A stretch of 64,000 nt of DNA. It comes from Cetorhinus maximus (Eukaryota). Each line of letters begins with the position of its first letter. The stretch's first letter is position 1. The stretch is taken from contig NC_135888.1 of the NCBI RefSeq assembly GCF_964194155.1, positions 104,470,001-104,534,000 of the forward strand. Reading direction: 5' to 3'. Below, piece by piece: positions 1 through 64,000 of the stretch. The position numbers were made by a program, and so were the translations under genes. Under the pieces are notes generated by a model, which saw nothing but the letters and a program-made list of their open reading frames with translations, did no database searches and was not told the origin of the DNA.

Positions 1-844
1 CATCAAGGAAAAAGTCCTAAACCTCAATTGGTGCTCACAGTCCCCTGTTGCATTGCTTAAAAAGCTATTCTTTATGTGTGAGCCTACACAGTGAGTGTTG
101 ACAAGCTTTTGACTCTAGGGGAAATATCAGTACTAAGATTGATAATTTTATCACCAAAACTACAAACTCGTGTGCCTCAAAATTAGCTCCTTGGTGCCAG
201 AGCCAGGGAGTGAAATCATGGCTCTGTTTCTGGGCTCCTTATCCATCACCTGACCCCCTACCTCATTTAACCCTCCTCCTCACATACTTTGGGTGCCCAG
301 AATTGGAAACCATAGTCATAGTGGAATAGAACTGTTTGTTTTATATAAGTTTAGCAAAATTTCTTGGCTTTTGTACTCTATGCCTTTATTTATAAAGCCT
401 ACCAAAAGCTCAGATTTCAATATGATATACTTTACAACCATGGCTTTGTCAGACAATTACACACAATCCAGGCATTCATATTATGCAACCAGCTTCTCTT
501 TTTGACCCTGGCATTATGTAATATCTGGACAGCAACATCCAGAAGACTTGAACCTCACAAGCACCACAAACACCAATCCCATGTACAAATGCGAGTATCT
601 TGAAATAACAGTGACATATTCTTTTGGCGCATGACTCCTGATTTCACTTCCAAGTTTCAAAATGGCAAAACCATCCAGTAAATTAGCACCAACCTATTCA
701 TCTGCAATGATGTGCTATTTCTATCAACACAAGTGGGCTTTGTTAACAGAAAAATTGCACCTTGCATTGAGTGATAAATATTTTCTCATTGTAAATTGAA
801 ACTAACCTCACTTAATGCCCAGCCTGGAGCATATAATAGTAGAG

Positions 845-1050
845 CAAAGTGCTGCAGATGCTGGAAATCTAAAATATAAACAGAAAATGCTGGAAATACT
901 CAGCAGGCCAGGCAGCATCTGTGGAGAATGAAACAGAGTCAACGTTTCAGATCCATGAACTGCACTAGTGCTGACAAAGGATCACTGACCTCTGTTTCTC
1001 TCTGCACAGGTGCTGTCAGACCTGCCGAGCATTTCCATCACTTCCCATTT
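845..1050. mobile_element. Short fold-back (head-to-head) copy of a Penelope-like element (PLE) 3' tail
   Basis: Left arm GCTGGAAATACTCAGCAGGCCAGGCAGCATCTGTGGAGA pairs with right arm TCTGCACAGGTGCTGTCAGACCTGCCGAGCATTTCCA. Homologous to the PLE tail at 34405-34530. Centre palindrome GCACTAGTGC lies next to a decayed hammerhead core CTGACAAAGG. Confidence 0.8.
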
Positions 1051-1754
1051 ATACTGGAGCAAAAATAATCCCTTTTGCCAGTCTTCCAAAAAGCAGTCAG
1101 ACTTCTTGTGAGCCTCTCATTCTCCTTCAGCAAGAAACCCAGCAGCAGCTTCCTGAGATCTGGTTTGGCTCAACATTAAACATGAATTTCAGAAACAAAA
1201 GTTAAGATATGAAGAAAATATAAACAAATTGCTGAGGAAAAGAAATCAAAGCCAAAGCAATAAATTGATAGTTTTGAAAAATGAGTGATTAATAAAAACG
1301 ACAATAAGAAGTGCCAAGCAGCAGAGCTAACTAGAAAACTTTTTTGCTTATGAAGCAGAGCTAGAGAGAGAGAGAGACAGACTCAGCCACAACTCCTGGC
1401 CGCCAGGGATGGGGGAAGGAGTTGGGTTTAACTAACATCGACCTTGTGCTCGCATGCATTCAACAGCATGAGGACCCTCCGCCAGTGTTATTTAAAGATA
1501 TCATCATCATCCAACTTGAAGGGGTTAGTTGCTTAGTATATTCTATCGACTCTTGCTGAATTTGTGGAAGTATTGGATGTTTGGAGAAGTTCTCAAAAGC
1601 CAGGAAAGACTGCATGGAATGGCATTGGGCATTGGCAAGGCAATAATTGAAACTGTTAGGTCTCTGAGTGTGCCACTTGCTCCCATTCATGAGGGCTATG
1701 GTTGCAGCCCCCTTGGGCTGCACCATCAGAGGGAGATGGAATAAAAGGATCCTA

Positions 1755-1865
1755 ATCAGCACTTGACAGGCCTCTTGGGCCCCTGAGGGAACAGAACCTC
1801 TCTTCCTGTTTGCCTCCTGCACCAAGGATGGTCTCCAGCGCAGCATCTGAGAACCTTGTGACACA
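1755..1865 (-). pseudogene. Relic of a Harbinger Myb/SANT gene N-terminus (old element probably spanning ~1400-2200)
   Basis: Frameshifted minus-strand translation VTRFSDAALET/LVQEANRKR/EVLFPQGPKRP resembles PRFSDDCLAALIE and PRFSDECLTILLEEVA in the two large Harbingers. Confidence 0.55.
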
Positions 1866-2629
1866 TTTTTTGGTCTGTTGCACCATTTCTATTGCTTATG
1901 CCAGGTCTCCCACTCTTCTTCAAACAGTTTCAGCTCCCACTGCAGCCAAATTACACCTCGCTTTTGTGAAGTACACTGGCTTTGAGTTTTGCAGGCTAGC
2001 TTAAAGTGGTTCTAGTCTCGTATGAACATATGCCCCCTGCTGAGACATGTAGCAGCTCAGTAGCACATTTGGCACTGGGTAATTGCACTCCACAATCATT
2101 ATAATCAGCAGGCAGCATGAGGTTTACATACTGCCTGTGTCACTTTGGATGGGTATGGGGTAATTGTGCATCACCATCCCTACATTTGATTTTGGGGGCT
2201 CTGCATACCCCCATGAACTTCTGAACAGGGCCCCTGGAATAGTGATCAGCAGCTACAACCCTAATGATTTTTATATCCTTGTCCCACAGAAACTGAAACC
2301 AACTTAGTCCTATTGCTCTCAATGAAATCATAATAAACTAGGAATCAAAACTGAAGTCTTCCGGTCTGTATTGTTTAGAGCTAATCCTCCTTTATCCAGT
2401 TGCTCTCAGAAAAGACTCTGATGTTTTGCCCTCCTGTTCTTGTTAACAAATTTAAAAACAGCCAGCGAGGGGTAATTACATGCTCCAAATGCAGCACAAA
2501 AAAAATGACCTTAGAATGATAAGCATCAAATTTCAAAACTTAGCTAGTGATGCAGGATCTCATTGCGGCAATTAGGGTTTGAGATCTTGGGCATTGGGTG
2601 CACCACATTTCTTGACAGGAGAAAGAACA

Positions 2630-2910
2630 AAAAGACTTGCATTAATATTGCACCTTTCATGACCTCAGGATATCCCAAAATGCTTTCCGACCAATGAAGG
2701 ACTTTTGAAGTGTTGTGATATGAGAAACACGGCAACCAATTTGTGCACAGCAGGATCCCACATACAGCAATGTGATGTTGGTTGGTGGATAAATTTTGAC
2801 TGAGGATACCGCAGAGAAGTCCTCTGCTCTTCTTCAAAGCAATTTGGTGGGGTTTCTGATATCCCCCTGAAAGGGCTGACATAGCCTTGATTTAACGCCT
2901 CATCTGAAAA
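2630..2910 (-). mobile_element. Deu-domain SINE (SacSINE1/AmnSINE1-like) fragment
   Basis: L2-type tail AAAGACTTGCATT..CACCTTTCATGACCTCAGGA and Deu-like core CCTGAAAGGGCTGACATAGCCTTGATTTAACGCCTCATCTGAAA. Recognised from memory of the family; similar copies at 13505-14520 and 60415-60515. Confidence 0.65.
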
Positions 2911-4454
2911 GTGAGTGGGACAAAGGGATACTGCAGACTATCCTGCTGTAGTAACATTCTTAAAGCTACCTTTCCATCGTGAAATGGCAAGTTTTCTTTA
3001 TTTTATTGGAAGCATAGGTTTAGTTATTTTGCCTGTTTTAGGTTAGTTTGACATGGTGGCTCCCTCTTTTCAAAATGTCATCAATTAGTCAATGAGCTAC
3101 AATTTCAATCAGGAAGACATGTTCACGAGAGAACAGAAAATGTAGATGCGATGATACCTGAGATAGGATAATTTTAACTTAAATCACCAGGTGGGAAACC
3201 CACAGGATCGGGTAGAAAGATGATTTTACATTCCACCAATATTATGCTTCACTGACAGATGAGGAGACATCTCAATGAGAAGCAGTTTCCTATGCCCCTT
3301 CTCTTGCTATGAACTCATATCATAGAAAGGCATACAGCACACATATACTGCTTAGTTAGCATAAAAGACCACCATGTATTTTGATATCATCGTTCGATAA
3401 TCCACTGGAAAACAAAACTTACTTTTTGAGCTGTAATCACTTCAAGTGTGAATATTTTAACCAGGTTCTCACGTGTAGCTCCTATGTTCTTTTTAAGTTA
3501 AATAACCAGAGAATACATCAAACATTTTTCATTAAGAAAATGTAAAGAAAAAGTGAACTAGACAATTAAGGAACTGAACAAATCAGTCTATACATTGAAT
3601 GTTTTTCAAATGGACCTTGTCGGGCATGACTGTGATTAAGTTACCAATAAATAGGTTTACTTGCCCTGTTCGATAAATGACCCTGTGACAGCAATGCGAA
3701 TTGATCACTTTTAGTGCTGTCAATTTAAACTCTCTTTGGTTCAATACACTTCAGGTTAGAGGTGAGTGTAGTTAAAAGCCACTTTATGAACTTCCATTCA
3801 GAAATGAATGGTACCCTACAAACATTTCTTTCAAATAATCTCTGCAAATTATCCACCTTACATTTTCAGAGCTAGAAATTTATTCAGGTCTGTTTCAGGT
3901 GCAAAAAAGTAAATATTTTGGCAGTACACCAGAAACCAGAGTTCTGAGGTTTAACAGAATTTGGGGCTTGGACAGCATATTTCCAGCAAGCAGCAGAATA
4001 CAGTCAGACATTGGAAAGCAGCTTACAGATTCAACGAGAGATAATTTGGACCTACTGTGCTGCTGGAGTTGGCCCTCAGATAATTTCTTGGGGGGTGGTG
4101 GGCTTGGTAGGGCAGTCATAGATGGGCCTGTATTGCTGTGCTGGCATGGATAGGCCCATGCAGTGCTGTGCAGCTGGAGAAACACTCTTACTCGCAGCAA
4201 CTTCATGTGAAGGTAATTTGAAAAGAAAATACTTTTTGGTGGCAATCTTCAGTCATCCTTTTGAGGGCTTCTGGCTCTGCCACTGAAGAAGCCAAGAATT
4301 GAAAGCAACATTGGCAGCACATGCTCTGCTTAATCCTAATGAACTTCTAGGACGTCCTGACCAGGGATCAGGCCCTTCATTAACATGTGCAAGGGAATAT
4401 TGTCTGTTTTAGGTAGCCACCTGGAAAGCCTGAATAATGCCAGAATTAATATGG

Positions 4455-4590
4455 CCTTGGAAGGATCATCATCAACCTGAAATGTTAACTCTGTTTTTCT
4501 CTACAGGTGCTGCCTGACCTGGTGAGTATTTCCAGCATTTTTTGCTTTTATTTCAGATTTCCAGCATCTGCGGTATTTTGCTTTTGCTTT
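4455..4590 (+). mobile_element. PLE 3'-tail copy
   Basis: GAAATGTTAACTCTG..GCTGCCTGACCTGGTGAGTATTTCCAGCATTTTTTG..GATTTCCAGCATCTGCGGTA matches 34434-34530. Confidence 0.8.
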
Positions 4591-5317
4591 GTCACGGGAC
4601 ATATTTCAGGCACCAATGGGACACAAGAGACAGCACCAGAAAACTGGTGTTTATTTGCCCCTGTTCTGAAGGGTTCAATTTTTTCCCTAATGTATTCTGG
4701 AAATAGATAACTAAAATCAAAAATGTAGGTCCTGTGCTCTGCTGCTGAACATACCACAGTAGGGACTCCTGAATTTCTGCAGAGGAACATTTTGATTCTA
4801 ACCCATTCAAGGAATGCAGGATATTAAATTAAATAGTTGGGTTGGGTGGCCTGCAAAAGCACAATATTGGTGCTTGTGCTGACTGCTGGCTGAGAGGCAC
4901 TATTTCACTTGATGGTGGAGTCAGAGGCCCTTTTAAGGTCAAATAGAAACTATCATTTTTTTTCTAGTGCCCTCAAAGTGAATCCTTAATTGAAAGGTAA
5001 TCAATATCCTCTGAATATCGATCAACTTTCTCTTGGGCAATCTGGAAAGCTTTGTTAAACACACAACAAAACTCATGCCAGCTCTCTGTGAATTGCATTA
5101 AACCCATCGAGTAGACTGGAGTATATCCTAGACAAGTTCCCAAAACCATCCTAGGATGCAAGCAAAAGATCTATTCACACCTCAACAAATTTTTGCCAGA
5201 CAACAAATGGGGCGGAAACTATTGCTGGTCACTTTGGCTCCTGGATTATCTGCAGTAAATTATATCAATCCAAATGATGATGAATGGAGATGGAAGTGAC
5301 TTCAATTCAGACACCAT

Positions 5318-6034
5318 GGGAAGAGATTGCCCCCCGTCGGGGGTCGGGGTGGGGGAGCGCAGGAGTGGGCATGTGCAGGTGTGCTTCCGATCGGCGCCCC
5401 CGATTGGGGGTGTGCCGCCATTTTACGTGGGCGAGCCAATTAAGGCCCACCCAGCGTAACGTCCACCAGGAAGCGCTGTGGTCTCCCTGTGCAGGCAGGG
5501 GGTATTCCTTCAGCCAAGAGTGCGCTCTTTAGCGTATGTGTGTGAAAGAGCGCACTCATCTCCCTGAGGCTAAGTGCTGCCTCAGGGAGATCGGCACCAA
5601 ATTCAAAAATGGTCAATGCACAAAAATAAAATTTCCCTGACATGTCCCCTCATGTGACACTGTCACATGAGTTGGGACATGTCCATCACTTTTATTCAAA
5701 CTTTTAATAAACTTTTAAAAGCCTTCATGAAACCTCATCCTGCCCGTGGATGAGGCTTCATGCTTTTTCCAATGCCTGCCAGGGCTCCCGGCCTGCCCAC
5801 CAACCTTATGGTTGGACGGGCAGGTCCATTAACTACTTGAATTACTTTTTAAATGGCCTCAATAGGCCATTGAAAGGTCGGCAGGCGCACAGCTGACTTG
5901 GCTGCGCCCCCGCCGACTGGAAAATTGAAATGACGTGGGGTGATGTCGGGAATTCCGCCCAACGTCATCCCACGTCATTTTATGCATCGACGAGCAGGCC
6001 CCACCCCCTGCTCACTGACCTCAATACCCTGACT
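5318..6034. mobile_element. Non-autonomous Harbinger (~700-bp MITE family)
   Basis: Degenerate GGGCAGAATTTT-type TIRs, TSD CAT/CAT, several internal hairpins. Ends homologous to the termini of 8429-12852. Confidence 0.85.
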
Positions 6035-6154
6035 CATGGATCAACTATCAAATTTTCATATGTATATCAGTGAAGGGGTGGCCTCAGGTACTTGTATCTC
6101 TCATTGATATTCATAACCCCCCCTCTGCATAGTGCTTCTATGTGGACAACACAC

Positions 6155-6278
6155 TGGGCGGGCTTTAATTGGCCCTCCCACGTAAAATGGCACTGCACAC
6201 CCGATCGGGGGAGCCGATTGTAAGTGCGCCATTCAATCCCCACCCCACCCCCGCCCCCGACGGGGGAAAATTCAGCCC
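6155..6278. mobile_element. Terminal fragment of the ~700-bp Harbinger MITE family
   Basis: TTAATTGGCCCTCCCACGTAAAATGGC...GGGAAAATTCAGCCC terminus. Confidence 0.75.
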
Positions 6279-6284
6279 AAGGGG

Positions 6285-6901
6285 TTTTTATATCAATCTA
6301 AGTGATACATTTATTAGTTTACAACAAGGTATTAAACACATACACAAGGCTACAAATTACTACTACCATAATTTTTAACAAATTCCCAAATTAATCTCCA
6401 CTAAGGCAACAACAACCAATAGACTTAACCAGGCACCAAGCAAAGCATTTTCAACTTACAAATTAGGTTCATTTGCAGACAGTTGTAGGCTTACAGCTGC
6501 TTTGATGTTACATGCCTCTGCTCTGCACACACAAAAATGCTTTCTGTTATACGCAGCACTTCCCTTTGAATGTAAATTCTCATTGTATCACCAGGCCCTT
6601 TGAATTCCACCTCTTCTAACAATAAAACCCCTTTCATAGTACCAATTTTATTAGTAATGTAAACATGTTACTTGATGTCTCCTAGCTAGGTGCAAGATTT
6701 CACTCCCCTTCTTGAATGCTCTATTCAACAAAATGCAAATGCACTCTACCTCACTGTTTACATCTCAAAACTACAATACATCAAAACACCCAGGCTAGCT
6801 TGCTTTAATCCAATTAAAACACACATAGACACACCCACAGACTAAACCTCTATTTAAAAAAAAATTCCAATAACATTATATACATTAATAGCTTTATGAC
6901 A
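6285..6901. mobile_element. Partial solo-LTR-like repeat, same family as 27593-28368
   Basis: Collinear similarity over ~600 bp to 27750-28368. Ends TTATGACA. Confidence 0.7.
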
Positions 6902-7254
6902 CAGATAAAGAATAATTAAATAAGATGCTTAAAATATTATGATTTTATCTATTTTATTTTTATTTAAATGTTAATCATAAAAATGTTGGCTTATCATTTT
7001 TAAGTTCTAAATTATGGTAATTGGATATAATTAAAAAGTAATTAGAGATGGGTAAGTTCACCTTGAATCTCAATTCCAATCACACAGCTCTTATGCTTAT
7101 AATTCTTCCATATTAGTGGGCTGGATAAATATAGATGATTATATTTGCTCCAGTAAAATTATAAAATTGCATATGAGAAATGTAAGTAAGGAATCCATTA
7201 TGCCTGCTGATGACAGTCTAAAATGGTCAAACTGGTGACGTATTGGTCAGGAAC

Positions 7255-7570
7255 AGTCTGAGCTGGGACATGTCAATGAACATTAATGAAAAAATGTATT
7301 TAATTTATAAACCCTGCATGAAACCTCATCCCGCCTGTGGAGAGGTTCCATGAAAAATGCAAAGGCCGCCTGGGCTCCTCGCCTGCCCGCCAACCTTAAT
7401 AGGCCTTTGACGGTTCGGTTGGCGTGCAGCCGAGTTGGCTGCACGCCCGCCAAACTGAAAATCTAAATGACGCGAGGTGACGTCGGGACGCCCACCCGAT
7501 GTCACTGCGCATCATTTTACACCTCGGCGAGCGGGCCCAGCCCTCGCTCGCCGAGCCGAAGATTTGGACC
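7255..7570. mobile_element. Half copy of the ~700-bp Harbinger MITE
   Basis: GAAACCTCATCC hairpin, ATGACGCG..CGCATCAT hairpin and degenerate TIR AAGATTTGGACC. Confidence 0.75.
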
Positions 7571-7654
7571 ATAAATTTTGGATGAACAGAAGGATAGATC
7601 CGGTATTTTTGAAATGAAGAAGAGCTAGAACAGTGAAGTCCAAAGAGTCTTAGG

Positions 7655-7905
7655 AGGGCATGAAAATAGCACCACCTGCAAGTTGCCCTCGAAGTCACAG
7701 ACCATCCTGGCTTGGAAATATATCACTGTTCCTTCATTGTCACTGGGTTAAAGATCCTGGAACCCCCTCCTGAACAGCACTGTAGGAGTACTTTTACCAC
7801 ACAGCCTGCAGCATTTAAAAAAGACAGCTCATCCCCACTTTCTCAGGGGCAATTAGGGATGGTCAATAAATGCTGAGCTTGCCAGCAATGCTTACATCTC
7901 ATAAA
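7655..7905 (+). mobile_element. 3' end of the CR1/L2-group LINE family seen at 53100-56290
   Basis: CACCACCTGCAAGTT..GGGCAATTAGGGATGGTCAATAAATGCTG..CCAGCAATGC tail matches 48165-48400 and the reverse complement of 53100-53340. Confidence 0.8.
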
Positions 7906-7908
7906 TGA

Positions 7909-8050
7909 TGCTATGATCCCCGTAGAGACCGATAACTTTTAGAAAGATGTATGAGTTTCCCAGTGCCAACTCAAGTGACCGCATGTCAAGATTTCACATT
8001 TTAAGACTTTTACTGTAACAAACAAATGAAAATCAACAATGACCAAACAT
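7909..8050 (-). mobile_element. LTR-like 3' end fragment, same family as the end of 28430-28985
   Basis: TGCTATGATCCCCGTAGAGACCGATAAC..CACATTTTAAGACTTTTACTGTAACA matches the reverse complement of 28860-28985. Confidence 0.6.
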
Positions 8051-8908
8051 TACTTCATGGGCAACTAATACACTGAACTACAGAGCTTCTTAACACACAC
8101 AAACCCCACGCCGTGTTTATACATTATACCACACTCTTGCAGTCTTACGTTTAAAGTCCAACTCCTCCCGGTGTTAACAAAATCCCTTCGCTGCATGCTT
8201 TTAAACAAGCTTTGAGTACTGTTGCTATATGCATTGTCACCTATTGCTCAGGTTCTGCCGACATGTTTAATTCAAATAGCCTTATTTTATCTCCAGCTGT
8301 TATTAAATTTTCGTTCTTGGTCTGATGTTCCAATGTCCTTTTAACATTAGCAATCTGAGCTTCTGATTCTTTCGACACATCTTTAGTTGAAACAGTAATT
8401 TTCACAACAGGAGTACAGAAGGACACTTGGGCAAGAATTTTCCCATTGGCATGCGGGGGCGTAAATTGATGCGCGGTCACGTCGGGCGAGCATCCCGACG
8501 TCACTGCGTGCCATCACGATATTTCGTTGGGCGGGCATGCGATGATATCCAATGTGCACATGCTATTAATTAACGGGCCACTTAAGGCCCTTTAGGCGCC
8601 AATTGATGGCGATTTTTCGGCACCCATGTGATCTTTGGGTCGGTGTACGGGCACAACGGGCAGGCGAGTAGGACACATTTGTATAAACCTCATCCACGGG
8701 CGGGATAAGAGGGCTCGGTGAGGTCTCAAGTGTACTCTGTCAAATATTGATTTTTTTGAAGTTACTGATACTTGCCTGTGTGATATGCAAAACTTCAAAA
8801 CGCGTACCAGCTGCTAGGGCTGGGACTCACAATGTTCAGGTCAGCACTGTGCAGTGAAGAATCTTTTTTGGGCCTGCAGGTTTCAAGAAGCCTTCCCTTA
8901 GCCTGGGA

Positions 8909-10123
8909 ATGGGAGTTGAACTCTCCACTGGAGGCACCTCCTCTGGGGAGGAATGGAGGGCCAGAAGAGGGAGGAGGCCAGGAGTGCACATTCAGCCTCC
9001 AGGGGAGCCACCTTTGGGAGGACAGGCACAGGCACAAGGGGTGCTGGGCCAAGAGGTAGTCCAAGGTGGAAGGGGCCGCAGAAGACATCTTCTGCCAGTG
9101 TATACAGGCGGCGAAGCAGCTACCTCAATGTGTCTGAGGTGCAGTGCCGAAGGAGGCTCCATCTCTCAAGGGAGACAGTCAACTATATCTGTCAGATGAT
9201 TGGGCCTGAGATCTCTGCGAACTGTGTGGGTGGACACCCCATGCCAGTGGCTCTAAAGGTCACAGCTACCCTCAACTTCTATGCCTCTGGCTCCTTCCAG
9301 GGACAGGTGGGTGATCTTTGTGGTGTCTCCCAATCAGCTGTCCACACTTGTGCCAAGCAGGTTACAGACGCTCTGTTCAGGCGTGCATTGACCTTCATCC
9401 AATTCCGTTGAGACCAGGCAAGCCAGACAGAGCGAGCCAGAGGCTTTGCGGCGATTGATGGCTTCCCCTGCGTCCAGGGTGCAATAGACTGTACACATGT
9501 GGCCATCAAGGCACCAGCAGTTGAGCCCAGTGCCTTCGTCAACAGGAAGGGCTTCCACTCCATGAAAGTATCACTGGACACTGATTCTACAAGTCTGTGC
9601 AAGGTACCCGGGCAGCTCCCACGATGCCTACATCCTCAGACACTCCCAGGTGCTGGGGCATTTCAGTGCTCCAGCCCGGCTGGATGGATGGCTGCTGGGT
9701 GACAAGGGCTATCCCCTCAGAAGGTGTCTCATGACACCTCTCCGCCATTCATGAACAGAAGCTGAGCAGTGGTACAATAGGAGCCGCGCCTCCACAAGGG
9801 CTGTGGTGGAAAGAGCCATCAGTCTTCTCAAAATGCACTTCCGATGCCTGGGCCACACAGGGGGTGCACTTCTGTACTCCCCAGATCGTGTGTCGCCTAC
9901 AGTGATAGCATGCTGCACTCTCCACAATCTTGTGCTGGAAAGGAGGATCGCTGTGGACAATGATGGTGTAGATGCAGTGGCTGCGGCTGCAAACGATGAG
10001 TCCAGCAGTGAGTCCGAGGATGAGCACGTACAGGGAAATGCTGAGGGGCTTGACGCTGACCCGGGCATACTCCAGGGAGGCAGGGACACCCTGGAGGCTT
10101 CAATTGAACAAACCGTCAGCTAG
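8909..10123 (+). pseudogene. HARBI1-type DDE transposase of copy A (stops and frameshifts)
   Basis: LKVTATLNFYASGSFQ, GFPCVQGAIDCTHVAIKAP, FVNRKGFHSM, WLLGDKGYPL, VERAISLLKMHFRCL, ACCTLHNL. Stop at 9409-9411 and a small deletion near 9568. Confidence 0.92.
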
Positions 10124-10447
10124 CACACCACATATGGACCTCCAGGACAAGCCTGGGCTGCAGGCTCCATACTCGATACCTGAGTGCAAAATCTGCCTGG
10201 ATAGGAACATTAGCTAAGGGCCTTGTTAATAAAGCTGAATGTCCCACAAAACACTCATTACATTATTGATAACCATCCACCTGCAGAAGAAAAGAGGCAC
10301 CCTCAGCCATGGTGACATGTCTGAACTTAATATTATAACAGAAGGAACTTAAGAAAACAAAATGACAACGGTGTTAAAAATCACACCAACTCATAAAGAC
10401 CTCATTGTGGGCCAACAAAAAGCACCAGTGATAAACCCGTGGTGTGC

Positions 10448-12631
10448 CTAATGTGCCTTATGTTTATGCTTTCGGGTGCTACCTCTTGGTGCTGACCCCT
10501 TGCTGGGACTGGCATCTGAGACAGCCTGCTCACTCTGCTGTCCTGTTGGCCTCGATGACCTTGGCAGCCGTCCTTTGGCCTGTGGAGCCTGTTCTGGCCC
10601 CGCTCGGGAAGGAGCTGCCAGTTCCACAGCGGGCATCTCCCCAGTCATCACAGCCTCACCAGATGCAATGGTCACTGGCAGAGGGACAGTGGAACTGCTG
10701 CCCTCATCCGAAGTGCCCTGAAAGGAGCCCGCAGAGACGACAGGCAGCTGCTGCGCCGACGTGAGGTCGCTCCGGACCTCCCTGCTCACCATGGATAGAT
10801 GGGCACTGAGCTGAGAAACTTGGTGCCCAGGCCATCTAACACACTAGCACTGACCAGCTGAGGTCAATGCCGATGTGAGGGCTTGCTGGTCCGAGCGCTT
10901 CCCAAGGAAGTCCTGATGGGTCTGCTGGAGGAGCTTCTCCACGAGTGTCACCACTCTCTCCATTGCAAATACATGGCGCTTGGCCATGAAGGTCAATTCA
11001 TCGGCAGTGGTCCACATAGACTCCTCCACCACGGACACCAAGCTAAGCATAGCCTCGTGTATCTCCCCCAGATGCTCCCGCACACCCGGCCGCATTTCCT
11101 GCACCTGCTGCATCGCGGGCAACTCCAGAGGCACATCATCGGGCACCGACTGAGCATGTGCCTGGTCCCCTGCAGTCCTCTGGCTGCTGGCGCCATGGGC
11201 ACTCTCTATCTCTGCCAGCTCCTCCAGCGGCTGTGAAGTGCCGTCACCGCTGTGCCCCAGGACACTAGCCGATGTTCTAATTCCTGACAAGGTGCTATTA
11301 TCTGCGCTGGTGCCTGCCTGGCAGAGATGGTGTGATGCTGGTAAGTCCGAGACTTCAGAGCCCTTAGGCCCTGCTGTTCCTCTTCTCAGCCCTGCTCCAC
11401 TGATGCTAAAAGGAAGAACAAGGATATTGGATCAGTTAACGTGGAGACAATGTCCATGTGCATTCCTGTCCCCCGGATCATTATGCGCTCATCCTTCCAT
11501 AAGCAATGGTCAAGCCAAATTGCAAAATTCAATCACTGAACATTCAGCACTGCTAAGGCTGCTGGGAGAACAATGCTGACCTCACTGCTGGGAATACATG
11601 CCTGCCCGTGGCACCCCAGCCTCACCGACACCAGTGGACCTGGGTGCATGGCACCTTTTCAGATCTAGGGCCTCCTGCTCGAAGCGGCTGAGAATCGCCA
11701 CCTGGGCTGGCCCTCTGCCAGTCCTCACCCACTCGGTGGCATTATGTGCATTCCTCTCCTGAAAAGGAGAGAAGAGCATTGATTAGTGCCACTTGTACCT
11801 GGACTCTCTTCGCGGACGGCCCACCCCAACCAGAGTGGGACATTGCAGGGCTCCAGTGCCTCCTCACCCTGCTACTGCCAAACGCTCACACAAAGATGCC
11901 AGGCCTATCCCCACCCTCCACCAGCCCCCCCTCCGCCCCCTTGGCCAAATGTTGCCTACATCACTTTAGGTACCTCACGGTCTAACCTTCCATATCAAGG
12001 AAGCACAGAGGGCGGCAGATCAATCGGTGCCGACGCCACCTTGAAGCTCCCCTCCCAGCATGTCATCACCCTGACTTTGACATATCCTGGAGTTCCAGCA
12101 CTGTGCCTAGGTGCAGCTCCTCCAGGTTGCCCCCAGAAGAGTAATGTGGGTCTCAGTGTGCCATGAATGCTGCGGATGCAGAACCCATCTCTTCACCACT
12201 CTCAGGGTGACCTGGATATGGACAATATCTGCTGGCCCACCCAGTGAAGGACACATGCCGTCAATGATTCAATGCAGTCACTGCACTCAGACTTTGCGTG
12301 GGGTGGGGGCGCGCCAGTGGGGAAAGCTGACCTGCTGGGTTGTGACCAGTGCCAACATGGTACTCACCCTTCTTGAGCGCAACAGGTCAGTGAAGCGCTT
12401 GCAACACTGGATCCAGGTGTGCCGCACCACGTCATGGGAGATCACCACCTCCGCCACCTCCTCCCCGGTACATTGGCCATGTGGTGGGAAGGTGTCTCCT
12501 CCTCCCGTCCTGGGGTACGAGGACCTCCTGCCGTGCTGCCACCCCCCCTCGATGAGTGCAGCAAGGCAATCATCAGAAAAACGAGGGGCACAGTGCCCTT
12601 CCTGTCCTACCCTCCTGCCCGGTCTGCTCAC
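10448..12631 (-). pseudogene. Harbinger Myb/SANT DNA-binding protein gene of copy A; 3 exons ~12631-12368, 11758-11602, 11405-10448
   Basis: PRFSDDCLAALIE...EEVAEVV..TWIQCCKRFTDLLRS. Donor AGG/GTGAGT, acceptor TTTTCAG/GAG, exon 2 RTGRGP motif, basic C-terminus RKHKHKAH*. Splice positions match copy B. Confidence 0.82.
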
Positions 12632-13719
12632 CAGCAGCGCTCTGGAGAGCGGTCATCGCTGTCCTGCTGCAGCCCGCCCACTCCCGCTGTCCTCGGGAAC
12701 CGCAATTCACGCTGGGGGGGTCTTAATTGGCCCGCCCATGTAAAATGGCAGCGCAGACCCGATCGCCACTCCACACCCGCCTGAGCCCGCTCCCGCTCCC
12801 GCTCCCGCTCTCGCTCCCGCTCTGCCCGCCCGATAGGCAGAAAATTCTGCCCAATGAAACATTTTTTGCAGCTCTGGGCTAAAAACCAGTTTATGTATTG
12901 ATTTCCAAAATGTACTTTGTATAATCTAACAGGGATGAGAAAGAGAAAAAAAATCAGTTGGGGTAGACATTGATCGTTGAGCCCATTTTCTGGATGGAAG
13001 ATGACCAATTCTGCAGGTTGATGCTCTGCACCGAAGGATGCCTGAAAAATATCCAAACCAATATTGACCTTAAATGGTTCACAAGCATCCAGGGCTACTT
13101 ACTAAAGCAGGTGGGTCTTTTTTTGCCAAATAGTTCAGGGCCTAACACGTATTGTAAGAAACCTTCCCGAGGTTGGGTGGATCGTAATGTGTTCAGATTT
13201 TCCAGGTGTAGGTACAACCTTGGAAACAGCTGCATTCACAGATGAAAAGATTGAAGCTCCATGGTAAAGATAAGCAAAAAAAAAAGGCTTAAACTTCACT
13301 TGAAGTCAGGAGGAGTAGGCATTCTCCTGCTGACTCAATCAGCCACCCATTCCCATGGAGCCAGTTGTCAGAAATGGGTGATCTGTCCACTAAGGATAAA
13401 CATAGTTAAACTTCTTGGTCATTCTTTGAAAAGTGTTTTTCAGCCTATTTGTTTAGGAGGAAAAGAAAACCTTGCAGGATGGCCCAATGCACTTCATGGC
13501 AAAGAATTATTTTTTGAAGTATCATCATTGTTGTTATCAGGAAATGCAGCAGCTAATTTGCAGACAACCTTATTCCACATACAGCGGTGAGTAATGACCA
13601 CATGATCTGTTTTGATGGGGTTGGTTGAGGAACAAATGTTAGCCAAGACACTGGGAAAACCTCCCTGCTCTTCTCAAATACCATGAGATCTTTCATAACC
13701 ACCTGAGCTGGCAGAAAAT

Positions 13720-13847
13720 GGGCGGGATTTTCCAGCCCATCCTGCCACCAGGATCATCCAGTTCCGCCGCAAGTCAATGGGCTTTTGGCTGGGCCACCAA
13801 ACCACCCGCAGCAGGTCCCACCACACCGGGGTCGGACAATCTTGGCC
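13720..13847. mobile_element. ~125-bp Harbinger MITE
   Basis: TIRs GGGCGGGATTTT / ACAATCTTGGCC, TSD AAT/AAT, core AAGTCAATGG. Confidence 0.8.
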
Positions 13848-13854
13848 AATGTCT

Positions 13855-14450
13855 ACAACAACAAACAAAACATTTATCTAGTGCCTTTAATTTAGAAAAA
13901 TGTTCCAAGATGTTTCACAGGAGTGTTGTCAAACAAACTTTCACATCAAGCCACATAAGGTGACATTAAGACAGATGACCAAAACCTCAAATAAAGACTT
14001 AGGCCAGGAGTTTCCAGCCCTCTCGTGGCAGACCCGCCAAGGGAGATTCGGCGGCCCAGCCAAAAGTCTATTGACTTTCAGAGGGACCGGATAATCCTGG
14101 CGGTGGGCAGGGCCGGAAAATCCCACCCTTAGATTTTAAGGAGCTTCTAAAAGGGAGCGAGAGAGAGAGGAAGATGGAAAGATTTAGGGAGGGAATTCCA
14201 GAGCTTAGGACCTAGGCAGCTGAAGCAATGTGCCCAGTGGTGCAGTGATTAAAATGGGAATGCATAGGAAGCCAAACCAAAGAGGACAGAGATCTCAAAG
14301 GCTTGTAGTTCTGGAAGAGGCTACAGAGATAGGGATGAAGCATGGAGGGATTTAAATACAAGGATAGGAATTTTAAAATTGAGGCGTGATGGACCTGGGA
14401 GCGAGCACAGCGGTGATGGCTGGATTGACTTAATGCAAATTAGGATATGA
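13855..14450 (-). mobile_element. L2 LINE 3' fragment, interrupted by MITE 14002-14128
   Basis: Minus strand FSCLGPKLWNSLP (end of L2 ORF2) and a (TTG)n-like tail. Confidence 0.7.
14002..14128. mobile_element. ~125-bp Harbinger MITE
   Basis: TIRs GGCCAGGAGTTT / AAAATCCCACCC, TSD TTA/TTA, core CTATTGACTT. Confidence 0.85.
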
Positions 14451-15179
14451 TTTGGGTTTATCTGATAGATTTAACCTATCATCCGAAAGACAGCACTCCA
14501 ACAACACAGCATTCCCTCTGTGCCATATTGACCAGCCAATCGAGATTTGCACTAAAGTCATGCATCAGGAAGAACTAAACCAAGAGATGCACCATGGACA
14601 GGATTCAACAAGATTCTGTGTAAAGGTGAATATTCAGAAGTTTTTTATCTGACGTGGTTCATATTGCAGATCAACACATGGACTGCATGTTATTTTCTAT
14701 CTTTCAAAGCGGGACAGACAAGCCTATAACTACTGAAAATCCAGTGCCCTCTTGCATCTACCCAATTATACATTTATTCTTTAATAAACCTGTTTGGCAG
14801 TTTTCAGTCTCAGCCACAGTTAATTGGTTTCTTCTACCACCTTTTAAAAGAAAGACTTGTGTTTATTTGGTGCTCTAACCAGTATCAGCTCTTCCCAAAG
14901 TGTAGGTAAAGTGACTTCTAAGAGGTTGTCAATCACCTGTCAAACACTGAAAGCGCTCCCTGAGAAGGAATGCTGTGAGAAGCAGCCTCTCACCTGGCTG
15001 TGGCTGACGCTCTTCACTTTCACTGATCAAAGGCTTTCCAACTTGTCACTTTATTGAAGTAGCATTCTCCATTTTTCACTCACCTGGTTGACTCTGGGGA
15101 GTGGCTGACAGCTTGGGAAATAGATGCACTGGCTGTTAAAGCCAGAATGCTTGATTAATATAGAACTTAATCAACACAA

Positions 15180-15400
15180 ACAAAAACAAAAACAAAAAAT
15201 GTTGGAAAAACTCAGCAGGTCTGACAGCATCTGTGGAGAGAAAGACAGAGTTAATGTTTCGAGTCCGTATGACTCTTCTTCATGGACTCGAAATGTTAAC
15301 TCTGTCTTTCCCTCCACAGACGCTGTCAGACCTGCTGAACTTTTCCAGCATTTTTTGTTTTCGTTTCAGGTTTCCAGCATCTGCAGTAATTTGCCTTTAT
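15180..15400. mobile_element. Fold-back PLE tail pair
   Basis: ~80-bp inverted arms (15190-15268 and 15282-15361) joined at hammerhead stem II (GAGTCCGTATGACTC). Confidence 0.85.
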
Positions 15401-15560
15401 CATAGAACTTAATTACCTATTTGAATATTCAAATGGTTTACCTCAGATAATGAATGTTACTGAAAATCCCAAATCCTGCAGAGGACACAATACTGATATC
15501 ATTACTCCAGGTGAATGTTTACAATGGTTCATTGTACTCTTGTACTTGAACAATAACAGT

Positions 15561-16990
15561 GAATTGAACCTTCACCCTGACATAGGTCAAGAATGGAGGC
15601 AGGCAGGCACATAATTCCACACCACCAGCCATCGTGCCAGATTGCTGTCACCTTTCTGACCATCAGTAATTTTGCTCAGGAGGACGGAAAGCAGAATCTG
15701 GCACCCTGCCCGATTCAGATAATTGACCAATTGATCTTGTTAATGAGCTTGTTATCAGCTCATCAAGAGCCAGTTTGTAATTTTTGTGGGAAGACACGTA
15801 TTCCATGATGGATCTGGAACAGTCCAAATAGAATGAGCAGTAAATACAGCAGGGAGGTAGTCATGGTCACACCATTCGATTAGGTGGGCCCATCAAAGGG
15901 TATGCAGCTGAAAGGGGCTCTCATCCATTGGCGCACAGGTGACATCGGGTGAGCAGAGTTTGCAGACCAAGTGATTTGTGAGTGCTTGGTCATTGGGAGG
16001 GGTCGTGACCCTCAAGGGGTCATGGGGCCATCAGAGGCAGTGGGGAGTGGGGAGAGCATTGAGCTTTGTGAGTGCAGCTGACAAGGCAACAGCTGGACAT
16101 GGGATTACGGTATTCAAGGATAGGAACGAGTAGTGATGAGGAGTAACACCCTCATGAGCAGATGCAGGGCCGTAGGCATGAAGGGAGAAGAGGAGAGCAA
16201 CAAGGAGCAAGAAGGCAATGAAGGCCATACCCTCAGCATTGAGTGTACTGGCAAACAAGAAGCAACCTGGACATGTCAGAGAATCAGTGCCGCTGGAGAC
16301 TGCGCCTATCTAGACAGATGGCCACTGAAATTTGTGCACTAGCTGATGAAGACCGCAGACCTCGCAGCACTGTTCAGGAACAACATGGCCGTCAGGCTGC
16401 TCAGCTGGTGTTTCTGCTGGCGGCTGCCTAACTGGAGGCCTGACATCCAGCTGTCGCGTTGCACTCACCTTGCCAGAGTGAAGAATGTCATTAAGCTTCT
16501 TGCAGCACAGCACCCAAGCCCTCCAGACAACACTGAGGCTACTGGCATGTTCTGCCACCTCCAGCCAGGCCTGCCTAGTTTGGCTGGGTGGCCTTCTCCC
16601 GCCACCCTCCTGGAACAAGAACCCTCACCTCTCGAACACTACCTTTGACAAGGGCTGCATCTGTGAACCATGGCGCAGCCTTTGCTCCGGGTGTCAGGCC
16701 TCTGCCTCTCCTCCTGCTGAACTCGGGTTTCCATGGTGAATCAAAATGGCTACCACAGTAATGGCTGCCGGATTGCCTTTAAATAGGGCCCACACTTTAA
16801 GAGTCCAACTTCTCTCCTACAACTGCTGTCGTTAATTGACCACCAAACCTGCCCTCCAGCCAATTAACTGCTGACATTGGACAAAGTCACCAGCTATGTC
16901 TACATCCACCCCCTACCCCACTGGAGTGGGGTCGGGACCCGAAAATGGTTCCAACGTCAGGTGCACAACCCCAAATGAAAAATCCTGCCC
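15561..16990 (+). mobile_element. Older, internally deleted Harbinger: transposase 5' piece joined to Myb exon 1
   Basis: + strand YWQTRSNLDMSENQCRWRLRLSRQMATEIC (cf. SYLNVSEVQCRRRLHLSRETVNYIC in A). - strand QAWLEVAEH..AWVLCCKKLNDILHSGK/VS. Right TIR AAAATCCTGCCC; left TIR weak. Confidence 0.7.
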
Positions 16991-18335
16991 AATGTGGCAA
17001 TAATTTAGTAAACAGCAAATAAATTAATTTTTAACTTTTTTTTAATAAAGTAGCACAGTTAAACGTACAGCATTTGCAAATTTTTAAAAAGAAAATCCTG
17101 CTATATCTCATAATAAATATTAATGCAGATAGTATAAGAAACTCTAGGTGCAAAACATCTGCCGGGTGCTAATAGAATGACTCTGTTACTCACTGGAGCA
17201 GTGAAAATGGCACATTAATCCGCATAAAGCACCAGGTGACAGAAACAGCTGTGAAGGAAACAGTCTTACATTTCATTGACCTAAAACAATAAAAATGAAG
17301 GTCAACATAATATCAAATTCCAAACAGGAAACAACACTGAGATGCTGTTGCTGTGTTGAAAATATTTTTCTCTATCTCACCTCTGTGTGAATATTAAGTT
17401 TTCATTACAGAATTATTGCTTTGTTCCTTATGCGCTATATTTTTATGGCACCTTTCCTAAGTATTTCTTCCCTATTATGTCCTAATATGCTATTCTGTAA
17501 TCAGCCTCTTCGAAATGCATATCAGCCCATGTTGGAAGTGGGCTAGCTTCTGCTATCTGTGCTTTTGTCTTATCCCAACCAGAGCAGTGATTGGGGATTC
17601 ATTGCATGGCACATTTCAAACTTAGATACATTGCGGTATGGCATGGTAGGAAGGCAGTGCATTGTAACAACCGGCACGAGAACAAGCTAAATACTAAACA
17701 ATGTTCAATGGGTGAAAATCTCTCCATTTGTCAGTTGGTTCACCCAGCATTACTACTTGAACGTACATCAATTGAACCCTCAATGTTACACTCCCAGATG
17801 AAGAGCTACTTTGGATATCTAAATGGACTGATTAGAGTGGCTGGTACTTTGGTTTAGTGCACTATACCTCACTTGTGAAATGTAGGAACAAATCCAACAC
17901 AGACTGACAGAATGAAAAAGGACCCTTTCTCTGCTATCTGCATGCTGATGCGTTAATGAGTTTAAGGCTAAGAGGCATTATTGGGGCAGTGAGGAGGGCT
18001 AATTTCATGTCACATGACTGCAGAATGTTGTATATTGATGCTACAAATTCTCATCAATAAATGCTACTCATTATCTTGATGTATCTAAAAATGCTAACAA
18101 TAGTGTGAATAAGTTCAGTCATCATTCTTGACCTCTTCAAAATTTTCTTTGTCGTTTGGTAGTACAGGACTTGAGTATTGTTGAAAAAAGAGACATGCTT
18201 TCTAAGCTTTTGTTTTGCATTCATCAGGACAGGTCTTAAGCAGGGTTATAGTGCTGCCGGAGCACACTGGAGGACCACTCCGGCATCTCCGACCAGGGCC
18301 CAGGAGAGGGGGATGCAGATGGTTCCAAACACCAG

Positions 18336-18970
18336 GGGGAGGATCTTCCGGTCCCCCGCGCTCAATGTCACCCCGTGTCATTTCAATTTTCAGGTCAGCG
18401 GGGGCGCAGCCAAGTCAGCTGCGTGCCCGCCGACCTGTCAACGGCCTATTGAGGCCATTTAAAAGGTAATTAAGCTCATTAATGGACCTGCCTGTCCAAC
18501 CTTAGGGTTGGCGGGCAGGCCGGGAGCCCTGACGGGCTTAAGAAAAAGCATGAAACTTCATCCACGGGCGGGATGAGGTTTCATGAGTGTTTTAAAATAT
18601 TTAATAAAGGTTGCAGTAAAAGTGATGGACATGTCCCAACTCATGTGACAGTGTCAGGGAAATGTTGCTATCATTTGCTTAACCTTCTTAAATTTGGAGT
18701 CGATCTCCCTGAGGCAGCACTTAGCCTCAGGGAGATCAGTGTGCTTTTTCGCACGCATGCGCAAAAGAGCGCACTCTCGGCTGAGGTAATCCCCCCCCTG
18801 CCCGCACAGGGAGTGCATGGTGCTTCCTGGCGGATATCACGCTGGGTGGGCCTTAATTGGCCCACCCATGTAAAATGACGGGGCACCCCTGATTGGGGGC
18901 GCCAATCGGAGGCGCACCTGCCTGCGCCTGCTCCTGCAATTCTCCCCCGACGGGGGGGAAAGTTTTACCC
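18336..18970. mobile_element. ~700-bp Harbinger MITE (635 bp)
   Basis: TIRs GGGGAGGATCTT / AAAGTTTTACCC, TSD CAG/CAG. Opposite orientation to 5318-6034. Confidence 0.88.
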
Positions 18971-20129
18971 CAGGGCCCTGGGCCAGGGGATGTGGGCTCG
19001 GTGTTTTAAACGTGATTCTCATCATCCACGCTGAGCAACCAGAGCTAAGGACCTGACAGACTGGCTTAAAAAAAATGTTGAAGTTTGTCTGTCAGGTCAA
19101 TTTCACTTGTTGCTGCGCTGCTGCTAGGGAAATTGGGGTGGAGGGGTTGGGGAGTGGGGAGGAGGATGGAGTGGCTTGAGGTGGAGGGGAGTAAGAATCA
19201 TTATTTGGTTCCATAAATGTCAACTTTGCAATGAACCAAATCATAGATAAACTAAATGTTTTCTGTAATTTTCATAAAAGTATTGACAGAATTTCTTTTA
19301 AAGATATAATTGTTTCTTTTGTTCTGGAAGAATGCACATTAAAGACTTGAAGTGGAAGGTTTTTAGAATCAGTTCATCCTTTTAAACACATTTTAAACTA
19401 CAGATGGCCAGTCCCCAGTAGTTAATTATTTTTTCAGATTACGGGGCCTTTATTTACTGGTGAGCAACTTGTGAATTTGCTCAGACTATTAAACCAAGAA
19501 GTAGGAATCTGCAAAAATTGCAAGCACTGTCTGCTTTTCACAATTTCAATTTATAATTGGGCGGTGATAGAAAAGAAAAGTTACAAAGGGTCCCAAACCG
19601 GATGAACCACATGAACAAAGATCATAACACAGGACACGAAAAGTCCTGAAGTCGTTAAATTGTAATTATTAAAACAAGCATTATATCAGTGTTGAAAACA
19701 ATTCCTGCTCCCACTGCCATGTCTTCTCTCACAGTGTGTCATACTTTGAGAAATCCCTTTGCACTTGTTCTGATACTGCAGCACATTTTTGTGCATCTGT
19801 AATGTGTTAATTCAGTAATATCCAAATGGGGAGAAAGCTACAACAATTATAATGTATTACCATCTAAAATGAGCATCAACAGTACAAACGTCAGCAATCG
19901 GGGACCTGAATGCAATTTATGTTTTTAAAGCAATTAGGGAAATGTTAGTTACCAAAAAAATATATAGACTATGGTGCCAAGTATAAAACAATTTGTTTGT
20001 GTCCTGAAGGAAGGGAGGAGGATGCAACTACTTAACCTTATGTTTATACCAGTGTCCTTATATTTTTTTCTTGCTCTTTTCCTTGCCAATTTTACATTCT
20101 GGTCCGAAAATTACATGAGAACTGGGATT

Positions 20130-20519
20130 GGACAGAAAAAGTTTTTGCGAGCGTCCTGATTGGTGAAGAATACCCCAAAAATCCAGGGAAGTGAAAATAG
20201 GGGAAAGTCCCAAGGAGACCTTCTTGTCAAAGTATAAGATAGCTTTTGCAATTTGTGTTAGCCTTACAAATCTGTAAATATCTGCATATATCTGTAAAGA
20301 TATAGTTGTGGGTGAAGGAGCATTGTAATATTGTTCATCTTTTCCTGGTTAATAAATGTTTTATTCTTTCGTTAAAAGTTCATCAGCTGACTCCTGTGAC
20401 TCTATTCAGTAGCCACTCTTCATGGATCTAAACAAACAATTAGAAGTTTGGATCTATCACATTGGGTTCCACTCTGGGACCAGATTTGTCTAGGGGTGAC
20501 CTCAGCTGGGATCATAACA
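20130..20519 (+). mobile_element. LTR-like 3' portion
   Basis: AATAAA at ~20351 and terminus GGGATCATAACA. Similar layout to 23000-23259 and 28840-28985. Confidence 0.5.
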
Positions 20520-21944
20520 GTGTTTCAAATTCAGGAAGTTCCCGGGCAACTTTAATTGGAAACATTTTTTTAATTGCAAAAATGACTTACTGGACTGTTT
20601 AATGACAGAAAGAATTGTAACAGTTCAATGGAACTGTTTCATTTTCCTTCCTAATACCACCATCAAAGCATGAGTGATTAACAGGAAATTCAGGTAACTA
20701 GAACAAGGATTTACAACTTTGTTTCATGGGTACTTAGCAGGGGTGTAGTTCTGCCAGAGCTCACCGGGGCGCTACTGGGGCATCTCCTATTTAAAGGCTT
20801 TAATATTCACCACTAGGTGGGAAACTCTCCTTTGGTGATTGACCATCTGTTATATGGCCCACTTGATTTTTCTTTCCATTGACCTTGTTAACATTACTTA
20901 AGAAATGTAATTTGCGTCCAAAATGAAACTTTTCAAAGTTAATCAATCATAACTTTCTCATTTCCCCTAGCGTGGCAATAATTAAAGACCTGATAGCAGA
21001 AAAATAGCTTATCTGTCTGCAATTGGATGCGGTGAATAACTCACAGGTAAAAAAAAGACTGAACCTGTGAGACCTCCCCTTGGTGATGATGTTCTATAAT
21101 TTGTAGCAAAGGGGAGGTTTTATGCAGTCTACTGGAGCAAGTGTTGCAGAGTTGTTGGTGGCATTCATTTGCCAATATTGTCTTGGAATGGAAAAAATAT
21201 GAAGCAAATTAAGTTACATTAGAAACAGGGTAAATGCACCCTAGTTCTGTCCTTTGTAAAATACTCCCCACACAACATTTAACAACAAAAAGGTATTATG
21301 TGGTAGATATGTTTTTCCACATTAATCAAATTACAAAACCAAACTTCCGCTCTTTATTTAAATTGAAATGGCAGTTGGACATTGATTTACTAACTTTCAG
21401 TAAAGTGCAAACTAAAAGGTAGTTTTACTTCAACCTTAAAAGTATATTGCGTTGCATATGCAAAATAAACTGGTCACTAGTCAACAATTAATTGTCTAGT
21501 TTATTCCCCACAAGTAAAATTGAGTGTCTCGCACTTTTGACAAGCAGCAATATTTGCTTATTTTTAGTTCAGGATATTTTCCACTCAACAGTTATTTGTA
21601 CTTGTGTACTATTTTAACATTTTGGTATTGTATATTAGGAAAGGTGTTGCAGAACATTTAACACAATTTAGACTTAAAATTTTGTAACATGGTAAATAAG
21701 TAAACCTATACCTTTGTTCATTATAGGTACACTTTCAATTAGTGCACTGCATAATACTATTGAAATTCTAAGCTTATCAATAATCTTTATTGCTCAGCTG
21801 TAGATATAGTTTTTTTTAAATATCAGTGACTTAATCTGGTGTTTTATAAAAATTGTACAAAATTGCAGAAGTCATTCTACTTTCCAAATAAAAACTTATT
21901 ATTTGTTTTTTTTCATTTGAAACAGGCACTTATTATCTGAAGAG

Positions 21945-22080
21945 GCTCTGAGGAAGAGTCATAAAGACTCGAAATGTTAACACTGTTTCTCTCTCCTCAG
22001 AGGCTGCCAGCCCTTCTGAATTTTTCCATCATTTTCTGTTTTTATTTCGGATTTCCAGCATCCACAGTATTTTGCTTTTA
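21945..22080 (+). mobile_element. PLE 3'-tail copy with hammerhead core
   Basis: CTGAGGA-A-GAGTC-ATAAA-GACTC-GAAA-TGTT followed by the PLE tail. Confidence 0.8.
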
Positions 22081-22169
22081 ACTTATGTGAAGATTTTTTT
22101 TTATTTTTGGGAATATGGGTGGGATTCTGTAAAGAAGGCTGTGAGTAATTAACAGTTGATGGGCTCGTG

Positions 22170-22415
22170 TTAATTTCCCAGAATTCGCTAGATTCTGGAT
22201 TGGAAAGTAACAAATATAAGCCCTATATTCAAGAAGGGATGGAGGGAGGCAGGACACTATAGACCAGTTAGCTTGACGTCTGTCGTGGGGGTTGTTATTG
22301 GAATCAATCACTAAGGAGGCCATAGCTGGGCACTTAGAAGAGCTCAAGGCAATTGGGAAGAGTCAGCATCGCTATGTGAAAGGAAAATCATGTTTTACCA
22401 GTTTTTTGAAGGAGT
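22170..22415 (+). mobile_element. CR1 LINE RT fragment
   Basis: LFKKG..GHYRPVSLTSVVG...KSQH..KGKSC motifs of CR1 RT, decayed. Confidence 0.7.
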
Positions 22416-22419
22416 GCCT

Positions 22420-23259
22420 GTGTAATTAAACTGGGGGAAGTCTAGTAAAGACAGTAAAGAGCAGAGAAATGAAAGGTAAAGGTGCTAGATGCATAAATTT
22501 GTAATGAGAGGCTCTGGCGAAGTTGAATGTACCAGTAAATAGGTAGGGTTTTGAAATTTGCATTAGGTGATAGGAAACGTGCAGGAAATACATGCAGTAT
22601 GTTTGTGAGTGTGTATATTTGTACCGCTGTGATCTTTTTTCAACCCTATTTGGTGAAGCAGCTTGAGTTTTTACTTCTCAGCTGTTAAATTTTAAAGGGA
22701 GTTTAAAAGTGACAAGGGACTTTTACAACTTATAAAGTTTTCATAGGCCTGCTCTTTGCTGAGAAAAGTTGTGAATTTGAAGCAGCGATCAGTTTCAAGC
22801 CAGAAAAGTCTTTGTTTTCAGAAAGCAATCTGTTTCTGAACCTTTCTTTCTGGGATTCCCACTGGAGAGTGTGAGAGAGTGGGAAGTCAAGTGGTATACT
22901 TTATTAAAGTAGCAGTAGTTTTTGTCTTGGGTAATATTGTTGGATTTTTATGATTAAATTCTATAAGGAAGCTGTTGCCAAGTAGGTTACTCACGTGTTC
23001 TGACCAAATGAGTTTTTTGGGGAATGCTTTGTAAGATTGTTTAACTGCATAATTTTAATCTTGTGTGCTTAAGTATTTTTTTCTTGTTAATAAATATTTT
23101 AATTTTAAAATCCCAAAATTATTACTGGGGTGCTATGCTCTGGGATCAATAGTTTTCCCCTCATTTTCAAAATACACAAAAAAATGTTATGATCAGTAAG
23201 ACAAGTTTCCCTCTGGGATTTGGCTTGCTCAGTGAACAACATCGGCTGCGGTTGTAAAA
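22420..23259 (+). mobile_element. LTR-like segment
   Basis: AATAAA at ~23090 and a 3' end (CTCTGGGATTTGGCTTGCTCAG..CATCGGCTG..GTTGTAA) resembling 20470-20519. Confidence 0.45.
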
Positions 23260-23424
23260 GTTATTATTAGATTATTAAATGGGAAATTTCTGAATGTTGC
23301 AGTTTTGAAGCAAGGTCACTTCTTACGTGCAGGAAATACAGGCAGTATGTTTGTGCGTGTGTATATTTGTACTGCTGTGATTTTTTTTCAATCCTATTTG
23401 GTGAAGCAGCATGAGTTTTTACTT
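22577..23424 (+). repeat. 100-bp local direct repeat (22577-22676 and 23325-23424)
   Basis: ACGTGCAGGAAATACA..GTGAAGCAGC.TGAGTTTTTACTT occurs twice with only a handful of substitutions. Confidence 0.95.
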
Positions 23425-24289
23425 TTGCCTCTGTTCGGTGAAGATTTTGACTGCAAGTATTGATTGACAGATGCATGGCAAAAACCCCCATTCTGCTCTT
23501 CACAAGATATTTATGATGGATAGCGATCTCTTGGGCCAGCAGAATACAGGGAACGTGCATGCTCTAATTGGTCAGGTGTGGAGTCAGCCATTTCGCAACT
23601 CCTCCATTATTTTTCTCCACTTGATTTTTCTTTCCGCTGACCTCAGTGGAATTCACTCCATTAATTGTCTGACTGGATTTTCAATCTGGTGCTGATTTTA
23701 ATCCTCGCTGCCTCCAATATTGAAGCTACTTGTTTCCAGAGGTAACACAGGCAGGGGGATTTGGCTCATTGATGGCAACAATCCGAATTAGAGGGAAATC
23801 TTCTTGCAACCATGCGGGATTGCGTGATGTGTGACACAAAGGCTGCCAGCACGGGAACCCTGTCGAGTGATTTCTACCTGCGTTATTATGTGGGGCACAA
23901 GGACAGGTTTGGCCATGAGTTCCTGGAGTTTGAGTTCAGACTGGGCAGTAAGATTTGACCGGAATGTCGAGAGCTTGATGTGTGGCTGTGTATCTAGAGC
24001 CTGGGAAGGTTAAAAGGTGGAGGATTGAAGGCCAGGCCCAGGGTCCCAGGCCTCATGTTGCTACTCCTGAATGTCTCTGAGCCAATGTAAAAAAAACCAG
24101 ACCTCACAACTCCTTGCACACAGCTTTCTCATAAACAGGCATTTCAGGGTTTTTGAAGCCCAAGGTTACCAGGATCAAAAGCAGCATCAGTGTCCTACTG
24201 ATAGTTTGCTTACTGAACATTAATTATTTGGCTCTGAAAGCTTGAGGATGTGAAACACAGTATAGTATTTGTATTCCCTGCTGGCAACT

Positions 24290-24706
24290 TTACATGGATG
24301 AGGTTTCCTAAAGCAAATAAACAAATAAAAACTTTTTTTTTGAATTAAGAACATGTCCCAGCTCTTGTGACAGAGTCACATGGGGGAGCATGCTTTATTA
24401 AATTTTTATCCTCTTCATTTTTTTTTTACACAGCGCTTCAATCTCCCTGAGGCAGCTCCAAGCCTTAGGGAGATTGACGTGCTCCTTCTCGCGCATGCGC
24501 GAACTGCATGCTAGGCCCGGCCCTCCCTCCTTCCCTTGCCCACGGAGGCAGCACTGAGTGCTATGCTCGCGATCCACAGAGGGCTGGCCTTAATTGGCCC
24601 ACCCACGTGAAATTGTGGCATGGAGCCGATCGCGGGCAGCGGTCGGCTTCCCGACCACTCCCGTCCAACCCCGCCGAGCCCACACGCCAAGAGCAAAATC
24701 CTACCC
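24290..24706. mobile_element. Truncated ~700-bp Harbinger MITE
   Basis: GGATGAGGTTTCCTA, ACATGTCCC and ATCTCCCTGAGG hairpin motifs; TIR AAAATCCTACCC. Confidence 0.8.
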
Positions 24707-25404
24707 ATTGTGTATGGGGGACCGGGGATTATCTTTCATTACTTTGGCTTTGTTTGCATTTAAAATAAACCTGAGTTCCATATACTGCATTTGTCTGATC
24801 ACTGAATGAGTTTCACGTGACTTAATGACTCCATGGCCAAGATCAGGCCGTTCTGGAGATCTCTTCAGGCACCTAGGCCCATTCCTAGAACTTCTTTTGA
24901 TCAGTTTAATGCTGAGATGTTTCCACTAAGCATGTTTGTAAAAGCTTAACTTAGCCCGGCACTGATATGCTGTTAACTTTTGCATCTCTTAAACATTTTC
25001 CTGTACTGTACTTAGGAAAGGTCATGGACCTGAAGTCATTTCTCTCTGCACAGGTGTTTCCCGAGCTGCTCAGTATTTGCAGCATGTTCTGTTATCTGAA
25101 AATATTCAGAATTGCAGCAACTATTTTGCACTTGTGTTTTTTTTTGGTGTTGTCTCTGGTGTTATTAAGGTTGGGGGGAAGTTAGTTCAAAAGGGAACAT
25201 TACTTTGCACTGATCTGTTCGTACCTTGTTCATTCAGTAAATGATGAAGCCTATTATCTGAGGTTTTATCAGAGGCTCTTTCTTGGCGACAGTTCCTCAG
25301 CCCTATCTCCTGACTGTAGGATTCATGCACCAAATTGAAATGTACCCTTCCAGAGGCTGCTCCACACCCCAAAACAGTAACCTGGGGAAGCAGGTCAGAA
25401 TCCA

Positions 25405-25650
25405 CCCCCTACCTTCCTCATCCTCGACCATTTCTCCCCCCACTCCTATCCTTCCTTTCCTTTCCATTCCCTTCCATCCCTCCAAACCCTTCATGCTTCT
25501 TCACCTCCCTCCAAATCCTTCGCCTACCCCATTCCTCCCCCTGTCTCGTTCCTCTCCCACCCTACATTCTTTCTCTCCCCCCTCCCATGCCCCATTCCCT
25601 CCCTCATTGCCCCTCCTCTCCTTAATTCCATCCCTCATCCATCCCTACTA
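25405..25650. repeat. Polypyrimidine (CT-rich) low-complexity tract
   Basis: ~245 bp dominated by C and T on the + strand. Confidence 0.9.
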
Positions 25651-25714
25651 GCTCCTGCACCTCAAAATTTGGCACTATACCGCTGATCGTAAGATTACCA
25701 ACAGTAAAGAGAAC

Positions 25715-25925
25715 AACAATGTATACTGCATGAGAAGAGAGTGCTGATTTATTGGGAAGTGGACTCTGATTGGTAGAGGCATTGCCATGGAGAATGCAGC
25801 AGTATAAATTGTTGTTTCCTTTAAAATTGGTATTCTTGCGATCTATCCTGATGAGTGTAAGAGAAAAAACTTTGACAACATGTCTCTTTTTTCAGCAATA
25901 CTCAAGTTCTGTACTACCAAATGAC
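25715..25925 (+). mobile_element. Terminal repeat of a second PLE-like family with a decayed minimal hammerhead (~25843-25878)
   Basis: CTGATGA-GT-GTAAG-A-GAAA-AAACTTT-GACAA: exact CUGAUGA core and GAAA, degenerate stems. Family assignment from recollection only. Confidence 0.5.
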
Positions 25926-26030
25926 AAATGCCGCTCACTTAAATTGGATGATTGGGAGAACAATTGGCCATGCTTAGTCTTAAACTTACACGATTACCAC
26001 ACCATATCCAATGACAATCCCACACTGATA

Positions 26031-26724
26031 GGACAGAATCTTGCTCTTGTTGGGCGGGCTCTGCAGGGGCGGGCGGGGGAGGTCAGGAAGCTGACCGCGG
26101 CCCACGATCGGGGCTCGGCAGTTAATTAAGGCCAGCATGAAATGCAAGCTTCAGTGCTCAGCACTGCCTTTGTGGGCTGGCGGGGTGGGGGGGGGGGGGG
26201 GGGTGGGGGGGGGAGTGCAAGCAGGGCAAGTGCGAACTTCACACATGCACGCAAATGCATACTTGCAAATCTCCCTGAGGCACAGAGCTGCCTCAGGGAG
26301 ATGAACAGATTTCAAAAAATAAACAAAGATTTTATAAATGTTATAAAACATGTCCCCTCATGTGACCCATGAGCGGGGAAATGTTATTAAGTATATTTTT
26401 AAAATTTTATTTTATTTTTATTTGCTTTTGGAAACCTCATCCCTGCCGTGGATGAGGTTTCAACAAAAAGTGCAAAGGCCGCTTGGCTTTTTCGTCTGTA
26501 AGGTTGGGCAGGCAGCGAAAAATTTATTTTAATTAACTTCTTAATGTCCTTAACAGACTTTTTAATTGACAGCGGGTGTGCTGCCGACTCCGGCGTGCAT
26601 CCGCTGACCAAATTATCGCGCGGGTGCACGATGACATCGGGATGCACGCCTGATGTCATCACGCGTCATTTTACGCTCAGTCGGGTCACGTGTGTGCTCG
26701 CCTGATGAGCTAAAAATTTTGCCC
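26031..26724. mobile_element. ~700-bp Harbinger MITE
   Basis: TIRs GGACAGAATCTT / AAAATTTTGCCC, TSD ATA/ATA, expanded poly-G at ~26182-26213. Confidence 0.88.
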
Positions 26725-27354
26725 ATAAAATCACTCTGTTTATGTTATAATCATAACGGTGTTGTATTCTCAAAGAACTTCATTGCCCTTTGAGTATCAT
26801 GTGCATATTCAGAACTGAAGTATTTACAATGCTTCTCAATAATGGTTGTAGTTGCTGCAGACAGTGCAAAAGTTGTCTATATGCAAACGCTAAATTTGAA
26901 ACATAAGTGTGCAGCTAAAATTATATGGATAGGTAGGTAAGATGGAAACCCAGACATTTTTGGGACCCCACTCTGTTGCCATATGTGTGTGGTGAACCAG
27001 AATTCCCTGCAGTCACTAACATAACAAGAATGGACTATTGGAGCCAACACGAGCGCATTAGCCGTGGCTGCCCAATTTAAGCTAATCTGTCATTGTAAAG
27101 CTGACTTGGGTCCTCTAAAGGCCCAACTAGTCTGAATTTTTCAAAAAATTCTCTATGGAATGAAGTTGATCTTGGGCAATAACACAAATTGGGTGATAAT
27201 TGTTACAAATTTGAGACTTTACAAGATGGTTATGATTTAAAATGTCTCTTTTAATTTAAGCTAAAACAGAATGTTCTGAATATGGGGGATAGTGGTCATA
27301 CTATAACTTGGCGAAGCAACAGGCCCATGTAATCTGGTTGTCATGGGGAAATAA

Positions 27355-27540
27355 ACCCCCTGGAGATTGAAGCGCTCTTTCTCATGCATGCATGAACTGC
27401 ACACTAGGCCCGGCTCTCCCTCCTTCCCCTGCCCGCAGAGACAGTGCTGAGTGCTGCTGTTCGCAATCCACACAGGGCTGGCCTTAATTGGCCTGCCCGC
27501 ATGAAATTGTGGTGCGGAGTCGATCGCAGGCGATCGAAAC
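27355..27540. mobile_element. Fragment of the ~700-bp Harbinger MITE
   Basis: GGAGATTGAAGCGCTC..CTTAATTGGCCTGCCCGCATGAAATTG..GATCGC, homologous to 24465-24640. Confidence 0.75.
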
Positions 27541-27592
27541 CTACTGAAAAACAAGTGACAGTTTTCACACCTTGACACAAAAAGTAACACTT

Positions 27593-28368
27593 TGTTATGA
27601 CCGATGCAGTTGGTAAAGCGGGATTATTTAAAAATCCCAGAGGGAAACTTTAAACAACTGTCATAACCTATAATTTTAAGTGTTATGTTTGACATGCAAC
27701 TCTAAATTCAGGAATCAGACCACCAGTTCTCAAGGCTTTGCATTAAACTAAATGAAACATTTTATTAGTTTTACACAGGTTAAAAAAAAATATATATATA
27801 TATGGCTTCAAATTATTACTATCATAAGTTTTAACAAATTCCCAAACTAATCTCTATTAAGGCAACAGCAACCCATAGACTTAACCAAACACCAGGCAAA
27901 GCATTTTTACCTTATGAATCCAAAATGAAGTTCTTTCACTTTGGTTCCTTGTGGAGCCAGTTGGAGGCTTACAGCTGCCTTTTGATCTCACATTGCCTCT
28001 GCTCTGCACACCCAAAAACTGCTGAAGTTATACCTACCACCACTGATTGAATTCAAATCATCATTGTCTTACCAGCCTCTTTGAACTTCACCTTTTAACA
28101 ATGAAACCCCTTTCATAGTACCAATTTTATTAGTAATATAAACATATTGCTTGGTATCTGCTAGAAAGGTGTCAAGTTTTTATCCCACTTCTTGACTGCA
28201 CTATTCAAAAAATGCAAATACACGCTATCTCGCTTACATATCAACATTGGTACACATTAAAGCACCCAGACTAACTAGCTTCAATCCAGTTAAGACACAC
28301 CAGCAGGCTAAACCTCGATTTTAAAAGAAAAATATTTTCCAAAATATTACATTAATAGCTTCATGACA
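27593..28368. mobile_element. Solo-LTR-like element (776 bp)
   Basis: Termini TGTTATGA...TCATGACA (TG..CA inverted ends). Second copy at 6285-6901. No TSD seen. Confidence 0.7.
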
Positions 28369-28429
28369 CAACTACATTTTGGACGCACAGATGCAGACAC
28401 TAAAAGAGAGAGAGAGAGAGAGAGATAAT

Positions 28430-28985
28430 GCAACTACTGCTGTCAAGAGTAGGAAAAGATGGATTTTGTGTTAGCTACCTCACAGGATGCTGGGGAGAGC
28501 TGGTTCTCTGTTTTAAAAGAAGAAGACAGAACAGAGGACTTTTGGAGATTTAATGGACAAGGTGTTACTGAGGCAGTGCTTGCTGCTAGAACTTGGTCCC
28601 AGGATACTCAGGCTGTTGGAATAATTTTTGATGAACACTGCAAGATTTAACCTGGCAAGGCAGGGAGAATTAAACATGCTGGAACACTGGGAGTAACTTG
28701 CAGCTTAGTCTTGTAAGGCTATATATCTGCCAGAAGTGTGGTGCACAGAGAATAGAGTTCTAAGTTATATCTTAATTTCATTAATTACTTAATGTGAAAG
28801 TACCTCTTTATTTAGTTTGGTGTATCAGTTGCCTGTTAAATAATGTATGATTAATGTTATTTTAGTTTGTATGTTACAGTAAAAGTCTTAAAATGTGAAC
28901 TCTTGTCCCTTGGTTTATTTCTGTCGGTTGCTGGGAAATTTGCTATATTTCTTCATAGTTATCAGTCTTTACGGGGATTATAACA
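28430..28985 (+). mobile_element. LTR-like segment preceded by (GA)n
   Basis: Ends GGGGATTATAACA; 3' part homologous to 7909-8050. Confidence 0.5.
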
Positions 28986-30077
28986 TAACAAATTGGCAGC
29001 CCATTTTCTCTTGACATCAGCAGCAGTGAAAATCAAGCAATAGGGTGGCCATTTTTCTGGTTTTATACTGGTCAGTCAGGTTTTCAACTAATCTGATCCC
29101 TGCCTGCTACTGGACATATTTATATCCAGTATTTCTTTTATGTGGAAACATTTTATTTTCTATTCACTTCTTCTGCATCCATCCCACAACAAAACATGCC
29201 ATTATCCAGGACAAGGTGGTCAGGCATGTTCGTGGCCTGCTATTGTCTGCCAGTGTTAGAATAATCAGGCATTGGTGTCCCAACCCTCACTACAGAGGAG
29301 CCTAGCCTCCCAGCGTAGTGGAGGTGAGCTTGGGAGTTCACAACATCATGATGGGTGTGTGGTTACAGACACAGATTCACCTGCTACCTTCCAGCAGCGA
29401 GGCAGATTGATATTTATTGTTAGATACATCATGTCAATCTATGTGTAGAGGTGTTGGTGGCTGGGCCCAGGTGATCAGCAGGACGACACATGTATGTGTA
29501 AAATTACAGCTACATTTCTCAAATTATTGTCCAATGGACAAATGATGTTCTTGTCGTACTGATGGGAAAACCTGTCAGCAAGGGTATAGTGTATCTGCCT
29601 TAGAGACTGATGTTACAATTGTACAATGTGCCTGTTCTGACAGGGAGTCCTGATGCTATGGTGTCCAGTATTCTTGATCTCTGTCAGTGGACACCCTGTC
29701 AGGCAGGGTAGTGATGTCTTGGCCTTGATGAAACCACCTATGCTGTTCAATAAAATGATTATTTCAACCACAGCGAGTTGATGAATAAACCTTAATGAAT
29801 GAGCTACAGATGCAAAACACAGCATATCTGTAGGGGAAATTTACATCCTCCCAGCTGGCAGAAACTAGGTGGATTCAGAGAAGGTCAATTTTCTGCTCCA
29901 GTGTGGCACAAAATACAGTGGGGTGAAGCGCATTACTGCTCCGAGTGAAGGCCATCAAATTGCAGGGACTGGGTCATTGACGTATTTTGGGCCAAGTGCA
30001 TCATAGGTGTCCGAGGATGTACATTTTGATCTACCTGCCAGATGTGAAAATGAAATTTAGCAATTCCTCTAGTCCAT

Positions 30078-30777
30078 GGGCAGAATGTTAAACTTGGCGA
30101 TCGGGTGTGTGCCCGACCCAGGTGAACATAAAATGACACGCAATGACGTCGGGCGAGCGTCTAGATATCATCGCGCTGTCCCACGATATTCTGTTTGGTG
30201 GGCATGTGCCGGAGTTGACAGCACGCCTGCCAACAATTAAAAGGTTAATTAAGGCCATTAAAAAGATAAATAAATTCAAATTTACGCTACCCGTCCAACT
30301 TTACAGCTGGCGGGCAGACGACAAGGCTAAGTGGCCTTTGCACATTTTAGGAAACCTCATCCACTCGGCAGGATGAGGTTTCCTAAAGCAAATAAAAATC
30401 AAATAAAAATTTTACACTTGAATTAAAAACATGTCCCTGCTCATATGACAGAGTCACATGAGGGGACATGTTTTATGACATTTTTCTGTTCTTTATTAAT
30501 TTTTTAAGTATCTTCTTCATCTCCCTGAGGCAGCTTCGTGCCTCAGAGAGATTATTCAGTGCTCTCCCGCATGCATGTACGAAGTTTGTGCTAGGCCTGC
30601 TCGCACTCACGCCTCTGCCCACACAGACAGTACTTAGCGCTGTCGCTCTCATAGCACGTTGACTTGGCCTTGATTGGCCTGCCAGTGTGAAATCACGGTG
30701 CGCTGTCAATCGCGGACGGTGGTCAACTTCCCGAACGCCCCCGCCGATTCCGCACACCTAAGGGCAAACTTCTGCCC
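30078..30777. mobile_element. ~700-bp Harbinger MITE
   Basis: TIRs GGGCAGAATGTT / AAACTTCTGCCC, TSD CAT/CAT. Confidence 0.9.
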
Positions 30778-30959
30778 CATGAGTCTGCAGCCTGTGGCTC
30801 CGGAGTCCCAGATGGCTCTTTAACATTTCATTTGTGGCTCCCAGGCTTTTCCAGTGGACCGCTTTAACATGAAAATAGCTAAAAAAAAAAGGCAAAAAAA
30901 GTAAGAGCTCTGTTTTTATTGTGAGGAATAAAAAGCCAATCATTACTCTGCACTGAGTG

Positions 30960-31060
30960 CGTTCTGTTGAAGAGTCATACGGACTCGAAACGTTAACTGT
31001 GTTCCTCTCCGCAGATGCTGCCAGACCTGCTGAGTTTTTCCAGGTGTTTTTATTTTTATT
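30960..31060 (+). mobile_element. PLE 3'-tail copy with hammerhead motif
   Basis: GTT-CTGTTGA-A-GAGTC-ATACG-GACTC-GAAA-CGTT-AAC followed by the tail. Confidence 0.85.
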
Positions 31061-31869
31061 ACTCTGCACTTTATGGTTCAAATGATTACTTTAACAAAAA
31101 ACGTCATCATGCACTAAATAAACTTGATCAAATGCTATAGTTATACCATGGTTATGGATATTGTCTTTGGAGGAACAGGTTTATGGTTGCGACCATTATT
31201 GCTTCTAATGAAGCTGAGATCATAAATTATTCTGAATGTTCTACTCGAAGCCAATTTAATCATGGGAATCAATAGTAGAAAAAATTATCTTAATTCTACA
31301 CATCTTAAGCTAAGGGTTGTCTTAAAGATAATTTTGCTGATAAGATTATCATTAAAAAACATGATAGAGTTCAGTCTATCTATTTTAGTTTTGCCTTTCC
31401 TATAGATACTAAAATCCAATACATTTATTTCATTTATTATATATGCAAATTCTGCCTTCCAACTGAGGCACTTGGCAAATTGCCAAATATGTGGTTCAGA
31501 AATGTTGAATTTTGCTGCTCCCAATAGTTATTATTTCAGGCAATTTTTTTTTTAAAAAGGCTCTTCAGGCAAAAAGCGATTGCCGGGCCCTGCCCTAAGG
31601 GGATCTCAAGGTCCAACCATGACTAGCGAGAGTTCCACTGCTGCTTTCAAGGGTGTAAAGGACAAAATTCCTGGGGCGACCTTGGAACTTCCTTCTACAA
31701 GTTTATTTGACATGGAATGGGGGTGGCGGTCTGGTGAGGCTGGGGAATATCTGCCCCCGTGCACCCCATAGAACGGAAAACTTTTTGGTTCCCCCAAGAA
31801 TGATCTTCTCCAGTCCAACCACACCCCAATTGGAATCGCAGGTCCAATTTATTTATTGTCCAAGGATCA

Positions 31870-32035
31870 AACAAACAAAAGCAAAATACTGCGGATGCTG
31901 AAATCTGAATGGAAAACAGAAAATGAATACATAGCAAGTAAGGTAGCCTCTGTGGAGAGATAAACGGATTTAAGTAAGCTTCTGCTCTTTGATCTTACTT
32001 CAGAATCGCCTTTTCTGATGAAAGATCGGCACGAC
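31870..32035 (-). mobile_element. Older PLE tail copy adjacent to the young PLE insertion
   Basis: AAAAGCAAAATACTGCGGATGCTG..TCTGTGGAGAGA, followed by CTGATGAAAG. Confidence 0.65.
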
Positions 32036-32529
32036 GACCACCTGAGGCTTAGTCAACAAAACAAAAACAGAATTACCTGGAAAAACTCAGCAGGTCTGGC
32101 AGCATCGGTGGAGAAGAAATCAGTTAACGTTTCAAGTCTTCATGACCCTTCGGCAGAACTGAGTATAGTTAGGAGAAAGGTGAAATATAAGCTGGTCTAA
32201 GGTTGGGGGGAGGAGGGAGAGAGAAGTTGAGGGTGGGATGATTGTGGAGATAAGCAAGCAGTGATAGGAGCAAATAATCAAAAGATGTCACAGACAAAAG
32301 GATCAAAGAGGTGTTGAAGGTGGTGATATTATCTAACAAAAGTGCTAATTAAGAATGGAAGGCAGGATACTCAAGGTACAGCTCTAGTGGGGGTGGGGTG
32401 GAAAGACTAACAAAGTTTTAGTTTTAGATTTAAAAATAATGGAAATAGGTGGGAAAAGAAGAATCTATATAAATTATTGAAAAAAAAGGGAGGGGGGAGA
32501 AACGGGGTGGGGATGGGGGGAGGGGGAGT

Positions 32530-33630
32530 TTAAGATCTAAAGTTGTTGAATTCAATATTCAGCCCGGAAGGCTGTAAAGTGCCTAGTCGGAAGGTGAGGT
32601 GCTGTACCTCCAGTTTGCGTTGGGCTTCACTGGAACAATGCAGCAAGCCAAGGACAGACATGTGGGCAAGAGAACAGGGTGGAGTGTTAAAATGGCAAGC
32701 GACAGGGAGGTTTGGGTCTTTCTTGCGGACAGACCACAGGTGTTCTGCAAAGCGGTCGCCCAGTTTGCGTTTGGTCTCTCTAATGTAGAGGAGACCACAT
32801 TGGGAGCAATGAATGCAGTAGACTAAGTTAGGGGAAATGCAAGTGAAATGCTGCTTCACTTGAAAGGAGTGTTTGGGCCCTTGGACGGTGAGGAGAGAGG
32901 AAGTGAAGGGGCAGGTGTTGCATCTTCTGCGTGGGCATGGGGAGGTGCCATAGGTGGGGGTTGAGGAGTAGGGGGTGACGGAGGAGTGGACCAGGGTGTC
33001 CCGGAGGGAACGATCCCTACGGAATGCCTCCAGGGGGGGTGAAGGGAAGATGTGTTTGGTGGTGGCATCATGCTGGAGTTGGCGGAAATGGCGGAGGATG
33101 ATCCTTTGAATGCGGAGGCTGGTGGGGTGATAAGAGAGGACAAGGGGGACCCTATCTTGTTTCTGGGAAGGAGGAGAAGGCGTGAGGGCGGATGCGCGGG
33201 ATATGGGCCGGACACGGTTGAGGGCCCTGTCAACGACCGTGGGTGGAAAACCTCGGTTAAGGAAGAAGGAGGACATGTCAGAGGAGCTGTTTTTGAAGGT
33301 AGCGTCATCAGAACAGATGCGACGGAGGCGAAGGAACTGAGAGAATGGGATGGAGTCCTTACAGGAAGCGGGGTGTGAGGAGCTGTAGTCGAGATAGCTG
33401 TGGGAGTCGGTAGGCTTGTAATGGATATTGGTGGACAGTCTATCATCAGAAATTGAGACAGAGAGGTCAAGGAAGGGAAGAGTAGTGTCAGAGATGGACC
33501 ATGTGAAAATGATGGAGGGTGGAGATTGGAAGCAAAATTAATACATTTTTCCAGGTCCCGACGAGAGCATGAAGCAGCACCGAAGTAATCATCGATGTAC
33601 CGGAGAAAGAGTTGTGGGAGGGGGCCGGAG
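32530..33630 (-). pseudogene. PLE RT C-terminus, thumb/linker and GIY-YIG endonuclease (truncated, frameshifted)
   Basis: LFLRYIDDYF (RT YxDD), CPRRRCNTC, NLVYCIHCSQCGLLYIRETKRKLGDRFAEH, VACHF, GLNIEF. Confidence 0.92.
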
Positions 33631-33658
33631 AGGGACTTCCTCTCACTTCCTCTCACTT

Positions 33659-34037
33659 CTTCACTTCCTCTCTCCTCACCGTCCAAGGGCCCAAACACTC
33701 CTTTCAAGTGAAGCAGCATTTCACTTGCATTTCCCCTAACTTAGTCTACTGCATTCGTTGCTCCCAATGCGGTCTCCTCTACATTGGAGAGACCAAACGC
33801 AAACTGGGCGACCGCTTTGCAGAACACCTGCGGTCTGTCCGCAAGAAAGACCCAAACGTCCCTGTCGCTTGCCATTTTAACACTCCACCCTGTTCTCTTG
33901 CCCACATGTCTGTCCTTGGCTTGCTGCATTGTTCCAGTGAAGCCCAACGCAAACTGGAGGTACAGCACCTCACCTTCCGACTAGGCACTTTACAGCCTTC
34001 CGGGCTGAATATTGAATTCAACAACTTTAGATCTTAA
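33659..34037 (+). pseudogene. Inverted duplicate of the PLE GIY-YIG endonuclease domain
   Basis: NLVYCIRCSQCGLLYIGETKRKLGDRFAEHLRSV..GLNIEFNNFRS*. Confidence 0.9.
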
Positions 34038-34404
34038 ACTCCCCCTCCCCCCATCCCCACCCCGTTTCTCCCCCCTCCCTTTTTTTTCAATAATTTATAT
34101 AGATTCTTCTTTTCCCACCTATTTCCATTATTTTTAAATCTAAAACTAAAACTTTGTTAGTCTTTCCACCCCACCCCCACTAGAGCTGTACCTTGAGTAT
34201 CCTGCCTTCCATTCTTAATTAGCACTTTTGTTAGATAATATCACCACCTTCAACACCTCTTTGATCCTTTTGTCTGTGACATCTTTTGATTATTTGCTCC
34301 TATCACTGCTTGCTTATCTCCACAATCATCCCACCCTCAACTTCTCTCTCCCCCCGCCCCCCCACCTTAGACCAGCTTATATTTCACCTTTCTCCTAACT
34401 ATAC

Positions 34405-34447
34405 TCAGTTCTGCCGAAGGGTCATGAAGACTCGAAACGTTAACTGA
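34405..34447 (+). ncRNA. Minimal type I hammerhead ribozyme-like motif (variant core)
   Basis: Stem I TCAGTT/AACTGA; core CTGCCGA+A; stem II GGGTC-ATGAA-GACTC; GAAA; palindromic AACGTT stem III. Mirror copy at 32120-32162 (-). Confidence 0.7.
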
Positions 34448-35746
34448 TTTCTTCTCCACCGATGCTGCCAGACCTGCTGAGTTTTTCCAGGTAATTCTGT
34501 TTTTGTTTTGGATTTCCGGCATCCGCAGTAGCTTTTAGCTTTTTGTTTTTATACCTGAGGCTTAGTGTTGTGGATGGACGCTGGTACATAAGTGCGATGG
34601 AGAGATTGGGCTCACAGGGGAAGAGGGTTTAGGAGGGATGGTAGCAAGGGCAGGGGTGGTTTTAAGCAGGTCACCCTTTCCCCATGCTTGGTCCCTCAAT
34701 CAGACACTAAGTACCTTTCAATGAGGGGACACCTCCCAGCCCTAGGAGGCGGCAAGCAACCACACATGGATTTGCTTGCCATTCTCCCGCAATGGCAAGC
34801 ACCACCCCAGAGCCCCCCACTCAATTGAAGCAGGCTGAAGCTCTTAAGTGGGCATTGATGTCCACTTAAGGGCTTCAGGTGGCACTAGGGTGGGAAGACC
34901 ATCCACAAACCTTCCCGCCATGGACTTAACTGGGGTGGAAGTGGAAAGGGGGCAAGGTCCTCACCCACCACTCTTCCACCTAATTAAATGCCCTCCTGCC
35001 ACCAAAATCACCACAGTAGAGGGCATTAAATTCTGCCCCCCTCTGTGTGAGTTATTTCCAGTCCCAAAAACCACAAGTCATTCGGCACTTATCAAATCCT
35101 TGCAGTAACCACATGTATGTTCCAAAACACCAGCAGCCTGCCACTTGAAACAGTATAATTTCTGAGCCACAAGGAAGAATTTCAAAGAAACTAAATTGGG
35201 TGGGGAAGCTGAGAAACCTTTAATCTATCATTGGTGAACAGATGCTAAAACCAGAGCAACGTGTGCAATTACTTTTGTCCGATACAGAAACCACAACTAC
35301 ATGCAATTCGGGTCTGTTGCTTGGGAGAGGCAGAAGGATAATTGTTGATTAGACAAATTGCACTGTACAAGAATGAATGAAATGGGCAAGAGCCAGACAT
35401 TCAGGAATATCATCTTGTGAATAATACCCCACCATGACAACTGGAGAAATTAGGCAGACAAAAACAGAAGATAAAATAACCCAAGGCAAGTGAAGGAAAA
35501 GTCAACAGCCCAGAAATCTGATTTTGCCACACTAATTTTTCAGATGCATAGCAATGCTTTCAGCATGTTGAGCAGAGTGCACAAGTTCATTATCCGCCAA
35601 AATACAGAGATTGCCACATCTGCATTGACATAAAATAGGCATCATGGGCTTGTATTTGAAACTTTTGCATGTAAAATAGTTGGCATAACTGCTGTTTGAG
35701 GTCCCCCTCTTTGTAAAATTGGCCCAGCTGTGTCCAGGAAAACCAG

Positions 35747-35873
35747 GGGTGGAATTTTATGGCCCCGTTGCGGTGAGAGCGAGGCCGTAAAATGCATCGA
35801 GCCATTCAAAAGCCCATTGACTTCAGTGGGGCTGGAAAATCGCACTAGTGGGAGGGGCCGTAAAATTCCACCT
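35747..35873. mobile_element. ~125-bp Harbinger MITE
   Basis: TIRs GGGTGGAATTTT / AAAATTCCACCT, TSD CAG/CGG, core CCCATTGACTTCAGTGGG. Confidence 0.8.
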
Positions 35874-37199
35874 CGGGTCTTCATGCTCGCTAATCCATAA
35901 TCCTTGAAGGGAATTACAGGCCACCACAAAAAGGGAAGATTTAAATACAAGTATTTTAGAAAGTAGAAATGCTTAGCTGAATCTGAAGCCAGAAGTGCAG
36001 GAATGTTCCTCCCAGCTCCCCAGCAGCCCTGAAGATGTTGCTGACTCCCACCTAGCCCCCCCGGATTCTGGCCTCCCACTTCCAATCAATGCCACACCCC
36101 ACCTCCTGATTGCTGCCACCATCCCATCCTTGCCCCTTCTCTCTATCCAAATCACCTCCGCTTGCTATCCTGATCACAGCCCTCTCTCTCTCTCGACTCC
36201 TGTCACTGTCCCTGTCCCTGCCCCTTTTCTGATTGTTGCTCTTCTCCCTAAACCCCTCTCTGAAATAGGCACGGCCACCCCACACTCAGCACCACCTCCC
36301 CACTCCCCCGACTCCCGCAGGATCTATCTGTAGGTTGCTGACAGAGACACACGGGACTAAAATTGAAATTTTCTTCACTCGCTTGCTGGCAGGAAATCCC
36401 AGCAGGTCTTTTCAGCTCACCAGTCTCATGATCAAATACCAGCAGGCCGCAGGCCTACACAATCCACCACTGGTCACACTCTCTGTGCCTAATTTGTTTC
36501 GCGTTGTAGGCCAAACGATGAAGAAAGGGTTAAATTAAGCAACATTCAGCCTACACACCTGTATTAATTTACTGATACTGTGTAAGGGCCTGCCCGAAAC
36601 CAATTAGGGCCAATTACCAGGGGTATTATGAAAGTGTAGTGGAGTGGTGTTACGTGAACCAAGCATAACAAAGTAACTGTTTTTTTTTAAAAAGTGTTAC
36701 TGATGAAATGAATGCAGAGGAAGAAAATTTCAGGCAAATAAATTACGTTAAAAAAAAAACAAATGATTGTTAAACTGCAATTTAAAGGTTTGTGATATAC
36801 ATTGTGCCAGCATTCCAATATATTGCAGCACAAAAGGTAGAAAAAACATTTTGGGTGTTCCACATATGTTTCCTCTATTTGAAACTCTCTAAGTTATATT
36901 TACCATAATCTTTTTTTATCTGTATTTTGCCCTCGTCGGGCAGGCACCGCAGGCGGGCCTGGGAGCGGTCACAAAAGTGACCACCGCCCGCGATCGGTCA
37001 CTAACCGTGATTTCATGCTGGTGGGCCAATTAGGGCTGCTCATAACGGCCAAGAAAGGCCGAGCAGGGGCGGGACCTTGTTAGCCGCCAGGTCCAATGAC
37101 AACCCAATGGCCATTATAAAGAAAGCACAGGCTGCCTCAGAAAGGCTGCCAGGGAAGGACGTCTGCATGCCCCTTGGACGGATGATGCAGTGAAGTGCA

Positions 37200-39048
37200 G
37201 CAGCAAACGCCAGGTGGGAGGGCAGGTCGGGTGGGCAATGGGGCCCCGGTTTTCCGATGAGTGTCTCACCATCCTCCTGGAGGAGGTGGCTTCCCAGGAG
37301 GGTCACCCTTGCCCCCAGATGGGAGGAGGAGGCCACCACACCTCATCAAGAGGGCATGGGAGAAGGTGGCAGCCCAGGTGGGCGGCCGTGATGTGGGGCG
37401 GCGCACATGGGTGCAGTTCCGGAAGCACGACAATGACCTGCTGAACTCAGGAAGGGTGAATACCGTGTTGGCATGGATCAGTCTGCAGGAGTGTAAAGGT
37501 GTGGCCATCCCCCGTGGGCCTCAGGGGCACTAGAGTCTGAGTGCCAACTGCCAATGACACCGGAGCTGGCCAAGGGGGTGAGCCCTGGCTGCTTGGACTG
37601 GTTGCCTTCGGCTCGAGGGCCACGACTTGGATGTGCCCGTGAGGTGTTCCTCAGCTGGGGTTGGCCATGGTGCAATGACGCTGCAGGTGGAGGGTAGACT
37701 AATCAATACTCCTCTGTCCTTTCAGGAGAAGACAAGCCATATCCAAGTAGAGAGGGCATAAACAGGCGGAGGGCTGCCCAACCTGCTGCTGCTCACAGTG
37801 CGAGCAAGATGTCCTGGAGCTGGACAGCTGGCATGTTCCCCATGCAACTGGGCGTGGAGGGACGAGGGTGCCAGACAAAGGTAAGAGCGCAGTGCACAGA
37901 AGTGAGGCTTTTGGATTGTGCAATCATTCTAGTGTAGTCTCTTCATTGATGTGAGCCTCGAACCTGGAGTCCCCATTGATCATTGGAAGACGAGGGCACC
38001 ATGATGCAGATCTCCATTTCTCAGCAGGGTGCCTGGCATGCACAGTGACAGTGTGATGACTTTAACTAATGACATGTTCTTCTTCTCCCTTTTAGGTTCG
38101 CCAGCAGGCGTTCACTCTGCAGACCCTGAAGGGCCACCCCTGACGCCGGAGGACCACTGGGCATCAATGTCACCTGTGTCGCACCCGTTTTCTGAAGCAG
38201 GTACCAGCGCAGATACCTGCACCTCGGTGGGCATTAGTTCGGCAGCAAGTATCTTGGCGCACATGGGTGAGGGTACTCCACACTCACATGAAGTGCAGGT
38301 GGAGACAGAGAGTGCCCAGGGCGCCGGCAGTCAGAGGACTGTTGGAGACCAGGACGATGCTCAGTCAAAGGTTGATGATGAACCTCTGGAGTTGTTCATT
38401 AGGCGGCAGATGCTGGATGTCCAGCAGGTTGTTCAGGAGCATCTGGTGGAGATCCATGTGGGTCTGTGTGCCATGGTCTCCGTGATGGAGGAGTCCATGT
38501 GGAGCGTGAGCACTGTGCTGACTGTCATGGGCGAGTGCACAGCCTCCTCCATTGAGTGAGTGGCGACTCTCATGGAGAGGCAGCTCCAGGGATAGAATGA
38601 GGTGATCCTGGGGTTGCGTTCGGACCTGCAAGCCCTCAGGTGGTCAGTATCGGTGTGAGAAATGGATGAGGCACCCAGTATTCCAGCTAGGTGTCGATCC
38701 ATCAATGGTGAGCAGGGAGATCCACAGCGGCCTCCTGTTAGCATATAAGCCGACTGTCGTCTCTGTGGGCTCCTCTCAGGACGCTCTGGATGACAGCAGC
38801 AGCTCCTCCACCCTTCTGCCATTGACCGTTGCATCTGATGAGGATGCAATGGCTGGCAAGACGCCAGGCATGACATTGGCCACTTCCTCCCAGGCAGGCC
38901 AGCCTGGGCTCCACTAGTCAAAGGACGACCACCAAGATTATCAAGGCAAAAAAGACAGCAGAGTCAGCAGGCTGTCTCCAATGCCAGTGCCAGTGAGGGG
39001 ACAGCACTTAGATGTAGCACTCGCAAGCGTAAGTTAAAGGCACCATGA
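37200..39048 (+). pseudogene. Harbinger Myb/SANT gene of copy B; exons ~37200-37455, 37726-37880, 38096-39048
   Basis: GPRFSDECLTILLEEVA, RAWEKVAAQV..TWVQFRKHDNDLLNSGR. Donors GTGAAT and GTAAGA, acceptors TTTCAG and TTTTAG, C-terminus RKRKLKAP*. Confidence 0.85.
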
Positions 39049-39339
39049 GCACAAGGGGGGCAGGTCATGGGTGATTTTATGTTCATTTATGTTTAATTAC
39101 TGTCTCCTGGTCTGGGACTTAAGACCACAAAGGTTGATGTCAAAGTCCTGTGCTTGTGGAAATGATATAAACCTGGTTTTGTCATCATGGCCTGAGTATG
39201 CTTCACCTTCTTATTTCATTGATGCAGGGTGTGCCAGTATGTAATGCTGGACATACGCGGCTCTGAACTTTATTGCACAGGTAATGAGTGCTTTTTGTGT
39301 TCAAATGAAAGGGTCCTTTCAGACATCTGGGATGGAGGA

Positions 39340-40600
39340 GGCAGCCTTGGCATGCATTTGAAGCTGATCTTTGATAGCATAGCTGAAGACATCCCTGGTG
39401 TCCCGGCCTCCCTGGAGGTTACCGAGGTCTGGCTCCACGCCCCTAGCATTATCCTCACCGCGCTCCTCTTCTGACTCACCACTGAACTCATCATCTGCGG
39501 CCTGTGCAGCTGCATCAAAATCCTCATCTTCCTGTAGGTCCACCCTTTTCCAGTGCCAGATTGTGGAGAGCGCAGCAGGCAACCACAATCAATGACACCC
39601 ACCCTGGGGGTTATTGTAGTGCTCCCCCTGAATGGTCCAGGCATCAGAAACACATCTTGAGGAGACCTATGATCCTCTCTACCACTGCCCTTGTGGCGTC
39701 ATGACTCGTATTGTACCGCTTCTCTGCCTCTGTCCTTGGGGGGCAGAGATGTGTCATGAGCCACCTCTTCAGCGGATAGCCCTTGTCACCCAGCAGCCAT
39801 CCATCCAGTCGGGCTGGATCACTGAAGAGTCTCGGTACCTGGGAGTGTCTCAGGATGTATGCATCATGGGAGCTGCCAGGGTACCTTGCACAGACTTGCA
39901 GAATCTGCATCCTATGGTCACACACTATCTGCACGTTCATGGAGTGGAAGCCCTTCCTGTTGACGAAGGCACTGGGCTGACCGGCTGGCACCTTGATGGC
40001 CACATTAGTGCAGTCGATGGCACCCTGGACACAAGGGAACCCAGCAATTGTGACAAAGCCTCTGGCTCGCTCAGCCTGGCTGGCCTCGTCCATACGGTAA
40101 AGAATAAATGTCAGTACCCGCCTGAACAGAGCTTCTGTCACCAGCTTGACACAACTGTGGACAGCTGATTGGGAGACTCCTCAAAGATCCCCCACTGATC
40201 CCTGGAAAGAGCTGGAGGCATAGAAATTGAGGGCCACTGTGACCTTCAGAGCAACTGGCATGGGGTGCCCACCCACACAGTTGGAGCTGATCTCAGACCC
40301 AATCATCTAGCAAATGGAGGTCATGGTCTCCCTGGAGAGGCGTAGCTTCCTTCGCCATTGCACCTCGGACATATTGAGGTAGCTGCATCGCCACCTGTAA
40401 ACCCTGGCAGCAGGATAGTGGTGTCTTCTGCAGCCCCTTCCACCTTGGACTGCCTGCTGGCCCTGCGCCCCTTGTGCCTGCACCTCTCATCCCACTGGTC
40501 CCTCCCCTGAAAGCTACAAAGGGACACGTGGCCTCCTCTCCCTTTTGCCCTCTTTTCCTCCTCAGAGGGGGTTTCCCCAGCAGAAACCACAGTCCCTTTT
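39340..40600 (-). pseudogene. HARBI1-type DDE transposase of copy B (decayed)
   Basis: GFPCVQGAIDCTNVAIK, FVNRKGFHSMNVQIVCD, YPGSSHDAYIL, WLLGDKGYPLKRWLMT, AVVERIIGLLK. Confidence 0.93.
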
Positions 40601-42639
40601 ACCAGGATAAAGGAAGGCTGTGTGATACCAGGAATGGTCCACAGCGTCTGAATCCTCCGGGGGCCTGGCCGACAGCAATGTATCCTGAAATGAGGCCTGG
40701 AAATGCTAAGAATAAAGCCCCGAACAGAGATGGAGCTGCCAAATACCAATAAGCAACCAGCTGCAAACTGTCTCCATAACTGCTCAGTACTCACACTGGC
40801 AATGCTGCTGATCCTTTTTATATCGCCCCTGGATGGGGTTTGAGGAGATGTCGGCTGGCCCCCAGCCCCTTTTTCCCATGTGATGAGCAGAAAATCACAT
40901 GGGCAACGTAAAATCTGAGACAATTGCATTATTAAGGGCCTTAAGTGCCTGCTAATTAATGGCGTGCACTGTTCTGGCGCCTGTGCGCGCCCGTCGAGCG
41001 AAATATTGCGAGAGTGCGCCATGACTTCGGGACACTCACCCGACGCCATCGTGCACAATTTTACTCTTGTTTGGGTTGTGTGCACGCTCGGCCGACGAGG
41101 GAAAATTTCTGCCCTATAGTTTAGCATTATCAAGTCTCACCAGCTAAGGGATTTCCAAATCAATTGAGAATAATTTTGCTTAATTAAAAATTTTATCAAA
41201 GCAACAGTGGATTATAGACTAATGGTGTCAAATACATAGCAATATATGCTGACATGTTAAATCGTGCCTCAAATCATGTGCGTACTATTTAGAAAGTGCA
41301 CAAACCTCATGTTAGGATAAGGTTCTACAGGCCCCAGTAACCATTTGGAACCTTAACCAATTAACTATTTGCTGTGTGATCACAAAGAGTGAAGCCTACA
41401 ATTCCTGAATGAGTATAGGTCTAATGGCAAGGGGAATGGTACACCATCTGTTTTGTCTGATGTCATGAGGGCTAATGCTGTAACATTGGCTATTGGGTGA
41501 ATTCCAGGAGTCAGAAATACCACTAATAGTGAGCTTGTCTAGGAGTTAAAGGCTTGTAGTACCTTAAAGGGGCAGGCAATGTTTTGGTTGAATCAAAGTT
41601 CAAAGAAAATGTCTGCAGGAAGACAGAGACACCCTACGCCACCACCCCGCCCCCAGTTTGTAGATGGTGCATGAGAATTGCTGTTGCAGGAACCTAAGCA
41701 ATGCTGAAGAGAACCTCCTTGATCCTGGACCCCCAAGCCTTCATTGTGGCCTGCTAATCTGGTCCTGGGGAAACCCTGGATTTACCTGTAAATCTGGGCT
41801 CTATGTCCCGCTTGTTTGGGGATTACCTGCAGTCCCAGCGGTGACCACAATTCCCAGTGTCGCTGCTGGGAGACGACAGCTGCCGACCATTTGATTGGTG
41901 GCAGCTGTTGGAGGAAGAACTTCCTCTCAGATGGGGAAGAAGACCATTTTGAGCCAATTAAAGGGCCAACATCTGTTAAGTGGCTGCTAGATGAGCTGGC
42001 AATGCAAATATTGTCTCACAGTCTCCCAGCAAGCATAAAATTCAGCCCCATGAGTAAATAGCCAGTGTGGGAAGAAGTTTAATAACCTTAGTGGATCAAG
42101 CAAGATAAAGTGAATTGGTCATATCTACTGAGTATGTGCAACCTAACCACTTATAATGGACTTTCTCTCACATTATGTTAAAGTATTTGATTGCTTTCCA
42201 TCAATAACCATGAGGCAGAATGATGCTTTTTACAACCACTGCTTTTGTCAAGATTTTTCAATGACTTCAATGGAAATAAATTTCAGGAGATATGTAAAAT
42301 GAGCTATCATCCATTTTACATTATCACACAGTTAAAATCTACTGCAATGACACTTTAGTCTGTTCTTCACCTTTTGAATCATTATGTACACATTTATGAG
42401 GCTTGTTGTGCAACCATAAATTGTTAATGAGGTAAGTATGTTTCAAGGTGAAGTGCTAACAGTCAGAAGATCATCATGAATCACCAGGTGCATTCCAGCC
42501 AGTGGGAAAAAATAACTTGTTCCTACACAAAGCAGCTTGTGCTTGACAGAATTTACTATCAATCCAAGGAATGGGAACTAAAAATATGAGCATTGATTAA
42601 GCTTCATGTACGATAAGGCATTATTTACTTGGGGTCATA

Positions 42640-43140
42640 GAGGTTTACAGCACAGAAAAATGCCCTTCGGACCATCGAGTCTGCAGCGGTCAAACAAGTA
42701 CCTAATTATTCTAATCCCACTTTCCAGCACTAGGCCCATAGCCTTGTATGCTTTGGCATTGCAAGTGCACATCCAAATACTCCTTAAATGTTATGAGGGT
42801 TTCTGCCTCTACCACCCTTTCAGACAGTGAGTTCCAGATTCCCACCACCCTCTGGGTAAAAAAATTCTTCCTCACATCCCCTCTAAACCTCCTGCCCCTT
42901 ACCTTAAATCTATGCCCCCTGGTTATTGATCCCTCCACCAAGGGGAAAAGTTCCTTCCTGTCTACCCTATCTATGCCTCTCATTATTTTAAACACCTCAT
43001 TCATGTGCCCCCTCAATCTCCTCTGCTCCAGGGTTATTTTACTCCAGTCTATCCCATCTCTCCTCATAACTAAAACTCTCCAGCCCAGGCAATCTCCTGG
43101 TAAATCTCCTCTGCACTCTCTCAACTGCAATCACATCCTG
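42640..43140 (-). mobile_element. CR1 LINE 3' end
   Basis: LEQRRLRGHMNEVFKIMRGIDRVDRKELFP..TRGHRFK..FFTQRVVGIWNSL, followed by the CR1 3' tail. Confidence 0.9.
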
Positions 43141-43179
43141 TGAGGTGATGGTTAGGCACTGAGGTTTATTTATTTATTG

Positions 43180-43565
43180 TTTCATGGGATGTGAGCATCA
43201 TTGGCAGGACCAGCATTTGTTGCCCATCCCTAATCACCCTTGAACTAAGTGATTGGCTAGGCTCTTTCAGAGGGTAGCTAAGAGTCAACCACATTGCTGT
43301 GGGTCTGGAGCCACATGTAGGCCAGGCCAGATAAGGATGGCAGATTTCTTGATTAGTGAACCAGATTTTTTTTTAACAACAATTAATAATAGCATTATGG
43401 TCACAATTACTGAGATTGGCTTTCAATTCCAGATTTTATTCAACTAAATTTAAATTTCACTAGTGACTGCAGTGGGATTTGAACCTATATCCATCCCCCT
43501 GCACAATAATTGGGGCTGTTGGAACTCTAGCTCAATGCTATTACCACTACACCACCATCTCCCCC
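43180..43565 (-). mobile_element. tRNA-headed SINE made of the 5' ~320 bp and 3' ~65 bp of the LINE at 53100-56290
   Basis: A box TGGTGTAGTGG (43554-43544), B box GGTTCAAATCCC (43485-43474). Body matches 55968-56290, tail matches 53100-53166, junction near 43243. Confidence 0.8.
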
Positions 43566-44399
43566 TTGCCAGCTTGTTTTTGGAAGAGGTATTTTAAGAC
43601 AGTTTTTGTTTGGTGTGTGGCAGATATAAAGTTTTGTTGCAACTATTTCTTTTAAATAATAAACTTTGTTGATGCACTGAAGGAAATTTTAAAATGACCA
43701 GTTAGTTAACAAATAATGGCTGTTTCAGAACAGGACCAAAACTGAAACCTGAACTCAAAATTTAACAGTTATTGAAGCATTTTGTTTTGTGAACTCCCAG
43801 AACATTGTAAGGGTCTATAAGAAATTAGGTTATTGTTGGACAGCTTACATTATGATGTAATCATTTGCCAAGACACAGAACTACAACTACTCAAATTAAA
43901 TTATTCACAGAAGTATCTCAATAAATATCAGTCAACAGCTGATTTCCTAGGACATTGCTCATAGCAACACAATAGTGTTTCATATACTTGTAGCCTCGTT
44001 GTTGGCTTCTGGTGTGCGTGGCCTATCTTATCTAGAGGGACGGTAATCTTATTCTGGTACTTGCTTCAACTGGTTTATGAACACTATATATAAGATAGGG
44101 TATGTCTCTCCTGAGCACAGACTGTTCCATCCTCTCTACATAGTCTCAGCATGACTGCAGATGTCGCTGATACATCATGGTTTAAATCATTCATTACTAT
44201 AACTATTCTATTAACCCATTACACTACACCTCCTCCCAAGTTTCCTATCAACTTCTTAACAACAATATTTAACATTAAAACTAATTACATTGTATTTCTG
44301 TGGCTCCCTTTTACTGCTACAGATTCAACCCTACTCCTACTCTCCCCCCTCCCAAGTCACTGTTGTGGGGTTCAGTCTCCCACAGTGTTTTCATTTTTT

Positions 44400-45650
44400 T
44401 GGTAAGATGTCTTGGAGACATGTGGGTGTTCCTCTTTTCCTTGAAGAATATCATCAACAGTGGGACAGCAACTTTGCAGGACTGCTGGTAATCAGAGTGT
44501 AGACTTCAGGACTGCTGAACTGTAAGGACCTGGCAGAGAAAGACTGAACCAAGAGAGAATACTGAAGAACATCAACATTTGGAGTCTCTTGAAGTAGAAG
44601 AGAAGAAATTAGGATGCTCTCAGGAATCATCTGCTCCCTCGAATCACACTGGGGAAAGACCTGAGAAGATGAAGATTCTTCAACTCCCATGAAGATTTTC
44701 GCAGCCGTATCATTCACTGTGAAAAAGTTACTGAAGATCTGAGATTCTATCGAATTTGGATGACGAGAAGAAGAATGACGAAATTCCTGTAGACATTTCA
44801 GGAAACAAAGAGATGATTTCCTGATGACATTTCAGAAAGGATGTTCACTTTCTGTAGGCAGTGGTAACATTGCCACACTTTTCTCTGTATGAAACTGGTC
44901 CACCATGGGCAATGGGAAGAATTTTGGGGGAAAAGAAGGTAAGACAACACCATTGTCTAATATGATGCGAAAATGAATTTCCTGTACAGGATTCTGAAGT
45001 TTTAGAAGCTCTGAAGGCTCTGCCTTGGCTTCTGCACTGAAGAACAGCATTAGTGGGAAGAAGATTTTCAGCTGAGGCTGAAGTGTGGGCATCAATTTAC
45101 TTTCACCCATGGAAACAGGTGCTACCAACTCTCTGGCAGTGTGATCCTCCACAGACTCAAGCATAGAATCAAGCAAGTTGTTCTCCATGGAAGATTCTTC
45201 ATGGTTAACCATTGATACACAAGGCATTGCATTGGTAGGTTCACTGGAATAAAGATCTGAATGCTGTTCTACTGCAGTAAACACAGCTGACTCCTCAAAA
45301 AACAGAGCCTTCATCTGGCTGAGCAGTAGATTGGAACAGCGTACCGACCATCTTCTTCAGGAAAGCCAACCCAGATCTAAAAAGTCTTCTTGCGGATGGC
45401 CACTATCTGCCACAGTGCCTTCTATATCTACCACCACTGGCCTAGCTTTGTAAAGAACTGAGAGATCCATAATCTCAATATCCACCCAGGGCCTAGTGGA
45501 TTGTGTTTCTGTGATGGAAAGGAAATTACTGTTCAACAAATAAACCTCCTCAGCGGCTCTAGGCTGCAAATTCACTGGTTCTACATAAAACTTCAGAAAT
45601 TTGTTCACAAAAGGCATCAGGATGTCCAAATGTTAGCCATCATCCAGTTT
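44400..45650 (-). pseudogene. Unknown acidic Ser/Glu-rich coding region (ORFX) in place of pol
   Basis: Three ORF-track segments (45357-45629, 44832-45314, 44454-44717) share one reading frame with the gag ORF. No YxDD, RNase H or integrase motif seen. Confidence 0.55.
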
Positions 45651-45849
45651 TTCCAGAACACTCAATAGTACGCCAACATCTCTATTCATTAAGGATGTGC
45701 ATTGATTGTGAACAACATAGAGAGAATCAACAACCTGTCTCCCTTGCAATGAAGAGGGGCAATTAGCCTACCTTTTATTGACAAGTTTGTGCTACCTGGA
45801 CCTTCCAATTTAATATCTGATGGATGGAGGAGTATTGGCTGAAGTCAGT

Positions 45850-46800
45850 CTAGAAAATCAGCTGCCATATTAATGCCAGCTCCAGTGTCAATCTTAAAGT
45901 TGGTGTCAAAGCCTTTAACTTGCTCTGTAGCTGACCAATAGCCTTAATTAAGACCATTTACTTCCCCTAGAAACTCTGTAATTTGTCTCTGTCTTAATTT
46001 CCAGTTTCTTGGATGGAGGGCATTTCATAAATATTCTCTTGTCTTCTTGCTCTATGAAAGGTGTTGGACTCTGAGAAATGCATGAAATGTCCAGTCTTCC
46101 TACACTGGAAGCATTCTGCACCCAATCTGGGCAATCTTGGCATCTGCATTGTTTCTTTGCACTACAATGTAAGCATCTCCAAATGGCTGCTATAGGGTTC
46201 CCACCCTTTCACCCATTTTGGCACGCTTCTGAGTGGGTGGGGTCATTACTCTAGGGCCTACCCAGTTAATGGAATCACCTAGAGCCTCAGCGTCGTGATG
46301 GATTATAATCCAACTTGGTCTCTCTGTGTTCCATGTGCCTCACATATTGAACTGTTTGGTCCAAAGTGAGGTCATCCTTGATCTATGGAAAGTCCAAGAT
46401 CTTTTCATCACGGACCCCAACGACAATGCGGTTGCAGATGAGTTTACCTTCCAATGTCCCGTGTCCGCAAAAGCTAGCTAGTCAATATAAGTTGGTAAAC
46501 AATAATTCGACTGATTCCCCTGGTCTTTGGGACCTTTGCTTAAAGTGCACTTGCTCAATTATAAAAGATAAAATTTGTTTTGCGCTAAAATATGTGTCAA
46601 AGGCTTTGAGGATGGTATTGAAACCTGCAGAGGTCTCTTCCACCCCCTGTCTCAAAAGGACATTGTTGGCTACCCTTCCTACGGCATAAAGGAATGAACT
46701 GACCTGTAGTTCTGCTTTGTAGCATGAGGGCCCAATGTTGATTGATATTGGAGAAAGTGTTTCTTCCATGACTCCTACTTTTGGCCTCTCTGCGGGCTAT
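45850..46800 (-). pseudogene. Gag (capsid plus CCHC remnant) and aspartic protease, decayed
   Basis: QVSSFLYAVG..AFDTYF..EQVHFKQRSQRPGESVE, RIVVGVRD, CFQCRKTGH, NFKIDTGAG (~45875-45901). Confidence 0.85.
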
Positions 46801-47519
46801 TGAGACTTTTGAACAGGTGGGGTTGGGGCAGTGACTGTCCTCCGGGTATGGACATCATTACATCGCTCCAATTAGCCTCCTTCTTCAGTAGGTTTGTGGA
46901 TCCTTCAGTCTACCAGGTTTCTTTGCACTTATTTGACATGTTCCTGTTGATGGCACCAACCCTTGGTTAGATTGGTGTCACTCCACTGCTACCATGTTTC
47001 ATATATGCATGGCATGGTTGCTGACTTCTGGTATGCATGGTCTATCTTACCTAGAGAGGTTGTAGTCTCTCTGGTACTTACTTTAACTGGGTTATGAACA
47101 CTAGACATAAGATAGGTTACAGTATAGGTATGTCTCTCCTGAGTATAGAGTGTTCACCCTCTCATGTGTTCAGCACATGACTGCTGATGTCACTTATATA
47201 TCATGGTCTACATCACTCATTACCATAGTTCTTCTATTAATCCATTACACCACAAATAGTATGTTAGACTCTTGTTTTCAGAGATTTTTAACAGAGATAT
47301 TCTTGTGCAAAAGGGCAAGTCCTTGTCATTTCAGTAATTCCTACTTAATTGCAGTCAGCAGAGACTTAAGTAATACACCCAAAGGAGAAATGTAGAATCG
47401 CTGACAGGAACTTCTGGTTTCCCATGTTTTACTGTATATATGCAAACTTAAGACATTATTGTCAGTTTAGAGGAGTAATGACAATGAACGCCGACAGTTT
47501 AAAACATGAACAAAAGGGA

Positions 47520-48410
47520 TGAATTCCAAAGGTGAGGTGAGAGTGACTGCCCTTGACATCAAGGCAGTATTTGACCAGGTTGGGCATTAAGGAGCCCTAG
47601 CAAAACTGGAGGCAATGCGAATCAGGAGGAATACCCTTCATTATTTGGAGTCATACCTAGCACAAAGGAAGATGGTTGTGGTTTTTGGAGGTCAATCATC
47701 TCAGCTCCAGGGCATCACTGCAAGAGTTCCTGAGGGTAGTGTCCTAGGTCAAACCAACTTCAGCTACTTCATCAATGACCTCCTGTCCATCACAAGGTCA
47801 GAAGTGGGGATGTTTGCTGATGATTGCACAATGTTCAGCACCATTTGTGACTCCTCAGCTACTGAAGCAGTCCATGTCCAAATGCAGCAAGACCTGGACA
47901 ATGTCCAGGCTTGGGCTGTCAAGTGGCAAGTAATGGCCATCTCCATCAAGAGAGAATCTAAGCATTGCTTAGAATCCTGCGGCAAGTAACTCACCTCCTA
48001 ACAAAGCAGCCCACTTGACTGGCACCCCAACTACAAACATTTGCCCCCTCCACCACCGACGCACAGTGGCAGCTGTGTGCACCATCTACACGTAGATAGA
48101 CACCAATTTCCAAACCCACAACCGCTACCATCTAGAAGGACAAGGGCAGCAGATACATGGGTACACCACCACCTGGAGGTTCCTCTCCAAGCCATTCACC
48201 ATCCTAAATGGGAAATATATCACCGTTCCTTCACTGTCGCTGGGTCAAAATCCTGGAATTCCCTCCGTAACAGCATTGTGGGTGTACCTGTGTCACATGG
48301 ACTGCAGCAGTTCAAGAAGGCAGCTCACCACCACCTTCACAAGGGCAATTATGGATAGGCACTAAATGCTGGCCTAGCCAGCAAAGCCCACATCCCGTGA
48401 ATGAATTTTT
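47520..48410 (+). mobile_element. CR1/L2-group LINE 3' portion with internal deletions (family of 53100-56290)
   Basis: ALDIKAVFDQV, VPEGSVLGQTNFSYFINDL, MFADDC, QQDLDNVQAW, and the shared 3' tail. Confidence 0.88.
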
Positions 48411-48969
48411 TAAAATATGCAATCATAGAGTTGTTCCGTAGCTGATTAAGGGATGTCTAGGTCAAACCTACATTGTAAGATTATAACTCAAGCAGCAAAT
48501 TACAGACGTCTATTTGGAATTGAAATAACATCAATCAATTTCTTATCACTTTCCAATTATACATATTTAATTAAGCACCGAACTGTTAAATTGACCTCAC
48601 TCCCCATATCTCAAGGAAAGAAGATTTCACTTTAATAGTTTAAATTCTCTGATTTTTACCACCACTTTGCCACTCAGGAATTTCCTCTGTTTCATTATAT
48701 AAAATACCTGTTGTGAGGAAACTTCCTGATGGATATTTTTGGTTGGTTTTGCTTTAATATTCATAAAACTAGCAATTTGTTTTCAACTTGGTTTCTGCCA
48801 TAAAATAGAAATATCATACTGGTGTTTTTTCGAGGTATGGGTTAAAGGAGATTAGCAGGTCTATGTAAACAGAATTTTAGCTCATAACCTGTGCTATTCC
48901 TGATCTAAATGTGTTTAATGAGATAACGTACAGCTGGATGCTGATACTGGAAGTAAAATTTAGAAAAGA

Positions 48970-50705
48970 AATCGTAGAATAATAGAGTAGTTGCAGCACA
49001 GAAGGAGGCTATTTGGTCTGTACCAGCTCTCTGTAAGAGCTATGTAGCTATTCCCACCACCCCCCACCCCGTCTTTTCACCATAGCCCTGCAAATTTTTA
49101 ACTCTTTGGATAATTAACCAATTCCCTTTTGAAAGCCAGGATTGAATCTGCCTCCACCACAATCTCAGGCAGTGCATTCCAGAACCTAACCACACACTGG
49201 GTAAAAAAAGTATTTTCTCACGTCGCCTCTGGTTCTTTTGCCATTCATCTTAGATCATTTCAACCTGGGCCCTTCCGACAATGGAACGCTTTCTCTCTAT
49301 CTACTCTGTCTAAATGCTCCTATCAAATGTCCTCTCAATCTGCTCTAAAGAGAACTGCACCAGCTTCTCCAATCTAACCTGATAACTGATGTCTCTTATC
49401 CCTGTAAACATTCTTGTCAATCTTTTCTGCACCATCTCCCATGCCTTCACATCCTTCCTAAGTGTGGTGCCCAATTTCAGCTGAGACAGAACCAGTGTCC
49501 TGTAAGTGTTCACCAAAGCTTCCTTGCATTTGTACTCTATGGGCCGAATTCTTCAGTCGGTGTGCGGGGGCAAGCCCGACATGCCGACATGTAAAATGAC
49601 GCACGATGATGTCAGGCGTGCGTCCCAACGTCACCGCGTGCCATTGCAATATTTCGTTCGGCAGGCGCGGGCTGGAGTCGGTTGCGCGCCTGCTGAAATG
49701 TAAACGGCCTATTAAGGCCATTAAGAAATTAATTGAAGCCACTTGTGAACCCTGCCCATCCAGCCTTACGGTAGGTGGGCAGGCGAAAAGCCCAAGCAGC
49801 CTACATGTTTTTTAGGAAACCTCATCCACGAGCGGGATGAGGTTTCCTAAAGCTTTTATTAAATAAATAAATACATTTTCATAAATATAAAAACATGTCC
49901 CAACTCATGTGACACAGCCACATGAGGGGATATGTTTAAATAAATTTTTACACCTTTTATTTAATAATTTTAATATAGATTCAATCTCCCTGATATATTG
50001 TGCCTCAGGGAGATTGAAGCACTTTTCCGTGTGCATGCGCGAAAGAGCGCTGGCCCCGACTCTCCCTCCTCCCCCCGCCCGCACAGATAGCGCTGAATGC
50101 CACCGGTTGCGTCTTACCATAGGCGGATCTTAATTGACCTGCCCGTGTGAAATGGTGACGTGGAACCGATCGCAGGCGGCGATCGGCTCTGCGCCTGCCT
50201 CCGCCCGCTCCCGCTGAGCCCGCCTGCCATATGAAAAAGTCTGCTCTATGCCTCATTTATAAAGCCCAGGATGCTGTATGCCTCATTAACCGCTTTCTCA
50301 GCCTGCTCTGCCACCTTCAATGATTTGCGTGCATATACCCAGGGCCCTTCTGTTCTTGCATCCAATGTTGAATTGTATTCTTTGTTTTATGTTGCCTTTC
50401 CTCATTCTTCCTCCCAAAATTTACCACTTCACGCTTCTCTGCATTAAATTTCATCTGTATATCTGTCCATTCCACCAGCCTGTCTATGTGCTCTTGAGGT
50501 CTATCACTATCCTCCTTACTGTTCACAATATTTCCAAGTTTTGTTTCACCTGCTAATTTTGAAATTATGTCCTACACACTCAAATCTAGGTTATCAACAT
50601 AGATCAAGAAAAGCAGTGGTCCTTATACAGACCCCTGGGGAACCCCACTATACACCCTCATCCAGTTTGAAAATTAACCATTCACTGCTTCTCTCTGTTT
50701 CCTTT
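48970..50705 (-). mobile_element. CR1 LINE 3' portion split by MITE 49541-50246
   Basis: GVPQGSV*GP, DSDRPQEHIDRLVEW..MKFNAEK, VQKRLTRM..ISYQVRLEKL. Sequence is continuous across the MITE (GTACTC-TAT-GCCTC). Confidence 0.85.
49541..50246. mobile_element. ~700-bp Harbinger MITE
   Basis: TIRs GGGCCGAATTCT / AAAAGTCTGCTC, TSD TAT/TAT. Confidence 0.9.
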
Positions 50706-52579
50706 TACTTGGAATCCTATTACGGATATCACAGTGACATCGACCATCCTACAGTTCATTCACTCAGATGTTAAACTACTGCGGTTTAAATCAAATGTCA
50801 AGGCCTGAGCTGATTTTGAAGAGAAGTTGAGTAACATCCATGGGAACATAGGAATATAGGAATAGCTCCTTGAGACTGTTCCACCACTCAATCAAATCAT
50901 AGCTGTGTGACCAACTTTTACTCCACAACTCTTAGTACCTTTGGCTATCAAAAATCTATCAATTTCAGTTTTAAAATCAAAAATTGATTTAGCGCCAATT
51001 GCCATTTGCAGAAGAAAGTTTCAAACAGTGTACTGATCAGTGCTCATTGCCAAGGACATTAAGCTTTGCTCTCCATAGGAAAGAAAGCAGATCAAATTGT
51101 GAAATGTGATCTTCAAACACAAGTACATATCTGGCAATTTCGTGTAATAAAAATGAATTTATTTAACCAGCATAAAATAGTGACCCTTGCCTTAGGTTTA
51201 TTTTCAGGGCTATTTTAGAGTTGTTAAAGTTTCACGTTTTTTAGCAGTTTCTTTTCTTGAGCAAGCTTTTCACCTTTGTTGGTTTTCCAGGTTGGTATGT
51301 GTTGCTGGTATGCATCCTTTTGTCATTATTTGTGTGAGCCTTGACTGAATGTTGACAAGGTCTTCAACCCTCACATATATCACAGCCCCAAGCTTAATCC
51401 TGCACTTATCCTACATGCAGGGGTTGCTGGATAGTGAGCAGGCTTTTTAACCCAGCCACACTAAGGTCAAGTGTAGCACCAACATTTTCTTTCCAGCTGA
51501 GAGAATTACCTCAAGCCTGACCAGGCATTGAACAGTGTACTACACAGTGGGCCTTCTTCATGTGTATAGCTCAGCTACTCACTGATACGGTGAAGGTGTC
51601 CATAATTCTAAATAATAAGTGGCTGAAGGACGTTTTTAAAAATGAATTAGTCAAAACTGATTAAATGTACAATCCATCTAATGAAGCATACAACTAATGA
51701 ATGTGCCAATTAATAAGTACAACACTTTCAACTAAATCAAAGGCTTAAAATTTCAACGTCCTTGATTGTCAACCTCTTTCTGTCACACAGAGCGACACAG
51801 TAGCTGAGATCCTTGCGATCAGTGGTTAGAGCTTTGGCATTCATTAAGATTGCAAGGAGCTTCTCTTTTGTATTGCTATGTGCACCACTTTAAGTTGCCT
51901 GCTTCACTTCAACTTCTGTTTCTCTCTGATAAGCTCCAGCTGAAATAATGTTAAAGAAGATTATTCCCTGAGGGACTTCAAAGAAAAGTTGAAAGTTTGT
52001 GAAGTCATTAAAAAAAAAATGAGAACATGTTCTTTCATCTCCAGCACCTAAAATGTTTGCACCTTCAGGAAAGTGCTTTCTGCATAGTGAGGGAACATTT
52101 CAACAATTATTTTGTTTCATTTTATAAAACATTTTACATAAAAGACTGCATTTTAACATGTATTGAACAGTGCAATTTCACATTTTCTACTTTCTTTAAT
52201 TTAAATTATTAGTGGCACCTTTTCTAGTGAAATGATACAACTTGATAAGCAATATTTGGAAGCAATGTAACAGTCAACTGAGATAATTCCTCAGAGATGA
52301 ATTGAGAAACTATTGTTTGCAAACACTGTTTGTACACTTCTGGTCAGCACCTTCAGGGGATCTGGAACTCATATATCCAATTTCAGCCCATTGTATGGCT
52401 GTCATGAATTTGCAGGCCTTTTTATGACGTTTAATGGGTCACCTTCAAAACTACTACATTCATGCATTACATGTGTGATAATGTACACTTGATTACATGT
52501 GATATGTATACAGCTTGCATGTTAAATGAACGCTTGATAATTCTCATTTGGAGAATAATCACATTGTAGCAATTACATT

Positions 52580-52885
52580 CCAAGGTGGCATATAATTGGC
52601 AAATTAATTTCATTATAGATAAGCGTGAGGTGGTACATTTTGGTAGGAGGGAAAAGGTAGAAGGCATTATGCTCCTTGTAATTAATTCTCTAAATAGGGG
52701 AGAGGATTAGAGGGGAAGTGCAAAGTGATAATACAGATGCAAAAATCACTGAAAGTAGCAACACAGGGTAATAAGGCCACAAGAAAAGCAAACAAAACAC
52801 TGAGGTTCATTACTGGAGTGAAAGAATTGAAAAGCAGAGAAGTTATGTTATACTTGTATTGAACTTTATTTAGACAACACTTGCA
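52580..52885 (+). mobile_element. CR1 RT fragment
   Basis: WQINFIIDKREVVHFGR, KANKTLRFI..KSREVMLYLY. Confidence 0.7.
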
Positions 52886-53099
52886 GGCCTACCTGCAAAG
52901 TTCTACTGCAGGAGGTGCCACTAGCCATTCTTCTCACACAGTATGTGTAGAGTGTGGCACATGAAGATTTGTGTCCCTTGCATGCGTCTGAAGTCACTGA
53001 AAGTGCGCAATTACTGATGTTACTGACTTCAAGGGCTGGTGCAATACATAAGTGGTAAGATTGGTCAAGGAATGTGGAGGAAATTCACCCCCTCCTTTT

Positions 53100-56000
53100 A
53101 TCCTTTCATGGGATGTGGGTGTTGCTGGCTAGGCCAGCTTTTATTACCCACCCCTAATTGCACTTGAGAAGGCGGAGGTGAGCTGCCTTCTTGAACAGTT
53201 GCAGTCCATGTAGTGTAGGTACACCCACAGTGCCATTAGGGAGGGAGTTCCAGCATTTTGTTCCAGTGACAGTGAAGGAACGGCGATATAGTTCCAAGTC
53301 AGGATGGTGTATGGCTTGGAGGGGAACTTGCAGGTGGTGTTGCTCCCTTGCATCTGCTGTTTTTGTACTTCTAAGTGGTAGAGGTCATGGGTTTGGAAGG
53401 TGCTGTTGAGCTGCAGCTTTGGTGAATTGCTGCAGTGCATCTTGTCAAGGGAAGACACTGCTGCTACTGTGCGTCAGTAGTGGAGGGAGTGGATGATGAA
53501 GGTGGTGGATGGAGTTCAAATATTTGCCCTGCTTTGTCCTGGTTGGTGTCAAGCTTCTTGAGTGTTGTTGGAGCTGCACTCATCCAGTCAAATGGAGAGT
53601 ATTCCATCACAGTCCTGACTTGTGCCTTGTAGATGGCTTTGGGGAGTCAGGAGGTGAGTTACTCTCCACAAAATTCCCAGCCTTTGGCCTGCTCTTATAA
53701 TCACAGTATTCATATGGCTAATTCAATTCAGTTTCTGATTAATTTTAACCCCCAGGATGTTGATATTCAGCGATGGTACTGCATTGAATGTCAAGGGGCA
53801 ATGTTTAGATTCTCTCTTGTTGGAGATGGCCATTGCCTGGCACTTGTGTGGTGCAAATGTCACTTATCAGCCCAAGCCTGAATGTTGTCCAGGTCTTGCT
53901 GCATGTGGGCACAGACTGCTTCAGTATCTGAAGAGTTTCAAACGGTGCTGAACATTGTGCAATCATTAGCAAACACCCTCACTTCTGACTTTGTGATGAA
54001 GGACAGATCATTGATGAAGCAGCTGAAGATGGTTGGGCCCGGGACACTACCCTGAGGAACTCCTGCAGCGATGTCCTGGGACTGAGATCAGTGATTTCCA
54101 ACAACCACAATCATCTTCCTTTGTGCTAGATATGACTCCAACCAGTGGAGATTTTCCCCTGATTCTCATTGACTCCAATTTTGGTAGGGCTCCTTGATGC
54201 CACACACTGTCAAATGTGGCCTTGTTGTCAAGGGCAGTCACTCTCTCCTCACCTCTGGAGTTCAACTCTTTTGTCCATGTTTGAACCAAGGCTACAATGA
54301 GATCAGAAGCTGAGTGGCCCTGGTAGAACCTAAACTGAGCATCAGTGAGCAGGTTATTGCTGAGTAAACGTCGCTTGATAGCACTGTCAACTATAATATT
54401 CCTTCCATCACTATGATGATGATTGAGAGCAGACTGAAGGGGCGGTAATTGGCTCGGTTGGGTTTGTCCTGCCTTTTGTGGACAGGACATACCAGGACAA
54501 TTTTCCACATTGTCAGGTAAACGCCAGTATTGTAGCTGTGCTGGAACAGCTTGGCTAAGGGTGCAGCCAGTTCTGGAGCAAAAGTCTTCAGTAGTATTTC
54601 TGGAATGTTATCAGGGCCCATAGATTTTGCAGTGTCCAGCGCCTTCAGCTGTTTCTTGCTATTACGTGGAGTGAATCGCGTTGGCTGAAGACTGGCATCT
54701 ATGATGCTGGGGACCTCAGGAGGAGGCCGAGATCAATCATCCACTCGGCACTTCTGGTTGAAGATTGTTGCAAATGCTTCAGCCTTGTCTTTTGCACTGA
54801 TATGCTGGGTACCCACATCATTGAGGATGGAGATATTGTGGAACATCCTCCTCCTATTGGTTGTGCAATTGTTCACCACCATTCATGACTGGGTGTAGCA
54901 GGACAGCAGAACTTAGATTGTTGGTTGCGGGATTGCTTAACTCTATCTACTACACACTGCTTTCGCTGTTTGTGTTATAGCTTCGCCAGGTTGACACCTC
55001 ATTTTTAGGTGTGCCTGGTGTTGTTCCTGGCATGCACTCCTGCACTTTCCATTGAACTAGGGTTGATCCCCTGGTTTGTTGATAATGGTAGAGTGGGGGA
55101 TATGCCGGGCCATGAGATTACAGATTGTATTTGTATGCAATTCTGCTGCTCTTGATAGCCCACAGTGCCTCATGGATGCCCAATTTTGAGTTGCTGGATC
55201 TGCTTGAAATCTATCCCATTTAGCACGGTGGTAGTGCCACACAACACGATGGAGGGTATCCTCAATGTGAAGGCGGCACCTTGTCTCCAGAAGGACTGTG
55301 CAGTGGTCACTCCTACCGATACTGTCATGGACAGATGCCTCTGTGACAGGTAGATTGGTGAGGACCAGGTCAAGTATGTTTTTCCCTCTTGGTTCCCTCA
55401 CCACCTGCCGCAGACCCAGTCTAGCAGCTATGTCCTTTAGGACTCGGCCAGCTGGGTCAGTTGTGGTGCTACCGAGCCACTCTTGGTGATGAAGACCTCC
55501 AGGTCAGAGCACAATCTGTGCTCTTGCCACCCTCAATGCTTCTTCCAAGTGGTGTTCAACATGGATGAGTACTGATTCATCAGCTCAGGGGGTGGGAGGT
55601 GTGGGGTAGGTGGTAATTAGCAGGAGGTTTCCTTTTCCATGTTTGACCTGATGCTATGTGACTTCATGGGGTTTTAGAGAATTCCCAGGGCAATTCCCTC
55701 CCAACTGTATACCACTATGCTGCCACCCCTGGTGGCTCTGTCCTGTCAGTGGGGACAGGGATGGTGATAATGGTGTCTGAGACATTGTCTGTCAGGTATG
55801 ATTCCATGAGTATGACTATGCCAGGCTATTGCTTGATTAGCCTGTGGGACAGTTCTCCCAATTTTGGCACAAGCCTTAGTAAGGAGGACTTTGCAGGGTT
55901 GACTGTGCTTGCCCTTGTCATTTTCAGTATCTAGGTCATTGCCAGGTGGTCCATGTGGTTTTGGATACAACTGAGTGGCTTGCCAGGCCATTTCAGAGGT

Positions 56001-56290
56001 CACTTAAGAATAAACCACATTGCTGTGTGTCTGAAGTTACATGTGGGCCAGACCAGATGAGGGCGGCAGATTTCCTTCCCTAAGAGACGTTAGTGAACCA
56101 GGTTGGTTTTTATGACAATCAACAATGGTTTCATAATCACTATTACCAAGACTAGCTTTTTAATTCCAGATTTATTAACAGAATTTAAGCTCCACCAGCT
56201 GCTGTGGTGGTGTTCAAGCCCATGTACCCAGAGAGTTAGCCTGGACCCTGGATTACTAGTTTGATGATATTACCACTATGCCACAATGCC
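53100..56290 (-). mobile_element. Apparently full-length (~3.2 kb) single-ORF APE-RT LINE of the CR1/L2 group with a tRNA-like 5' head, decayed
   Basis: A box TGGCATAGTGG (56283-56273). APE: KLGELSHRL..IVILMESYL, LDLVLTNL..GRSDH. RT: GPDNIP..LAKLFQHSY..NYRPFSLLS, ALDNKATFDSVWH, GVPQGSVPGP. Shared 3' tail. Confidence 0.88.
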
Positions 56291-56599
56291 ACAACCAATG
56301 TTAGGACAGAGGATGTGCCCTCTCCCAGGCCTATTTAAAAGGTCATTCAACAAGTTGCAGTTGAGGTGGTTTTGACTTACTTACACTCAGGCAAAGTTTT
56401 GATGAGTTGTGGGAGGAAAATTTGGAGGATTCTGCTGGCCACAGAAAGGCAGAAAATACTATAGCCTTGCATAGGTATAGGGATACCAAATGAACAGGAG
56501 GGTACTCAGTTAAATCATGATGCATGTGTGCCTGCAGCAACAACCCTCCTGCACTTCAACTGTATAGACAATGTCTCTGACCTGCTTGGCATTGAGTAT

Positions 56600-56760
56600 G
56601 AATTTTCCCATGTTCAATGATTCTTGCCTCACTTTATAGCAAAGTTGCAGAGTGTGCAAAGTGTGATGATGATTCTGGAGACTTTGGGGATGTACTGTCA
56701 GGCACCCCTGACTCACCTACATCAAAGTACCAGTGATACGCTCAACATTGATCCCAGAGT
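56600..56760 (-). pseudogene. Relic of a Harbinger transposase C-terminus
   Basis: NVERITGTL..QYIPKVSRIIITLCTLCNFAI resembles VERAISLLK..YSPDRVSPTVIACCTLHNL. Confidence 0.5.
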
Positions 56761-56784
56761 TTGCATGTGTCTTATCGGTTCTAT

Positions 56785-56896
56785 GGCTGGGCTTTTACAG
56801 CCCCGTCATGGTAGGACCCACTGCGGGGGATGCAGTGGACCAGCCAAAAGTCCATTGACTTTCGGCGAACTGGACAATGGCCGGAAAATCCCACCC
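56785..56896. mobile_element. ~125-bp Harbinger MITE (112 bp)
   Basis: Closely similar to 14002-14128 (CAGCCAAAAGTC.ATTGACTTTC..GGCCGGAAAATCCCACCC), flanks TAT/TCT. Confidence 0.8.
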
Positions 56897-57659
56897 TCTG
56901 CCTTTGCCCATACCTGCTGTAAAGGTGCCAACAGCTATTACAACAGAAGGTAGCCTTGGTCTCAGATAAGCTTTAAATGACTGACTAAATAGCAACTGCT
57001 TCTGGATACATTAAACCATCATGGGTGCTTCTTGCTACAAGTGCATTGTTCCTGCGATTGTAATTGGGAAAAGGCTCGGGAGATGTTGGTGTTAGCATCT
57101 AATAGGTTGGGGTTTGGGGAAAGACATTTCAAGACTCTGCGTCGTTGAGGCATGCGATCCCAGGCCCGTTAGCACCTCAGTGCCAAGTGCTGGGCCCGTC
57201 GATGTCTCGATGCATGATCCAGGGTCTGGCGGTGGCAGCGCTTGTGACCCTGAGCCGGTTGTCCTCCTGAGGAAACTGATCTGCCTAGATCCCAGAGGGA
57301 GGAATGCCCGGTGGGGGTTTGGATGAGGTGACAGACACTGTCTCCCCAGCTCCCAGCCTACCCAGAAGAGGCGCCACCTCTCAGAGGGGAAGGAGCTCAT
57401 GACTTGTGGGGTCAAATGTGCCTCCTACCCCTACGAAAAGGAGGTAGCGCCCCTACCACGCAAGTCCTCATCCTGTCCTCTGGGTGAGGTACAGGAACCT
57501 GACACTTTGTCGCAGTCCCCTGGGCAGGGCCCCTTGGGGGGTCAGTGAGGGTACTACCATAGTGGCGGCCCATCCTGTACTCCCAAGGTGCCATCTGGCC
57601 TGCCAGGCGACTGCGACAGCCCCTTAACTGCTCCAAATGCTGGGTCTGGAATGTTATCC

Positions 57660-59820
57660 ACTTTTACCAGAGGATTGGTCTGTCGAGTGCCTTTCTGTCT
57701 CTTGACCAGGAGAAGGCGTTCGAGAGAGTGGAGCACGAATATTTATTCAGGACTCTGTGAGCATTTGGGCTTGGGATGCATTTCGTCACCCGGATCCGAC
57801 TTCTGTACGCTGCTGCAGAGTGTCTAGTCAAGGCTAATGGGTACCTGATGGTGCCCCTTCACTTTGGGAGAGGAGTGCACCAGGTCTGCCCCCTGTCTGG
57901 CCAATTGTATTCTATCTGAGTGGAGCCTTTCCTGCGCCTCTTGTGGAGGAAGGCATTGGGATTGGTTCTGCATGGGCTGGGCATCAGGGTGGTCCTCTCG
58001 GCTTACGCCGATGACGTGCTCCTCATGACCCAGCTGACCTGAGAAGGGTGCGCGAGTGCCAGGAGGTGTACTCCACTGCGTCCTCTGCCAGAATCAACTG
58101 CGGCAAGTGTTCTGGACTCCTGGTCGGCCCGTGGCAGATGGAACCCCTACCTGAGGAGCTCTGGCCTTTCACCTGCATGAGGACGAGTCTCCCCTACCTG
58201 AGGGTCTACCTCTGCCCCGCTGAGGAATCCTGGCCGGCGAACTGGCAGGAGTTGGAGACCAAAGTCAGCACTCACCTCCAGCGGTGGACAGGACTGCTCC
58301 GAGTGCTGTCCTACCAGGGTCGAGTTCTGGTCATAAACCAGCTGATTGCCGCCATGTTGTGGTACGGGCTGGTCACCTTGACCCCTCCCCCGGACTTTGT
58401 CACAAAAATCCAGAGAATGCTCATCGACTTCTTCTGGGACAGAAGGCTGCATTGGGTTGCTGCTGAGGTTCTGAGTCTCCCGCTTAAGGAGGGTGGTCAG
58501 GCGCTGGTGTGCCTACGCACCCAGGTGGCGACTTTCCACCTTCAGGCCTTGCAGCCATAAATTTACGTAGTGCCCCCTCCTAAATGGTGTGCCCAGGCGA
58601 CATATTTCTCCTGCCGGATGCACGGCCTGAATTACGACATGTAGCTCCTCTTCAGAGGCCCGAGGGGTCTTCATGGCTCCTTGCAGGCGTTACCCGTCTT
58701 TTACCAGGACATGACCAAATTCTGGAACATGGTCGCCTCGCTCTGCAGAGCTCCACTATCAGGTGTAGCAGCTATTGTCAGGGAGCCGCTGCTCAGGAAT
58801 CCGCATCTCCACCCTTTCAGGTGGCTGGCGGAAGGGAGCGCTGTGGCGGCCGAGGTGAACAGAATTGGGGACGTGTTGGCGCTTGTTGGTGTTGGCGCTT
58901 CATGCATCCATGGACATCCAGCACACGGCCAATGCCATCCAAGACCTCAGGACTGTTGTGCTTGGCACACGTGGGCTCGAGGAGGTGCAGGTGCGCGAGT
59001 GGACTCCCATTTGAGCGAACCCCTGCTCAGAAGGAATTCCACATTGGTCCAAAACTCTGAATCCTCCCTCGGGTAGCACAGCCCCGCAACCTGAGCTGCC
59101 TCATGGAAATACCCTCTGTGCCCTTTAGCTCGGTGCGAAGGGGTTTCCTGTATGGGCTACTACTGCACACCCTTCACCGCTCCCCGATACGCTTTGGTGT
59201 GCCTTGTTGCTGTCCAGCAGCGGAGGTCCCCAGTGGAGGGCTTTCTACTTGGGAGTCCTTCACATTATTATCAGGGACCCAGAGTGGAGGATGTGGCATG
59301 CAGCATTCCCATACAACTATGGGATGTGTCAATTCAAGGACTCCCAGGATGCCTGTGCATTTTGCAGGTTTGTGGAATGTGTGGACCATGTCGATGTTTC
59401 ATTTTGTAGACTGCACCCCCTTTTTAGCTTATTTAAAAAGCCTTTTGCTTTTGTTTTGGTTGCAGTTCAGTTCAGTCCCACACTCCTGTTCTTCAGATAC
59501 CTGGTGCGGGGAGGGGCGGGGACGGAGGAACTTGCTCCTGGGCCTGGCCATCAACAGGTCCAGGCAGTTGGTGACCGAGGGGCCCGTCTGGCCTAACTGT
59601 CTGCCCCACTTCCGCAGCTACGTTCACAGCTGGATGTCCTTGGAGAGGGAGGATGCAGTGTCTACCGAGGCCTTCCATGCTCAGTGGGCACTGCGGGGGC
59701 TGGGGTGCTTTATAGATCCTTATAATCACATTTTGGCTTGATGTTTGTAAATTTCCTTTAACGTTTGACTTTTAGTTCGCAGTGTCCCTTTAAGGGGCTG
59801 CATCTTATTTTACCCTTTTG
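57660..59820 (+). mobile_element. Tx1/L1-group non-LTR retrotransposon, 5'-truncated and decayed
   Basis: LSLDQEKAFERVEHEYL, GVHQVCPLSGQLYS, SAYADDV, LSYQGRVLVINQL..LWY, FFWDRRLHWVA..GGQALV, CAFCRFVECVDHV (CCHC). Confidence 0.9.
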
Positions 59821-59839
59821 AGTGCAACAAATTAGACTA

Positions 59840-60045
59840 AATTAAAGGAAACGAGGGACAAAGTAAGAGGTAGCCCTTAAAGGGACGTGGCAAAAGAAAA
59901 CACAAGTCACAAAGAAATCTTGCACCACCAAATCAAAATGTGAGTAGAGGGATCAATAAAGCACTCGGTCCTCATGGTGCCCACTGAGCACAGAAGGCTG
60001 CATCTTGTTTTGTCCCTCATTTTTCCTAATTTAATCAGTTTCATC
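59840..60045. mobile_element. Two further Tx1 3'-end pieces: 59840-59998 (-) and 59996-60045 (+)
   Basis: Reverse complement of 59840-59998 aligns to 59670-59815. 59996-60045 repeats the GGCTGCATCTT..TTT.CCC tail. Confidence 0.75.
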
Positions 60046-60414
60046 GAAAGGAAACAGGGGAGAAGTCAGCTCCGTAGTGAGCAATAAAACTCTCTACTTA
60101 ACCTCTTGTATCCTTCACATCCAGGCTTGGGAGCTAGCCAACAGTTGGCATTCCTGACATTAGAGTCAATCATCTCTGACATATTTATGACGGCAAAAAT
60201 TGATCAATTCTGCCAAAAGTAGATCCTGAATTTCGACATGCAAGGACGTGTCTAAACCGTGACACACATTTCATGTGAAATGTGTTATGAAACACTCAGA
60301 ATTGGTGTGGTAATAACTAATTACTTTTAATTCCAGCTTCCCTGGAATATTCCCATCAAAGAGTAGCAAAATTACATGAGGGAGAAAGGAATTAAAGGAT
60401 ATACTAATAAGGTT

Positions 60415-60515
60415 TAAAAAATAGACTTGCATTTTACAGTACCTTTCACAACCACCAAATATCTCAAAGTGCGTTGAACCCAACGAAGTACTTTTGAAAT
60501 GTAGTCACTGTTGTA
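60415..60515 (-). mobile_element. Deu-SINE 3' tail fragment
   Basis: AGACTTGCATTT..ACCTTTCAC..GAAGTACTTTTGAAATGT matches 2632-2712. Confidence 0.65.
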
Positions 60516-60659
60516 ATGGTGTTAGATGAAGAGGGGGAAGAGGATTCATGTTGGAGCAAAAGCACTAGCATAGACCAGTTGGGCTAAATAATCTGTCTCT
60601 GTGCTGTAAGAAGCTATGTAATCATAGGTACTATGTTGCAGTCACAACACAAAAATGGG

Positions 60660-62330
60660 CATTTGGCCCACAGATTCATATCCATAAGCGGGTTTATGTC
60701 CCTGGTGATGGAGGCCCTGTACACCAGGAGAGGGGACTTCATCATCTTATCAGAGAAAAGCAAGAGGAACAGGCACAGGCATTGCCAGGGATTCCAAACA
60801 TGCAGAGAGCCATTGACTGCACACACATGACTCTATGGGCCACATGTATAAATGGAGTTGTGTCATAATCCCAAGGGTTACCATGCAATCACTGTGCAGT
60901 GGTATGTGACCATGCACAGAACATCATGTCTGGCAGCAGCCATGATACTTTTCATCCTGAAGCAGTCAGCCATCCCCCCTATCTTTGGGCCACCATGGAG
61001 AGCCTGGATGACAAGTATACCCTCAATGCTGCTAGCTCATGACTCATATCCTAACGTGCTGACAATATGCCTATAATGAGTACCATACAGCCATAAGGAA
61101 CATCTCCCCATGCCCATCAGCATCGTGGAGCAATGGTTCTGAAGCCTGGATCGCTCAGTGGAGCCCTGCAGTCCTCAACAGAACAGGTGATCAGACCTGT
61201 GGTGTCTGCTGCATCCTTCACAATCTTGCCATCAAGAGGGCGCAACCTGTGCCACCAGGCTTTCGAAGGCCACCTAAGGAGGAGGAAGAGGGCAAAGAGG
61301 AGAAGAAGAGGAGGTAGGGAAGATGCACCCTGAACCCCTTTGTTCTGGATGTACTGTCCGTCATCAGATACTGAGGCTCTGGTTCCTCTCATCCCATCAT
61401 ATCATTGTTCTAGTATCACCACCTTTCAAGCTATTTGCTGAATACCATCTTCCTGAAATAGAATCCACCAACAAAAAGCATTCCATGACAACTTTGTCTA
61501 ACAATACTTATAATAATATGTACAAAAATGAACTATTCATCCTTGTGCATTTCCTTAGTGCCTGTCTAATGGGTGCTTTTGCATGTTCTAGTGCTCCTAC
61601 ACAGTGCTAACCCTGGGGCTGCAGCATGGCTGGTGGAAGGCTGCTGCCTTTCATTGGGGGGGACTACAGATGGCCTTGAAAGTCAACTGCGAGCTACTCT
61701 GGGTCTTGAGGACCCAAGTTTGGACTACAGCACCACTGACATTGCAGCAGCAGACTGGGCTGGCTGGCTGAAAGGGCAAAGGTGCTGGTGAAGTGACTGT
61801 GGTGGGAGCATGAATGCCGTAATCCTGAGACAGGACGAAAAGTTTTGTGCACAACAGATACTCTGCCATTCCCCTCAGGGCAGGACCTCAGCAATTCTGG
61901 TAATCTGCAAGGACAAGTTGCTGACTGCTGTGAGAGCCTTCAGCACCATTAGCCAAGATGGCAGCAGTTTGAGTCTGCATGGGAGTAAGCAAGAATCTCA
62001 TGCCCTCCATCTGAGATTCTACTATAGCACTGGGATGTTGAGTGGTTTCTGCCAATGTTGCAATCATAGTAAGATATTGATCACCAGGTGCTGTACCATC
62101 ATTGCGTCTGTAAGTGCTGGTCACCATTTTCACGTTGGAAAGGGTGGGCTCTAAGCTCTGCACGTAGCTTTGTGCTAAGTTTGAGCCAGACTACACAATG
62201 TTCCTTGGCAATGACAATAGCGCCCTTCCAATGCACTAATTATTTTGATGTGAATGTTCATCAGTGTTCGCCTATAGGCCACCACATCGGAGACCTCATC
62301 TGAGACTTCTGTGGCAGAACTCATTTGCAG
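60660..62330 (+). mobile_element. Old divergent Harbinger relic (transposase + at ~60660-61330, probable ORF2 - at ~61500-62330)
   Basis: VMEALYTRRGDFI, FPNMQRAIDCTHM, NPKGYHAITVQ/VCDH, VVSAASFTI. No TIRs resolved. Confidence 0.7.
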
Positions 62331-62419
62331 CATTGCTGTTTGGGGAGTTGATACACAAACTGTTTGTTTTCCCTGACCTGGTGCCAAGGGGCCATTTAAG
62401 TGCCGGGGGGTGGTGGTGG

Positions 62420-64000
62420 AGGGGGAGTTAAAAGGACTATAGTTTTAGTAGGGGACAGTGTAGACAGGGGGATAGATACAGTTCTCTGCAGCCGAAAGCA
62501 TGAGTCCTGAAGACTGTATTACCTGCCCAGTGCCAGGGTTAAGGACATCTCCTCAGGGCTGGAAAGGAACTTGGAGTGGGAGGGGAAGGATCCAGTTGTC
62601 ATTGTCCATGTAGGTACCAATGATATAAGTAGGACTAAGAAAGAGGTTCTGCTAAGGGAGTATGAACATCCAGGGGTTAAATTGAAAAAGCAGAACCATA
62701 AAGGTAATAATCTCTGGATTACTACTTGAGCCATGAGAATATTGGCATAGGGTAAATAAGATCAGAGAATTGAATGCATGGTTTAAAGATTGGTGTGGGA
62801 GAAATGGGCTTCGAATCATGGGCACTGGCACCAGTACTGGGTAAAGAGGGGGCTGAACAATTATACAGCCTTCACCATTAGCATTCTGGGACAAATTTCC
62901 TGGTGAATCACAACTAGGATTGTAGAGAGGCCTTTAAGTGGGGGATGGGGAGGGTTGGGCTCATGTTAAGGGAGATTTGGAAAGTTAAAGAGAAAAGACA
63001 AGGAAGTGGTGCAGGGTAATGATATGGGTAATGAACACCAGAGTGGCGGGAAAGGACAGCGTACACAAACATAATATTGTACCAGCAAATAAGGTCAGAG
63101 TAGGCAAAAACAGTAAAAAGACAGAATTAAAATCCCTTTATTTGGATGCAGTCATAATAAGATGAATAAATTGACAGCACAAATAGAAATAATTGAGTCT
63201 ACTATGATAACCATTACAGAGATGTGGTTGCAAGGTAACCAAGGCTGTGACTTGAATATTCAAGAGCATTCGACATTCCGGAAGGACAAGAGGAAAGAAA
63301 AAGGAGGTGTGGTAGCTCTGTTAATAAAGGATGAGATCAGTACAACAGTTAAAAATGATCTTGGTTAAAAAGATCAAGATGTAGAATCAGTTTGGATGGT
63401 GATAAAGAATAACAAAGGAAATAAGCCACTGGTGGGAATAGCTTACATACCCCTTAACAGTAGCTACACAGTAAGACAGAGTGTATATCAAGAAATAATG
63501 AGGGCTTGCAAAAAAGTTACTGTAATGATTATGGGTGACTTTAATCTTCACATCAATTGTGCAATTCAAATTTGCAACAGTAGCCAGGAGGATGAGTCAA
63601 TAAAGTACATTCAGGACAATTTCTTAGAAGAATACATTCTGTAATCTACAAGGAACCAGGGTATTTTGGACCTGGTAATATATCACATAACTGGATTAAT
63701 TAAAGACCTCATGATAAAAGGTCCTCTAGGCAAGAGTGATCATAACATTCACATTTAGTTTGCAAGTAAGGAATCTGGGTCCATAACCAGTGTCTTAAAC
63801 TTAAGTAAAGACAATTACATTGATAAGAAGATAGACTTGGCTAAAGTGGACAGAGTAAGTAGGTTAAAAGGTAAGATGGTAGAGAAGTAGTGGAAGGCAT
63901 TTAAAGATATATTTCATAACTCTCAACAAAGATATATTCCATCATGGAAGAAAGTTTCTATCAGAAGAATGCACCATCCATAGCTAACTAAGCAAATTAA
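62420..64000 (+). mobile_element. CR1 LINE 5' region: ORF1 esterase (SGNH-like) domain and start of ORF2 APE, running off the window
   Basis: VLVGDSV, LPSARVKDI, VIVHVGTNDI, VIISGLL; then ITITEMWL, GGVVALLIK, IMGDFN, LGKSDHN. Confidence 0.88.

What the first reader, a model, noticed from the sequence alone, without database searches (positions are those of the whole stretch)
53100..56290. ORF1-less APE-RT LINE with a tRNA-like (Pol III) 5' head
Seen: on the minus strand the element starts with a consensus A box (TGGCATAGTGG) and a degenerate B box (GGCTTGAACACC), followed by a ~250-bp SINE-like body. The APE N-terminus begins about 100 bp later, so there is no room for an ORF1. The SINE tail is absent at the body/APE junction (~55968), which argues against a simple adjacent SINE insertion. 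My manual scan found only two T4 runs on the sense strand (~53670, ~54580). Known: CR1/L2-group LINEs usually have ORF1 and Pol II 5' UTR promoters, and T4+ runs terminate Pol III. Inference: this may be an autonomous LINE lineage that uses a SINE-type Pol III promoter.
Basis: partly seen in the sequence, partly recalled or inferred. Interest (0 to 1): 0.75.

Follow-up and report, generated by a model that had tools for sequence, protein, structure and literature searches.

The report
Shark Zenon LINE with tRNA promoter
This is a dead copy of an abundant shark-and-ray jumping gene that encodes its own copying enzymes yet begins with the tRNA-type promoter boxes of short non-coding repeats and lacks the T-runs that stop RNA polymerase III, so it is likely a protein-coding element made by that polymerase, which no experiment has yet shown.

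Summary
Window 56293-53096 (minus strand) is a decayed copy (86.5% to the family majority) of the elasmobranch Zenon LINE catalogued in PMC13343379, so lacking ORF1 is ordinary. The tRNA-Thr-like head is not a one-off: 39 of 39 other scored places span the head-endonuclease junction; 23 of 60 copies picked by endonuclease alone reach the same 5' end, and no other shared 5' end appeared. All 7 published elasmobranch consensuses start with it, yet that paper's text never mentions tRNA, promoter or polymerase. The 3.29-kb majority has no T4 run; natural copies have 0.16 per kb against 2.6 for CR1 in the same genome, on the sense strand only. The reading frame was under purifying selection but has no conserved in-frame AUG. 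A partner SINE equals its first ~312 and last ~70 bases. Best reading: an autonomous, likely Pol III-transcribed LINE (0.55). Against it: no transcript evidence, CR1 also shows mild T-cluster avoidance in codon shuffles, and the translation route is unexplained. The scan noted this family before on other DNA.

The parts
56200..56293 (-). tRNA-Thr(AGT)-like head, 5' end of the element
   Evidence: Copies stop matching each other upstream of this point; ARAGORN calls the family majority tRNA-Thr at 7-95 only with a relaxed threshold, and 9 of 97 sequences Thr(AGT) at default
56273..56283 (-). Pol III A box (starts at +11 of the element)
   Evidence: pattern met in 51 of 66 LINE heads
56248..56264 (-). 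anticodon stem-loop, loop CTAGTAA (5' strand decayed in this copy)
56225..56245 (-). extra hairpin between the boxes; looks like a duplicated anticodon arm
   Evidence: folds as a hairpin; compensatory differences between CarCar and SquAca consensuses read by eye
56209..56220 (-). Pol III B box, decayed here; GGTTCRAATCC in the family
   Evidence: strict pattern met in 28 of 66 LINE heads
55969..56199 (-). body shared with the partner SINE; this copy carries the older, SINE-like variants
   Evidence: same variants in SquAca_Zenon-1/2 by eye
55983..55991 (-). in-frame ATG closed two codons later by TAG in most copies (TGG in this copy)
   Evidence: 27 of 50 copies TAG, 7 GAG, 3 CAG, 5 TGG; TAG in 6 of 7 published consensuses
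55893..55968 (-). leader, partly deleted here; in the family it holds an out-of-frame ATG and an Arg-rich stretch in frame with the endonuclease
55290..55892 (-). apurinic-type endonuclease domain (broken)
   Evidence: Pfam PF03372 and PF14529 on copy L081
53850..54510 (-). reverse transcriptase domain (broken)
   Evidence: Pfam PF00078 E=3e-37 on copy L081
54580..54583 (-). T4 run, a decay mutation of this copy
53670..53673 (-). T4 run, a decay mutation of this copy
53096..53166 (-). 3' tail shared with the SINE: stop codon 53156-53154, stem-loop, short A tail; no target-site duplication seen
43173..43475 (-). separate copy of the partner SINE (body joined directly to the tail; head worn)
47499..48401 (+). 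5'-truncated copy of the same LINE
7670..7909 (+). 5'-truncated copy of the same LINE (3' end only)

Best explanation
This is a dead copy of the elasmobranch Zenon LINE, a single-frame endonuclease-RT retrotransposon whose full-length form begins with a tRNA-derived A/B-box head and is likely transcribed by RNA polymerase III from that head. Shown: the head is the family's 5' end, travels with the coding region, carries LINE-specific variants, and the sense strand has no T4 run. Inferred: TFIIIC binds the boxes, Pol III starts about 10 bases before the A box and runs 3.3 kb because no terminator intervenes; selection against premature termination removed the T-runs; the uncapped RNA would be translated without a conserved in-frame AUG (non-AUG start or a shift from the conserved out-of-frame ATG; unresolved); the protein would bind the 3' stem-loop and reverse-transcribe at a nick. 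The partner SINE is likely an internal-deletion product that kept promoter and tail.
For: Junction shared by 39 of 39 other scored places. Of 60 copies chosen by endonuclease match alone, 23 reach within 30 nt of the same 5' end (two are a 99% duplicate pair), 14 end within head or body, 23 are shorter; no alternative 5' end is shared at one junction. LINE heads differ from SINE heads at fixed sites, so heads were inherited, not re-captured each time. All 7 elasmobranch consensuses in the supplement of PMC13343379 start with the head, A box kept; the hagfish and coelacanth ones do not in the 400 nt shown. Majority of 33 copies: 0 T4 in 3294 nt (4.4 expected by base shuffle, P=0.013), 4 T3+ in the frame against 12.8 after synonymous-codon permutation (0 of 5000 as low). 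33 natural copies: T4 0.16/kb and TT o/e 0.72 (0.67-0.82) against 30 CR1 copies 2.56/kb and 1.09 (1.01-1.17); antisense strand 4.1/kb; Tx1 about 4/kb. 18 metagenome relatives have TT o/e 0.85-1.38, and the one in the same tree clade (L221) shows no depletion. Pyrimidine tracts are not depleted. Shared variants in the frame are 38 synonymous to 35 non-synonymous against 413 to 1129 for singletons, P=1e-5.
Against: No transcript evidence: only contigs were held, RNA status guessed, coverage 3'-biased as for copies inside other transcripts. T4=0 alone is not significant once codon counts are fixed (P=0.08). The CR1 control also shows codon-order avoidance of T clusters (4 T in 5 nt: z=-2.8 against -2.7 here; TT z=-2.2 against -4.5), so that test does not separate them; the absolute counts do (17 against 1). 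Low Phe is partly a clade trait (closest protein P0088 2.3%, sponge relatives 3.0-3.4%, here 1.8%). Shared variants did not avoid making TTT measurably more than singletons (1 of 73 against 43 of 1542; low power). TA is depleted too (z=-2.9). Only one close relative with DNA was available as control. 3.3 kb is far longer than usual Pol III products and such RNA has no normal cap (own knowledge); no start codon is identified.
Confidence: 0.55

Rival explanations
1. The head is a captured SINE 5' end that serves a Pol II-transcribed LINE (as TFIIIC-bound enhancer or insulator, as structured RNA for translation, or as a passive leader read from flanking promoters); low T reflects composition or avoidance of U-rich processing signals.
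For: LINEs are described as Pol II-transcribed (PMC5786205; PMC10886601). CR1 shows mild T-cluster avoidance too. Element is T-poor overall (20%) and relatives are Phe-poor. Capped RNA would ease translation.
Against: 5' ends pile up about 10 nt before the A box, as for Pol III starts; depletion is far stronger than in two co-resident LINEs and 18 relatives and is sense-strand specific; pyrimidine tracts are not avoided; boxes are kept across sharks and a ray while the spacer changes; no in-frame AUG for a scanning ribosome.
Confidence: 0.33
2. Pol III makes the RNA, but the tRNA-headed form is a long passenger: the protein comes in trans from a differently headed, Pol II-driven master that is rare or missed.
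For: No conserved in-frame AUG in headed copies; only 60 of at least 77,241 first-look candidates were examined.
Against: No other shared 5' end among 60 copies; all 7 published consensuses from 5 species carry the head; the frame shows purifying selection among these copies, and a passenger would be expected to lose it, as the SINE did.
Confidence: 0.09
3. A one-off or recurrent chimera: a SINE inserted at, or template-switched onto, a 5'-truncated LINE.
For: Single tRNA/LINE-1 chimeras are known (PMC13174262 passages); this copy and a minority of others carry SINE-type head variants (7 of 50).
Against: Same junction in 39 of 39 places and in 5 species; most LINE heads carry variants absent from the SINE; 4 of the 7 SINE-type heads sit together on long branches of the endonuclease tree and match the Squalus LINE consensus, so they look ancestral.
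Confidence: 0.03

Closest known systems
Elasmobranch Zenon (CR1-Zenon) LINEs: CarCar_Zenon-1, ScyCan, RhiTyp, HypSab, SquAca_Zenon-1/2/3 (Stuart et al. 2026, PMC13343379; passages, sections 13 and 43, outline, supplement rows cut at 400 nt)
   Same: Same family: the first 400 nt of CarCar_Zenon-1 match the majority built here almost letter for letter by eye, length 3288 against 3294; no ORF1; A tail.
   Different: The paper's main text has 0 occurrences of tRNA, promoter, polymerase or start codon; the head, T-run depletion, missing AUG and partner SINE are not described there. Files on Zenodo were not seen.
Persaeus SIDE and its partner Zenon in Lepidoptera (PMC6740152, passages)
   Same: A Zenon gives rise to a short element made of its 5' end, the start of the frame and its 3' end.
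   Different: Persaeus has no tRNA homology and no Pol III promoter; here both long and short element carry the head.
Bipartite RTE/Vingi-derived SINEs such as Bov-tA and SINE2_Gav (Kojima 2018, PMC5786205, parts 1-4 of 5)
   Same: tRNA head plus LINE 5' part plus LINE tail.
   Different: There the head is added to an already deleted LINE and only RTE and Vingi were found; here the head sits on the full coding LINE. [quoted passage not shown]
tRNA/LINE-1 chimeric insertions in mammals (PMC13174262, passages)
   Same: tRNA sequence joined 5' of a LINE.
   Different: 21 single loci, mostly tRNA halves in antisense; not a propagating family.
R2 retrotransposons (recalled, not from a call, apart from the ribozyme statement)
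   Same: Single frame; uncapped RNA; in Drosophila reported to lack a conserved AUG.
   Different: R2 is a Pol I co-transcript released by a ribozyme; no Rfam ribozyme was found here.

Membership tests
Zenon (CR1-group LINE) | APE and RT in one frame | tested here: met
   Pfam on copy L081; majority frame about 976 codons
Zenon (CR1-group LINE) | no ORF1 | tested here: met
Zenon (CR1-group LINE) | poly-A tail | tested here: met
   A run of 5 or more within 26 nt in 45 of 60 LINE tails
Zenon (CR1-group LINE) | sequence identity with the published elasmobranch Zenon consensuses | tested here: met
   motif hit and by-eye match over the 400 nt shown
Zenon (CR1-group LINE) | RT groups with labelled Zenon references in a tree | tested here: inconclusive
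   No labelled references were held; the RT falls in a supported clade with sponge and unnamed proteins, apart from shark CR1 (Tx1 and 3 short rows left out for length)
Canonical CR1 | esterase ORF1 or RT grouping with CR1 | tested here: not met
   no ORF1; 33% RT identity to shark CR1 and separate clade
tRNA-derived SINE (SINE2) | tRNA-related head with A and B boxes | tested here: met
tRNA-derived SINE (SINE2) | short and non-coding | tested here: not met
   3.3 kb with a frame under purifying selection; met only by the about 380-nt partner
tRNA-derived SINE (SINE2) | transcribed by Pol III | not testable with these tools
   only contigs held; T-run depletion is indirect
Deu-, Meta- or UCON3-domain SINEs | conserved body domain | tested here: inconclusive
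   no likeness by eye to the alignments in the supplement of PMC7245038; not aligned; CORE and V domains not compared
Ribozyme-headed LINEs (R2, RTE, Ingi) | 5' self-cleaving ribozyme | tested here: inconclusive
   no Rfam match near gathering score in 3 heads; divergent HDV-like folds would be missed

The most novel reading that the evidence does not exclude
An autonomous, protein-coding retrotransposon transcribed by RNA polymerase III: a 3.3-kb uncapped RNA, purged of terminators, translated without a conserved in-frame AUG, kept across sharks and rays, and turning into a complete SINE by a single internal deletion.
Probability: 0.45. Interest if true: 0.88.

Novelty: new variant of a known kind. 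Interest (0 to 1): 0.62.

Why it matters
The split 'LINEs use Pol II, SINEs use Pol III' is stated as a rule in the papers read, and Kojima 2018 says SINEs cannot encode a protein. A natural Pol III-made messenger of 3.3 kb would break that rule, give a test case for cap-independent and AUG-independent translation in a vertebrate, and supply a full-length tRNA-headed intermediate from which a SINE arises by one deletion. The family is large (77,241 first-look candidates for an endonuclease piece), so it also matters for annotating shark genomes.

Tried and rejected
T-runs at the 3' end (18 of 60 LINE and 11 of 45 SINE tails) looked like a built-in Pol III terminator, but T4A4 outnumbers A4T4 away from tails as well (81 against 28), so a general mutation of A tracts explains it; not used as evidence. 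The ATG at family position 289 as start codon: rejected, closed by TAG in most copies, and several GAG/CAG copies have TAA a few codons later or length changes. Search for an intact copy: longest open frame 751 aa among 150 and 130 scored hits, so the family looks inactive here (only best candidates are scored). Target-site duplications: none seen by eye in 14 copies. Rfam: nothing real. RNA contigs from 4 runs (RNA status guessed): no information on starts. DNA contigs of three coded organisms cover head, junction and endonuclease and drop at the 5' end, but no listed piece bridges the junction with 31 letters on both sides. SacSINE1/CmiSINE of PMC5499810 (parts 1-3 of 6; no supplement readable) appear to be other families (Deu/CORE body, L2 tail); not aligned. 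Literature: ten searches found no description of a tRNA-headed Zenon or a Pol III LINE; the Kramerov and Vassetzky review was not held; Repbase, Dfam and subscription journals were not searchable.

Full report
Observation. The minus strand of 56293-53096 holds, in order, an A box (56283-56273), a worn B box (56220-56209), a body to 55969, a short leader, broken endonuclease and reverse-transcriptase domains, a stop at 53156-53154 and a short A tail. The genome is a 4.0-Gb vertebrate assembly; the closest named protein hits are from sharks and rays.

The fusion is a family trait. A 321-nt query across the junction gave 40 scored places of 8,619 candidates; all 39 others span the junction at 73-80%. 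To avoid choosing on the junction, I searched with an endonuclease piece and fetched 60 of the 149 other hits, the first 40 by rank and 20 with longer open frames. Their 5' ends fall within 30 nt of one point in 23, in the tRNA part in 7, the body in 7, the leader in 2 and the endonuclease in 21. Only two pairs share upstream sequence: a 99% duplicate pair, and two truncated copies that abut a CR1 ORF1 fragment at different junctions. Upstream of the common start the alignment loses all agreement.

Identity. PMC13343379 (2026) reports Zenon elements in five elasmobranchs, all without ORF1 and with an A tail. Its supplement holds CarCar_Zenon-1, whose first 400 nt match my majority almost exactly by eye, and six more elasmobranch consensuses that all begin with the head; the hagfish and coelacanth Zenons do not, in the part shown. 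So the family and the missing ORF1 are known. The main text has no occurrence of tRNA, promoter or polymerase. In my tree the RT groups with sponge and unnamed proteins, apart from shark CR1; no labelled Zenon reference was held.

The head. The family form has a canonical A box at +11, an anticodon arm with a Thr(AGT) loop, an extra hairpin and a canonical B box. ARAGORN gives 14 hits among 97 sequences at default threshold, 9 Thr(AGT), and calls the majority only when relaxed; it finds nothing in the window copy. Between CarCar and SquAca the extra hairpin differs by two compensatory pairs, and in SquAca it reads as a duplicate of the anticodon arm (by eye).

The partner SINE. A short element of about 380 nt equals the LINE's first ~312 nt joined to its last ~70 nt; one copy lies at 43475-43173. 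SINE and LINE heads differ at fixed sites, including an 8-nt indel. Seven of 50 LINE copies, this one included, carry mostly SINE-type states; four of them sit together on long branches of an endonuclease tree with little other structure, and the Squalus LINE consensus carries the same states, so they look ancestral. Internal deletion of a headed LINE is the simpler origin, with the lepidopteran Persaeus as precedent, but capture of an existing SINE's 5' end is not excluded.

T-runs. The majority of 33 copies has no T4 in 3,294 nt and six T3. Base shuffles expect 4.4 T4 (P=0.013). Synonymous-codon permutation expects 2.1 T4 (P=0.08, not significant), 12.8 T3+ against 4 seen and 97 TT against 78 (0 of 5000 as low); Phe is TTT 4, TTC 14, TTA is unused, and the pyrimidine before a TTN codon is C in 12 of 12. 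Natural copies agree: 0.16 T4 per kb and TT o/e 0.72, against 2.56 and 1.09 in 30 CR1 copies, 4.1 per kb on the antisense strand and 4.5 in flanks; three Tx1 copies have about 4 per kb. Eighteen of 26 metagenome relatives (those with longer matches) have TT o/e 0.85-1.38, and L221, in the same clade, is not depleted. Against: CR1 also falls below its codon permutations for T clusters (z=-2.8 against -2.7), TA is depleted here too, low Phe is partly inherited, and shared variants show no measurable extra avoidance of TTT.

Coding. Shared non-CpG variants are 38 synonymous to 35 non-synonymous, singletons 413 to 1129 (P=1e-5), so master copies were under selection for the protein. Yet the in-frame ATG near the end of the body is followed by TAG in 27 of 50 copies and in 6 of 7 published consensuses, and the stretch after it varies in length. 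A second ATG is conserved 110 nt before a fixed endonuclease codon, out of frame. The in-frame leader is Arg-rich like the N-terminus of the closest protein P0088, which does start with Met. How translation starts is unexplained; a non-AUG start would fit an uncapped RNA, as recalled for R2, but CR1-group second frames often lack an AUG too (own knowledge; the CR1 control frame here also opens without Met).

Status. This copy is 86.5% identical to the majority, others 91-96%; no intact frame was seen among the scored hits. RNA contigs gave no information on starts or polymerase.

Verdict. A real, conserved and apparently unremarked feature of a catalogued LINE family. Pol III transcription is the best explanation for the joint presence of the boxes, the start position and strand-specific loss of T-runs (0.55), with a Pol II role for a captured head as the main rival (0.33). 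Ten literature searches found no prior description; Repbase, Dfam, Zenodo files and subscription journals were not seen. Earlier notes of this scan reach the same reading on other DNA; they are not independent evidence and were read after my own identification was set.

Noticed in passing
window 57400-60000 (+); relatives such as G000:C21:34827706-34871114, C2:163818774-163864971, C19:88675224-88699218: A Tx1/L1-like LINE next to the finding has many young relatives with an intact 1303-aa frame, often stacked head to tail at about 7.1-7.7 kb spacing, suggesting repeated insertion at one site or self-targeting.
   Followed up: no
L071 and L085 (G000:C28:3070988-3076422, C637:173788-179225): Two 5'-truncated Zenon copies directly follow nearly the same point of a CR1 ORF1 esterase-like fragment in the same orientation, with different Zenon breakpoints; insertion hot spot or chimeras.
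   Followed up: partly
3' tails of LINE and SINE copies; own-genome loci generally: A tracts often read T(n)A(n): T4A4 106 against A4T4 28 in 0.94 Mb, a strong directional mutation pattern.
   Followed up: partly
proteins P0004, P0015, P0023, P0024, P0029, P0030, P0035: Pieces of this LINE's frame (54-72% identity) are included in annotated shark and ray gene models such as aldo-keto reductase, anoctamin-7 and Sp4; annotation artefact or exonisation.
   Followed up: no
proteins P0001, P0003 and cluster members: The closest named non-shark relatives are from the calcareous sponge Sycon ciliatum at about 35%, in line with the patchy spread of Zenon noted in PMC13343379.
   Followed up: partly
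window 8920 (+), 12111 (+), 40180 (-), 33537-33740 (-), 50300-50655 (-), 62421-62712: Fragments that look like PIF/Harbinger transposase, a Penelope-like RT with GIY-YIG nuclease, and CR1 (the first two named from recall of motifs).
   Followed up: no
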